A stretch of DNA of 64,000 nt from Ionaspis alba (GCA_964255285.1 CAXUUL010000010.1:1-64000), one strand, 5' to 3'; shown: positions 1 through 64,000, counted from the first letter of the stretch. Program-made: numbers and translations. Notes: generated from the sequence alone by a model not told the origin.

Positions 1-895
1 AAAAAGACTTCAAGAGCTGGTGGAACAACAGTTTGAAAATGACTTTACCATGTATTGATATCTTTCCACTACTCGTTGCGCAGAGTTCCCAGACGTCATC
101 GTCTTGAAAAGCCACACCCGTGCATATGCCGCCCAAGTGTGTCCGAGGACCCTTGATAGACGCCGCAGTCGCGAATTGCTCTCAGCCAGAAACCGACCTT
201 TTGCCGTCAAGACAACCACAAGGATTATGGGAATGGGGATGTCTTCCACTCGGGAGTGTGGAACGACCATTAATCGAGCTCGTTGGATGGGAGACTGCAA
301 ACCTTGGAAAGAGATCCACGAGCGCTTCAACTTAAGAACCTGGAGCATGAGAGAAGCTGCCTCCACCAGCTGCTTGACGATCCACATCTAAAAAACATCT
401 ATTACGGTGTCCAGCTCACTGTTGTGCCGCGATAATCATGCGCAATTGCTGACACTTCGCCATGCCTATGCAAGGCTGTTGATGAGCTAAGTTATACTGA
501 TCCTCTATCACAGCTGACACCCTTGCGCAGTGAGTTCACTCTAAGGCGCAGAATGGTATGACAACACGCAGTATATCCCTGCTGTTACCCTAGTACATTG
601 TGCTCTGCTTGGCAGCTGCATGCCCGCGTTGAAATTGTCGCCAACTTCCAATGATCAACGAGGGGCTAGACTTTAGTTTGAATGCGTCGACTCGCCACGA
701 GTCAAGAAGTATGCAACTGATTGATTGACCGGAATATCAGGTGCATGCCCGTTATCGACGACGAGAGACATATGTCAAGAGGCAAAGCAGTCAAAGCGGC
801 GAGGTGGATAAGGATATAACAAGCACGGTGTCCCGGAAGTTATCAAAGGCTACGCTGCCAGGTTGTCCCTGGCCGTCCATGTCTCTGACTTAGAG

Positions 896-2271
896 ATGGA
901 CTCCCCACCAGAGGCCAATAGCATGGAAGTGACTCCTCTCCTACCGCCCCCTCCTGGAACTGCTCCAAATTTTGTCAATCCCGAGAATTCGGCATACGAA
1001 ACCTACGTAGCCGCCGGAATATGTCTGTCGCTGATGCTCTTGTTCACTTCCGCACGCGTCTATGCTAAACTGAAGCTGATACGAGGAAGGACCTTGGATG
1101 ATTGTATCGCCCCTGCCTTTACTTATATTGACACGGTGCTGACGCGGAGTCTAGATATACATGTGTTGAGTTTTGTATATCCCCTGTGCTGATCGACTGG
1201 AAAGATCTAACATGACAGAAAAGTCATCAGCATGCATATACATTGTCCTGACAGTAGTCGGTAGATAAAGATTAATACCTCTTTAAAGTTAATGTGCATA
1301 AGCTGACAAGCAAGTAGTTGTTCATGAGGGTTTATATGGCCGTCATGGATGGGATGTCACCCTCGGGATGTTCCTTCCCAAGCACTTGGAAGTACATCGA
1401 CCTTTATCTTTGTCATTCTATCTACGATTGGCTGATATCTCTCCACCAGTTGTCACTAATACTCAGAGTCATCTATGGACCGTTCATCTGGATTATCAAA
1501 TTGTCCTTGTTCCTGTTATACCTAGAAACATTCGGTCGCCTCAAATGGCTAAGACGTCTCGTCTATGTGGGCGCTATTCTTACGGGATTGATCTATTTCT
1601 CTTCAATGATTGCTCTCATCATCCTATGCGCTCCTAGAGACGGGCAGACAGAACAATCATACCTGATAGCTCTATCCTCACCACGTTGCGCTCTCAGCAA
1701 ACCGTTGAGCATCGCACTCGGCAGTGTCAATATTGTTAGCGACTTTTATATCCTAATCATTCCTTTACCAGCGGTTTGGTCGCTTCAACTCCCAATACGA
1801 AGTAAGATTGGCGTTTCAGCAATCATATTGACAGGTCTCATGTAAGATATGTTTCTTTGGTGGGTCGCCCATGCTGAGAATATGTAATTTAGGGCCTGTG
1901 TTAGTAGCATCGCTGGTCTATACTATCGATTTGTCGCCCTCAGGAGCGACGATGATACTTGGACCGTCATATCGCTTTGGATCGTGACGTAAGTAACACT
2001 AAGGCTGTTTCTTACAGTCGCTGACGAGCAAGCAAGTTTCCTTGAGATGACAGCCGGTGTCATCATACCATGTATGCCTAGTCTTGCCGCGGTCCACCGC
2101 CACCACAAGGCCTCTGTGTTGTTGTACTTGAGTAGTCCAAGGAGAATGCTTTACAGTCGCTCCACGATCTTTAGATCCTCACAGAAGCTGCGAGACATTG
2201 ACGATAGTGTCGAATTGCGACCGATTGAGAGATATACCATGATCGACAAGCCACAGGTAAGGGAGGTGTAA
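896..2271 (+). CDS. PTH11-like integral membrane protein (fungal rhodopsin domain), about 7 exons
   Basis: N-term PPPPGTAPNFVNP; spliced segments YGRHGWDV, IIKLSLFLLYLETF, NIVSDFYILIIPLPAVWSLQLP..KIGV, EMTAGVIIPCMPSL. GT..AG introns near 1104-1154, 1175-1223, 1261-1317, 1393-1450, 1843-1891, 1989-2036. Start may be 896 or 923. Confidence 0.8.
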
Positions 2272-2900
2272 AGAAGGTCGGCGAGTCGGGAAGGGCACAA
2301 TGGGAGGAGTAGGAGCGTAACTGTTACTGGAACAACGCGGATTACCTACAGCAAAGAGCAGGAATCAAACTTTAAATTGGATTTCCAGGACGTCGTAATC
2401 AATTTCCATAGCTGCTCCGCTTCTATTGAGATCAGGGTTGTACCAATTTATTAGTAGAGGCTGTGAGAAGGCTTGGTAAACTTCACAAGGCGGAATTTCA
2501 CGAATCCCAGAACCACGAACTCCATCATCACCCATGGATGAGTATCATGCTCTGATACCTTCGCCAGAAACCATTGTCCACCATGTTATTGCTACGCAAG
2601 GCCATAAACACGCATCAGGTGCCTGCTTCGGCCCTCCCAAATCCGCAATGCAGTGCCTTCAAGCGTCACCACCCTAGCCACCTGCTAACGACGCCCCTCA
2701 ATAAATTGAGCTGAACGCTGCTTTCATCTCGTTATATCAGGCAGTCTACCTGCCTCTTGATTCTTTAAAGAGCCATTCTCTGGCTATCGGAGCCGCAGCA
2801 NNNNNNNNNNNNNNNNNNNNNNNNNNNNNNNNNNNNNNNNNNNNNNNNNNNNNNNNNNNNNNNNNNNNNNNNNNNNNNNNNNNNNNNNNNNNNNNNNNNN

Positions 2901-3385
2901 CCGTGACGAATTTTGGGGTGTTCTACTTTCCGGATCCAGTCAAAGGCACTAAGGAGATGTACCGCACACTCAAAGCTGGTGGGGTTGCGGTTGTGACGTG
3001 CTGGAGGCAGATTGGCTTTTTGGACTTGTTCTATCCGGTACAAGAGATTGTGAAGCCAGCGAACAAGGTCGAGAGTATGCCGACGCTGGATAAGTGGATG
3101 AAACCTGATGTTGTGGAGGGAGTGATGAGGGATGGGGGCTTTGAGTTTGTGGAGGTTGGGGAGAAGGAGGTTGCGATTTGGGATGATACTGCTGAGAGCT
3201 TAGTAGTCAGGATGGCTGATACGATGCAGGGGTTTGTGGGTGGGCAGTGGAGTGAGGAGGAAATGAGACGGATGGAGGAAGCCACCAGGAGGGTTTGGAG
3301 GGAGCAAGGGAATAAGTATTTCTTGCAGGAGAATGGGAAAGTAGGAATCAAGATGGTGGCGTGGGTTGCTATTGGGCGCAAGTAA
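2901..3385 (+). CDS. Class I SAM-dependent methyltransferase, C-terminal part (5' end lost in gap 2801-2900)
   Basis: TNFGVFYFPDPVKGTKEMYRTLKAGGVAVVTCW and terminal MVAWVAIGRK, typical of fungal UbiE-like methyltransferases. Confidence 0.75.
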
Positions 3386-3696
3386 GTGGGCTTTATGAAG
3401 GCAGCGCTGGTCCGTTGATTGACTGTGGAGATGGGTGTTCGGGAAGATACTTGTTTCTGAGTCATCGATGGCACGTAATCACAACAACGTTTCCGACGCT
3501 TCGGGTTGGACGTAGAGAAAATAGTAAATAGTTGATATGTGCAATGTTGATGGCTATAATGACAGCTGAATGAGAAGCCGAAGTTAATCAGGGTATATCC
3601 ACCAAAGATCCCAAAACGCCCGCTAAGCAACAACATGCAGAAGCCCAAGCCCCGTATAGACAGCAAAGAAGAAAATATACAGGACAAAGCAGTCAT

Positions 3697-5952
3697 CTAT
3701 ATGGCGTAATTTTCTGTATGTAAGAAAATCTCATCGATCGCCGAGTTGTGGATGACTTGACGCTGCATCCTCGCAACACACCTCTGCACATCTAATCTCA
3801 TACTCGGCGGTCCGCAAACGAAGACGCAGGTCCGCCTACCAAACTCCCTCTGGAAACCCCTCAGCATGAAAGGGATATCGGGTCGCCCGTACTCGGTTCG
3901 CCATCCCACCTTCTTAGTCGCAACGGATGGTAGGAAAGCGAAGCGCATAAGGTTCTTCTGCAACATCGTGGGTGTAGATGGAAACCCAAAATCGAAATTT
4001 GGGTTCGGGTCCGGAGCTGGGATCTCAAGTTTGAACGTCGGTCTAGCCTTTTTCGCTTCTCTCGGAGGAGCAAGGTATGCTTGTGGGAGAGCGGTGATAC
4101 CGTCCTCGTTCTCCTGTCGAAGTTCTCGCTCTTTCTCAGCATCGCCACCGGCTTCTTGGCGAATATGAGCTGAGTTTCGCTTATTGGCAATACCTTCGAA
4201 GGTGTCATTGATCTTATCATGAAAAAGAGTGCTGACAGGACGAGAATGCCCTCCAGCGTTTGGTGCTGCGTTTGGATCATGCCGTTTGGCAGCAGTGATG
4301 AAGAATTGGCAGTGGACGGTCTCTTGAGGTGCAAATTGGCGACATATTCGAAGCTCCTCCTTGAACCACTCCATCGTCTCGGGACGTTTCAGTGCCCAGA
4401 CTACGTGGACTTGCTTGGTAACCGCCTTTCCATCTCTCATGCGCTTGATCAGATCCAGCAAGTGACTCACTATCGCAGTGATACCGCTACCTCCAGCGAA
4501 GAAGATCACGGTGTCGAAGGCAGCCGGTTCTCGTTGCATGCCACCATAAGGACCATCGAGAAACGCACGGTATGTTTGGTCAGCTCCATTCTCCAAGGCC
4601 GCATTGACAACTTTTCGAGTGAAACCACCAAATGGTCGAAACACCAATACCATATCTCGATACTGCTCCCCATATTCAGAAGGAAAATCTTCGCTGCACA
4701 AAGACGCCACTGTGAAGGGATGGTTTTCGAAGACCGAGATGCCCGGCATTCGAAGGTATACATACTGACCAGGTCTCCACTTCACTTGTGTTGGAATGGT
4801 GACTTTGACAGCGTTCTCTGGAAGAAGAGTGATCGCTGCTTCTTCCCCTATCAACCACGACATTCGCCACGGATTCGCCCAGTTGAGGAAGAATAGTCGG
4901 ATGACATATGATATGAACCAGATGGCAGTCGTCGCTGCAAGGTAGTGCCAGGAGGTGAGATAGTTGTTACAATGCCAAAAGAGCATGGCAAGGAAGACTA
5001 CAGAGGCAGGAACATGCAAAGCGATGAACAACTCGTACATCTTAGCACGGAAAAATGGCAATGAATGTATACACAGAAATCCGAGAGGTACAAGCGCAGC
5101 TATACCTGTCAAGTAAATATAGTACTGCCCCGAGAAGTAACTTTGGAAGACCGCGAAGCCGCCCTGATCCCAGAGCGGAGCGATGTAGAACGGTATAGTG
5201 TGGATGAGACTGAGTAGTAGGCATAGATAACCGCCCCATCGGTGTAGCACGTTAAGTCTTTCGTGACCGATACCCGTCAGCATTGATATCATGTTGGCTT
5301 TCATGCTGAGGGCTATAATCCATGGCATGAGAGCAACAGCAATCATTCCTGATCTGATGGCTAATGGTGGCGATCCAAATCCGATGGAGGCGTAATAAAG
5401 CGGCCTTGGCAGGAAAGAGTATAGCACAGTAAATGCCACAGCGGCAAGAATAACTAGAGCGGCACCAGATGAAGGTAGACTGAGTTGGCGTTTCCGAAAG
5501 GTGAGCATGGGCAAAGGTCTATAAAACACCCAGCGCACAAAGGCTAGTGTGTTGTTCAGTGGTGCTATGGACGAAACAGTTGAATCTGCTTTCGGTTGAT
5601 CTGGGAGGTTGCCAGCACGCGGAAAGAACTTGACCGCGGAGTTGTTGGTATGCAGGTTGACCATCTCATAATCGCTGTCCGGTGAAGAGGTCTTGGACGA
5701 CTTTACCACCTCTTCCTTGTAAAGTGCCCGACGTATCTTGTCCGTCCAAAGGTGATATATTCGAACAAGGCATGTCGCAATTAGGAGTATGATGCAGAAA
5801 TACACCCATCCAAGGGCATATTGTCCCGATTGAGACCAAGGGTCCTGCTTGCTTGCTGCGATCAGTCCCACTGGACTCTTTGAGGTAACAGGAATGTTGA
5901 CTCGTTCCACGAGCGTTGGGGATTCATCGAGTAACGAGTGTATGGTAGGCAT
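3697..5952 (-). CDS. Ferric/cupric reductase-like transmembrane metalloreductase (FRE family), intronless
   Basis: Heme-ligand helices LHRWGG, LIHTIPF, LHVP, FWHC; FAD motif HPFT; DGPYG; AGGSGIT; VFVCGP; C-terminal ENY. First in-frame ATG is at 5952. Confidence 0.9.
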   Translation of the reverse strand: MPTIHSLLDESPTLVERVNIPVTSKSPVGLIAASKQDPWSQSGQYALGWVYFCIILLIATCLVRIYHLWTDKIRRALYKEEVVKSSKTSSPDSDYEMVNLHTNNSAVKFFPRAGNLPDQPKADSTVSSIAPLNNTLAFVRWVFYRPLPMLTFRKRQLSLPSSGAALVILAAVAFTVLYSFLPRPLYYASIGFGSPPLAIRSGMIAVALMPWIIALSMKANMISMLTGIGHERLNVLHRWGGYLCLLLSLIHTIPFYIAPLWDQGGFAVFQSYFSGQYYIYLTGIAALVPLGFLCIHSLPFFRAKMYELFIALHVPASVVFLAMLFWHCNNYLTSWHYLAATTAIWFISYVIRLFFLNWANPWRMSWLIGEEAAITLLPENAVKVTIPTQVKWRPGQYVYLRMPGISVFENHPFTVASLCSEDFPSEYGEQYRDMVLVFRPFGGFTRKVVNAALENGADQTYRAFLDGPYGGMQREPAAFDTVIFFAGGSGITAIVSHLLDLIKRMRDGKAVTKQVHVVWALKRPETMEWFKEELRICRQFAPQETVHCQFFITAAKRHDPNAAPNAGGHSRPVSTLFHDKINDTFEGIANKRNSAHIRQEAGGDAEKERELRQENEDGITALPQAYLAPPREAKKARPTFKLEIPAPDPNPNFDFGFPSTPTMLQKNLMRFAFLPSVATKKVGWRTEYGRPDIPFMLRGFQREFGRRTCVFVCGPPSMRLDVQRCVARMQRQVIHNSAIDEIFLHTENYAI

Positions 5953-6665
5953 TCTTGTCCCTCCTCTTTCAATCCTGACTGGCCGAGTATTCCTTACCCA
6001 GACGTAGCTCTCCACAATTCGAGTGGCGAAATGAGATTGACCACCATCAACTGCAGAGCTCCAACGAGCGGTGACTGGTGTCGAGGGCTGATATGTATCT
6101 GGATTGATAGCTTATAGACTGGCGGAGACGATTCGCATTGTAATCCTCCTATTCAGTCTCGATCGCTCGTGTTTCTGCGCATCTGAGATCTGGGTTGTCA
6201 AAGGTGGAGCAGCGTCTCAGATTTGCGACTCCGATCGAAGCGGCGCAGACCGAATGAAACTCCTTGGAAGCTCTTGCGGTCTGTCAGATAAGTAACAAAT
6301 CGGAATTTATATCTGATGCTGCGAGGTTGGAGGCGTGGAGAACCGAATAACCGTCCCCAAGCAATAGGCTCGAGGTAATCGATAAGTAGACGAGTGCGAC
6401 GTTCGGGAAAGAGGAGTTCAATGCGGGACTCCTTGTGTATATGCAAGTTTCAGCAGGTGCAGAACGGGATACCACTAAGAACGACGCAGGGGATAGTGCG
6501 AGTGTGCTCATCACATCATGGGCACTTTCCCAAATGTGATGAGCGATCTGTTCTGATCAATGGTACTGCGCATTACGGCGCCTGGTAAGCCCGGAGTGAT
6601 CGAGGTCGAGGGACCCTCCTCCAAGCATCCTAGGTGAGGTTTGCAGAAGCTCCTCCTGCGGGACG

Positions 6666-7420
6666 TTATTGGAGGGAGCATTGAAGAAACGGCTGCGCTA
6701 TGCTCCAAGCCACGGGTGCTGGGCCGCGAATCAAGGTTGTCGGCGGCGGTGGCTCTCCACCACTGCTCAAGGAGCGGAGGGTGTTGATTCGCCATCTCGA
6801 TGTGGCTATCACTTTAGCAAGGGAGGGCAAATGCAGGTGCAATGCCAAAGCGAGCCAGTCATCGTCCTGCTCTAGCCGCCGAGCTCGTCCAGTCCTGTCT
6901 AGCTCTATAGGGTTAGGGTAACGGTAGCCGATGGACTGCTGCAAGTCTACTTTGTCGATTGTAATCACTTCCACTGCATCCATAAGTCTGAAATGCAACA
7001 ATTCCTTTTTGAGCAAGTACTTTTCGTTGGAGGCAGCCAGTCCAAAGAAGATGATGATCAGATCGAACGGGGGCCTTATAGCTGGACGGCATTGGCTTTC
7101 CCTTGACGCAAGCCTCAAGCCACCTCGAGAGAATCCTAGAGCTTTCGAGACTTGGTAGACAATATTGACAAACTGCAAATACCATAGAATCGATCTCCTT
7201 TCTTTAAAGCTCCGGACTTCCAAATTTGTGATTACATGCTTCGCAAATGCATAGTGTCTTTTCAATATATTTCCTATTGTGATCAAGTCTATCGCTATGC
7301 GCGAAGCTTCTTGGTATATCCTTGTCACTTCAAGTCCAGTGCTCTTGAGCAAACGACGGCGGTTATATCATGTATATCAAAGGGGTTATCACGAAAATGT
7401 CACCAGTGTCATGATGATGT
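6666..7420 (-). pseudogene. Possible decayed Ser/Thr protein kinase relic
   Basis: Kinase-like word order NIVYQVSKALGF...RPPFDLIIIFFGLA (DFG-like)...AVEV (APE-like)...DKVDL, but no HRD, no ATG start and stops upstream. Confidence 0.3.
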
Positions 7421-8280
7421 CGGTTCGTTTCTGAATGTCTCCTATCATGCCTTTTTGGGCAGATCGTCGTGCCTGGCTAGACTTGAAAGGGAAAACGGCG
7501 AGTACGCTTCCGAATAGCCATTGCCACCTCTAGTCCCATATCATCTCTTTATGGGAGACTACTACTCCACGACGTTTGAGCGCTTACAGAAGTGTTCTCT
7601 TCCGACTGCAAACTCGATATTTNNNNNNNNNNNNNNNNNNNNNNNNNNNNNNNNNNNNNNNNNNNNNNNNNNNNNNNNNNNNNNNNNNNNNNNNNNNNNN
7701 NNNNNNNNNNNNNNNNNNNNNNCACGACGTTTGAGCGCTTACAGAAGTGTTCTCTTCCGACTGCAAACTCGATATTTACCTACTTATCTTTTGGCTGAGG
7801 AGACATGTTGTTTACCACCTTCCAAATGAGAATGACATGAAGCCGTACTGCCCTTTCTTCCTTTATATTCGAACAGATGTTATGTATAATACTTATTCCA
7901 CAGGCGCCATTTCTTTCGCTGTACCACATATTAATGGACCAACGCAGACCTTTTCGATGCTCGAAATGATGGGACAGAGAAGCAGATGCGAGCACCAGTT
8001 CATCCCAACGGTGATGAAGAAAGCCCAGTCAAAATATCTACAAGTTTTCTCGTAGGGCCCTAGAACACTGGTTATCATCATATAGTGAGCCAATGCATTA
8101 TTCCTACATCGTACCACATGAAAATTGGAGATACGAAACTGTGCTGTTTTACACATTCCCTAAGTATGTACAGTAGACTTCGAACCCCTTGCACATCCCC
8201 ATTGACAGCGCTCTTTGTGCCATTGCTCAATTGATTCAGATGGTCACCTCTATTAACCTTCTCGAACGATGACCACGAGT

Positions 8281-9033
8281 CTACTCCATCACCTTACCCA
8301 AAAATTCCTTCTCCAACCTCCCAACCTCCCTCTTGAACGCATCCACTTCTCTCCAGCAGTCCAGCGGTCTCCGGTCGTTGATCCTCAAACAATTCACCAC
8401 CTCGTCCCTCGCCTTCTCTACCTTTCCATCCACCACATCCTCTCTCAGCTTCCGGCTCTGTAACTTCTTCCGTAGCTCGTCAATCTCCCGCTGCACGGTC
8501 TGCCGACCTAAGTCTCGTAGGTTGTCCCCACTAGCCTTGGCGGCATGGTCAGCGCCGCCTCTTGATAAGGACTGGTCCGGAGTTTTTGCGTCCGGGTGAG
8601 AACTCTTGGTGGTAGAGTCTGGTGTGGCGGAGATTTGCTCTTCGAGTTCTTTAAGAGCACGTGTTTGTTCTGCTTCGAGCCGTGTGAGTTCGGCGTGGAC
8701 GCGTGATTGGATGTGGAGTTCTAGGTCTTTGGCGCGGGTGCTGTCTGTCTAAGTAATGGAGGCCGAATTAGCGGAGGCAATGATGGAGGTGGGCTAGGCT
8801 ATGAGTTTGATCGTATAGACTACGAGGAGAAGGGCTATGTGAAGTGCGTACCTCCGGACTAGCTTGAAGCGCCTCGATGAGTTCCTGGGAGAATCGCACA
8901 GGGGTTTCACTGTAGGAGGGTTATAGGTCAGTGATTGAAAGAGCCTTTTTGTCCTGGTACTTTATAAGAGATCGTACCTAGCGAACACATGCTGCGTACT
9001 CGACGGCGGAGGTTTTGAGGTGCCTTGGCCCAT
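8281..9033 (-). CDS. MIC19: MICOS subunit Mic19 (DUF1690 / CHCH-like), 3 exons
   Basis: Myristoylation-type start MGQGTS; PVRFSQELIEALQ / TDSTRAKDLELHIQSRV; C-term VVNCLRINDRRPLDCWREVDAFK. Confidence 0.85.
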
Positions 9034-10161
9034 TTCGTGGGCGTCAATGGATCTGGAGAGAATAAATCCATGCTGCAGGGAAGGTCCGTTTGATAACTTG
9101 GCACGGAACACGTGATCCAATCTCTGGCACGAAGATCGCTGTTACGAATATCTCTATCACATTTACTTCTACGATTACAATCGACATAGCAGATCTTCAA
9201 TATAAACAACAAACATCTTCTTTGTTTGAGTTCAAAAAAGCCTGTCTTTGATTTTCATGAACTGACAGTCTTTACTCGTCTTTTGGCTGCAATCATCTCT
9301 TCCACGCACTCGGGTCGAGCCTCGCATTTGCAGGAGCATGGAGCCAATATATGCTCACGTGCGATCCTGTTGTTGGTGATTCTGCAGGTCAATGCGACTG
9401 TACATATCGAATCCAGTACCTTGATCACATTGAACATATCGCATGGCACGAGGATCTTGAGGTCTGACAAAGGATTTTCTGCCCCTCTTTCGCTGAATCT
9501 CCTCGTACTCAACTAAGTGACCGAACAAATTCGNNNNNNNNNNNNNNNNNNNNNNNNNNNNNNNNNNNNNNNNNNNNNNNNNNNNNNNNNNNNNNNNNNN
9601 NNNNNNNNNNNNNNNNNNNNNNNNNNNNNNNNNCTGCCCCTCTTTCGCTGAATCTCCTCGTACTCAACTAAGTGACCGAACAAATTCGAGAGCAGCAAAT
9701 TCATCCTCTAAGTTCATAAGTGTATTTCTTTCCGTCGGGGCAGTCTACATTTGTCCTCAATTCGGAGAAGGGCCGCATCGTGCCCCACCACCAGATCTGT
9801 CCGGACCCCGCCTCTAGGCATTGGTTCCTTCGTCTTCTCAACCCTGGCGCTCCTCGAAACCCACACTCCCCCGCCTTTCGAGCACTCAGCTCCTACTTCT
9901 GTATCTTTACCATATGTCAACTGTCAGTTGTCGAAATATACTGGCAGGTTGTGGGTGACTTACACCCGGATTGTTTCGTTGATCGTTCTACTGGTTGTCC
10001 TTCTTGTCCAATTCCTTCGCCCACGGACAATAGTGTATACCTCGAAGCCGACGACCAGCATCAATCCACACACCTCCCATCTTGACCTCAGTCTTGCTAC
10101 AGTGGTCATCTGTCCCACTGTAGTATCGTTCCCAACAAGCCTACCAACATCAGCAGCCAAC

Positions 10162-11898
10162 ATGGCTCTCGCAAAGGAAGCCCAGCGGATTGCCGCCGAA
10201 TTCAATTACCCCACGGAAGAAGTCAATAAGGGCGTAAAGGAATTCAGAAGACAAATGGGTTTGCGACGTCAGAAACCCCATCTCCAAAGCGCTATGCTAA
10301 CACTTGAAGTTCAGATGAGGGCCTCAAAACCGTGGGATCAACCATGAGTCAGATACCGAGTTATGTCACGGCAGTACCGAATGGGACAGAAAAGGTTTGG
10401 GGATTACTTCAGTGCACTCGCTCATTGACTGATCGGCGCTATCTAGGGCTTGTATTTGGCTGTTGATCTCGGTGGTACAAACTTTCGTGTCTGTTCCGTT
10501 CATCTTAATGGAGATACAACCTTCGAGATTCAGCAGGAGAAAGTCGCGATCGAACCCGAAATGATGGCGGCTAAGACCTACAAGGAACTTTTCGCGCATA
10601 TGGCAAAGCAGATTGAACTGTTCCTCAAGAAACATCACAACGACCATTTTGAGGAAGCAGTACGAAGGCGCAAGACAATGAGCGCATCTGAAGGATTTCG
10701 AGAAGAACACGTCTTCAGGTTGGGGTTCACTTTCAGCTTTCCAGTCGAGCAGTTCGGCATCAACAGAGGTAATCTTATCCGATGGACCAAAGGCTACGAC
10801 ATCAAGGACGCAGTTGGCAAGGATGTCTGTGCTCTTTTGCAAACGGAAATTGATCTACTACATCTTCCTGTCAAAGTCGCTGCCCTGGTCAACGATACAG
10901 TCGGGACTCTCATGGCAAGATCATATACCTCGCCAGGCAAGACTGGCACCCTGTTAGGAGCCATATTCGGTACTGGAACCAATGGTGCTTACGTCGAGAA
11001 GCTAGACAAGATCACTAAGCTTCAGAAAATGAACACCACGGATTATGACAAATCCACAGGAGAAATGATCGTGAACACAGAATGGGGTTCATTCGATAAT
11101 ACAATGATTGTCTTGCCAACCACTCCTTATGACGATCAATTAGACAAGGTGAGCGTCAATCCTGGGATCCAGATGTTTGAGAAGCGAGTTTCAGGCATGT
11201 TCCTTGGCGAGATCCTGCGGCTTTCCATTCTCTCTCTTATCAACAATTCCGAAATAGATTTTCTCAAGGAGGAAAAGTCGAAAGGAGAGACCACCTCCTC
11301 AGCAATCAACGAAAAAACATATCCAAAATTGCATAAGAAGCACACAATCGACGCCAGCTTTCTCAGTATATCGCAGGCTGATGCAAGTGATGATCTTTCC
11401 AAAATAAAGGAGGCATTCCGATCAGTTGTTGATATTGGTACGCTGAGTACGGAAGACGCCCGAGCCATCAAACTCATTGCCGCTGCCATTGCGAAGCGTT
11501 CCGCTCGCCTGAGCGCCGTGGCTATTGGGGCCATCGTTATCGCTACTGGCAGACTGGAACAAGACAAGCCTACGCCTGCCATCACTTCCGAGACCAAGGC
11601 AAAAGAGCAAGTGGACAAGGACAGCGAAGCTGCGAGTGAGGACGAGATCATCGACATTGGTGTCGACGGAAGCCTGGTCGAGAAGTACCCTGGATTCGTG
11701 GATTATATCCGAGAGGCCCTCAAGGAGATTCCGGAGATAGGTCCCAGTGGAGAGAAGAAGATACGGATTGGTCAGGCAGAAGATGGGAGTGGAGTGGGTG
11801 CTGCGTTGATCGCGCTTGTAGCACGTAAGGTGGAACGTCCCCTCGACCTGCCTATAGAGTCATTTGACAGAGGTGCCAGTCTACCTGCTGTGGAGTAG
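10162..11898 (+). CDS. glkA: Glucokinase (hexokinase family), 3 exons
   Basis: LAVDLGGTNFRV, LGFTFSFP, RWTKG, VNDTVGTLMARSY, IFGTGTNGAY, NTEWGSFD, FEKRVSGMFLGE, DGSGVGAAL. N-term MALAKEAQRIAAEF resembles Pezizomycotina glucokinase. Confidence 0.92.
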
Positions 11899-12004
11899 TA
11901 TAGTNNNNNNNNNNNNNNNNNNNNNNNNNNNNNNNNNNNNNNNNNNNNNNNNNNNNNNNNNNNNNNNNNNNNNNNNNNNNNNNNNNNNNNNNNNNNNNNN
12001 NNNN

Positions 12005-13623
12005 CAGACTTTTGCAAGCATATCCGAATCGATAATGGGATACTCAATATTACGGAGAACCTGTTTGAAGGCTTACTGGTTCTTCGTGAAAGGTTGAATC
12101 AGTCAGGATATTGCTTGTGGGTTGATTTCATTTGCATTGACGAGCAGAATGTTGAAGAACGTAACGCGCAAGTATCCATCATGAAGTCTATCTACGAGAA
12201 CGCGGAGGAGGTCTACGTCTGGCTGGGAGTATCATCGGAGGATAGCGATCTAGCTATGAGAAAAATCGGAGATTTTGGTCGATATTTGAACGGGCTGAGT
12301 GCTCAACATGATAATGACTTACACAGGGCAGTTGGCACGCTTAGTCCAGAGGATCCCACGATCTTCGGCGAAGAGGGATCTGAGACCTTCAAGAGCTGGA
12401 ACTCAATTGCTGTTCTGCTGAGAAGAGATAGGTGGTTTCGAGCTTGGATCATTCAAGAAGCGACGGTATCAATGAGCGTTACCTTCTTCTGCGGCACATC
12501 CAGCGTTTCTTGGAAAGCTATCATGTATACCATCTCCATCGCCGATCAGCTCTCTAGCTTCCCAGGATTGGAAACTATGTCTTCCCTTGGTGAAGGATTC
12601 TGCCACAGACTAATAAGTCTTTGCATGTCTCGCGAAAGCAAGAAGCCGAGGTCATTGATGGATATAATGATCGATTTCCGCCAATCCGAGTGCACCGACC
12701 CACGGGATAAAATATACTCGAAACTTGGCCTGGCTACAGACGTGGCACCTGGAGACATCGCTGTGAGATACGACAAGCCAATTGACGAAGTGTATATGGA
12801 TCTCGTCCGTTGGTCCTATGACAAAGGTCACCCGTTTCATCAGTTGGACTTCTTAGGCTGTGTGATTCGTTCTGCTGAGAAGCCATCTCAGATGCAGATG
12901 CCTGATAGAGTGGTACCTACGTGGGTTCCAGATTGGCGGGGAGCGCTTCGAGTTACACCATTTGGCAAGAAAATGACAGATATCAACCAGAATGAGGGCA
13001 GAGTCTACAGCGCTGTCCGTGATAGCACTGTGCAGGCGCAGTTTCTTGGGTCAAACTTTGTCGTCAAAGGCTTTACCATCGACCGTCTCAAAAGTGTCTC
13101 TTCCATTTCCGACGACGTTCGCGGACTTGTTGAAGTAACCTGGGCTCCGCCAAACTCGAATGACATTTATCAACCAACTGGCCAGACTGTCAACGATGCC
13201 TATTTGCACACTATAGTGGCAGACATCGAACACTCTGGTAGCTCTGTTGGAGTCCGTGGACATTGCATGGACTGGTCGTTCGACGTCAAGCAGAGGAAAC
13301 TCCTCGAAACTGGTGGAGATATCGATCAGGAGGAGATCGAGAACTGGACGAATCTAGTTGCATCAATGAAAAAAGCGACTTTTGGTCGCAGACTCGTCTG
13401 GACAGAGCAGGGCTATATGGGCCTGGCTCCTGCGGCTGCAAAGGTTGGAGATCAGGTTTGTGCTCTTTTGGGAGGTCAGGTACTGTATGTGCTCCGTGAA
13501 CAAGCAAACTCTGGGGTACATGAATTTATTGGGGAGTCCTATGTTCACGGTCTCATGGATGGGGAAGCAATGAACCGAGAGGAGAAATTGGGCTCTAGTA
13601 TCCGAGACTTCGTTCTTTGCTGA
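12005..13623 (+). CDS. HET-domain (HET-6-like) heterokaryon incompatibility protein, 5'-truncated by gap
   Basis: Frame open from the gap: ITENLFEGLLVLR..LWVDFICID..ERNAQVSIMKSIY..A..VYVWLG, RAWIIQE, DPRDKIY, PTWVPDW, GYMGLAP..AKVGD, FIGESYVHGLMDGE. Confidence 0.9.
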
Positions 13624-14107
13624 CCTGAAGAATTGATTATTCGACTTCCTGGGGCGCTTTAGGAGCTGCACTTTAAAAGATGTCAATCGGGCGAGGCCAC
13701 ACTGCTCCGTATATTCGGGATCCATAACATTCCTCGGCCGGTCACTCTGGCGGTCCGGTAGGTGAATCTTCCCCTCGTGGCTCTCGTTCGTTGTGTCCCT
13801 AGATTCAAGAAAATACACCTTTGATCCTACTTTCAGGCTCTGTTTTACGACTATTTCCTGAATGGTGCTTCTTACCAGTCCCTCAGTGACTCACATAGAA
13901 CCAAGATAGAAGTCAGGCGCCTGTGAAGAAAGATCACGACAGGAAGCTCAAGGTTGACGATGCAAATATTTCTCCGAAAGTGGTAGCCTCCCATTCTCTT
14001 CTTGGTTTTTCGGACTACCGCCAATGTGAAGATAGGCGTATAGGTCGATAAGGCGATAGAGGACGAGCGGACCAGGGCTCAAAGAGAATGGAATCTTTTA
14101 TGTGAGC

Positions 14108-14974
14108 TTAAATTTCTGGCTGCTTCACAAGATCGCTGTCACTAGTCTTCCTCTGCTCACTTCCGGCACTTCTCTCAACTTCGATTCTTTTTCTCACGAT
14201 CCTCGCCCCTCCCGGCTTTAATCGTCTATAATATCCCTCCACTACGACTTCTTCGACCTCGAAACCTCTTCTACAGTACCACTCCAAGCCCTGTGTGTTT
14301 GTCTCCCATACATGTGCATACACACTTTCCACGCCCTCATATTTATCCATAGCTTCTCCTATCACTGTATCCAGCAACATCGTAGCAATTCCTTGGCCCC
14401 TGTAGGGCGACAGCAGTGCCAGGGCCTGGATGTAGAGTGCATGTTGTGACTTTTGTCCCTCAGAAGAGGGTAGACAAGGAACAGGCTCGAGGCGACATCG
14501 GATACCACCGATGACAGTACCTTGCTCTGCTGCGTCTGGTAACTCTATTTGTTCTTTTCTCTGGATGTTGGAAGGCGTGGGTGAAGGGGACTCGCGCTTC
14601 CGCTTCCCTGGCCGAGGTCTGTCGTGCCATATAGCGATACGCGAAATGTTGGATATAGTGTGGTCAGAAATAGTGTCGGAGAAGAACTTGTCTGGATAGC
14701 GGATCGGAAGAAGGAGGGCTAGGACGCGGTGGAAGGGGTTGATGGTAGAGGCAGTCAGCGGCTGAATCGTGATTTGCGAGAGTGCGTGGGAAGCGGAAGC
14801 TGCGCCATTTTGCTGCAGTACGGATGTCGCTGACGAGGCAGTTGGTGCTGCTGGTGATGGTGGACGACGCGTAGTCCTGATTGAATCGTCCTGAGAATGT
14901 GAAGTTGCTTTGTTCAACACTGTAGTGGTTGGTGGAGCTTGTGTCAGCAAAATGGGAAGGGGTGAGCGGTCCAT
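14108..14974 (-). CDS. NAA50: GNAT N-acetyltransferase, Naa50/Nat5-like (start uncertain)
   Basis: LPIRYPDKFF, LYIQALALLSPYRGQGIA (acetyl-CoA motif), YAHVWETN..GLEWY..RGF, YYRRL. Confidence 0.7.
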   Translation of the reverse strand: MDRSPLPILLTQAPPTTTVLNKATSHSQDDSIRTTRRPPSPAAPTASSATSVLQQNGAASASHALSQITIQPLTASTINPFHRVLALLLPIRYPDKFFSDTISDHTISNISRIAIWHDRPRPGKRKRESPSPTPSNIQRKEQIELPDAAEQGTVIGGIRCRLEPVPCLPSSEGQKSQHALYIQALALLSPYRGQGIATMLLDTVIGEAMDKYEGVESVYAHVWETNTQGLEWYCRRGFEVEEVVVEGYYRRLKPGGARIVRKRIEVERSAGSEQRKTSDSDLVKQPEI

Positions 14975-15668
14975 GGCAGCACGCGAGAGCCAGGCTGGCT
15001 GTGGCTTTGTTTGGCAAAAGCTGGCATCACAATATTGATCGATGCGGGGCAGCTTGAGAACTCAAAGATTGCTAAATCAAGAACCACCCATGCTCACTTC
15101 CGCTAGCTCCCGCCGCTAATGACGCAGGTACGAAGTGATCGACAAGGCGAAACATTTTGGGAGTTCCGCACAGTAAGGCGAGATCCCCTTCGACTAGCAA
15201 ACCTCCGAGGACGGATTCTGGAAACCCATGTACCGGTCGAGCTAGAGGACTTCTGCTTCCGCAACAGGTCTTGACCGAGTGCATTGTATTTGGCGTCGTG
15301 CATTGCGGAGTTTGCTTTGGCCTGATCTAGCCACTGTGTGCAAGTGCTCCGGGAGTGCCCTGGCCATAACGATTAGCATCCTCAACAATGGCAAAAAGAT
15401 TGCGTTATTCATTACCGTCGTAGTTGCTATTGAGCTCTTGTTAGTTCTAGCGGTGTATGCTGCAGATTAGGAGCTTCGTCCGTCTATTCATTGTGAGTCA
15501 CTTTCTCGCTATTGTGCTTTCTATTGATCTGTGCAAAGCGCTAATAGGCCAATAGATTGTCGATAACTTTGGAGCTTCGAGTTCTCTTCCCTCTTCATAT
15601 CCTCTCTACCCCCCCCGGAGATCTTCTTTACAGTCTCTACTTAATGAGCTATACCGACGTCTACCGCC

Positions 15669-16780
15669 ATGGCTGCAAGCTCCGAGGGATCGACAACTGA
15701 GTTTGGAAATATGGCCGATATGGTATGTCATAATGTGGTTCTCGAGAACGGAATGCTCGCGAGGATATCTTCTACGTTGAAATAATGTTTTGAATCACTG
15801 TGGCGGTCTCGCATGATAAGAGATCTATTCCAAGACACCTGGCACTGACATCGGCTTAGATCACTTCAACCCTCGAAGACTGCCTTTACAACATCATCAG
15901 TGATACCGTACTGAAAGCTCATCGAGAAGAGAAGCTTCTACGCATGCAGTCGGCAGCTGTCATTGCACATCAATACAAGGAACAAGCAGCGGCGGAAGCG
16001 AGTGATGGTGAAGACACGTTACCGATCACGACACCTGGCGCATCAATTGCAAAGGATGGCAAGACCTATCTTCGTGGGAATCCTTTGAGTACCACAGCCG
16101 AAGTTCTATGTTCCAACTGTCGACTTCCACGTCTACGACATCCAGTCACTGGCAAGAACGCGCGCGAGCCGGAAACCGGAAGGGAATACTGTGCCAAGCA
16201 GCCGTATATCGAGAAAGAAGGCTGTGATATCTACGGCAACTCACTCGATCTAGAAAAGCCAAATAGAAATCCGAAGGGAGCAAAAGATGCCAAGTCCAAA
16301 AAGAAAGCTGATGAGTCGCCGGACGGCTCTCAGAGCAATAGCCTACCCTCTAGCAAACCCTCCGACAAGCCAACGTCAATACCGTACGGCAAATGCCCTA
16401 ATTGTTCACGCTACCTGGCCGTCACGAGGATAGCACAGCATTTGGATAAGTGTATGGGAATATCAGGGAGACAAAGCAGCAAGAATGCTCTGTCGAAGAT
16501 GAACACGGGAACGCCAAGAGATAGTCGAGCGACGACTCCGAAACCACAATTACCTAATACGAAGAAGAGGAAAGCGGAGAAGGGAACTGACGACGAGAGC
16601 GGAGAAGACGCCATGAAGAAGAAAAAGAAGAAACTCATTTCGAAGAAGCAAAAGGAGTCGACGGGCAAGGCTGTCAATTCTTCCCTCGCACGAGTCAAGT
16701 CGGCGGAGAAGCGATTGCCTGGTCAATCGGACAGTGGGAGGGAAAAGACTCCGGTAAAGGAGAAGGATGACGAGGAGTGA
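15669..16780 (+). CDS. SGF11: SAGA deubiquitination module subunit Sgf11, 2 exons (intron 15723-15859)
   Basis: Spliced N-term LEDCLYNIISDTVLKAHREEK; zinc finger CPNCSRYLAVTRIAQHLDKCMG; Lys-rich NLS tail. Confidence 0.8.
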
Positions 16781-17189
16781 TTGCCGTGCATTGGTATCGC
16801 TCAAGGGTATTCGTCGCATTTACACATGTGGTCTTAGCGGCATCTATGGTGTTTGGGTTGGATATCTGTCAAAGGTGATGAGGCGCCAGAAGTCCACACA
16901 CGATTACGTCTGTATAGACTTCAGTATGGCTGATGTGGCATGACTGGAGATAGTTATGGATATTTGATCTGTATAGATTACATCTACATCTTCCTGTACA
17001 TACAATGCTCGCACATCGGAAATTACTTCATACCATAACTCGACGATATCGCGGCTAGACTACTTGAACGCTTAGGGCTCTATAATCGACAACGAAAAAT
17101 ATTTGATATTCAATCCTCCAAATTCGATTAGTAAACATATCATCGCTATCTCTCCAAACTTCAACATCATCACTTCTCAACGGCCGAAA

Positions 17190-18317
17190 ATGGCCATCAC
17201 ACCTGCCCCCCAAACCAATCCTCCACAAACCCTTTCCTTCCCTGCCCTCACCTTCGCCAAACTCTCACCCTCACCCTTCCTCCTCGCCCACCTCCAATCA
17301 CCCACTCCTCAACGTCCCAACGGCCGCTCCCCACACGAATTCCGCTCACCAACCGCCCACACCGGCTCCCTAACCCATGCTTCTGGCAGCGCGGTCATAC
17401 GAGTCGGCGATACAGCCGTCGTCTGTGGTGTCCGAGGGGAGATTCTACTCGCAAAGGATGTGCCCGACTGGCGCGTTGAGCGGGGCAGTGGGCCCAGAGC
17501 TCGGAGAGCAACAGGCACGGCAAAGGACCCAGAGGAGACAGAGAAGACAGATGAGGAGAGAAGAAAAGACAGAAAAGAGCTAGCAAGCCTTGGTCTCCTT
17601 GTCCCGAACCTCGAGCTCAGCACTGGCTGCTCACCTGCCCATCTACCGGGAAACCCCCCGTCGACGCTGGCGCAGAGTCTGAGTCAGAGAATGTTGACCC
17701 TGTTACATATTGCGGATTTGGTCGATATTGAAGAATTGAAGATTTGGTATACGGCTGAAAAAGGTGCTACGAAGGATGGGGATGGAGAAGCGGAGGAGGG
17801 AGAAGAAGGGGAAGAAGAGGAAGCTAAGGCTGAGGTGAAGGCGTTTTGGACGCTCTACATTGATATCCTCTTCATCTCCCTCGACGGCAATGCCTTTGAC
17901 GCTGCTTTGGGTGCCGTGATCGCTGCTCTAAGGGATACAAAACTGCCACGCGCGTGGTGGGATGTGGATCGCGAGATGGTGCTTTGTGATGACCGGGTTT
18001 CGGAGGCAAGGGGTCTACAATTATGGGGTTTCCCAGTTGCAGCGAGTTTTGCGGTGTTTGTACCTGCAATTGGAAGGAGTGAGAGGCAAAAGGGCGGACA
18101 GAGCGCATGGGTGTTGGCTGATCCGGATGATTTCGAGGAAGGTCTTTGTGCGGAGGGTGTTACGGTTGTGGTTGATGAGAGGAAGGGGGCTATGAAAGTA
18201 TTGAGGATAGAAAAGGGGGGTGGAGGGTTTGCGGGAGTGACGGAGATGGAGGAGTGTGTGCGGTTGGCCGGGGAGAGGTGGAGGGAGTGGAAGGATGTGC
18301 TAGGGGCTTTAGGATAA
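17190..18317 (+). CDS. RRP43: Exosome RNase PH-like subunit Rrp43
   Basis: RPNGRSPHEFR..GSLTHASGSAVIRVGDTAVVCGV, LLVPNLELSTGC, WTLYIDILFISLDGNAFDA..AALRDTKLP. Confidence 0.85.
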   Translation: MAITPAPQTNPPQTLSFPALTFAKLSPSPFLLAHLQSPTPQRPNGRSPHEFRSPTAHTGSLTHASGSAVIRVGDTAVVCGVRGEILLAKDVPDWRVERGSGPRARRATGTAKDPEETEKTDEERRKDRKELASLGLLVPNLELSTGCSPAHLPGNPPSTLAQSLSQRMLTLLHIADLVDIEELKIWYTAEKGATKDGDGEAEEGEEGEEEEAKAEVKAFWTLYIDILFISLDGNAFDAALGAVIAALRDTKLPRAWWDVDREMVLCDDRVSEARGLQLWGFPVAASFAVFVPAIGRSERQKGGQSAWVLADPDDFEEGLCAEGVTVVVDERKGAMKVLRIEKGGGGFAGVTEMEECVRLAGERWREWKDVLGALG

Positions 18318-18570
18318 AGGCGAAGCTATAAGTATAATTACTTGGGGATTGATTACGGTGCTAGATTTGTCGAGCGGCATAGCGTGGCGCTTTGGACGTT
18401 TACTGGCATTTTGTCTACGAATTACGGAGTGCAAGGAGTAGCTGCCACTCATAGAGAAATGTAGATACTCTTCATTGAACCTATCCTGGGTATGAATTCA
18501 TCTCGTCTTTACAGATTCTTGTCAACCCACGAATACACCAACGCTATGCGACCCATGCAGAAAAGTCATC

Positions 18571-20466
18571 TCATTCGGTTCTTTGACGTTTACCTAGTGG
18601 CTCACCATTGACTTCATCGAAGGTGCGTCGAGAAGGACTGGATTCGCTAGACGAGCCAGAACGACCTGTAGAGTCAATATCCCCTAGCTTGTCTTTCGAA
18701 GCACGCAACAATTCATCCGCCAGGCTTGGTAGTTGTTTGACCCTTTCTGCCAGCCCTTCGACGGAAGGCTTGGAAGTGCTGTTCTTGGGTAGGCTGATGG
18801 AAAACATGACGAGTCGTTGTTCATCTTTGGCCGTTGCCTTTGCTTTCTCTCCAGCCTTGTCACTCTTCAGTTCCAATTCACAATTCTTTGTCATTTTGCC
18901 CCTATCCACATGACTAGTCTCCAAGTCACTTCCATTTTCATCTTTCTTTGAAATCTCAGGAGGATTCATATCTTTCGGTGTCTCTTTCTCCTCTTCAGCC
19001 TCCGTATACTCCCACATAGTCTTGATATCTCCCTTTACGAATGCAGTGCCCCACAAAGAAAACAGGACTCCAGGAACAAGATAAAGAAGTGCGGGTTGAC
19101 CATGCTTGAACACATGCATGACTCCAAGCGTGCATAGCATACCAATAATATAGCCAGAGATACTCGCATAGAAGTAGGTTTTTGGAAACACACTGCCCTC
19201 AAGATGATTGCGATTCTTAGAGTCGAGCCAGAATCGCTCACCCCAGCCAGCAGTCGCAGGATGATATTCAGCCTTGATAGCTTCAGTACCAGCAAACTTG
19301 ACGTCTAGTGCGAGAAATTTGTCACTCGTAGTCTTTACGAGACCCTCTGAAGCAGCCTGCTGTCGTTTTTGCTTTCGCAAGTAAAACAGGTAGAGGTCGA
19401 ACCGTAATGCTAGTCCAATCATAATGCCTGGTAGGACGACGTCTCCTAAACCAAGCATGGAGAGCGCTTTTTTAGTTGGATCATCGTCCACTCCAGACGG
19501 TCTAGGAAACAGAAGTTTGACTGGTATATCCAACTTCGTAGCGACTGTAATCATGAGTGGAGTAAAGAAGACAAAGTAGATGTCGTAGAAGAACAGAGAT
19601 GTCAGAACCAAAGTCCCAGTCCAGAAAGTAGTGGGTGACATGAGCTGAAGTGCGGAGTAGCTAAATGCAAAGCCGAGGAGATTCGTCAACCACCAGGGCT
19701 TGTCGACAAGGTTGAAATAAAGTACTGCAGCCAGTGCGGACGCAGTGCTTGTAATCCCAAGTAAGCTCACCGGAGAATCCGCTTCCACAACCCCACGTAT
19801 GTATGTATTCACAACGCATATCGGTTGGATTGGTATATCTCTGATTGTCCACAACAGGTTTACTAGTTTCGGTGAAAGCGGAAGCCGTGAAAGCGATCCT
19901 GGTAATGGTGAGCTCCTCCTCTCCTGAGTTTTCCGTCCCTGTAGTTCCTCGGTCCGTGGTATTGCTACCCTCTGCTTGCGTTTGACCTCCCAAGTCATAT
20001 CACCGTCGCTATATCTGGCAGGAAAGATAAAAGACATGATCGTGCTCGTCGAATCTATAAGAAGCCTGGCGATAGATAGTATACCGAAGACAGACAGATA
20101 CCAGTTCAGTATCTTGTTCAATATGTCCGGATCTTTCAACCATTTGATCAGGAAATAGAGGCCGGCCAACATGCATCCCGTCAGGACAGGGTAGAGAATC
20201 GCGTCTGATGGCGATAATCCTTCCATTCGCTGAGAGTTTTCTACCGCCACATAGTCCTCCTCTTCAGAGTTATCTGTAGACCGTTTCTTCGACTTCGAGG
20301 GCTTTGCGGCAGATGATGGTCGTGAGAGCGAGGCATGTGCACCCGTGAAGATAGGAAAAAGAGCTGATATCAGCAGATGAAGGTAAGTTGGGACAAATGG
20401 CTGGATGAGAGTAAGTTCATAGGCAATGCGGCCCACGATCTCTGAGATAATGCCTGGCGAAGACAT
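18571..20466 (-). CDS. sppA: Signal peptide peptidase (GxGD intramembrane aspartyl protease, A22B)
   Basis: LFFYDIYFVF, LGLGDVVLPG, GQPALLYLVP motifs; intronless 631-aa ORF. Confidence 0.92.
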   Translation of the reverse strand: MSSPGIISEIVGRIAYELTLIQPFVPTYLHLLISALFPIFTGAHASLSRPSSAAKPSKSKKRSTDNSEEEDYVAVENSQRMEGLSPSDAILYPVLTGCMLAGLYFLIKWLKDPDILNKILNWYLSVFGILSIARLLIDSTSTIMSFIFPARYSDGDMTWEVKRKQRVAIPRTEELQGRKTQERRSSPLPGSLSRLPLSPKLVNLLWTIRDIPIQPICVVNTYIRGVVEADSPVSLLGITSTASALAAVLYFNLVDKPWWLTNLLGFAFSYSALQLMSPTTFWTGTLVLTSLFFYDIYFVFFTPLMITVATKLDIPVKLLFPRPSGVDDDPTKKALSMLGLGDVVLPGIMIGLALRFDLYLFYLRKQKRQQAASEGLVKTTSDKFLALDVKFAGTEAIKAEYHPATAGWGERFWLDSKNRNHLEGSVFPKTYFYASISGYIIGMLCTLGVMHVFKHGQPALLYLVPGVLFSLWGTAFVKGDIKTMWEYTEAEEEKETPKDMNPPEISKKDENGSDLETSHVDRGKMTKNCELELKSDKAGEKAKATAKDEQRLVMFSISLPKNSTSKPSVEGLAERVKQLPSLADELLRASKDKLGDIDSTGRSGSSSESSPSRRTFDEVNGEPLGKRQRTE

Positions 20467-21201
20467 GGGGGTGAGAAGTCGCTGATACGGTACGACTTTG
20501 GGGTCCAGGGCAGCGAAAGTTATGTGATCTAGCTCAAGGTAAGCAGGTGACTTGTAGAGTTACTATAGGGGATGGGAGAATACCTGCAAAGCTCGATGTT
20601 TGCTACATCACCAAAGACTCCTGGTTCGACTTGGTTTGCTCTCTTCATATCAAGAAGACGCTTCCAGCAGCAGGGCAGTCAACAGAGGTGGTTAAGGGCA
20701 ACAACGAGGGCTCGCCCTACGGCTTTAGCTGGCAAAGTCCCTTACACTATCCCTGTGCTTGGCTGAGAACCACCGTTTCTGGCCCCGGAACTACGAGGCA
20801 ATCTACGCATGAATGATAACCATTAGAACTTTACATGTACACAGTGACTATATTAGATCAATCTAGAATTGTTATGGACGAGAGGCATGGGATGGAAATG
20901 ATGATTGTATCGTCACAAACGAACCGCATCTTTCAGGTTGATATCCAGAGCAGTAGATACAGGACGCTTTTCTAGAAATCCTTCTTCGCATTTCTGGCTT
21001 GGAGATCAATGAAGACCCAAGAGCTTGCAACCACACAGTGATTATGTGATTGTTTGCAAATGCGTATAAAGAAACAATTCGAATTCCCAGAATATTTGAC
21101 ACCAAGCGCGTTCTTCTGCTTAGTCATTCGGATTTCTAGGAGTTCGAGAAGACGGCTGAGAACCACCACATGAACGATGTGATCACAAGCATGAGTGTGT
21201 G

Positions 21202-23272
21202 ATGGAAGCACTCGGCGACACCGCATGGGATGTCGTGATTTCTGGGACTGGCTTACCTCAGTCCCTGTTAGCACTGTAAGTTGCTCCATCCACCACACAA
21301 AAGTTGACATCTCTGACTGACGCAGTTCATGAGGAAGAGCTTTGTCACGCTCCAATAAAAAAGTACTACATATCGACCGCAACGACTACTATGGCGGGAG
21401 GGATGCGGCCCTCAGCCTGCAAGATGCTGAAAGCTGGGTGAACAAAATCAACGATGGTATGTCTGTTTTCCCTCAACTCCATTACTTCCAAATTGCGCTC
21501 AACGCATGCCTAGGTTCTGGACCGCGATCATTCTTAGACGCTCAAATCATCTACCCTAGTGATGGAGCAGATAGTTCGAATATTGGGCCGAGGTCTGCGA
21601 AGCTAGGATTCTCTCGAGCATACAGCCTAGCTCTATCACCCCAAATCATCTATACGCGCTCTGCATTACTGCCCACTCTTGTCTCCTCGAAAGTCTACCG
21701 GCAATTAGAATTCCATGCAGTTGGCAGCTGGTGGATCTACAACCAAGAAAGCGCTGGAAATCAGGAGGATGATACGCCAAATGATCAACGAGTCGGCGGG
21801 AGGTTGAAGAAGATACCGGGTGGCCGGGAAGATGTGTTTGCGGATGAAACGATTGATCGGCAATCCAAGCGAAATTTGATGAAGTTTTTGCGGCTCGCTT
21901 CAGATGTCGAAGCTCAAGGACCTATTCTACAAGACTGGGGCACTCGAACCTTTGAAGACTTCCTCAGCCATCAGTATGGTCTCTCACCGAAACTGCAAGC
22001 GGCACTTCATGCTCTTACACTTTCGTTGAAACCGCTCGACCAGACCATGACTTCGTTTGCCTTGCCTCGGATAACACGACATCTCACCTCAATCGGTGTA
22101 TTTGGACCTGGCTTCGGCTCCGTCGTCNNNNNNNNNNNNNNNNNNNNNNNNNNNNNNNNNNNNNNNNNNNNNNNNNNNNNNNNNNNNNNNNNNNNNNNNN
22201 NNNNNNNNNNNNNNNNNNNNNNNNNNNAACACGACATCTCACCTCAATCGGTGTATTTGGACCTGGCTTCGGCTCCGTCGTCCCTAAGTGGGGGGGTCTA
22301 GCCGAGATAGCACAAGTCGGCTGTCGTGCTAGTGCTGTCGGAGGTGGTGTATATGTTCTGAACAAGGGAATTGAAGGCTCAACGAGCAGCAACGGGGCAG
22401 GTGCGAATCTGAGCATAGATCTACAAGGTGGAGAGACGATATCGGCTCTATGGGTCGCTGGCTGCCGTGACGATTTTCCTCTGTTGAACCAGGCACCTAA
22501 GCCAGCTTCTACATGGACGGTTACCCGTTCGATTTCCGTGTTGTCGTCTCCTCTACCAGACTTGTTCCTAAATCAAGTGGAAGGAGCACCTCCACCCGCC
22601 GTCGCCGTTGTGGTATTCCCTACCTCGTCTCTAGATCAGGACGGTTCTTCATCAGGACTAAAGTCTCCTCCTGTATACTTTATGATACATTCCAGTGACA
22701 CTGGAGAGTGTCCTATAGGCCAATGTAGGTCAACAAGTCTTTGAACCCTTCCTTGAGCGATCTGATGAACCAAACCAAACGAATACTTATCTACATTGTC
22801 TGATGTTCCATTGAAGATAACATACCTCTGACAGTCTGATATTGTGCTCTTGTTTTCAGTCGTGCTTTCAGCTTCCTCATCTCGCACAACGGGCTGATAC
22901 GAAACGAACACAGGTGTCGTTTATTCTACGACTGGTCTTGAAGGCGCTCCTGGTCACGAGCTGCTCACTCTTGCAATGCAACAATTACTCGAAACTATTC
23001 ACGACGAGACACGACCTGATGTCTTATGGACGCTTCGATACTCGCAGTGTTTCACCCAAGGGCCAATCCAAGCTAGCCCCCCAGAAAATGGGCAGGGAGT
23101 TGAAAGACAAGGTGGCACTGTCTTATTTCCTGAGCCTGTTGTTGATTTGGCGTTTGATGATGGTGTATTAAGGGACGTGATGACTGCATGGCAGGAAATT
23201 AGCGGTCAGGCAGAAGGCTTCATGCAATTTGAGGATAGGGAAGTTGGAGCCTATGAAGATGAGGATCTGTAA
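21202..23272 (+). CDS. MRS6: Rab escort protein / Rab geranylgeranyltransferase component A (GDI/REP family), multi-exon; gap 22128-22227 is artefactual
   Basis: WDVVISGTGLPQSLLAL/ALSRSNKKVLHIDRNDYYGG, LVSSKVYRQLEF, KIPGGREDVF, PKWGGLAEIAQVGCRASAVGGGVYVL, HSSDTGECP. Introns start at 21276, ~21457 and 22725. Confidence 0.88.
22757..22845 (+). ncRNA. snR62: Intronic box C/D snoRNA, snR62/SNORD34-like, double guide
   Basis: Box C TGATGA 22763-22768; guide CTTATCTACATTGT 22786-22799; D' CTGA 22800-22803; C' TGAAGA 22812-22817; guide ACCTCTGACAGT 22824-22835; D CTGA 22836-22839; terminal stem GCGAT/ATTGT. Lies inside a 189-nt intron (22725-22913). Confidence 0.85.
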
Positions 23273-23765
23273 TGTCAAACCCGGCGACGTTTTCGCAAAA
23301 TTGCCGAGGCTCAGAATCTGTGTACGACTTGCTTAATTGAAGGTCCATCCGTAGATGAGGAGTAAGAAGTAGTCGTTGCCCGTAAGCTATAGGGCACTCA
23401 TACTGTAATGCTCCAGGCAATTCACAATCTCCATGAAACCACCAGCGAGGTCTAGAAAGATCCAGTATGGGCTACTTATCTGTATGCATGAGCTGTCCAT
23501 AATCACACCTTTTGGTTTCGACATTCCTATTACGGTGCATGCTGACAGCCATGCAATTGACCGAACATGCAGATGGTAAATATTATTAATAATCCGAAAC
23601 CCGAAGGATCCGACCCTAATCGATAACCCAAAAACAAAAGTCTATTTCCTCGTGATAATAACGTCATGTTCCTTTTTCCATATCGCATCATAACACTCTT
23701 TAGCCCCCGTGTCGGCTGGCCGATATCTGGACCCTCTAATCATGCTATAATATATCGAAAATACA

Positions 23766-25394
23766 ATGGCCGATAAGCCTCCTAGTCCAAGAGCTACCGA
23801 TACAGTCGTGGTTGGTAATGGTCCCTCCGCTTTGATTCTCTCCTTCATTCTTCACGGAAATGTTCCCTACTATGATTCGACGCACCCTCATCCGGACACC
23901 CTCCTTCACAGCAGGCTAGTCGACTCACCATGTCTACTGGATATCGATATTTCAGATTCAACGGCGCACTTCCGCGCATCTCGCCTCTCGTACTCCACCC
24001 AAGCACTTCCGGTCAATGTCCTGCTCGACACCTTGATTCGACCACTGGCGGATACCGAGCCTGATTCTTTGCACTCATGTGTACAGTGGCGCTACGAGCC
24101 GGAGCGGTTTGTCGAGCATGTTGTATTGGGCAATGCGACAAAAGCGGGGGGACAATGGGCAGAAAATCCAGTAGCAGCAAGCTGGGACATTGGAGCGTTG
24201 AGCTATGCCGAAATGCTCTCTCTACCAGGCTACACTATCGTCGACCATTTCAAGGCCTCGAAGAAGTTGCAACCGGCCGAGTTCTACCGGCCGACTCGAC
24301 GGGAAGTTGCGGATTACTTTGCTACGTATCCAGAAGCAGTGGGCATCAACGACGCGATCTGGCCTGCCTCAACAGTAGAGAATATCGTTAGGACTAGCGA
24401 TGGCTTCTACATTGGCTCTCACAATCTCCATTGCAAATATCTCGTCCTGGCTTCTGGCATCTTCTCCCAGCTGATTCCAGCTCGTCCACAACTCCAGCCT
24501 TTACTTCGATTGCCAGACCACTCGGCAAACTTTGAACCTCCCCTTCTTGTCGTGGGCTCTGGCTTTACTGCTGCTGATATCATCATATCCAATCTTCCCA
24601 AGCGCAAGATCATTCACATCTTCAAATGGTCGCCAGAAGATCATCCGTCACCACTTCGAGCCTGCCATAGACAAGCGTATCCTGACTACGCCAGTGTGTA
24701 CAGGCGCATGAAAGTCGCTGCCATGAAGTCACTTGGTAATGACGAGGTCTTCTCGCCAATGAAAGTGCGGAAGTCAAATCCATTCTTCGATCCGCGAGAT
24801 TGGGAGAACCTCTACGAAGGTCTTGCGAACACTTATATCAAGGAGGTCACTGTCAGTCGAGACACTGCAATCGTGGGCTTGGAAACATCAACAGGTCAGA
24901 TCGAGAAGAGGGAGATCTCAAACCTTGAATACCTCATTGGTAGGCGTGGCTCGCTAGGCTATCTCAGTAAGGACCTGCGAAAAGAGGTTCTTGGCTCTCG
25001 GATCTCGAAGAACGATGTGCCAGGCTTAATCTCAGGACAGACATTGCGAGCTAAAGTTGAAGAGAGCTCGGAAGTTGCGCCGAATGTGTTTGTTACCGGA
25101 AGCCTAACGGGAGATTCTCTGGTCAGGTTTGCTTTTGGTGGCTGCGTCTTCGCTGCAAGAGAGATCATGTTACGGCAGTCCAGTCCTCTCACCATTGAGA
25201 AACGGCTGTGTGATAGTACGATCACGAAGCCAATTTTCGAAGGAGATAAAAACGGTGCATATCAATTGACCAATGGGCACACTGATCTGGGGTTTGAGAG
25301 AAAGAGCCGATCGGCATCAAAAGGAGCGCATATGGGGATTCCTGAAATGAAGCCAAATGTTGGATGGTGGACTGGTAGTTGTGTTTTTTCTTAG
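23766..25394 (+). CDS. OSGIN/OKL38-like FAD/NAD(P)-dependent oxidoreductase with C-terminal CaaX
   Basis: VVVGNGPSALILSFILHG..PYY..HP..LH, PVNVLLDTL..P..D, GGQW, LSLPG, LVLASG, LVVGSGFTAADII, GSLTGDSLVRFAFGG; ends CVFS*. Confidence 0.75.
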   Translation: MADKPPSPRATDTVVVGNGPSALILSFILHGNVPYYDSTHPHPDTLLHSRLVDSPCLLDIDISDSTAHFRASRLSYSTQALPVNVLLDTLIRPLADTEPDSLHSCVQWRYEPERFVEHVVLGNATKAGGQWAENPVAASWDIGALSYAEMLSLPGYTIVDHFKASKKLQPAEFYRPTRREVADYFATYPEAVGINDAIWPASTVENIVRTSDGFYIGSHNLHCKYLVLASGIFSQLIPARPQLQPLLRLPDHSANFEPPLLVVGSGFTAADIIISNLPKRKIIHIFKWSPEDHPSPLRACHRQAYPDYASVYRRMKVAAMKSLGNDEVFSPMKVRKSNPFFDPRDWENLYEGLANTYIKEVTVSRDTAIVGLETSTGQIEKREISNLEYLIGRRGSLGYLSKDLRKEVLGSRISKNDVPGLISGQTLRAKVEESSEVAPNVFVTGSLTGDSLVRFAFGGCVFAAREIMLRQSSPLTIEKRLCDSTITKPIFEGDKNGAYQLTNGHTDLGFERKSRSASKGAHMGIPEMKPNVGWWTGSCVFS

Positions 25395-25613
25395 ACTTGG
25401 GATTCGTGCTTTGTTAGAGATGCATGCTGTTGGATCTGCATTGTTGTGCATTCTATGGAGTTTGGAAGCATAGCATGGTGTATTATCCGCGGATACAATT
25501 TTATCCTGTAGTTGCATGACTTCCGAGCGTATTGTACCGCTTGGATGCTTGAGTTTGTGCCAATATCAAGCACTATTTCCATTGATAGAATAGTCATGTC
25601 CGAGATAAATTGT

Positions 25614-26756
25614 CTATCCCATCAACTGCATCTGATCGTCCGGGGGCCACCTCGTCTGCGCGAAACTCAAACACCTCTTGATGCTCTGCAAGAACTTCCT
25701 CGTGATCTCGTCGCTGAGAATATGAGCCCCTCCATCATGCAGTCTCTCTCTCGCGGACCGCTCATGGATACCAATCATGACCACTCCGATCGGCCACGCT
25801 CTATGTAATCGTTAGCAAGACCGCGTCCTCGTAAAACATTACGCTGGAGGATATACTTACGCTTTCCCGATACTCAGCCTCAAATAACCATCATTAGCAT
25901 CCACATACCGCCTCTCCTGACTCGCCCGCACAATCTCCACCACCGGGCCTAATATAGACTCCTCTAGCTCCCCTCGTTCAAACCGCTTGAAAAGCGGCCG
26001 CATGTTCTCCCGCGACTGTTCCATAGCCCCATATGCTTGACGCCCCTGAAAACTCTCTTTCACCGCTTGTGGCCGTGCATTCAGTGCTAGTTGCCATTCC
26101 GTAAGCACAAGCGTGAAGTAGGATGCTAATTGCCTGAAGAGAAAATCTCGATCTGGACCTGGTGGGGGTGGTTTAAGAGGGACTTTCATATCGGCTTCGG
26201 GGACCAGTGCGAGGCTTGTGGGTATAGGACCAGAGGTGAGGACTTGTCTCGGAGCGGTAAGTTTGCGGTAGCGGCGGAGCCGTTGCGCATGATTTTCGCC
26301 GAAGAGGATGGCTGGTTCTTTCAGCTCTCTCAATTTCCCTAACAGGGCTTCGTCGTCGATGTCCTCTTCGCCATCTGCAAGCGGGTGCTGCCCCTCTTTG
26401 CCTTCACTACTCGGATCCGGCAGATCGGGCAACCCAAGCTTTTTCCGACGTGCTCGCTCTTTTACCGCTTCCTCTTCCTCCCGGCGAAGGCGAGATTCCT
26501 CTGCTAGGCGACGCCGTTTTTCATCCCGGGCAAGGTTCCGGGCTGCTTCCTCCTCTTCTAGTTTCCGCTTTTTGGAAAGCTTTTCTTCTCGTGCAGCTTG
26601 GATTGCTCGCTGCTCTTTCAGGTACGCCTCTTGCCGCTGGGCTTCAAGATCGGCGCGCTTGAGATACTTCTTGGTGGAGTCAGCATTAACGGAGGAGGCA
26701 GTGGGTAGTTTCGCGGATTTCGAGATCTCCGACTTCATTAAAGAGGCGAATTCCAT
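25614..26756 (-). CDS. PRP18: Pre-mRNA splicing factor Prp18, 2 exons
   Basis: PRP4-like LRELKEPAILFGE; RRYVDANDGYLRLSIGKA/AWPIGVVMIGIHERSARE..DEITRKFLQSIKRCLSFAQTRWPP. Confidence 0.92.
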
Positions 26757-27041
26757 GGCGGAGATTATGGTGGAGCAACGAGCAAGAGAGGTTGCGATTC
26801 AGCTTGTTTGACAGGGAGAGAAACTATTTCTGCATAACGTCAGACTTGAGTAAATATGTGAAGCATTAAAGCACCTGACGGGCAGTCAACATTCAAAGTT
26901 GGTCCGTGCACACCCTGCTTTACCCTCGATATACCTCTAGAGAATGGCCAAGCAGAACAATAGTAATGTTTTTCAAGCTATGACATAAAATAACTGGTTG
27001 ATATAGTTCCCTAGACACTTGCTCATTCACCATACCTTACA

Positions 27042-28057
27042 ATGGCCATGCAAATCAGTCCCAGTGGCAAAATTGACCGCCAAAGTATCGTNNNNNNNNN
27101 NNNNNNNNNNNNNNNNNNNNNNNNNNNNNNNNNNNNNNNNNNNNNNNNNNNNNNNNNNNNNNNNNNNNNNNNNNNNNNNNNNNNNNNNNNNTTACAATGG
27201 CCATGCAAATCAGTCCCAGTGGCAAAATTGACCGCCAAAGTATCGTTCCCTTCCATCTCAAACTTTTTTACCGCACCGGCGCGTTCCATAGGTAAGTTCG
27301 GCAGCTCTCACCTTCCCCCACAAACGAAGCTGAGCGCTTGCAGCATGATCTCTGTCTAACCCCTCATAGACTTGAAGAATTCCCTACCTCGAACTCCGCC
27401 GCTCTTCCTCCCCACCTCCAAATTTACACTTGGCCGTCCTGCACCTTGCGTGAACTCTCACACCTCCTCACCTCCGCCCTTCCCAATCTTCTACCAGATC
27501 CTGTAATCGGCACACGCCTCTCTTATCGCCTCATATTTCCCGACACACGCGACATAAGCCGCTCTGGCCCCGGTCGGTACTTGAGCAAAGAGCTTGGCAG
27601 TGTTGTCGTGGGAGGCGAGGGTCCTGGTATCTTACCGTCCGAGGAGGAAGCGAATGTTGTCAGGGGAGGACCGATGTCCGGAAAATTGGATGGTGAGCCT
27701 GATAAAACGTTACAGGACGCCCGGTTTGTTATTGGGGATTACATCTCTTGCGCGATCTTTGCGCCGCTCACCAATGGTGCTGTAGCACCAGCGCCTGGAC
27801 CGGGCACTGGAGGGAGATTCGGAGGACGAGCTACGGGTGACTTCGGTAGTGGGAGAGGTGGGGCTGGGCCAAGGGAGAATGGCTTTGGCGGTGGTTACAG
27901 ATCTAGAGGCGGGCCGCCGAGGGGTGGGGATAGCTTTGGAGCTGGGAGGCTGGGAGATGGGGGAGTTCCGACTGGTGAGTGGAGGAGGGGAGAAAGGGTG
28001 CCTGAGGGACCAGGTGGTAGAGGGTATGGAAGAGGAAGGGGCAGGGGAGGTTATTGA
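27042..28057 (+). CDS. SAP18: Sin3-associated polypeptide SAP18 with RGG-rich tail, 2 exons (start duplicated across artefactual gap)
   Basis: KIDRQSIVPFHLKLFYRTGAFH/RLEEF, LQIYTWPSCTLREL, KTLQDARFVIGDYISCAI. Confidence 0.9.
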
Positions 28058-28313
28058 ACACTGAGAAGGAACCAAGGACATGACATATAATTTGTACAAG
28101 GATATGAGCCCCAAAGAAAATCGTAAGACAACAGCTCTTGGAGGTCGCGACTGGAATTTCCGTTCATGGTGGAAGGACAAACTCGGTCGGAACACGGTGG
28201 TAAGATCTCAGACGATTTAGGGGACGATGTGGTTGACCGTAACTTGGTGCCATCTTGATTCATTGCCCCTTCCTATATACACCTCGAAACGCCAGCAGAT
28301 TGTGCCACAGAAT

Positions 28314-28713
28314 CTAAAATTCCGCCATTGTGTCTCCTCGTCTTTTTCCCCGCATATCCCATTTGCCCTGAGTCATTTCATCAGCCTTCGCATTCGTCTG
28401 GACAAGATAAGAAGAACTCACATCCGTCACGTATCCCATATAGCCAAAAATACTCGGCACAACAACGACGTAGGCAAATGTAATCCAAGTCGTTCGAGGC
28501 GTCCATCTAAAGTACTTGTGTCGATTCGTGAACATATCTGGAGACATCAACACTCGAGTTTCAATTGAACAAACGATAGACCGTGAGACGGGGGAGGAGA
28601 GTCCTACTTGCGTACTTGATCAGAGCTGGGTCCATGGCCAGCGCTGTAGATTCGTTAGCTATTGTGCAATTGTGAACAGATGCTCTCTTACTCGGCCTGT
28701 TGTGGCCTGCCAT
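28314..28713 (-). CDS. NDUFB4: Complex I accessory subunit NDUFB4/B15-like, 4 small exons
   Basis: Spliced MAGHNRPTLAMDPALIKYANMFTNRHKYFRWTPRTTWITFAYVVVVPSIFGYMGYVTD/GKWDMRGKRRGDTMAEF. Confidence 0.82.
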
Positions 28714-29064
28714 TCTGTCGATCGGACGTTACAAGCCTGCTCTAGTAACAAGGATAGATTTGTTGCAGCTACAGATCTTCGAATGCTTCGAAGGTCGTCG
28801 TCAAAGTCTGTTGGAATGGGTTTAAGGTCGCTGTTAATGGGTGAGTTCCTCGGTTAGTATGCAGGCTAGCGCGAAGGGAAGGTCTTCCGCCAGGATGTGA
28901 TTGGTCAATGCACGACGAACACGATATGAGGTCCTTCATGGAGAGTTCACAACCGAGGCATGAGCGTGCAGGCGTAGGATTCCCTCTCCGCGTTTTGCAG
29001 CTCTGTAGGTGAAAATTTCGGCCTACTTCCTGGGTGATTCATGTAATCGTTCTACATTTGAACG

Positions 29065-30134
29065 ATGGAGTCCAATCAACTGGGAGCAGATCAGGTTCCT
29101 AGTCCGTCTAAGCAGAAGGCAAAGATCACTCTATACTGGTAAATACAATGCGATCTCGTTCAGATCATGCGGCTCGCTTTCAATTCCTGGGCCAAACATC
29201 GTTTCTCCGAATTGGGAGACCGGCTTCCTCAATGTTCACCATATCTCTTTTCAAACAGCTTTCACTTCATGGCTGCTTCTCCTGTGTCTGACAAGCTGTG
29301 TCCAGGCTTGACAAGTCTCGGTCGCAGCGGATTCTTTGGCTTCTCGAGGAGCTCAAAATAGAGTATGAGTTGAAGACATATAAAAGAGGAAAAGACATGT
29401 CCGCCCCGAAAGAACTCAAAGATGTGCATCCCCTAGGGAAGTCACCAGTGATCAGTATCGAGGTCGAAGGAATGGGGAAGCCACTGGTTCTTGCCGAGTC
29501 CGGCTTGATTGTCGAATACCTGATCGAACACTTCGGTCCTCACCTAGCCCCGAAACGGTATGCGGAGGGGAAGGAGGGTCAAGTTGGTGGAGAAACCGAG
29601 AGCTGGCTTCGATACAAGTAGAAGCGGCGAAAGCTTCTGCTTCTGGAAGGCCATACTAACACCAACTTAGGTACTACTTGCAGTATGCCGAAGGCAGCAT
29701 CATGCCTTACCTGCTGGTGACCTTGTTGGCTGGAAGTCAGACTTACAGAAATCATGATTGATAACATCATCGCTAAATATTGACCAGACATCAGAAAAGG
29801 ACCTGTCCCATTCTTTATTCGACCTGTCACGAACCGGATCGCTGACCGTATCGAGTCCATGTTTCTCGAGCCGAATTTTAAGACTCACTTCGAGTTCCTT
29901 GAGAGCCAGATCATGTCTTCCCCCAGCAATGGCCAATTTCTATGTGGTGACCAGCTTACAGGGGCGGACATCATCATGAGTTTCCCCTTAGCTGCAGCTG
30001 TAAATCGCGCAGGTCTCACACAGGAAAAGTACCCGAAGCTGTATGCGTATGTGGAAAGAATGGCGGCAGAGGAAGGTAACAAAAGGGCTATACAGAAGAT
30101 TGTAAACGTTGAGGGCTCGTTTACTGCATTTTAG
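29065..30134 (+). CDS. Glutathione S-transferase (Gtt1-like), 4 exons
   Basis: KITLYW/LDKSRSQRILWLLEEL, HPLGKSPV, LAESGLIVEYL, YAEGSIMP, LTGADIIMSFPL. Confidence 0.9.
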
Positions 30135-30599
30135 TATGAGATTCGTTACGGTAATTGGAGACTGACAACAAGAAGTATGGTCAGCTAGACCTGTTTTCCT
30201 ACTTCGTCTCCTCGTGAATTCCAGTAGCGTGCTCAATATGGGTAGGTTGAGGGAAGGCTCCCGAACAGAAGTAGTCTTTTCGTAGGATTCGGCGTGATAG
30301 GCGGCATAGCCGAGGTCGAGATCATAGTAATAGCTTGCCAAGCATCCTGTTCGTGACTGGGATACTACAGACAGCTCGACAGCTTTTTTTAAAACATTGG
30401 TGTGTCACATAACCGCTTATTTGTATCATCGCCCTACCAATGCACAAGAGAAGCTACCCAGCATGTTTACTTATGCAGGCATGATATAGACATGACAAGA
30501 TAGTTGCGAGGCAACAGGAAGTCAAAAGACACCACCATTTCGGAGCCATCCAAAGAGGTTGAAACTACACTATGTGACGGCTTAGTTTCAGCAAGCAAT

Positions 30600-32358
30600 A
30601 TGTCACGTACTCCTTTTAGTGACGAGTACCCACGATCCGACCTGGGGGAGGAGGAGAATGGTTCATTTAATGGGCGCAGCAGGACAAACAACTTTCACAT
30701 GCGTCGAACGGCTGGAACACAGGATCGAGGAGCTGTTCTACCCACCGAGAAAGGATTTCCGATTCAGGTCGGCTCCGAGCTATTTAGGTTGTCTGGGGCA
30801 TCAATCATGTCAGATGGTCAGTCTATTACCTCTGCGCTGGCATACGTACTTGGATCTTGCTGAGAATTCTAGAGCACCCTCGTATTTCTCCAAGTTCTTC
30901 GAAGAACAGATACGGCAATCTAATGACGGCTCCGGCAATGTGAGGACGCTTTATATTGATAGAGATACCAGTACTTTTCAAGACATAGCCCGTCATCTCC
31001 AAGGTATTTCTCCACCTTTAGCTCTTTTGGCACGGTGAATTGAACAGAAAACAGGATATCATGTACAACCTAGGGATGGTGGGCATTATGTCAGGCTCTT
31101 CGCGGATGCACAATTCTACAGCCGTAAGCCATCCCAGGCTGGGGACATTGGCACTAGCTGACAGACCAAAGTGCCCCGGTTAATCAAGCAACTCTTTGAT
31201 TCAGAGATCTTCATTCAGATTGGCGATCAAGATTTTGAGATCCCTCGGGACATCTTCTCGTCCCCTGGCGATTCTCCCAATTTCTTTTCCCTAGGTTTCG
31301 CAGCCTTTTTCAATTCCCCTGGTGAGATCTTTCCCGGGCTTGACCGTACAGAACTCCTTCGTCCACCATCAATTCCACCTCCTAGTGTGCGCAATCGATC
31401 TGCCCAGGTCTTCTCCGAGCTTCTGCATCTGCTCAGGGGATATCCTGTGCACATTCAGAACGATGAACACAGAGCTGAGCTCCTCCGAGATTGTCGCTAT
31501 TTTAATCTTCGTGGCCTAGAACAAAAACTTATCATGCATCACATAAGCTACAATTTCGAGAGACAGAAATCAGAGATTGTCCTTCGGCTTGAAGACATCC
31601 GGCAATCTGGCGTATCCTTTCTCGGCGATCCATCGCCTTCAGATCGAAGTCCTCTTGTTGGCTGGGTCAATTATGCCCGACCCTTTGCAGACGATACCAG
31701 CAATGAACTTATCGTTGAAGTGGGAAACGAGAGTACCAAGATCGATCTCAGAAGCATGAGAGCTCAATTCTACGGCGATGCAAAAGCTCGGATCACGAGC
31801 CTTTTTCAAGTGGTTGCCACCAAGATGAATCTTCCTATCAGCGTTCCTCTAGGGTTGATGATGTCTTCTGGTGGAGCTGCATCTCAACCTGTTAGCCCCG
31901 GAAACACGCCCTTGAGTGAAGACCGAGTAAAGGTCCGGATCGCAGGGGATGCCCATGTGCTACTGGATGGAGAAGAATACAATCCAGACCATGTAAACAA
32001 CGAGCATTACGAGTATCTTATCGGCGGCTCGGAGAGCGCGATTGACAATGGAGCAGCCTCAGCACCAATGTCGGCAGGCTCGTCATCGTCTTGGCCTATG
32101 GTAGATCAAGCCGGGTTTTTGCATCCTAGCCGACCATCGAGCACGAATCCCCCACCTCGAAAGCGGAAACGGAGAGGGAGTCTGGACGAGTTCGGTGAGT
32201 GGATTATCAAGAAAGGACAATGGCGACTACGAGTCCAGCCTCGACCCGAGTCGCCTGGTCAGAAGGAACAGCGTATGGAGATTGTTCTGCACGCCGTCAA
32301 GCTTGATGCTGTCAGTGGTCAGAGAGGCAGAAATGCCGCACGAGGATTTTTGACTTGA
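30600..32358 (+). CDS. Tandem BTB/POZ (K-tetra type) domain protein, YLR108C/YDR132C-like, 4 exons
   Basis: FPIQVGSELFRLSGASIMSD/APSYFS..LYIDRD..F.DIARHLQ/GY..LFADAQFYS/LPRL; second BTB IFIQIG..F.IPRDIF..GDSPNFF..LLRDCRYF. Confidence 0.8.
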
Positions 32359-32705
32359 GTAGAGGGTGGTCCGGGTACCTGTACTGGTTCTATACTAGTC
32401 GACTAGAAGTAATGCTTCAAATAGCCGCGGGACGAACCACTCGAATGAATCATTATAAGTCATCCAATGTTGGATCCACACAATCGCGGAAATTTGGATG
32501 CGGATCAGACAACAATTTGTAGCAAACGTGCCGCAAACTCAAACACCATCCTCGTCCCTGTCCCACAACTTCGCCACCTCATCCTTTAATATCAATGTGG
32601 TCGCTTTAGATATAGCAGCAAATCGCTGCTGGACTTCTGTATACCTGGCTGTATGTATCGTCTATGATCGCAACTACGATAGAACCGTATCGCCTTTGCT
32701 CAATC

Positions 32706-33346
32706 ATGACACCCGAGCCAATCGGCCAGGCGCCACAAACGGTACTAATATGACCTCGCCGAGCCGCAACTCGACACTGCTAAGCTTCTCTCCAATAGCT
32801 CGAAGACATCAGTGCCCTGGAGGCGACTCTAGTCTTCCGTTCTTTCACCGCAGACACTGCTTTCGCCTTAGGAACGCACTTAAGGAATCGTTGTATGGGA
32901 TCCGGATCCCCTGGGATGGGAATATCTGACAGCCTTCAGTACATGCTATTAGTCCCAAGCCCGCCGTAATCAACATCACACATGCCAACTCGAATCAGCT
33001 CCTTTTTCACTCGGCCACTCATCCAGGCACCACTCCAGACAACGATGTATGGGTAGCGAGGAAGCGAGCGACGGTGCTGAGATGGGGGTGCTCGACCTAC
33101 TATTTGCACAAGAAATTTGGTGGAGACGAGGCGGCCTTTGCACAGAAGTTTGCTTTGGGACCTAGAGCTGGCGAATTTGCTATTCATGGCGGTGGAGTGC
33201 CGGTGAGAGTGGAAGGTGTCGAGGGAGTGGTGGCTGTTGTGGTGGTCTCGGGATTGAAGCAGGAAGAAGATCATATGGTCGTTGTTGAGGGCATGGAGGA
33301 TTGCATACAGGAGATGAAGAAGTCGGGGGTCTACATGCCAGAGTGA
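32706..33346 (+). CDS. UPF0303/DUF967 heme-degrading-like (HbpS/GlcG fold) protein, YBR137W-like, 3 exons
   Basis: FTADTAFALG, GTTPDNDVWVARKRATVLRWGCST, FAIHGGGVPVRVEG..VVVVSGLKQEEDH. Confidence 0.85.
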
Positions 33347-33817
33347 TTTGTTTGGCTGGCGCCCACAACATCTTCCACTTCCATTTGTTCAGACTTGATC
33401 TTGTGCTACGTCTATGTTGCCTGATGAGGAAGGCACTCCGATGCTTTCTGAGCAATCCATTGTTATGGATGGATCTTGAAGGCTTCTAGAGGCTTGTCTT
33501 GTTGCGACAGTTCGGTGTTTGCGTGTGTCTCAACCATGATGCTGCATTCTGATTAGTATTTCTTCCAGAGTCACCTCCAATTATCCGAACCCTAAACCTG
33601 TTGAGAATTCCGCGAGTAAGCGAAACAGGCACTTTCTCGTCAACACGTGTTTCTCTTTTCAACTTCTTTTCTTTGTCAATTTCTCTATCGGCTTCTTCAC
33701 CACCATCTTCCCAAGCTTTAGTGTCTGTTTCCCTACCCCCGGTCTTCTAATTGTCTACTCTATTAATCAAGAACAAGATTACAATTTTACTTCGTGATTC
33801 TGTCATTAGCATTTACC

Positions 33818-35009
33818 ATGCCCGCACCTTACGCGACTTACCCGATTCCCAAAGCTGCGAAGGCAAAGATGCCCGAATACCTTGAGCTCAAGGAGAGGGA
33901 TTGGAACAACGTGGTGGACAATTCTTCCCAATGTCAAACACTTACTACAGAAGAAGAGATCAAATTCCTGGACAAGAAGAACAAAAAATCGCCAGTAGTT
34001 TCCTGTTTGAATATGTGACGAACATGTTAACCAATGATCCACAGTGGGAGAATACCTGAAGCTCCACCCGGATATGGCCCACGAGCTGATGGTGCCTTCA
34101 GGATTCAAGGAGCGTATTTTCAGGCGTTACGAACGCCTGCTCGCTAATGAATCGCCTTTGTCCATACAGACAGGTCTCGTGGAAGATGCCAAGNNNNNNN
34201 NNNNNNNNNNNNNNNNNNNNNNNNNNNNNNNNNNNNNNNNNNNNNNNNNNNNNNNNNNNNNNNNNNNNNNNNNNNNNNNNNNNNNNNNNNNNNGTGCCTT
34301 CACCAAAATTCCCTTCTGGTCTGCTGTCTCGCTCGAATGCTCTGCTCTCCGTATTGCACGGAATGAGCTCCTCGCAATTCCCGGCCAGTGGTCAGACTGG
34401 CGCTTCCCCATTGGTCAGCGCATTCTCATCTGTCTGAAGCAACTTGAAGTCCGCTTGCAAGCTTTACATGTGCGAAACCCAGGTTGCGACTGTAAGCAAC
34501 GATCCCTCGCTCGATTGTCCAAATTCCCGTCAATCATGCTAGCTAATTATCTCACAGGCTGCTGTTTTAACGTCCCCAAAGCGGTTCCAAAAACCATGTT
34601 CGCCAAAGAATTTCTCACCAAGCGCGAAGCGGCCGCTGTGGTCGTTGAGTTCCGCAAACTCGCCGGGGAGACTCTCAAAGCCTGCAGCTACGACCCTGTC
34701 ATGTGGGAGCTTCTTGGGCTGAAAGAGGGTCCAGCACCGGATCATGGATGGATGAAGGACGAGAATGCTGTTCCGAGGAGTAAAGAGATCGCCAAAGGCG
34801 TCTTGGTTGCTCCGTTCTTCCCTGTCGCGAAAGCAACGAAGACTTCGAAAAAGAACACCATCACTAAATCGGAACTCGTGGTCAGGGTACAAGCGGCAAA
34901 TCTGATCAATGAGTCTATCGACTCAGCCGTAACAGGCAAGGACAACGAGGTGGACAAGAACGAAATCGAGGAGACGAGACTGAACGACGGAAATGGAGCC
35001 GAGAAATAG
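33818..35009 (+). CDS. Hypothetical protein, interrupted by gap 34194-34293
   Basis: ATG in good context (ACCATG) after a pyrimidine-rich leader, intron ~33995-34044, long open frames on both sides of the gap; no recognisable motif. Confidence 0.6.
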
Positions 35010-35833
35010 AATGTGAAAATGGCTGAACAAGGAGAAGACGGGACCAAGGAGGAATAAGACCTCATAGTGGCTGACTGAGGAGAAGACGAAGTTACTCAAG
35101 TCCGTAATCTCAAATTACTGATACACTGCATGTTGAGCTAGCCTTTGTGGAGAACAGTGTAGCTGGTTTGAGATAATGAATTATGCTGGTTACAGAGCTA
35201 GATGAGAAGGATTACCAAGAGGTATCAGCGAGCAGGCGTACTTAGATAATTGATATTTCATCATGTACTTCACCCAATGCCCAGGACTACAATCACGTCG
35301 CCTTGTGCAATCGCCGTTTGTAGACCGCCATGCTGAATTCAAGGTGCTACTGTGCGTCTTCATATCGTCAGAAGTTTCATATCCATAGCAAGATCAATCT
35401 CTGCAAGAAGGTTTCATCCATCTATCAATTATTATCTACCCCCAATCAACCTGCCACCTGCACGCATACAACATGCGCGCAATCATCTAAAACACGATAT
35501 CACCTCTCCATTTCCCACTCCAGTACGGGTAAAGGCACCCCGGATACATATAGTGGGCTTACATGACTTCGATGGGAATAGTGAAAAAACAAAGACCACC
35601 ACGAATGGGGAAAACCGAACATGATCGGACGAGATCCGTGATGTGCAAAAATGAATGGCTGTGGGAATATGCTGACCGGGTTCGTGAGGGCGTGATGGTG
35701 TATGGGACTCTGTGCTGATTTGGTGCATATTTACAATTGCGAGACGCTCCGAGGGGTGTGGCAAGGCGGTGCGGGTGGGAAGGTGCGATCGTGGCCGTTA
35801 GGCGCTGGGCGACGGAGCTGGTGATGGGTGATG

Positions 35834-35885
35834 GGTGCTGGTCGGTGCTGGGTCGGTGTTGGGTCGGTGCTGGGTCGGTGCTGGG
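35834..35885 (+). repeat. 11-bp minisatellite (GGTGCTGGGTC) about 4.5 copies
   Basis: Direct reading of tandem units downstream of the importin-beta1 stop. Confidence 0.85.
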
Positions 35886-36109
35886 CTTGGGGCTGATATG
35901 GGCGTGTTGGGCTGCCTGTTGAAGGGAAGGGGCGGTTGGTGATGGCTAGCTACTGTTCGTGTGCCATAATGGAGGTTGGCGTGTCTTCCCGCTGTCATGG
36001 ACGCTCATTGTCCTCACGTAACCAGAGCCTGTCTCTGGCGCCAACGCACTCAGGATCGTCGACCATACGAGCCGGGGGTCTCGACTTCCGAGGTTCAAAG
36101 TACCTTTTC

Positions 36110-39100
36110 TCAGGACATCTGAACTCCTTGGAAGTTTGTAGTTTGGCGCTTGACTTGTTCTTTAGCCCAACGCGCCGTCTCGATTGTTCGCGGCAAGAAG
36201 TCACGGTTTGTCCGAGTCTCCTTGATCATCTCTGTGATCCAATCATTGCGGTAGTAGTCTGCATATTCTCCTTGCGGGAAGGCGTCTGCAAGATCACTAA
36301 GTTCATTTTAGCATGATGTAAATTCATGAGCATATACTGTGACCAACCCGATGACGCCCATAGCAGATCGTGCGAGAGGCTCACTCCGGTGATGATCTTG
36401 AGCCACCATACTCAGGAGCTGGAAAATCGACTCCACGTATGGGTTCAGCAATTGTGCTTGTCCAGGTTAGTCCATGTGGCAAAGGCGTCATATTTCATTT
36501 TTGCAAACCTTTCCCTTGCTTCATAGCAAGAATAATTCCGGACCATGCATCCATGATACCCTCTCTCAGCGAGGTTACGTAGTCGTACATGTCATATGCA
36601 TTCTCAGGTCCGGGGTTGACGTTGGCTGCCTGTTGCAAGACTTGGGCTACTACTGATAGGTAGGTTTCGAAGTGTGGCCCAATTGCTTGAGCAATATCTC
36701 CAAAACATTGCAAGATTGCGGGCTTGAATTGATTGCTCAAAGCCGTACTCTGTTGGCCGTTAGGCACTGACTGCAAAGCGAAAAGATTGGTACATACCCG
36801 CAAGTTGTTGAGCAAATAATTCATGAATGAATCACAATATGGCTGAGCTCTCTCAGCCAGAGAGCGAGTAATATCACTAACGAGACCAATAGCCATGGAG
36901 CAGAGACCGGGCTCATCTTGATTGCCGAGAGCATTGTACAAGAATGGAACGAATGAGTCCATGTATTTGACGAAATCTTCTTCAAGCGCATTTGCAAGCG
37001 CGCCAACTGTGGCAAATACCGTGTCAGGCACGCTGGATTTGGGCCCCACGGTGCTAAGAAGTCGAAGCAAAACATGCATGATACGATCTGCTTGGGGCTT
37101 GATTTCGCCTTCAAGGCGCTGTATGATAGCCTGCTGGATGTCAGTCGTCGTTGTGCTAGTCAATGCCCTTGCCTCTTTGTACTGACAAGCAAGCAACTCG
37201 TAAGACTAGTCTGAATCTCCTCGAGAGTGATTCGGTCTTCTACATTCACGATCTGCTGCTGCATCGGAATGGTGTTCTCCAATCGTTGGAGGATGACGTC
37301 GGAGAGTTGACCAACGACTGGCAGGCTGTCCATCGCCGCATTGGTCACGAATGTATTTAGTACTTCATACGCAGCCATGCGGAGTTGGTTGTCTGCATCC
37401 GTTCTTGACGACAATTAGCAACAGCTACCTAGGGTTGGGGAGAACCCCGCTCCGTACTTCTCTGTGAGATTAAGCAGTGCCGAAACACTTGCTTGAAAAT
37501 GAGGCGATAATGCGTTCTCTTGACATCCAGGCTCGCCCGCAAATTTGTCCGCCAAGCTCATCAGTGCCCAGCAGCAGGAACCGGCCATTTTAGGATTACT
37601 TGACAGCCCAGTGAACAGTGCTTCAATCAGACCGGGGAGCTGGCCTTGCGGATCGATAGAATCCGGCATAACCTCACACACTCGACCAAGAGCATAAGCC
37701 GCAGAGTCACGGACTTGAACCGCTTCGTCTTGTAATTTATCCATCAACAATGGCAGAGCCTGCTTGATGAGGGGTTCCAGCATCTTGTCATCGGGACCTT
37801 CCATGATGGCCCCGAATGCTGAGACAGCAGCATCACGTCTGTGCCAGTCCGCATCTCGAAGGTTGGGATCCACAAAGTTCAGTACGACAGGCACGATTTC
37901 TGAGCCCACAGCTTGGGCAAAAAGCTGCAGACACTGGTAAGCAGCTCTCGCAACGTTGTAGTCCTCGTCGCTAGCGTCCTCCTCCTGCTTGGTGAGTAGT
38001 TGAAGAAGAGTTGGGACAACTTCAACCGCTGCGATGCGAGCAAAACCGTAATGTGGCCTCATCTCCGAAGAACCTTCCGCTTGTGCCTACACAGGATGTT
38101 AGCAGGTTTAAATCGTGACTGATTAGGGGGATTCGCGAACCATTGCATTATCATCCTCGATAGCAATCTCCTCTTCACACACAGTGCACCAGAACTCAAC
38201 AGCTAGTTTTGCAACGTCTTCTTCTTCATTCTTCATGCCGATGATCGTCAGTCCGTAGAGAGCTTTCTCCATATAGAATTTCATCTTGTCGTAGTAGAGA
38301 GACATGATGCGATTCAAGCAGCCAAAGGCTCCGGATTCGATTCGAATATCTCCAGATTGAGTTGCTTCGCAGACGACCTGCATGATGTAGTTCCGCTCTC
38401 CTTCATTCTCAAAGTTCGTCCGTACGAAGTCCAAACAGTCGCCTAGAGCGATTATTGCCGAATTCCGCACTTCCATGTTCTCCTCCTCTTTGCGCGCTCC
38501 CTGAACAACAGCCGTAAGGATGGTATTGGAATGGCTCGCCAGACTTTCCCGCAAGTTGGAATCATCGCTCTCGCAGATGAATCCAATGGTCGTAAGAGAC
38601 GCCTGCTTGAGATGATCACCGCCTTGTCCCACATTCTCCACCAATGCCGACATAAGCTCAGGCCATTCATTACGGGGCAACTCGATCGCTGCTATCGACG
38701 CAATGAACTGTCCAGCAGACTGCCCAGCCCTTCCATCTCTCGAACCAAGAGTTTGTAGAGCCAAGTCCTTGACTGACTTCTTCACATTTGGATCCAGCTG
38801 CTGCGTCCATTTCTGCTGTACTTCTCGTAATCTCGCGTATTCTCGGGCTGAGAAGGCGTTCTTGAGGGCGATACCAGCAGCAGTCCGTATGTGTGGTTGT
38901 GCGTTCTCGTTTGCAAGCTCTTGGGCAAGTGTGATCAGATAGCCAGACTATGAGTCGAGATTAGAGAACGTAGATTGCTTCAGGGGAAATCGGCCACAGC
39001 AGCGAGGGAAACCTACGAAATCAACCTCAGAAGCATGTGTGAGTTGCTGTTCTGCGTTTTGTCGCGTTGTGGCATCTTAGGCAAACAAATCAGTCACCAA

Positions 39101-39176
39101 GTACCTTCAAGGCGATCATCACGGACTGGAACATACCTGGTGAGAGGGTGCTCTCCAATACCTGACTGACATTCAT
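36110..39176 (-). CDS. KAP95: Importin beta-1 (karyopherin beta, Kap95/KapB), multi-exon
   Basis: MNVSQVLESTLSP, AAGIALKNAF, IAAIELPRNEWPELM, NFENEGERNYIMQVVCEAT, AVEFWCTVCEEE, DAAVSAFGAIMEGP, KPAILQCFGDIAQAIG, LREGIMDAW. Confidence 0.95.
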
Positions 39177-39699
39177 CTTGCGTCTTGTTGCTTCAGGTAG
39201 TGTGCAAACAGAAAGACTGGATGTTGTCAAGACTGAGATGAGACGAAGGTGGGTGGTGGTTTAAGTAAAGGTCACTTATTGCGTTGTCGTGTGCAACCTG
39301 ATGTTGAGTATTTCGGGAAGGATGAAATCGAAGCGACGACCGATACTCAAAAATTCCCCGCCGAGCACCGTAGAGACAGTAGGACCTGTGGTTTTTGTGT
39401 GTGGACGGTATTGATTGAAGACCAATAGCAGTAAAGATCTGGTTCCGCAGAATGGCAGACACTGAAGCCTTATGACTCCTGAGACAATATCGACTATGCG
39501 GGCTTGGATTTCGCGTCAACAATGTACAAGGCTTGTGATTTGATACTTATAAGGCTGACGAATTACGCCCTAGATTAAGGTACCTGTGATATCAGAGGCC
39601 TACCATAGTCGGAAACACAGCCATCATACATAAACAATTCATTGGACATTCTCTACGATAAAGGAGCACTGCAAGGGTATCAAGAATGGAAAATGTAGC

Positions 39700-42466
39700 C
39701 TAAGGAAACGTTTCGCCTTCACGGTTTCTGAACACCTCTTCCAACCTTTCGCCGTCTTTCACACTCGCATCTGGAAGTGGACTGTCAAGGTCAAATATTC
39801 TGTAGTGAATTTTGTCGTCAAAGACAACACAAACCACCCGTCGCCCTTTGCGACCGTTCACTTCCAATTTGAGTGGCGTCTCAGACAGACCTTTGGCAAA
39901 AGTATGTCGCACAAATGGCCTTAGGTCCTCATCCGACCAGAGCTCAGGATCTATATGATCAAACGGTGGATCATATGTGGGATAGCTATTCGTGTCTAGA
40001 TCCGTGGTCGTAGATTCAAAACCTGCACGCGAACCAAGCACCTTACGGTAGGGAATATAGAGAAGCCTCGATAACCCTAACAAGTCCAACTTCAGCCGTC
40101 ACTATCTAAATCACTTGAATAGCGGGGACTGACCTTCTCCTGCAGTGGCCAACATCAAGTGTTTGTCGTCGACGAATTTGACGTCGCTAATTCTTGCTGT
40201 AGAAAGTCTCATTCTTGCCAACTTGACTGTTCTTATGGAACTGATTCCGTTTATCACTGCTAGTACAACTTTGACGAGAAGCACTATAGAGTTGTCAATT
40301 CTGTGCAGAATAAGCATTCGTTGGACGTCAATACCTTCATTGCTCACATCCTCGGTCACTATTGCAACAAACGAAGCGGATTCATCGAATGATTCTGCTG
40401 GATTCTATGCCACCATTAACCTAGAAATCCAACAAGCGGTACATTTTGGTCCCACCTCAATGAGCATCCTCATATCCAAGCATCGTGGTTGGAGCCGTCC
40501 CAATGAGAATGGGTCTCCAAATCTTGCCTTTCTCTTCTGTGTTTCAGCAATACGTTCGAATACCACTCTACATTGCCGATCAAGGCGAGCAATCATAACG
40601 TCCATGCCTGGTAGCTTTCTCTCGGTCTGCGATCCCTGAAGGAAAGTTTTCAAGTCTACCTTGTATCTCGAATATATGGGACTGCTCTCGTCAGAGAAAT
40701 CCCAGCTTGGACGTGTATCAACATCTGGCTGGATTCCAAGAACCTCGATCAGCCGACTTCGTAGCATAGGGCCTTGAATATATTTGAGAATCTGCAAGTG
40801 GTCGAGAAAGTGGTCCTTTTCTGCCATTTCTCCCGCTGCCGGAGAAGACATATCCGTGCCTTGTATCTCGATCTCTTGCTTCAGCCAAGCAGAAAACGCA
40901 GAAAATTGACGTAGTTCAGAACCTGCATTTATTAGGATCGTGTGCCCAAGCAGCTGTAAGCAGTTGAGAGTGTCAATGATCTGATCGAGCTCTTGTGTGG
41001 CGAGTCCAAGACCATCTGTAGATTCGTAGAATCTTGAAAGGCCTCGAAGCCGACTAACGAGGACCCCAAAACGTTCCAGAGCAGGGAGAAGGGTCTCGTG
41101 TGCAAGTCGTCGAACATTTTCATACCCGGTCGTAGTAGCCTTATCCCAGCGTTTGTGACCCTTGCTTTGGTGTTAGCCATGGGCTGAAGACATGATGCTG
41201 AATATTCACAAACCCTGTCGCCAAGCTCATCGACGAGCCACTCCTTCATCAAAGCACCGCAAATCCCTGTGGCAACAAGTTGATAAGCTGCAGTTACGAA
41301 GCTGGTCTGGCTCTTTTCTTGCAAGGTTTCCTCTATATTCCGCATGAATCTCTGAGGGAGGTCCTGGGAAGCCCTGAACTCGCTATAGATTTGATTCTGG
41401 ACTTCCTGGATATATCTAAGAAGGTTGTGAAGTTGTGTCGATTTCGAGGCTAGTAAAGACAAATATTTACCGGTCTCTGGTATAAGCCGCAAATCGAAAG
41501 GTACAAAGTGTAGCTCCGAAACGTTCACTGAGAGGCTCTGGATAAGCAGTGCATGGGTGGAGCTGTAAGGATGACTGCACTCTCGGATCATCCTACTTTG
41601 ACCGATCTGCGGAGTAATTTGTCTGGTACTGAATGTACCAATTTCAAATACGTCGTTGATGCTCAAGTGAATCGTACCGTCATCAAATCCCATAAGGAGT
41701 ACATCTGTGGACTCGTCTACCTCTCTCTTCGGAGGATGAAGCAGAGCATCTAAGGAAGCTCTGGAGCTGAACACCTCTTCTCTAGATGATTATTAGCTCT
41801 ACACATTGCCACTGTGAGTAGACAACGAGAGATACAAACTCTTTTCCGCCAGCAGGAAGGACGCTCAATTTTGGAAGAATAGATTCTGCATCAAGAAAAG
41901 CTAGGTCGGTAGGCAGATCCAAGGGCTTCTCTGCATACTGAGTCTGTGATCCTCGATTGAAGATATCCTCAAGGGTTACTCTGGATCCTAGACCTTCCAG
42001 ACGCCCTCTCGTGCTCTTGGCATCCGTAAAGTTCAGACTCCAGGCCAGGGAGGAGACGCGCGAATTTGAGTAGCGGGAATATTGGACATGATGGGCTGCC
42101 TTCCCTGTTTGAGCACTGATAAGGGACACCGAAGAGTCACTGAATGCTACAGCCAGTAATTGACCTTGACGTATCTTTAGTGGATGTTTCTTTTGAAAGT
42201 ATGGGCGGAAGTCGAAGGAGGCACCGACCATCTGGCTTCCAGGCCAAGCACGTAATAGACAAGTTTGCTTTCTTGTAAGGGACCCCAAACACCCGCTGGC
42301 CGTTCATACGGTAAACATGCACATGTTCGTCAACGGTGGCTAAGGCAACCAGGTCCATCGTCGGACAGAAAGCCACCTGCCCCAGCTTGATGGCTTGGTG
42401 CATGACCTTCTCTGCCAGCATTGTGAGCATAATGGGCTGGTCGCCCATATTGTAGTCGATCTCCAT
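39700..42466 (-). CDS. APC4: Anaphase-promoting complex subunit 4, multi-exon
   Basis: FCPTMDLVALA..VHVYRMNGQRV, LAWKPDG/QLLAV; central QLVATG..MKEWLVDELG..GHKRW; C-term LEVNGRKGRRVVCV. Confidence 0.88.
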
Positions 42467-42960
42467 TGCCTGAGGACTTAGGCATTAGCTGCCAAATATG
42501 AATTTGATCACATTGTGGTTTTTATTGTGAAAAAAGACAGATCCGAGGGACCAGTTTGCAAAAGAAAGCGACACATAGAACCTGACTACATCGCTTCGAG
42601 CGACTTGATGGCGTACTCTCCCTTGATTTAGGAACTACTCGGGCACAGTTAAGCCAAAAAATCCTCCCCGGGTCTCCTCTATAGGCGGGGATCTTGTCAG
42701 CCCATTCTGTAGTCGCGAGAGTGGATCTATTGGACCAATCCATTATATCAGCCAAAATGACTCCAGGCTCTAATCTGGAACTACGTGAAACGTTGTGGCA
42801 ACGGTCTTCTAGAACTCGGACGTGGAGCTTTGCAGACACATCACGTTTACGTAGTCCATAGGAGAAGTCACATTAATGTAGACTCTAAGGCGGTGTTCTT
42901 CTCGTCGTAGCTGCAGGGAGCAACGGGGTCATGCATTAGACACGGTCCTACAAGCCCTCT

Positions 42961-44712
42961 CTATTCTATGACATAAGAATCGGCCACCGATTTGATATCT
43001 TTCGTGAACGCCATGTCCTGCTCCATATCGATAAGGGTGACGGAGGAAACCTAGCCGTGCTCACGTTAGTGGTAGTAGGTACAAGTGCAAATAGAGGGAT
43101 GCCTACGTCAACATCCACGAATGGTTTACTTTTGGTGAATTGGACCCTCATAGGGAAGAATTCTGATTCGTCTTCGGCTTGCGCCTCAAATTCGAAAGAC
43201 CCGCTTGGATTTGATTCGTTGACCGGACCTATAGTCCACTCCAGACTGTCGCCAGATACTTCGTACATGGCATCAAAACTGGAGACAGCAGGCTCGCTGG
43301 TTGCGTAAGGGATGGTCACTGAAACATTTCGAAGGTCATCGCCACCTGACAACTCATATTCCACCGTGATCGTCCATGATTCGTCGGTGCCTTTGTTAAC
43401 CCACACGGTAAAGGTGATCGGCAACACGTCGATCGCATCGGCACCAGCGCTAGCGCTCCATCGCAGGACGCCGACGGAATTGTTCGCCGGAAATCCTCGG
43501 GAGGTGTCTCTCAGTTGTACGATCTTGGAATTTGTAAAGAGTGCCTTGTCGACGTTTGGATGAGTGCGAAATTGAGCACCGTGAGAGGCATTGGCGGTGA
43601 GATCGAGTTTTACTTTTGTGAGCGAAGGATCTGAGATCCGGAGCTGCAGGTCTCCCTTCACGTTGAACGACTTCAAAGTTCCTTCACGGGAGAGTTTGGC
43701 GGATATGTTTTCCGCGACTGTGATGTGGATAGCATCCCGGTCCAGTGAAGTTGAATTGCGTGCAGACGGAGCTTTCTGTGAAGCCGCGACGGGCTGAGAG
43801 TTCGATATCAACGGTGCAGATTCCTCCGCCTGGCTACCCAGGTCTCCCTTCACACGCTCGAACATGTCCGTTGTCTTCGATTTCTTACCAAGCTGCATGC
43901 CTTTTCCTTTGGAAGCTGTTGCTCTGTGGAAAACTTAGCAGACAGAGACTAATATTAAGTGTGCGACTAACTTGAAGGATTTGTTCTTCTCCGCCTCATA
44001 GCTGTCGTACGTATCCGGGACCGATGGCCGAACTGGTGGTGTGTACGTTGGATACGATGGTGCTCGAGGTGCAGCTGAACGACCACTTCGGGCCATTTCT
44101 TTGCGTTGTAGTTCCAGTTGCTTTGCCTTCCTTTTTCTCTCTTCCGTGGCCTCAAGCTCCTTGTTCTGTGCACGAAAGTCAACTCACGAGTCCCTGATTG
44201 CCAAGACCTTGGACTTACTCGTGATATGATCTCCTGTATCCGCTCTTCATGGCTTTCCATCTCCAGAAATGTCTTGATCTGTCCAATGGAAAGATTCTCA
44301 CGATACCCCAATGTGACGAGCTCGTCGAATGCACTCAACAATTCGTAAGCATTGCGTAGTATTTCTCTCTCGTCCAGACTCTTGCAGATACTGGAGACCA
44401 CTTGCGCAAATAAGTGAAGGGAATCGATATCCTGAAGAATGTTCGATTGGCGATTCGTTATGAGTACCATGTATAGCTCGTCTAGGGGCTGGTAGACGTA
44501 TCGCACATTATCCTGCTCCACAGTTGTGTGCTGGGTGCTGGAGTCGGCAAGCTTGGGGAAAGAAGCAAGTAACCCCTCTATTCGGGACCTTGAGATTTCA
44601 CGGAATTGGCGGGATAGTACTGCCTTTCCCCCTCTTGTGCATATTGAAGCGGCGAGAACAACCTGAAGGGGCTCAGTATAGATTCTTCCGAGGGATTTTT
44701 GAGTCCTACCAT
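42961..44712 (-). CDS. RET2: Coatomer subunit delta (COPI), ATG-only first exon
   Basis: M/VVLAASICTRGGKAVLSRQF, VRYVYQPLDELYMVLITNRQSNILQDIDSL, MESHEE, GMQLGKK, mu-homology domain FRTHPNVDK..GVLRW. Confidence 0.95.
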
Positions 44713-45289
44713 GACTTCAATTCCTCAAAATCAGTAGCGGCCAACTCATAATACAATCTAAGAGGGATTGCGAGTGTTGTTCAATGAGATAGCACCTACC
44801 TTAACTAAATCCAATCAGCGTCAAGGTCAACATGAGATGTGGTTTGATAAAGGACGCTAGGACCAATCCGACGACGCGCAACCCTCACATCTGACCGCGA
44901 CACTAAGTAAGTCCTATTCAGCTTCACTTTGACTATTCACAGCCAGTATGACGACCGAGACCAAGAAAACCTACCACGACAGCGACTCTGGCCCTTTCTA
45001 AGTCCATTGAACACAAGAATCAACTCAACTTGGTTTTATTTTCCAGCTGTCAACCGAAGACCTTCTTAAGCTTTTAAAGCACCCTTTCGACTACGCTTCC
45101 ATTCTTAGGCGTGATCCATCGTCCTTCACAGTATTCTGCGAGGTAGACAACTGAGGCATCTGAGACCTACGGCTATTCTAGTCACAGCTATTGCCACGTC
45201 CGAGCATGAAAGCAAATTACTCTTTCGGTCTAACGCACTACCTACGATGATCGTCGGCGGAATCGCTTGACACTCTCCAACCACTAATC

Positions 45290-48055
45290 ATGATAGCTCT
45301 TCAGCCCCTCGACCGACCTGACCTCTCTGGAATGGCTGAAGAAGACCTGATGGAAGTATCGACCGATTTCGATCAGAAGATCACAACCGACGACGATGTC
45401 GATATTAACTTAGGCGACGAGTCGACCTACTACGGCGAAGATGAACTTATGGCAGAAGGTGACAGATATGAAGAAGATCGAGACATCTATAGGGAAGAAG
45501 CTCTGAATCTGGAGAATGACGACGAAATGGTGGACGACCTCGACATACGATCCGTAGGATCCGACATAATCCACCCGGACATAGCGGACGTAGAGGATCA
45601 TCAGCAAGACGACCTTCGTTTGGAGGATGAAAGGCAGCCCGAGGTGGAAGTGGTTACGGTGAACGATACAGAGAGCGGATTTCAGGCACCCGCTACTGAT
45701 AAAGAGCAATCGTCGGAGCCTACCATGCATGAGGATTTATTCTTTGGTGATGACGATTCCCATATCGCCAGTTCCTTTACTCATGATCCGCTGTCGACTC
45801 ACGACCAACAATCGGATCATACAGAACTTCCCGTTCCTATAATTTCAGACCAAATTAACGCCCTTCCGGTCGCTCAAGAGCTCCATCAGGAACTAACAGA
45901 CACGGTGAACGTAGACTCAGATGGAACCCGGGAATCCCTACACCAAATACCTCTTGCGGATAGTTCAGGTGAAGCTCCTTCCCAGGAGAATGAGATCACC
46001 TACGAAGAAGAAGAAGATCATGATCATGATCATACTGAAATCACAACAGCCAATATCCAGCAGGATCCATCCGTTTCCAAGCCAGACTTCGTCGAGCATC
46101 CTGCACACGCCGAAGCTCTTGATTCAAACGAATGGCACGACTCGAATCATCAGAACGAAGAAACTGTCAACATTCCTACTTCGACTGTCGGCCCTTCCGA
46201 TGATGCCGATCCGACATCTCCTGGAGGTGCCACTAATCTATCCATCCCTACGGATATACAAAAACGCGATCAGCCTGCAGACAACCGGGCACCTGGGAAT
46301 ACTGCTCAACCCATACGTGTTCATCCAGTAGTCGTATTATACCAGGATAGTGAGATGTCCTTGTTCCCACCCACCGAGCACGACGAGGAGCATTCGCAGA
46401 CGTATTTTCTGCAAGACGAATCACTAACACATGAAACTTTGAGCAAGCTCTTACAGGCGTGCAGAAATGTTTTAGCGGACAGCATTAGCGACCATGAAGA
46501 ATTGGAGGTTGAGATACCGCTCCTGGACCTTCGAGTCTCCGAGGTGAGCGCTTTGTTCTGCGATACTGGCAAATGTTTCTTGACTGACGTATCTCTAGCA
46601 TGCCCAAGAATGTTCATCCACTAGTCTCGCTCAGATATTAGGGCTTTATCTACAGTTGCATCACAATGATGGGATCGATAAACCCGAGCCTCTTCACTTG
46701 ACATTAACCATCAGATCTACGTTTACTCATCGTCTGGAACATCTTTATGCTTCTGCGACTGAAGGCAGAGGCATCTCCCACGTCACTCACGTCGACGAGA
46801 CCGAAGGGGTTGATGGCTCAGACGAGCAAGATGAGCTTACTGACGGTGATAAAGTTCAAGAGCTAGATGCTGACATCGTGGAGAGCGCCGACGGCGAAGA
46901 TGATACCAACAGGGAGGATCGGAATGCCAACACTGAACAGGAGATCGAAGTTTCCCCAAATGATCATACCAATGACACTGATGCCTCTCCTGGGTGGCAT
47001 GCTCCAGAGGGTGTAGTAGAGAGCCTAGATGATACCGGCGAGACTCAAAGAAGTTATCATGCCCAAGATGAAAGAGCTTTGAACAAGCTGACGCAGGAGA
47101 GTCTTTCTTCAATCAAGGAGCATGAGCTGGAGAGCACTAGCCATACTGATCTCTACTTTGCGGAGGAAACCACCTTAGCTCAAGCCAAGCCGGAAGAGGA
47201 GCACCTCTTCGATGACCTCTCTGACACACTCGAAGATTTAAGCGCAGGGTCAACCCAGGTCCTTGAACAGAACAAGGATACTCAGGATGCTCACGATGCC
47301 CATCCAAGGGTGTCACATGATGGTGATCACGTCGAGCTAGAGCGAACCCAAGAGTCCCGCAGATCCTCTGGAACATCATCTACCATTCGAGGTGATGGGT
47401 TCGAAGCCCCATCACGTGAACCACAGACTGGACAGCCTCTTGAGAACCAGGCCAACACCTCAGCCGATCCTTATAAAACTGGAGGAGAGACGACCCTCGA
47501 GGACAATGACAGGGTCCAGGAGTTTTCCAACCTAGGAAGCCATGATGATAATGTGGAGGACTTCGGAGACTCCGATTACGATGAATATACAAATGACGCT
47601 AATTATCAGAATCTCGATGCCGACGTACTTGCTACAGACAAACCCGGAGGACTAGATGCCGAAGCCGAGGACTATGACTTGAATCTGAACTCGATCCTAC
47701 CGACAGAAGTGCTACCAAATGAGGGATCCCGAACCGGAGAACTTGGGGAACTCGAAGATGAGACCGCAAAGCCTTCGACACTAGACATCGAAGAGGATGA
47801 AATCACCTACGAGGACGAAGAAGCTGTTGAGGAGATCCCCAGTGAGCAGGGAAATGACCAGGACTTGGGAAGTCCCGCAAGCAGTTTCAATGGCTCAACC
47901 ACAGGGTCTGGAATTCTGAAGCGTACACGTGCTGCTGAAGATGACATCGACCCTTCTGGGAAGACGCAAGGTGAGCACTTAAAACTAATAAAGTTCATTA
48001 GGATTATGCTTACTAACTGTTGGTACCAGACATCAAACGCATGCGCTCTGAATGA
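45290..48055 (+). CDS. Large acidic, low-complexity protein with central DUF2420/Rmr1-like domain, 3 exons
   Basis: Asp/Glu-rich flanks; core PVVVLYQDSEMSLFPP..YFL..LLQACRNVL..L.VSE/..LYLQLHHNDG..PEPLHLTL; C-term bipartite NLS LKRTR..DIKRMRSE. Confidence 0.72.
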
Positions 48056-49361
48056 CAGACTCAGCCTGCATACCAACGACTGGTCATTCCCATGCATCCT
48101 ACCGGAACACTCGGATTTGCCTTCCACCGTGCCACTTGCCCACTATATGAATTTCGAGGACCATCCTTTCAATATTTCATAATATACCGCTCAATCGGGG
48201 GTGCTACTGACTACAACCAGCGCGGGACTTTGGCGACGGAGCAGACGGACTGACGTCCTTCTACAATCGGTAAGTTCGTTAAGTAAGTGACTAGCGTGGT
48301 GAGCCGCAATGGGCGGGCTACTTTTTCTACATCCCTTCCAAGCCTTGAGATACCCCTTAGATTCGTTCGCAGTTCCACTTGTCACCGTAACTCTAGTGTC
48401 CAGATCAGAGATGTTTGTCGTATTTGTATTCGGTGGTTGGCATTTCGCTTCTTCCGAGTGTGGTTTGGTGCGGGATTGTCCCGCTTTCAAAAAGCGTATG
48501 AGATAAGAGTGGGAGCTTTATCTGAATTAGCATCGTGAGCTCGGGTTCGTGGTTGAACGTTATGGGCCATTGACAGACAGATTGATATGAGATCTCCCTC
48601 ATGTTCCGACTGACTATATGGTCTTTCTCTGATCCTGTAATTCATAGTAGCATCTATTAGTAGATTAGATGCAAAAGTGCTGCAAAAATGAACCTGACCT
48701 CGCTTCTCATTATGATCGAAATGATTTGCGAGGTTGAAGCCATCCATGGTACCATGGATGTAATTCGAACGGATTAGTATAATCCTTTTGGCAGTCGTGT
48801 ACCTGAATTGTTCGTGAAGGTCTTGGCGAGGTAGCCTCAATATAGACTAGTGTAGAATGCCACGAATGCTTAGGGGCTGGTCCCTCGCAGACTCCGTTCC
48901 TGAATTGAAGAAACGTCTCAAGAATGACCCCTAATACCAACGACAGACTCGTATTCAAATCGATCACTCTGCCACAACCGCTATTCACTGCACGATCAGG
49001 CCAATCGCTCGTCGTCGCGTATCCCATCGCTGTTGATTTACCGCTGAGAAGAGCATAACAAACTTCGATCCGACCAAGCGCGGTAGCTCAACAATAATCA
49101 TTCCTTCTACCACAGATCCTTCGTCGAGATCAACTTCCTGTCACATCCAGCAGTGGCCTACATTGCATGAGAGATAATTTGAAATTGTTCCCCCTCTGTA
49201 TGGGGGCTCCCGGCCGTTCTTTTACGCAACTCCTATCGTGCTGGAAGGAGGTGGAGGACTAAAGCACGTGGCTGCTGAAGACTGAGGGGAAATCAAGGAC
49301 AGTCACACTTGTTTCCTCCAATCACTCGGATCATTGAGAGTTCTCTTTGAGGACTTTCGTT

Positions 49362-50675
49362 ATGATCGAGGACAAGTACGTCGGACTGCTCCTGGCAATC
49401 ACGTCAAGCTTCGCTATTGGCACCAGTTATGTCATTACAAAGAAGGGATTGCAACATGCGAGTGCAAGGCACGGGTTTGACGGAGCTGGGCATCAATATT
49501 TCAAAAGTCCAATATGGTGGGCGGGGATTGTCCTTCTAGGAGTCGGAGAAGTGGCCAATTTTGCCGCCTATGCCTTTGCGCCAGCGATCTTAGTGACACC
49601 ACTGGGGGCATTGAGTGTACTTACCGGAGCAGTACTTGGAGCTTATTTCTTGAAAGAGCAACTAGGAAGACTTGGTTGGCTAGGTTGCTTTATTTGTCTT
49701 GTGGGTTCTGTCATTATAGCTTCTCACGCACCTCCGGACGAAGAGATTGAGACGGTTGACGAAATTCTCCAATATGCCATATATCCTGGTGAGTTATTCA
49801 CAACACCAAGCTCGTGGTTCTCAAGACCAGAACTGACCTCTTGCGAGGATTTTTATTATACTGCATATTCGTGGCAATCTTCTCAAGCGTCATGATCTAC
49901 AAAATCGCGCCGAAGTATGGAAAATCGAATCCCCTCTATTATCTCTCCATTTGCGCCACCGTCGGCTCCGTGTCGGTCATGGCAATAAAGGCTTTTGGCA
50001 TAGCTTTGAAATTGACATTGAACGGCAATAACCAATTTACGCATCCTTCGACTTACGCTTTCGCGATCGTGGTCGTGGTATGCATTCTCACACAAATGAA
50101 TTATTTCAACAAAGCTTTGAACGAATTTTCTCAATCAATGTAAGGAACCCCTCTTACTCGTCCTAAATTTCTCTGATCTGGCATTTAGTGTAAGCCCGCT
50201 GTACTATGTCACGTTCACGACCGCTGTACTCTGCGCCTCTTTCATCTTATTCCAAGGATTCAATACCACAGACACCGTGAACACCGTCTCCTTATTATGT
50301 GGATTTCTCGTCATTTTCTCCGGAGTCTATCTTCTCAACCTATCGCGAGGTGATCCAAATGGCCACAGGTTACTCAACGGCAGGGAAGAGGATGGTATCC
50401 CCACAGATGGGATAGCCGGTGGATTGATTAGGCGGAGCATGCAAGCTCGCAGAAGTCTGGAACCGCATCGAATGAGCAATGGCAGTATCGGGTTTAGTCC
50501 GCGGACCCCACGAGGAGATAGAGAAGGCCTGATACATGCTTATGATGTCGAGAACGGAGCATTTGGCTTGGCTGATCTCACAGAAGACAGTGCAGGAGAG
50601 ATGGATTCGGTAGAACACGCCAACGGAGAACCCTTCACAAACGGCAAGATTCCGCCGGTAAAGAGTCCTCGGTAA
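49362..50675 (+). CDS. NIPA-family Mg2+ transporter (DUF803), 3 exons
   Basis: MIEDKYVGLLLA..KKGL, WWAG..GEVANFAAYAFAPAILVTPLGALSV, QMNYFNKAL, V.PLYYVTFT. Confidence 0.92.
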
Positions 50676-51589
50676 TCTGGGCTTCCTCCATCAGAACACG
50701 CATTGATGGAGGAAATGGACCACAATTTTGAGAGCGGCAGCTGGAATTCTGGGCTCTCCTTTTCATCTCGTGGGAGATAGGGTTCGTTTGAGTGCGCATT
50801 CATGTCCCTAGTGTACAACAAGGTCGGCGTATGTGAGGACCGGGATATTGGCATAGGCTGGCGTTTTTATTATTGGCATGGATGGATGATCGCCAAATGG
50901 CATGTGGACGTGATAGATTTATACCCGGATCATTGAAGGCGGGAGGATCTCATGTCATTTTAGCTCTACAAATCATCGTTTGGTGAACAAGTGATACCAT
51001 GAGGTTATAATCCAAACAGATACATCCCACAATTTATACTACTCTTGCTTTGACGTGACGGAATAGCCCTAGTGTCGTTGCTCTTGATCGGACAATTTTA
51101 GGACTTAACAGGGATCTTTCGGTACAACTACGTAGTTTGCGAACATATTATTTGTTTGTCCGTCTGCCTACCGCTCCTGGATAGCAATCCTTGGGCCGCG
51201 TCTGCGCCCATTCCTTTAAGCCTTTTCTAAGCTTTCTATTGAGATCCATCAGGCTCCAATTCCTCAATTCTTGTCGTTCTCCTACGTTACGCGATCCGTA
51301 TCTTTCCTATCGCGTTTCATTCCCGATAGCTATAGCTCGCCAGCAATTGAAAGCTCAACTGCTGCCCTGCGAGATACTCTCCGAAGAGGATCAATCTATT
51401 GTTTGGACGGCGACTACTCGTCACCATTTGTCCCTACATTTCCCACCTTCAACATCTTTTGATTCGAGTTATTTTCCTAAATTGCGAATAGCTTACTTGT
51501 CGCATCGGAGGCTATCAGGCCATCATTTGACGAGTCCCATGGTCTAATCGAAGCGTATCGTAGAGAGGACAACCTGAATTCGGACTAGG

Positions 51590-52623
51590 ATGAACGGCAT
51601 CAAGACACGAAGGCAGGCGGCAGAGGAGGATCAGAAACCGGTCAATGGCCAAAATGGAAGCATAGATAGGGCAAGGGATCCAGCGGCCGACACGGAACTG
51701 TCGGAGAACATTTTTCTGTTCTATCCAAACATCATTGGTACGTCGTGACCATTGTGAAGGTCATATTCCCGGTACCTACCAGACGACTGACTCGAAATTC
51801 TAGGATACTCCCGCATCGTTCTCGCCGTTGCCTCTCTTTACTACATGCCTTTGCATCCACGAACCTGCTCCCTCCTCTACAGCATATCGTGTCTGCTCGA
51901 TGCTTTAGATGGACTAGCGGCGCGACACTTCCAGCAATCTACAAGATTTGGGGCGGTCCTGGATATGGTAACGGACAGGTGTACGACTGCCTGTCTTCTG
52001 GTCTTCCTCAGCTCTGCGTGGCCACGATGGGCACTCTTATTCCAGGGACTGATCAGCTTGGATCTTGCGAGCCACTACATGCACATGTATGCGACTTTGA
52101 CTATGGGCTCTGTCGACAGTCATAAGAAGGTGGATGAGAGCAGGAGCAAGGTTTTGTACTTGTATTACCACAACAAGGTCAGACAATGCTCTGCCTTTTT
52201 TTTTTCAACCTACTTAGACTGACTATTATCCTTTAGACCGTGCTTTTTGCCTTCTGTGCGCTCAATGAGCTCTTCTTCATCGCCCTGTATCTGCTTTCTT
52301 TCTCTTCTCCAATCCTTTCCCCTTCTCTACTTCAGCCTCTCCCCAACACGCCAGGATCTTCGCTGCAACCTGGCAGTCCCGCATATCGTTCGTCATTCAA
52401 TCTTTTTCCAAATCCGTACAGTGCGGGTGCCCTTGAGCTAGCAAGAGCAAACAAAATGGACAGCTATTGGCCATGGGTCATCGCTGGCATTTCAGCTCCT
52501 GTTATGGCTGGCAAGCAATTCATCAATGTCGTTCAGCTTGTCAAGGCTAGCAGATGGCTGGCTGAAGGTGACGTTGCGATGCGACGAGCTCAGGGACTGC
52601 CGCAGAAGAAGCACAAGGAATGA
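51590..52623 (+). CDS. PIS1: Phosphatidylinositol synthase (CDP-alcohol phosphotransferase), 3 exons
   Basis: ENIFLFYPNIIG/YSRI, LLDALDGLAARHFQQSTRFGAVLDMVTDR, LDLASHYMHMY, CALNELFF. Confidence 0.95.
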
Positions 52624-53167
52624 TTTCTTTCTACACAGTGGCGGAGGAAAATCTGACGACGGCTCTTCCTGGAAGCAAGCTCCGATTGTTGAGCACCAAT
52701 TATACTGCTATCTACAAGAGGGCCTTTGATATTTGCGCTGTCGCGGAGGCTGCCGACATGCTTTCTTGTTTTGCTTATATGTACATAATGGTACAGAAGG
52801 CGAACTGGCGAATGTTGGCGATACGTGAGAAAGGGCAGGGAGGTTGGAGGCTTGCCTAACCACCTTTTTTGTTAAGTAGTGTCCTTGGTTGATGAAGCCG
52901 GCCGTAATCTAAGTCCTTAATACTTGACAGAGAACCTCAGCCAGAAATGTATTCAATGTCTCGTACTTCGTTCATGATCCAATCGCCTTTATCTACATAG
53001 TCTTTGCCAAGGTCCGATGACCTAGATCATCCGGAATCTGGGGTAAAGATCTACATTGACGCCATCTTAGGGCTATCCTCTCTGTCGGGCCTTCTTTAGA
53101 CGTCCAGCCCAAGAGATGCAAAAAAGGGGAGTTCAACATCTTCGTTGCCAGTGATGGAGAGGGAGAT

Positions 53168-54949
53168 ATGGGTGGTCGTACGTTCAGAGCGTGCCAATTG
53201 TCGCATTCGCTACGTCGCAGCACTGCTACCATCAACATCTCCTCTCTCCAAGCACCCTGCCGCTCTTTCCACGACTACTTCGTAACACACCTCCCGTCCT
53301 CCTCTCTGCACCCCGATTCACGCTCCTCAGCTGCCGGCCATCATCAGCTCCCGCGTGCAGCATCCAAACCACATACACCGCGCTCATCGAACGACCCTTC
53401 CCCTACTCCTGCCCCTGCCGTTGCCCAAGCACGGGAAACCACCGTTGTCCGAATTCCACTGAAAAGTGCAAAGCACCACTTCGGCGTTTCCGTTTCTCGC
53501 GGTACCCGGCCTTACAACGAAGATTCTTATCAAGCAGGCGTGATCGAGCTTCCCGCTTTCGCGAAGCGGGCTCCTGTCAGCTTAACGCGCGCGCCAGCTT
53601 CGAGTCCGCTGCAAGCATACCGAGAGTCACAGAGGAAAGCCAGGGAGCAAGAGCAGCAGAAGCAACAACAAGGAAATGGAAAGGACGGAGATGGCGAGGT
53701 TACGTCTGCCGAGGGTGCGAGTGGGGATCCTCAGGTTTTCTATTTTGGCGTTTTCGATGGGCATGGTGGTGCGGAGTGTAGTGGTTTCTTGAGGGAGAGC
53801 TTGCATGAGTATGTGGAGAGTGCGGCCAGAGACTTTGGGCTGAAATCTAGTCTGAAGGGGGTGGAGGAGAAAGGCGGCCAACGGGTGCCGGATCACAAGT
53901 CGACTACGGATGTTGGCGTGATCGATCGAAGAGATGCTGGAGAAACCAGAGAAGCTCCTCAGACGCCGGGAAAAATTACCTCCACATCACCGTTACCAAA
54001 GTCCTCGGCTTTGCCACAGGCGGCCACTTCGGATCGGGCTTTGCAGTTACAAGCCGACTTGGTGAAGGGCTGGCGCGAGCTTGTTGGGGGATACTTTCGT
54101 CGCTTCAAACCGGAGGCATTCTCGATTTCGGAAACGACATCGACTAGCATCTCTACGGTTTTGACGTACGCTTTCCTACACGCTGATTACGATTTTGTGA
54201 GTGCACAGGCTCGCAAGTCCGACTCAGACTCCGATCCGGTACTTTCAGATGCGCCTCTCAATGCCTCCGATGTCCTTTACTCGCCATCTCAGCAGATTGG
54301 AGGTCCAAAACGGTTCAAAGGAGGGAGTACTTGCTCCCTCGCTTTAGTGTCGACTCCGTCGCCAACCCCGTTCTGGCACCCGGCAAGCCCCTCCACGTTG
54401 GTCGTGGCGCATGTTGGAGACACCAGGATTTTGCTGTGCAGGACCTCTGACGGGAACGCTATTCCAGTGACTACGAATCATCATCCTAGTAGTCCTGGGG
54501 AAGGAAAACGATTGCGGAGATATGCCGGCAGCTTTGTAACTGATTCTTTCGGAGAGGAAAGGATCAGTGGTCTTGCAAACACTCGCGCATTTGGAGACAT
54601 GCAATCAAAACGACTGGGAGTTAGTGCCGAGCCTGAGATTCGAAGGATAGAACTTGCTGCTGCGGAGTACTCATTCATGGTGCTTGTCAGCGACGGCATC
54701 AGTGGAACGTTGAGCGACCAGGAAGCTGTAGATATTGTGAAGGAAGCTCGTACCCCGGATCAGGGTGCGAAGGATGTCGTGGCCTTTGCTACGGAGGTCA
54801 GTATGGAAGGCGATAATGCGACGTGTCTGGTGGTGAGGCTCGGAGGCTGGGAAAGGAGATCAGAAGGGGGTTTGGGAAGTATGGGGACGAGGGAAACCAG
54901 AGAATGGAGAAAGCAGGACGCCACAGATCCACGGAGTCGAAGGACTTGA
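53168..54949 (+). CDS. PTC6: Mitochondrial PP2C phosphatase, Ptc6-like
   Basis: Arg/Ser-rich presequence, RGTRPYNED, GVFDGHGG, GGST, AHVGDTR, DSFGEER..LANTRAFGD, LVSDG, DNAT. Confidence 0.85.
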   Translation: MGGRTFRACQLSHSLRRSTATINISSLQAPCRSFHDYFVTHLPSSSLHPDSRSSAAGHHQLPRAASKPHTPRSSNDPSPTPAPAVAQARETTVVRIPLKSAKHHFGVSVSRGTRPYNEDSYQAGVIELPAFAKRAPVSLTRAPASSPLQAYRESQRKAREQEQQKQQQGNGKDGDGEVTSAEGASGDPQVFYFGVFDGHGGAECSGFLRESLHEYVESAARDFGLKSSLKGVEEKGGQRVPDHKSTTDVGVIDRRDAGETREAPQTPGKITSTSPLPKSSALPQAATSDRALQLQADLVKGWRELVGGYFRRFKPEAFSISETTSTSISTVLTYAFLHADYDFVSAQARKSDSDSDPVLSDAPLNASDVLYSPSQQIGGPKRFKGGSTCSLALVSTPSPTPFWHPASPSTLVVAHVGDTRILLCRTSDGNAIPVTTNHHPSSPGEGKRLRRYAGSFVTDSFGEERISGLANTRAFGDMQSKRLGVSAEPEIRRIELAAAEYSFMVLVSDGISGTLSDQEAVDIVKEARTPDQGAKDVVAFATEVSMEGDNATCLVVRLGGWERRSEGGLGSMGTRETREWRKQDATDPRSRRT

Positions 54950-55786
54950 GCTTGGTATCATCATTTATACATTGTATATAGTTGAGTTTCAGGATGAAGT
55001 ATCTCGTGTATGCTGAGTCGGAGGCCTCCCAGCTACGATATGATACCCTCAAAACATTTTCCCCCTCATTTACTGCCAATATTGACATGAATCCGTTGAG
55101 GCTCCATTCCGAACTTCAGAATGCCAAGCGGCCGAGGCCATCGGGTTTCTCCGTTCCGCCCAATGTTCATTCACAATTGCGAACGTTCTCAGCCGAAAGG
55201 CTGCAGACGGCATGAAATGCTACAACACCATCCAGATGACTTTTCACTACATCCACTCTGATTGCATGAAGCTGTACAACGTTTGATCTGTATGCTATCC
55301 GTTCGGTCCTCGGTGTTGCTGCGTGGTTCCACAAGCTGACTAAATTGATCTAGCACTCTAATTGAAGTCATCTACCTGCAGCTACCCACTGCTCTCCCCA
55401 TTGGCAACGTACGTTGTACTCTTTGTTCGCGAAATATCACAGGTTGACAGAGGCAAAGAAGTTCCTATGGCCGAGAGCTTGATGTCGATGTCTCAATCTC
55501 ATGATAGATCGCTTTGACCATTATTCTACCCCACATCCCGCCGCACTCGAAATTCTGCCCTCTTATAAGAGGCGCAAACAACTTCACTGGCGAGGCGGTA
55601 CATCGAAAACTCAAAATCTACATCGGTATCCCCAACCTGAAACCCATTGAGATCTCACGGAATTCGGTCCCGGCCTGTCAGGCAAACATCCTCGAAGGTT
55701 TACGAGAACGATAAAAACATTGGCTGTGAAACCGACCTGTAGTGTAACACCTCATATCTTTCTACATGTTGACAGGCCCTATCAAC

Positions 55787-58779
55787 ATGGCGTGGCAACC
55801 AGACCAAGGGCAGTTGAAGCAGCTGGTGGGCTTCCTTCGGGACTCCCTTAGTGGCTACGATCAAAACGCCCAAAAGTATGCGACTTTGGTTAGTGCTACC
55901 CGAGCTTTGTTTCTATCTTCTACGACTCCAAAAGCGTTGGCGGTGGAGGAGGCGCTGATGTCTTTGTTGTGAACACAGATGCTCTCGCAAGCCAAAGCTT
56001 CCCCTGACATCACAAATTATCTCACCTACATTCTTTGCAATTTACAATCTTCCAGTCACTTGAGTTCAGAAAACTCCCTTCAAGCTCGCAGTTCGGCCGC
56101 AATCACGCTTAAAAACATTATCAAGACGAGATATCGATCTATACCTCCAGCCAACCAGGCTTACATACGGTCATTCGTCATCCAATGCCTCGACGACGGC
56201 AACTCTCAAATTCGGAGCTTTGCCGGCAACGTCATCACCGAAGTGGTGAAACAAGGCGGCGTGTTGGGTTGGCCAGAGATATTCCCAGAGCTTCTGTCTC
56301 TGGCAGGGAATGACAAGGGAAATGTCTCGCCTCAAGCTCAAGAAGGTGCAATGAGCGCTTTAGCCAAGATATGTGAAGATAACAAGAAATCTCTTGATCG
56401 TGACTATCAAGGACAGCGACCATTGGATATCATACTACCAAAAATCCTCCAGATAACAACCAGCCCGATTGCCAAAGTTCGAGCCTTTGCTTTACAATGT
56501 ATCAATGTATTCATCCTACAGAAGCCTCAGGCACTCCTTTTGTCCATAGATACCTTATTATCACAGTTATTCCAGCTGGCGAATGATCCAAGCGACGATG
56601 TCAGACGGTTCGTCTGCCGGTCTTTTGTGCAGCTGGTCGAAGTCCGGCCAGACAAGATCCTTCCCCACATGGAAGGATTAGTCAACTACATGGTGGCCCA
56701 ACAGAGGAACACTGATGACCCGGCTCTCGCTTTGGATGCAGCTGAGTTCTGGCTATCGATAGGTGAGCATAAGACTTTGTGCTCGAGCCTCGGCCCTTAC
56801 CTACACATGATAATCCCTTGCCTGCTTGAAAGCATGGTTTATGGAGATGACGACATTGCGCGATTGGAAGACGAAGCTGAAGATGCGGAAGAGGAAGACA
56901 AAGTGGAGAACATCAAGCCGCAATTTGCCACTTCCAAAGCTGCACGCTCTGCGCCAAATGGCGAAGCTACAGCAAACGGCGTCAATGGTGACTACAAGGT
57001 ATCTGAGACTGTCATAGATGACGATGGCTTGAGTGAAGGAGAGATCGAAGAGTTCGGAGACGAAGGAGGCGGAGATCCGGAGGACGAATGGAATCTACGA
57101 AAATGCTCGGCGGCTGCTCTCGATGTCCTGGCCACGTTCTTTCACAAGCCGGTGTTCGATGTCACTTTACCTTACCTCAAGGACAATCTAAATCATCACG
57201 ATTGGCCAAATCGAGAAGCTGCAGTGTTAGCTATCGGCGCTGTAGCTGACGGCTGTATGGATGTGGTCTCTCCTCACTTACCAGAACTTATACCTTACCT
57301 AATTTCTCTATTACAAGATCCACAACCTGTGGTTAGGAAGATCACATGTTGGGCTCTCGGACGGTATTCAAAATGGGCAGTACATATTGTGAATAAACAA
57401 GAACGAGCATCGTATTTCGAGCCGATGATGGATGGCATCTTGAAGAAGATGCTCGATCGCAATAAGTCCGTTCAAGCAGCTGCAGCATCTGCATTTTCGA
57501 ACCTCGAGGAGATAGCTAAGAAGGAGATGACGCCGTATTGCGAACCTGTCATTCAGCAATTCGTTCGATGTTTCCAAGTCTACAAAGACGTCAACATACA
57601 TATATTATACGACTGCGTTCAAAGTCTGGCGGAAAACGTTGGGCCCGCTTTAGCCCGACCAGAGCTCCGAGATCTTCTCATGCCTCCACTTATGGCGCGG
57701 TGGGAGAAGGTCTCTGACCAATCTCAGGAACTCTTTCCGCTTCTGGAGTGTCTCTCATACGTTGCGACGGCTCTAGGGGACGCCTTCGCAGACTATGCGA
57801 TCCAAACGTTCTCCAGGTGTATCAAGATCGTCCATCAGAATCTGGAAGAGTATCTCCTGGCAGCGAACAATGAAGCTATGGACAAGCCGGACAAGGACTT
57901 CTTGGTCACTAGCATTGATCTCCTCAGCTCCATAATACAGGCCTTGTCGACGGAAAAGAGCGAGATACTGGTCGCAAAGTCTCAGCCAAGGATGTTTGAC
58001 TTACTGCGCTTCTGTATGGAAGATCCGAACAACGACGTCAGGCAATCGTCTTATGCCTTGCTTGGGGACTGTGCGATACACGTCTTTTCGCAGCTGCAGC
58101 CAGAACTATCTTCTTTGATGCCGGTACTCATCCAACAGTTGGATCTCGATGCTTTACCGGACGAAGAAGCAGACGCAGCTTTTTCAGTCGTCAACAATGC
58201 ATGCTGGGCTTGCGGAGAGATCGCGATACAAAATCAGGACGGCATGGCACCTTACATCGAGAAGCTGTATGAGCGATTGTCTCATATCATTGGGAATCCA
58301 GACATACCTCCATTGGTAAACGAGAACGCCGCGATTGCTCTCGGTCGTCTAGGCGTCTCATGCTCTCAAGGTCTCGCACCTCACTTGGCTGAATTCGCGA
58401 AGCTCTTCTTGCAAATAGTGGAGCCGATCGAAAATAATGATGAGAAGAGCCAGGCGTTCGTCGGTCTCAATTTTACCATTGCAAAGAACCCTCAGGCTAT
58501 GGAAAACTGTCTACTGGAGTATTTCCGGGCAACGGCTGCTTTCCCGCTTCCCAACGGCCAGCTACGAATGGCGGCCAAGTACCAAGGGAAGACGCTGAGG
58601 GATTCTTTCCAAGAGGTGTGTTGACTCCATTACGAGACAACTACAGTTTACAGACTGATACTAATGCATACGAATAGGTCTTGATGGGCTACAAGTCAAT
58701 GATCCCGAACTTCGGAAGCTTCATGAGTCAACTGCCTCCGTCTGATCAGCAGAAGCTCCGTGCCATGTACCATATTTAG
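55787..58779 (+). CDS. KAP104: Importin beta-2 / transportin (Kap104/KapC), 3 exons
   Basis: MAWQPD, QEGAMSALAKICED, ALDAAEFW, acidic H8 loop then WNLRKCSAAALDVLA, PDKDFLVTSIDLLS, VRQSSYALLGD, NNACWACGEI, ENAAIALGRLG; last exon 58678-58779. Confidence 0.95.
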
Positions 58780-58952
58780 CATCCTCAGCCGTCTACGGGC
58801 CGTATCCCGGGAACTGGGGGCATGTCAAACACGAATCACGAAAGCCATGTATGTAATTGTCAGGATTTCGATGAACCGTTTCACGCACCTTCATCACACC
58901 TTCTACGGCAATATGCGCATGGTTAATTGACTAGATGTAAGGGCATATTTTT

Positions 58953-58979
58953 ACTCTCTCACTCTCACTCTCACTCTCC
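58953..58979 (+). repeat. (CACTCT)n hexanucleotide microsatellite
   Basis: Direct reading, about 4 copies. Confidence 0.8.
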
Positions 58980-59423
58980 ATACTCTCTTCCTCCGGGATT
59001 CTAATGCTGGTCGGAAGAGGGGAGCAACGCCAAGGATCCTTGTCATGTACCAACCTTACCAACCTTTAATCCGGAAAATTTGTTAGATCATGCACTGCAC
59101 ATTGAGCCAGCTATCGCTTTTTTGCCTTTCGTCTGTGCCATGTTACGGTGGATTCTGTGTTTCGCGGGCATCCTTTCACACACACACGCACACATACGAA
59201 CGCATCATAGGCGTTGGTTCTACTGCTCGCGAGAAGGATGCTTTTCATGGCAGGCGAAATCTAGCGTTGGACTGTAAATCGTCACAGGGTAGGTTTGAGG
59301 GCGTTGCACAAGAAGCGCATCACATTGAATGGATGACTGTTGATAGGTGCCAGCGGCACGAGTGCAGGATGGAAACTCTTTTTTGAACTACCATAGCTTT
59401 TAATAGCACGACTTGCGTGGGGG

Positions 59424-59459
59424 GCTGCTGCTGCTGCTGCTGCTGCTATTGCTGCTGCT
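59424..59459 (+). repeat. (GCT)n trinucleotide microsatellite
   Basis: 8 perfect copies, one ATT interruption, 3 more copies. Confidence 0.9.
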
Positions 59460-62400
59460 CAGATCCAGCCATGCGATTAGAGAACTCATACTTGCATTGA
59501 CTTTCGCACACGGAAAGCTGCCGATGGGTAGTCTCCTTTTTTCTTGCAATTGCCTTGGAACGAACAGTCTAGAACCTTTTGAAGAACCGTGCAAACGGGT
59601 GTTCAAGCAGGGTTGGTTGGATTGCCGGGACTTTTGAGAGGGGTTGGATTTTCTTTTCCTTTTGAGGCTCAGATGACAGCAAAATCTGTGACGTGACGGA
59701 ATGTTCTCTCTTGTATCACCAGAATCACGAGAGCTCAAATGCATTCAAGCATTGTAAATCATCGTTTGCTCGGAGAATACACATGGTTCCGGGAAACGAC
59801 TCGTACATGCAACCCCATTCCCAGTTTTTTCCTCACTTCCCACTCCTCGGCCCAGTACTGTCCGAGAGAAACAACTCGAGGGCGGAAGCAGGCAAGGGGA
59901 GCGCGCGAGAAAAGACACACATGAATTATCCCTTTTGTTTGGGAATGCCGTCAGTATTGCATGCTGCATGCGTGAAGAATTCAGGGCCGGAAGAAGCCAG
60001 AAAAGCGAGATGGCCTCACCGCACTGGATCTCGCCTTTACCTTGCCTTTACTTCGCCGAACTCGATTATGCGATGCGACGCGCAATTCTGTTGATTCCTG
60101 CTGCTGCTTTGCTGGGCTAGCTAGGCAAGGTCCGCTTCAGGTTTACAAAGTCCACAGTTTGTTTCCTATGCTGCTGCTGCAGTGGGACGGAGTCGCCGGT
60201 GATGCGACCCAAGCAGTCGACGTCTGCCTGATCAGTGCGCGAGCAGTGTTTAGAGTGGGTGAGTCAATGAGTGAGTGAGTGGAAGAGAATCGTTAAGGGG
60301 GTATGTGCCCTCGAAAGCAAATCCAAGGTTTTTTTTTTTTTCCCGGCAACCAAAGGGCGGGCATGATCTTTTCATGTACACCGCCACGATTTGGCTTCCG
60401 CCAACGGATCTTTTTCCAACGGCTCCCTTTGGGGACCGCGGAAGAAGCATGGCGGGGAGTGGGGCGTAACCCATGGATGGCACCGAGGCCGGTACGACGG
60501 CTAGCGTCTCGCATGAATGCTGCTGGGTTTCGTGTGTTGCACACGCAGCAGAGAGCCGGACTGCGACATATCCTCTTATACTTACGTACGGAATGAGAAT
60601 GGGGAGGGAATGATTGGGAAGGAATCGACGGTGGTGTTGGAAAGAGGCTCGTTGACCATGCGGTGAGTGCAATTGCGTTGTATGTAATGTAGGGGTGATG
60701 TGAGTGCCGGATTGTGCATTTATTGGAAAAGCCCAGGCTGTGTTGGCTGGGAGGGAGGATTGTGGGAAGGACGAAATTGATAGGTCGATTGTTTCGTTCT
60801 TTGGGGGGGTGCTTGGATGCTGCCTCTGGGATTTGTTTAAGTCGTGCAGCTCGCAGCCTGGTCTTCCGGCTTTCCATTGTCTTCCTGGCTTTTTCTGTGT
60901 CTCCAGCTTACCGACGGGCACAAGGCCGAGCAGGGGTATGAGCTATTTTTGGATGCCAAGTGCCGCTAGGATGATTAGACGAGATCTATGCTTTTCCAAA
61001 CGTCATTTTCACTCCTCCGCGCTGGTAGGGCCTTTGGGGACCGTTGGAGCTGGCTAGTATGGATGGATGGTTGGCTGCCCTTTGCCGTGTATCCTCTGCT
61101 GCTGTAGGTACCTATACAACGCATCTGCTCTGGCTCGTAAGCTTGTGAGTTGCGCGCATCGTTGGATGAGCTCAGCATCCCACAGCTGTGTTGTAAGTGA
61201 GTCAGTCGCCCCAGTGGTTGTAATCGGATCCACCTCCTCGAATGCAATGTTCGACGGAAACCGGCGGTCTGCCGCGGGAGCCTCCGTGCAATACCGAAGG
61301 GGGATTTTCCTTGGACTCACTTTGCAGGAATTACTTTCCAAGGCTGGCTGACAGAGTGATGTGCCTCGGGGGAGAATCTTCGAAGGCTGCAGAGAATGGG
61401 ATGAAAAGATGCGGTCCTTGGGGGCTACCAGATGGCTAGACTAACGGCGAAAGTCACACGGCAGCAGCCAACATACCGAAGGTTTCCTGAAGAGTAATGA
61501 CCAGATTCGAACTATCGCAGCCTCATTCTCTCCATCTCTCTACCGCTTTGAGGAAGAGGGAATATTGACGCTGCTGTGCGGTGCATAATATAGGACTCGG
61601 GTCGACTGCAGACAACAATAAACTTTTTCCATTGGACCAACTCGCTCGATCAGTACATGAGGAAGACCCATGGCAAGGGCGGCGGCAGGAGTGGCTTTGA
61701 CGAACTATGGTGGAAGAAGGCAAGAGGGAAAAGCAACTGGATAGCTAGTGATGCACTGTCGCTTATGCCGCGACCGAATCATCGACGTCGGAGGTATATC
61801 AGCGACAAATATAGAAACCTGCTTTTCCTTCTAGTCCATTCCATCCTCTGCGGTGCGTTGATGGCTTTTTGAGCCACAAGACCCGAGCGGACGGATTGTT
61901 GGCGTTACTACTCCACAGTGCAGGGCATGATTCCACCAGCATGGTGGTGACCGGCACGAAGGGCAGTTTGTCCAACATAGGTGGATGTCGGATGCATTTT
62001 GGTGGATTCGGTGGGATTACTCTACAGTACAGTAGTAGTAGCAACAACAACAAATGTAGTGTCTGACTCTACGACCTCATGGGTACCTGAACAAACCAAC
62101 CAACCGTCACTATTCCTCCGCCTTCTCTTCTTCTTAGCGCCATCGTCATTGGAGGAACCATCACTTGCGCTCTCCACGCTTCATCCTCCATCACCACCAC
62201 TAGCCCCATCGGCAGTAGTTGACTCTCGTCAGAGCTATGTAGCCTCGCGGAAAAGTGCCCGTCGTATGGATTAGCTTGTACACTTTTTTGGGAGCTTATT
62301 GCTATTTTGCCCTCTTTCGCTCCTGCCACGCTCAGCTCGTCAACTAATTTTCCTATACTGCTGACCACGCTTAGCTCGGCCCGCAGATGTACAGTAGCAG

Positions 62401-62819
62401 AGCCAACTTGCTTTGCTTGGCCTTCTCAATCCTGGGAAGAGTCGAGGGAGCGACAGCCGGATCTGGTGAGACATGAACCATGGCCACAACATGACCACAT
62501 GTCCTGCCTGTACAGCATCGCATCCCCTCCCATTCAACCTGCAGCGGGCTTCTCCACCGGCATGACCCAATAGCCTCCATGTAAGGCACTTTTACCTCTG
62601 TCCCTCGACGTAGTTATCCTCCCGCATCCGGCTGGAATCCTGAGACAGCCAGGGCAGGATGATGGGAGTAGCCTCATAGTCATGGTCACACAAGGAAGGC
62701 TATGTTTCTTTTGTTCCTTCTCTCTTTCTCTCCTTCCTCTGTCATGTCATGCTGCTGCTGGCAACTTTACCCTTTCCATCATCCTACACCCCGCAACGGG
62801 ACACACGCATCCACAAAAG

Positions 62820-62836
62820 CACACACACACACACAC
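62820..62836 (+). repeat. (CA)n microsatellite
   Basis: Direct reading, about 8 copies. Confidence 0.85.
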
Positions 62837-63830
62837 CCAATCCCTACCCAGTTCCCACTATCACACCACCCCCTTCCCCTACCCCAGGCCAAAGCCGCAC
62901 CACCAGGTCCCGAGCATTGAACACACGCACATGCCCAGAGCCGGCACGCTTGACCCTGGTAACTGTGCCTTGTCCGTACTGAGAAAGTCGAACCTTCCTT
63001 ACGGCTGCAAGGTCGTAGGTCGACAATGATTATTATTCCAACCGGCTACAGAAAATCGACTCAAGCCAGAGTCACCCGACCCGATTCGAGGGTCAAAAAG
63101 CTGATAGTTTCTATTTTAGGCTCAAGGCCTGTCAGAGAGGCAGAAACCTAGTGCCATCTTCAGGATGATGCCCCAAACGTCCATGTAACTGCTACATGCA
63201 ATGGCCTTCTCTTACATATCTCCCCCCATCTAACTCCTCCTCCTGTTACTACCATTACTCTCGTCGCCCCTCATCATCCTTCCATCCCTTCACCTCCCCT
63301 CGGCCCCCTTTTCCCCAAATGACTCAATAAGCACCACACACTCGTTATACCTTGTGCTTGTCCAGCTGCGCCTCTCGTTCACACCAGCTCCACCGGAAAC
63401 CACTCTCGTTGATCCAAGTCTCTCACCCCCAGGTCCTACTTCTACGTCACGCCATCCACCATCTCTTTCCGATTTCAACAGCAGTGGTAGCAGCAGCAAT
63501 AGCAAAAAGCAGTGGCAGCAAGCAGTCATTCGTTTACTCATCGGTTCTGTCATCATCAAGGAAAAAAATCTCTGTCGTTTCTGATCATTCAATTCGGGCA
63601 CTTCCGATTTGCCTTCAGCCGCAATCGGCTCCAAGACTTTTGTCATCCCTCTACATCCGAATGATCTGGAAGGTCTTACAAGGAGCAGCAGCCTTGAGCA
63701 GGAGAACTTTTTGACGCCTATGATACTCTGAAAACCTCACTGTTTTCCTCCTGAACCCTTATCGACAGCTTTCCCATCAGCTTGATTCTTTGCTTCCAAT
63801 TTTACCCTTCGTAGATTTTGCCCAATAGAG

Positions 63831-64000
63831 ATGGCTGGACCCGGTGGAGGACCGCCTCGAAAGAGCCATACGAAATCCAGGAATGGCTGCAGGACCTGCA
63901 AGAGACGACACATTCGCTGTGACGAGAGATGGCCGCAATGGTATGTCCACCCTGCGATCAAATTCGCTCCTTCTCCTTTTCACGCGACCTCTGGGCACAA
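63831..64000 (+). CDS. Zn(II)2Cys6 transcription factor, exon 1 (63831-63940) plus start of intron; runs off window
   Basis: MAGPGGGPPRKSHTKSRNGCRTCKRRHIRCDERWPQ(C) followed by GTATGT donor at 63941; absent from the ORF track. Confidence 0.92.
   Translation, partial: MAGPGGGPPRKSHTKSRNGCRTCKRRHIRCDERWPQWYVHPAIKFAPSPFHATSGH

Follow-up and report, generated by a model that had tools for sequence, protein, structure and literature searches.

In Ionaspis alba, a Rab escort protein (REP) gene carries in its last intron an element (22755–22849, + strand) that is, with high probability, an intron-borne box C/D snoRNA, orthologous to Nc CD22 of Neurospora and belonging to the snR62/U34 (SNORD34) functional family. 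The element has the ordered boxes and two guides of this class, its guides are identical to those of a cloned snoRNA over the 14 nt and the 11 nt compared, and both its sequence and its host intron are conserved. It lies in a window of 64,000 nt (GCA_964255285.1 CAXUUL010000010.1:1-64000), the whole stretch of DNA analyzed here, and all coordinates are counted from the first letter of this window. We regard it as a real but ordinary snoRNA; the family and the double-guide reading are already published, and the constancy of the REP host intron is a minor, mildly new point. Because neither the box layout nor Rfam gave a significant result, the case for the snoRNA rests on the guides and on conservation. 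What the initial annotation had observed at this locus is confirmed, and its interpretation of the locus as a functional intronic snoRNA is supported; its description of the snoRNA as hidden applies to the present sequence, where it is unannotated, but not to the family.

Boxes, guides and predicted rRNA targets

The boxes are found in the canonical order C–D′–C′–D and are enclosed by a terminal stem; the limits of the element were set from the sequence, the Rfam alignment, an alignment and a sequence model of orthologues, and the predicted fold. The mature RNA probably extends from about 22758 to 22844, with a predicted length of some 85–90 nt. The terminal stem is formed by GAGC (22755–22758) on the 5′ side and GCUC (22846–22849) on the 3′ side, with a duplex energy of −6.7 kcal/mol, and is present in the MFE fold; inner G·U, A-U, and U-A pairs are possible between 22759–61 and 22841–43. 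The ordered boxes and terminal stem that had been proposed for the last REP intron were thus borne out by both sequence and fold. The single-sequence fold contains this stem and little else (−11.2 kcal/mol), and is less structured than shuffled sequences (z = +1.1); little internal structure is expected for a C/D snoRNA, and a low-structure fold is not evidence either way.

The C box, UGAUGA (TGATGA in the DNA; 22763–22768), lies outside the pattern later used to search for orthologues and is invariant in 38 of 38 sequences; the base preceding it, C22762, is not the usual purine (in the 37 orthologues, this base is A in 36 and G in one). Downstream, an AAUA stretch (22782–22785; alignment columns A38–A41) sits 5′ of the 14-nt duplex with rRNA and outside the search pattern, yet is invariant and also present in Nc CD22. 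It is followed by the D′ guide, CUUAUCUACAUUGU (22786–22799; the DNA 14-mer CTTATCTACATTGT), which is identical to the D′ guide of Nc CD22 and directly precedes the D′ box CUGA (22800–22803); orthologues carry CUGA or CUGC here, with CUG invariant. The C′ box is UGAAGA (22812–22817), with UGACGA in some orthologues and with the columns UUGA.G..A invariant and outside the search pattern. The D guide, UACCUCUGACAGU (22823–22835), shares its first 11 nt with the D guide of Nc CD22 and is followed by the D box CUGA (22836–22839), with the stem coming directly after it. A second CTGA at 22828–22831, inside the D guide, is used as the D box in the Rfam alignment; this alternative was rejected in favor of 22836–39 because of the similarity in other organisms (contig similarity in other sequencing runs stops at 22839/22840), the terminal stem, and the published drawing of Nc CD22.

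The 14 nt before the D′ box are complementary to the LSU rRNA stretch 5′-ACAAUGUAGAUAAG-3′ (written here as the N. crassa rRNA strand), as had been claimed initially from the complementarity to a conserved LSU sequence; the same guide, in Nc CD22, has been drawn against N. crassa 26S rRNA. The fifth base of this guide, counted back from D′, is A22795; it lies opposite the first U of 5′-ACAAU... in the target, the position to which the initial annotation had pointed by the same rule. The initial annotation recognized this LSU guide correctly and overlooked a second one upstream of the D box: the first 11 nt of the D guide pair with 18S rRNA 5′-UGUCAGAGGUG-3′ (N. crassa strand), and A22831 is the fifth base from D, so that the element would be a double guide. 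The fifth-base counts place A22795 and A22831 opposite the same two uridines as in Neurospora. On the published Neurospora rRNA, both guides have at least 10 complementary nt ending at D or D′ and follow the fifth-base rule.

Nc CD22 (GenBank EU780946), a 79-nt intronic RNA of Neurospora, was identified in a cDNA library (Liu et al. 2009, PMC2780460). Its D′ guide was assigned to 26S-Um1866 with a 14/0 match, and Table 1 of that paper lists as homologues snR62 of S. pombe and S. cerevisiae and U34 of Arabidopsis and human; its D guide was assigned to a second target, 18S-Um893, with an 11/0 match, for which the table gives no homologue (PMC2780460). The two duplexes are drawn in Additional file 4 as 5′-CUUAUCUACAUUGU-CCAA against 26S 3′-GAAUAGAUGUAACA-5′ and as 5′-UACCUCUGACAUU-CUGA against 18S 3′-GUGGAGACUGU-5′, and the start of the Nc CD22 sequence is given in Additional file 1 (PMC2780460). 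Both RNAs are intron-encoded double-guide box C/D snoRNAs, and they share the 14-nt D′ guide for 26S Um1866, the 11-nt D guide core (UACCUCUGACA) for 18S Um893, and GAAUA 5′ of the D′ guide. They differ in the D′ box (CCAA in Neurospora, CUGA in the window), in one base between the D guide core and the D box, two positions before the D box, and in length (79 nt as compared to the ~85–90 nt predicted for the window snoRNA).

The yeast site 25S Um1888, methylated to ~99%, has snR62 as its assigned guide (PMC5344495). Yeast snR62, listed as a homologue of Nc CD22, guides the homologous LSU site, but differs from the window element in that the LSU target alone is listed for it in PMC5344495. The published homology table of Nc CD22 and the assignment of Um1888 to snR62 agree with the initial assignment to the snR62 (25S Um1888)/SNORD34 site (PMC2780460, PMC5344495). 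"SNORD34" and "U2824" occur together in published papers. The reading of the LSU target as the U equivalent to Neurospora 26S U1866 and yeast 25S U1888 is therefore supported, as judged from sequence comparison, and by this target site and the published homology table the element can be assigned to the snR62/U34 (SNORD34) functional family. The 18S Um893 site is a prediction only, even in Neurospora.

The expected Rfam match to snR62 or SNORD34 did not materialize at the gathering score. In the whole 64-kb window, no Rfam family reached its gathering threshold, and at these thresholds no rRNA was found within the window. A search restricted to 401 nt returned SNORD34 (RF00147) as the best of four weak matches (17.7 bits, E 1.1, threshold 38). 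This sub-threshold alignment runs through the guide core, CUACAUUGU, and then D′; scoring below the gathering threshold, the element falls outside RF00147 (human/plant U34) by the Rfam criterion, and the consensus of the Rfam model, unlike the window element, has no second guide. A minus-strand match to sR43 (E 7.4) was treated as noise. The box layout alone was not significantly above chance: the C...D′...D pattern had one match in the window, with 0.47 expected, and at least one match in 36 of 100 shuffles. When 37 orthologues were made into a sequence model, with the window left out, the model matched the 64 kb only once, at 22761–22846 (77.6 bits, E 2.7e-23), a result that is partly circular because the 37 sequences had been retrieved with 23 nt of the window.

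The REP host gene and its last intron

The host gene (21202–23272, + strand) was delineated by Pfam, comparison with relatives, PDB searches, and a tblastn exon map with orthologous proteins. It starts with an ATG at 21202 and contains an inferred intron 1 of 62 nt (21276–21337); exon 2 extends to 22724 and is interrupted by a 100-N scaffold gap (22128–22227), and the stop codon is at 23270–23272. The product matches the Pfam GDI family (PF00996, E 1.9e-13), and the closest named proteins, from Xylographa, Trapelia, and Lambiella, are called "Rab proteins geranylgeranyltransferase component A" (58–61% identity over 256 residues), a name that reflects the depositors' annotations and not assays. 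These three genera are lichen-forming. A PDB search placed the host protein nearer to REP-1 (4.3e-11) than to Rab GDI (1.7e-5); a PDB search with the exon-2 residues of the gene gave no match. The gene is thus predicted to encode REP (Rab geranylgeranyltransferase component A), with a GDI/REP fold closer to REP than to Rab GDI.

Intron 2 (22725–22913, + strand; 189 nt, GTAGGT...AG) is in phase 1, as T22724 and GT at 22914–15 together form a Cys codon (T|GT). Two annotated orthologous proteins continue straight through this junction (..GECPxGQC|V(I/V)Y..; ..GECPxGQC|VIYAS..), which fixes the intron and shows it to be the last of the gene. An alternative 3′ splice site at 22859 was ruled out because it runs into a stop codon, and a minus-strand ORF (22636–22920) was treated as noise. 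The probable branch site is CUGAU (22894–22898, with A22897), which precedes the 3′ splice site by 16 nt and follows the D box by 58 nt; CTAAC- or CTGAC-like motifs are present at comparable distances in the orthologous introns. Intron 2 is about three times longer than the only other intron inferred in the gene (189 as compared to 62 nt), so that the initial statement that it exceeds most introns by about this factor holds for the REP gene; the snoRNA within it explains this length.

In yeast, snR62 is transcribed from a gene of its own, whereas SNORD34 has a ribosomal protein gene as its host; to our knowledge, yeast MRS6 has no such intron. For Nc CD22, no host gene is named in PMC2780460 or its readable supplements. 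The initial annotation had described the host, a prenylation/trafficking gene, as atypical, a view weakened by two published findings: yeast MRS6 (REP) is a target of Sfp1 and controls its localization (PMC6411004, citing Singh and Tyers 2009, Lempiainen et al. 2009), which ties Mrs6 to the control of ribosome biogenesis, and an intronic location is usual for the C/D snoRNAs of Neurospora, applying to 45 of 55 (Liu et al. 2009, PMC2780460). Outside the supplements of "The fungal snoRNAome", which may hold one, our literature search found no report placing this snoRNA in the REP gene. Neither snR62 nor CD22 is mentioned in the portion of the text of "The fungal snoRNAome" available to us, and neither "escort" nor "snR62" is present in the PomBase "ncRNA in intron" table (PMC8476143).

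Conservation across fungal loci

Metagenome contigs were scanned with a 23-nt double-guide pattern in which 10 nt from the D′ guide are separated by a gap from 13 nt covering part of the D guide and the D box. The pattern had 60 matches in 59 fungal metagenome loci, and [AG]TGATGA was found ~20 nt upstream in 59 of the 60 matches, the remaining match being cut by a contig end. Since both guide cores were fixed in the scan, invariance of these 23 nt is uninformative; however, among the 38 unique sequences (including the window), 25 of the 48 invariant columns lie outside the pattern. These comprise the CUG of D′, UUGA.G..A at C′, the C box, and two stretches lying 5′ of the fixed guide cores, AAUACUUA for the D′ guide and CC for the D guide. 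Within the guides themselves, CUUA of the D′ guide and the two C at 22825–22826 of the D guide are outside the pattern and invariant in 38 of 38 sequences, and A22824 is nearly so.

The terminal stems differ in sequence yet pair, as in GCAUUA/UGAUGC, GCAUCA/UGAUGC, GAGUG/CACUC, GCACAA/UUGUGC, and, in the window, GAGC/GCUC. RNAalifold on the 37 orthologues gave pairs only between invariant guide columns and no covariation; as MAFFT misaligns terminal stems of variable register, duplex energies calculated per sequence were used in its place. The median duplex energy of the flanks was −6.1 kcal/mol for a sequence's own pairs, as compared to −3.2 kcal/mol for cross-pairs (n = 1250) and −1.6 kcal/mol for shuffles; one-sided rank tests gave 7e-5 (vs. 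cross-pairs) and 2e-8 (vs. shuffles), values whose significance is overstated because the sequences are related. A stem of −5 kcal/mol or lower is present in 24 of the 38 sequences, about two thirds, while 11 have essentially no flanking stem within 13 nt.

Conservation was also seen in Logan contigs that were found by similarity, independently of the 23-nt pattern. The four contigs obtained from two further runs, both belonging to one study, all resemble the window at 22776/81–22839/40 and nowhere else; they diverge on either side of this stretch, and ATGATGA or GTGATGA is present in their unaligned upstream ends. For the parts of the window that they leave uncovered, these runs give no evidence of absence. 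In the best-matching run, the only contig spanning the snoRNA (22573–23059) shows 0 differences from the window.

The residence of the snoRNA in the REP gene is conserved as well. A tblastn search with the REP exons of the window found REP coding sequence flanking the snoRNA, in the correct order and on the correct strand, in 59 of 59 metagenome loci, so that boxes and guides proved to be conserved in orthologous REP introns, a test that had been set beforehand. In 57 loci, the end of the upstream exon falls at one and the same residue, two further loci being cut by contig ends, and the exon is followed by one phase base and GT in all 36 distinct loci that have it. An AG precedes the downstream exon in 19 of 19 distinct loci in which that end could be placed (i.e., with the exon aligned from its first residue), and the introns of these loci are 179–216 nt long (189 in the window). 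Across loci, the C box lies 37–57 nt past the 5′ splice site (38 in the window) and the D box 65–95 nt ahead of the 3′ splice site (74 in the window); outside the snoRNA, the intron sequence is not conserved. For the metagenome loci, the nearest named REPs are from Lecanoromycetes and Leotiomycetes (40–93% identity; one locus had no match), although the reference set used for this naming is biased toward relatives of the window. The window REP itself has only 40–61% identity to the REPs of the loci and of named relatives; together with the conserved residence, this low identity indicates that the snoRNA-in-REP arrangement is old.

Alternative readings and biological role

In the preferred reading, the snoRNA would be transcribed within the REP pre-mRNA, and its C/D and C′/D′ motifs would be the binding sites of the core proteins of the snoRNP, among them the methyltransferase fibrillarin/Nop1. 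Once the intron has been spliced out and debranched, it would be trimmed by exonucleases to the protected RNA of ~85–90 nt. The 14-nt D′ guide would then pair with LSU rRNA, leading to 2′-O-methylation of the U (Neurospora U1866/yeast U1888) opposite its fifth base, and the D guide may pair with 18S rRNA, specifying the U equivalent to Neurospora 18S U893, where methylation is probable. Expression, processing, and both methylations in I. alba are what we infer from the boxes, guides, and host intron described above.

A less likely reading, which nevertheless deserves some weight, is that the snoRNA is real but effectively a single guide, in which only the D′ guide acts, on the LSU U, and the 18S complementarity is idle or otherwise conserved. 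It would fit with the 18S duplex being just 11 bp, G·U pairs included, and with the published record on 18S-Um893, for which Liu et al. give no yeast, plant, or human homologue and for which we found no experimental mapping in the portions of that paper available (PMC2780460). The scan pattern fixed most of the D guide, making its invariance partly a product of construction; however, all 38 sequences have the CC that immediately precedes the fixed part, nearly all have the adjacent A, and in the similarity-found contigs of other runs the resemblance extends as far as the D box. An acting D guide is also favored by Nc CD22, which was not found by the pattern but has these 11 nt unchanged, its one difference lying outside the duplex. 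It is very unlikely that the copy in the window is a decaying or weakly functional relic, with the guide possibly supplied by another locus: our view of the genome is confined to 64 kb and C22762 departs from the purine of the orthologues, but the box cores, both guides, and the terminal stem (−6.7 kcal/mol) are all intact, the copy scores 77.6 bits against the orthologue model, and the spanning contig of the best-matching run is without differences. Least probable of all is a conserved cis-acting intronic element that controls REP splicing or expression and resembles a snoRNA without giving rise to a stable RNA. In favor of such an element, all 59 loci strictly keep to a single intron of a single gene, but what is conserved consists of snoRNP-binding boxes and two rRNA-complementary stretches that obey the fifth-base rule, the remainder of the intron is not conserved, and in Neurospora a 79-nt RNA has been cloned for the orthologue (PMC2780460).

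A separate and improbable reading is that the residence of the snoRNA in the last REP intron, with codon and phase unchanged across the 59 loci, reflects a maintained coupling and not a frozen accident. The idea has its background in yeast, where REP/Mrs6 binds and controls Sfp1, a TORC1-responsive activator of ribosome-biogenesis and snoRNA genes. If it were true, production of the guide for two rRNA methylations would be tied stoichiometrically to that of a protein regulating ribosome synthesis; another possibility is that REP splicing is adjusted by the snoRNP as it assembles on the intron.

Read as an orthologue of Nc CD22, the element fills a gap in the sparse annotation of a lichen-type fungal genome, which had lacked this snoRNA gene. 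It also shows that the double guide of Nc CD22, which combines an LSU site common to yeast and human with an 18S site specific to fungi, has been conserved in fungi well outside Neurospora, and this conservation strengthens the case for the predicted 18S methylation. The REP intron may serve as a useful synteny anchor for locating this snoRNA in other fungi, and it illustrates, on a small scale, that a snoRNA can stay with one host gene over long times even when that host does not encode a ribosomal protein.

Gene structure and neighbourhood of REP

The Rab escort protein (REP) gene, whose last intron (22725-22913) contains the box C/D snoRNA, is interrupted by a scaffold gap. Seven N runs, each of exactly 100 N and each representing a scaffold gap, occur in the 64-kb window (2801-2900, 7623-7722, 9534-9633, 11905-12004, 22128-22227, 27092-27191, and 34194-34293); the fifth falls within REP exon 2. 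An identical coding stretch (..TRHLTSIGVFGPGFGSVV..) is found on either side of this gap, as if two overlapping contigs had been left unmerged; the interruption of the REP reading frame would then be an artefact. Comparison with an orthologue also bears on the first REP intron (21276-21337), for which the acceptor appears to be the AG at 21336-37, the only acceptor that both preserves the frame and agrees with the orthologue (..SLLALALS..); the nearer AGs at 21324-25 and 21332-33 are apparently passed over.

A long ORF (18571-20559) is located upstream of REP on the opposite strand. In a protein sequence deposited for a different lichen fungus (P0047), a signal peptide peptidase domain (PF04258) is fused to a GDI/REP domain, which hints that the gene containing this ORF and REP are also adjacent in that fungus and were merged there by gene prediction.

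Sequence variants and inverted copies

In the sequencing run whose contigs best match the window, a second contig variant with about half of the summed depth covers 22502-22572 (8 mismatches) and 23060-23120 (5-7 mismatches). Since this variant differs in the exons on both sides of the last REP intron, it suggests that two haplotypes or strains are present in the sample; 22573-23059, including this entire intron, is represented in the run by one contig without differences. One metagenome contig (L031) carries two near-identical, inverted snoRNA copies at 1471-1518 (-) and 2472-2520 (+), adjoined by REP exon fragments on opposite strands; either the locus has undergone an inverted duplication or the assembly has produced an artefactual palindrome.

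Variable and invariant parts of the snoRNA

In a single orthologue (L029, 3001-3056), D' is separated from C' by a palindromic G+C-rich insertion (GCCCCATGGGGC), which may represent a lineage-specific internal hairpin. In the sequence given by Liu et al. 2009 (PMC2780460), the cloned Neurospora crassa snoRNA Nc CD22 similarly runs into a G+C-rich stretch after D', and likewise carries AAUA 5′ of its guide. This AAUA (22782-22785 in the window, noted together with G22781) immediately precedes the 14-nt LSU guide. It shows no variation among the aligned sequences (38/38), and lies outside both the published Nc CD22 duplex and the metagenome search pattern; additional pairing and protein contact are possible roles.
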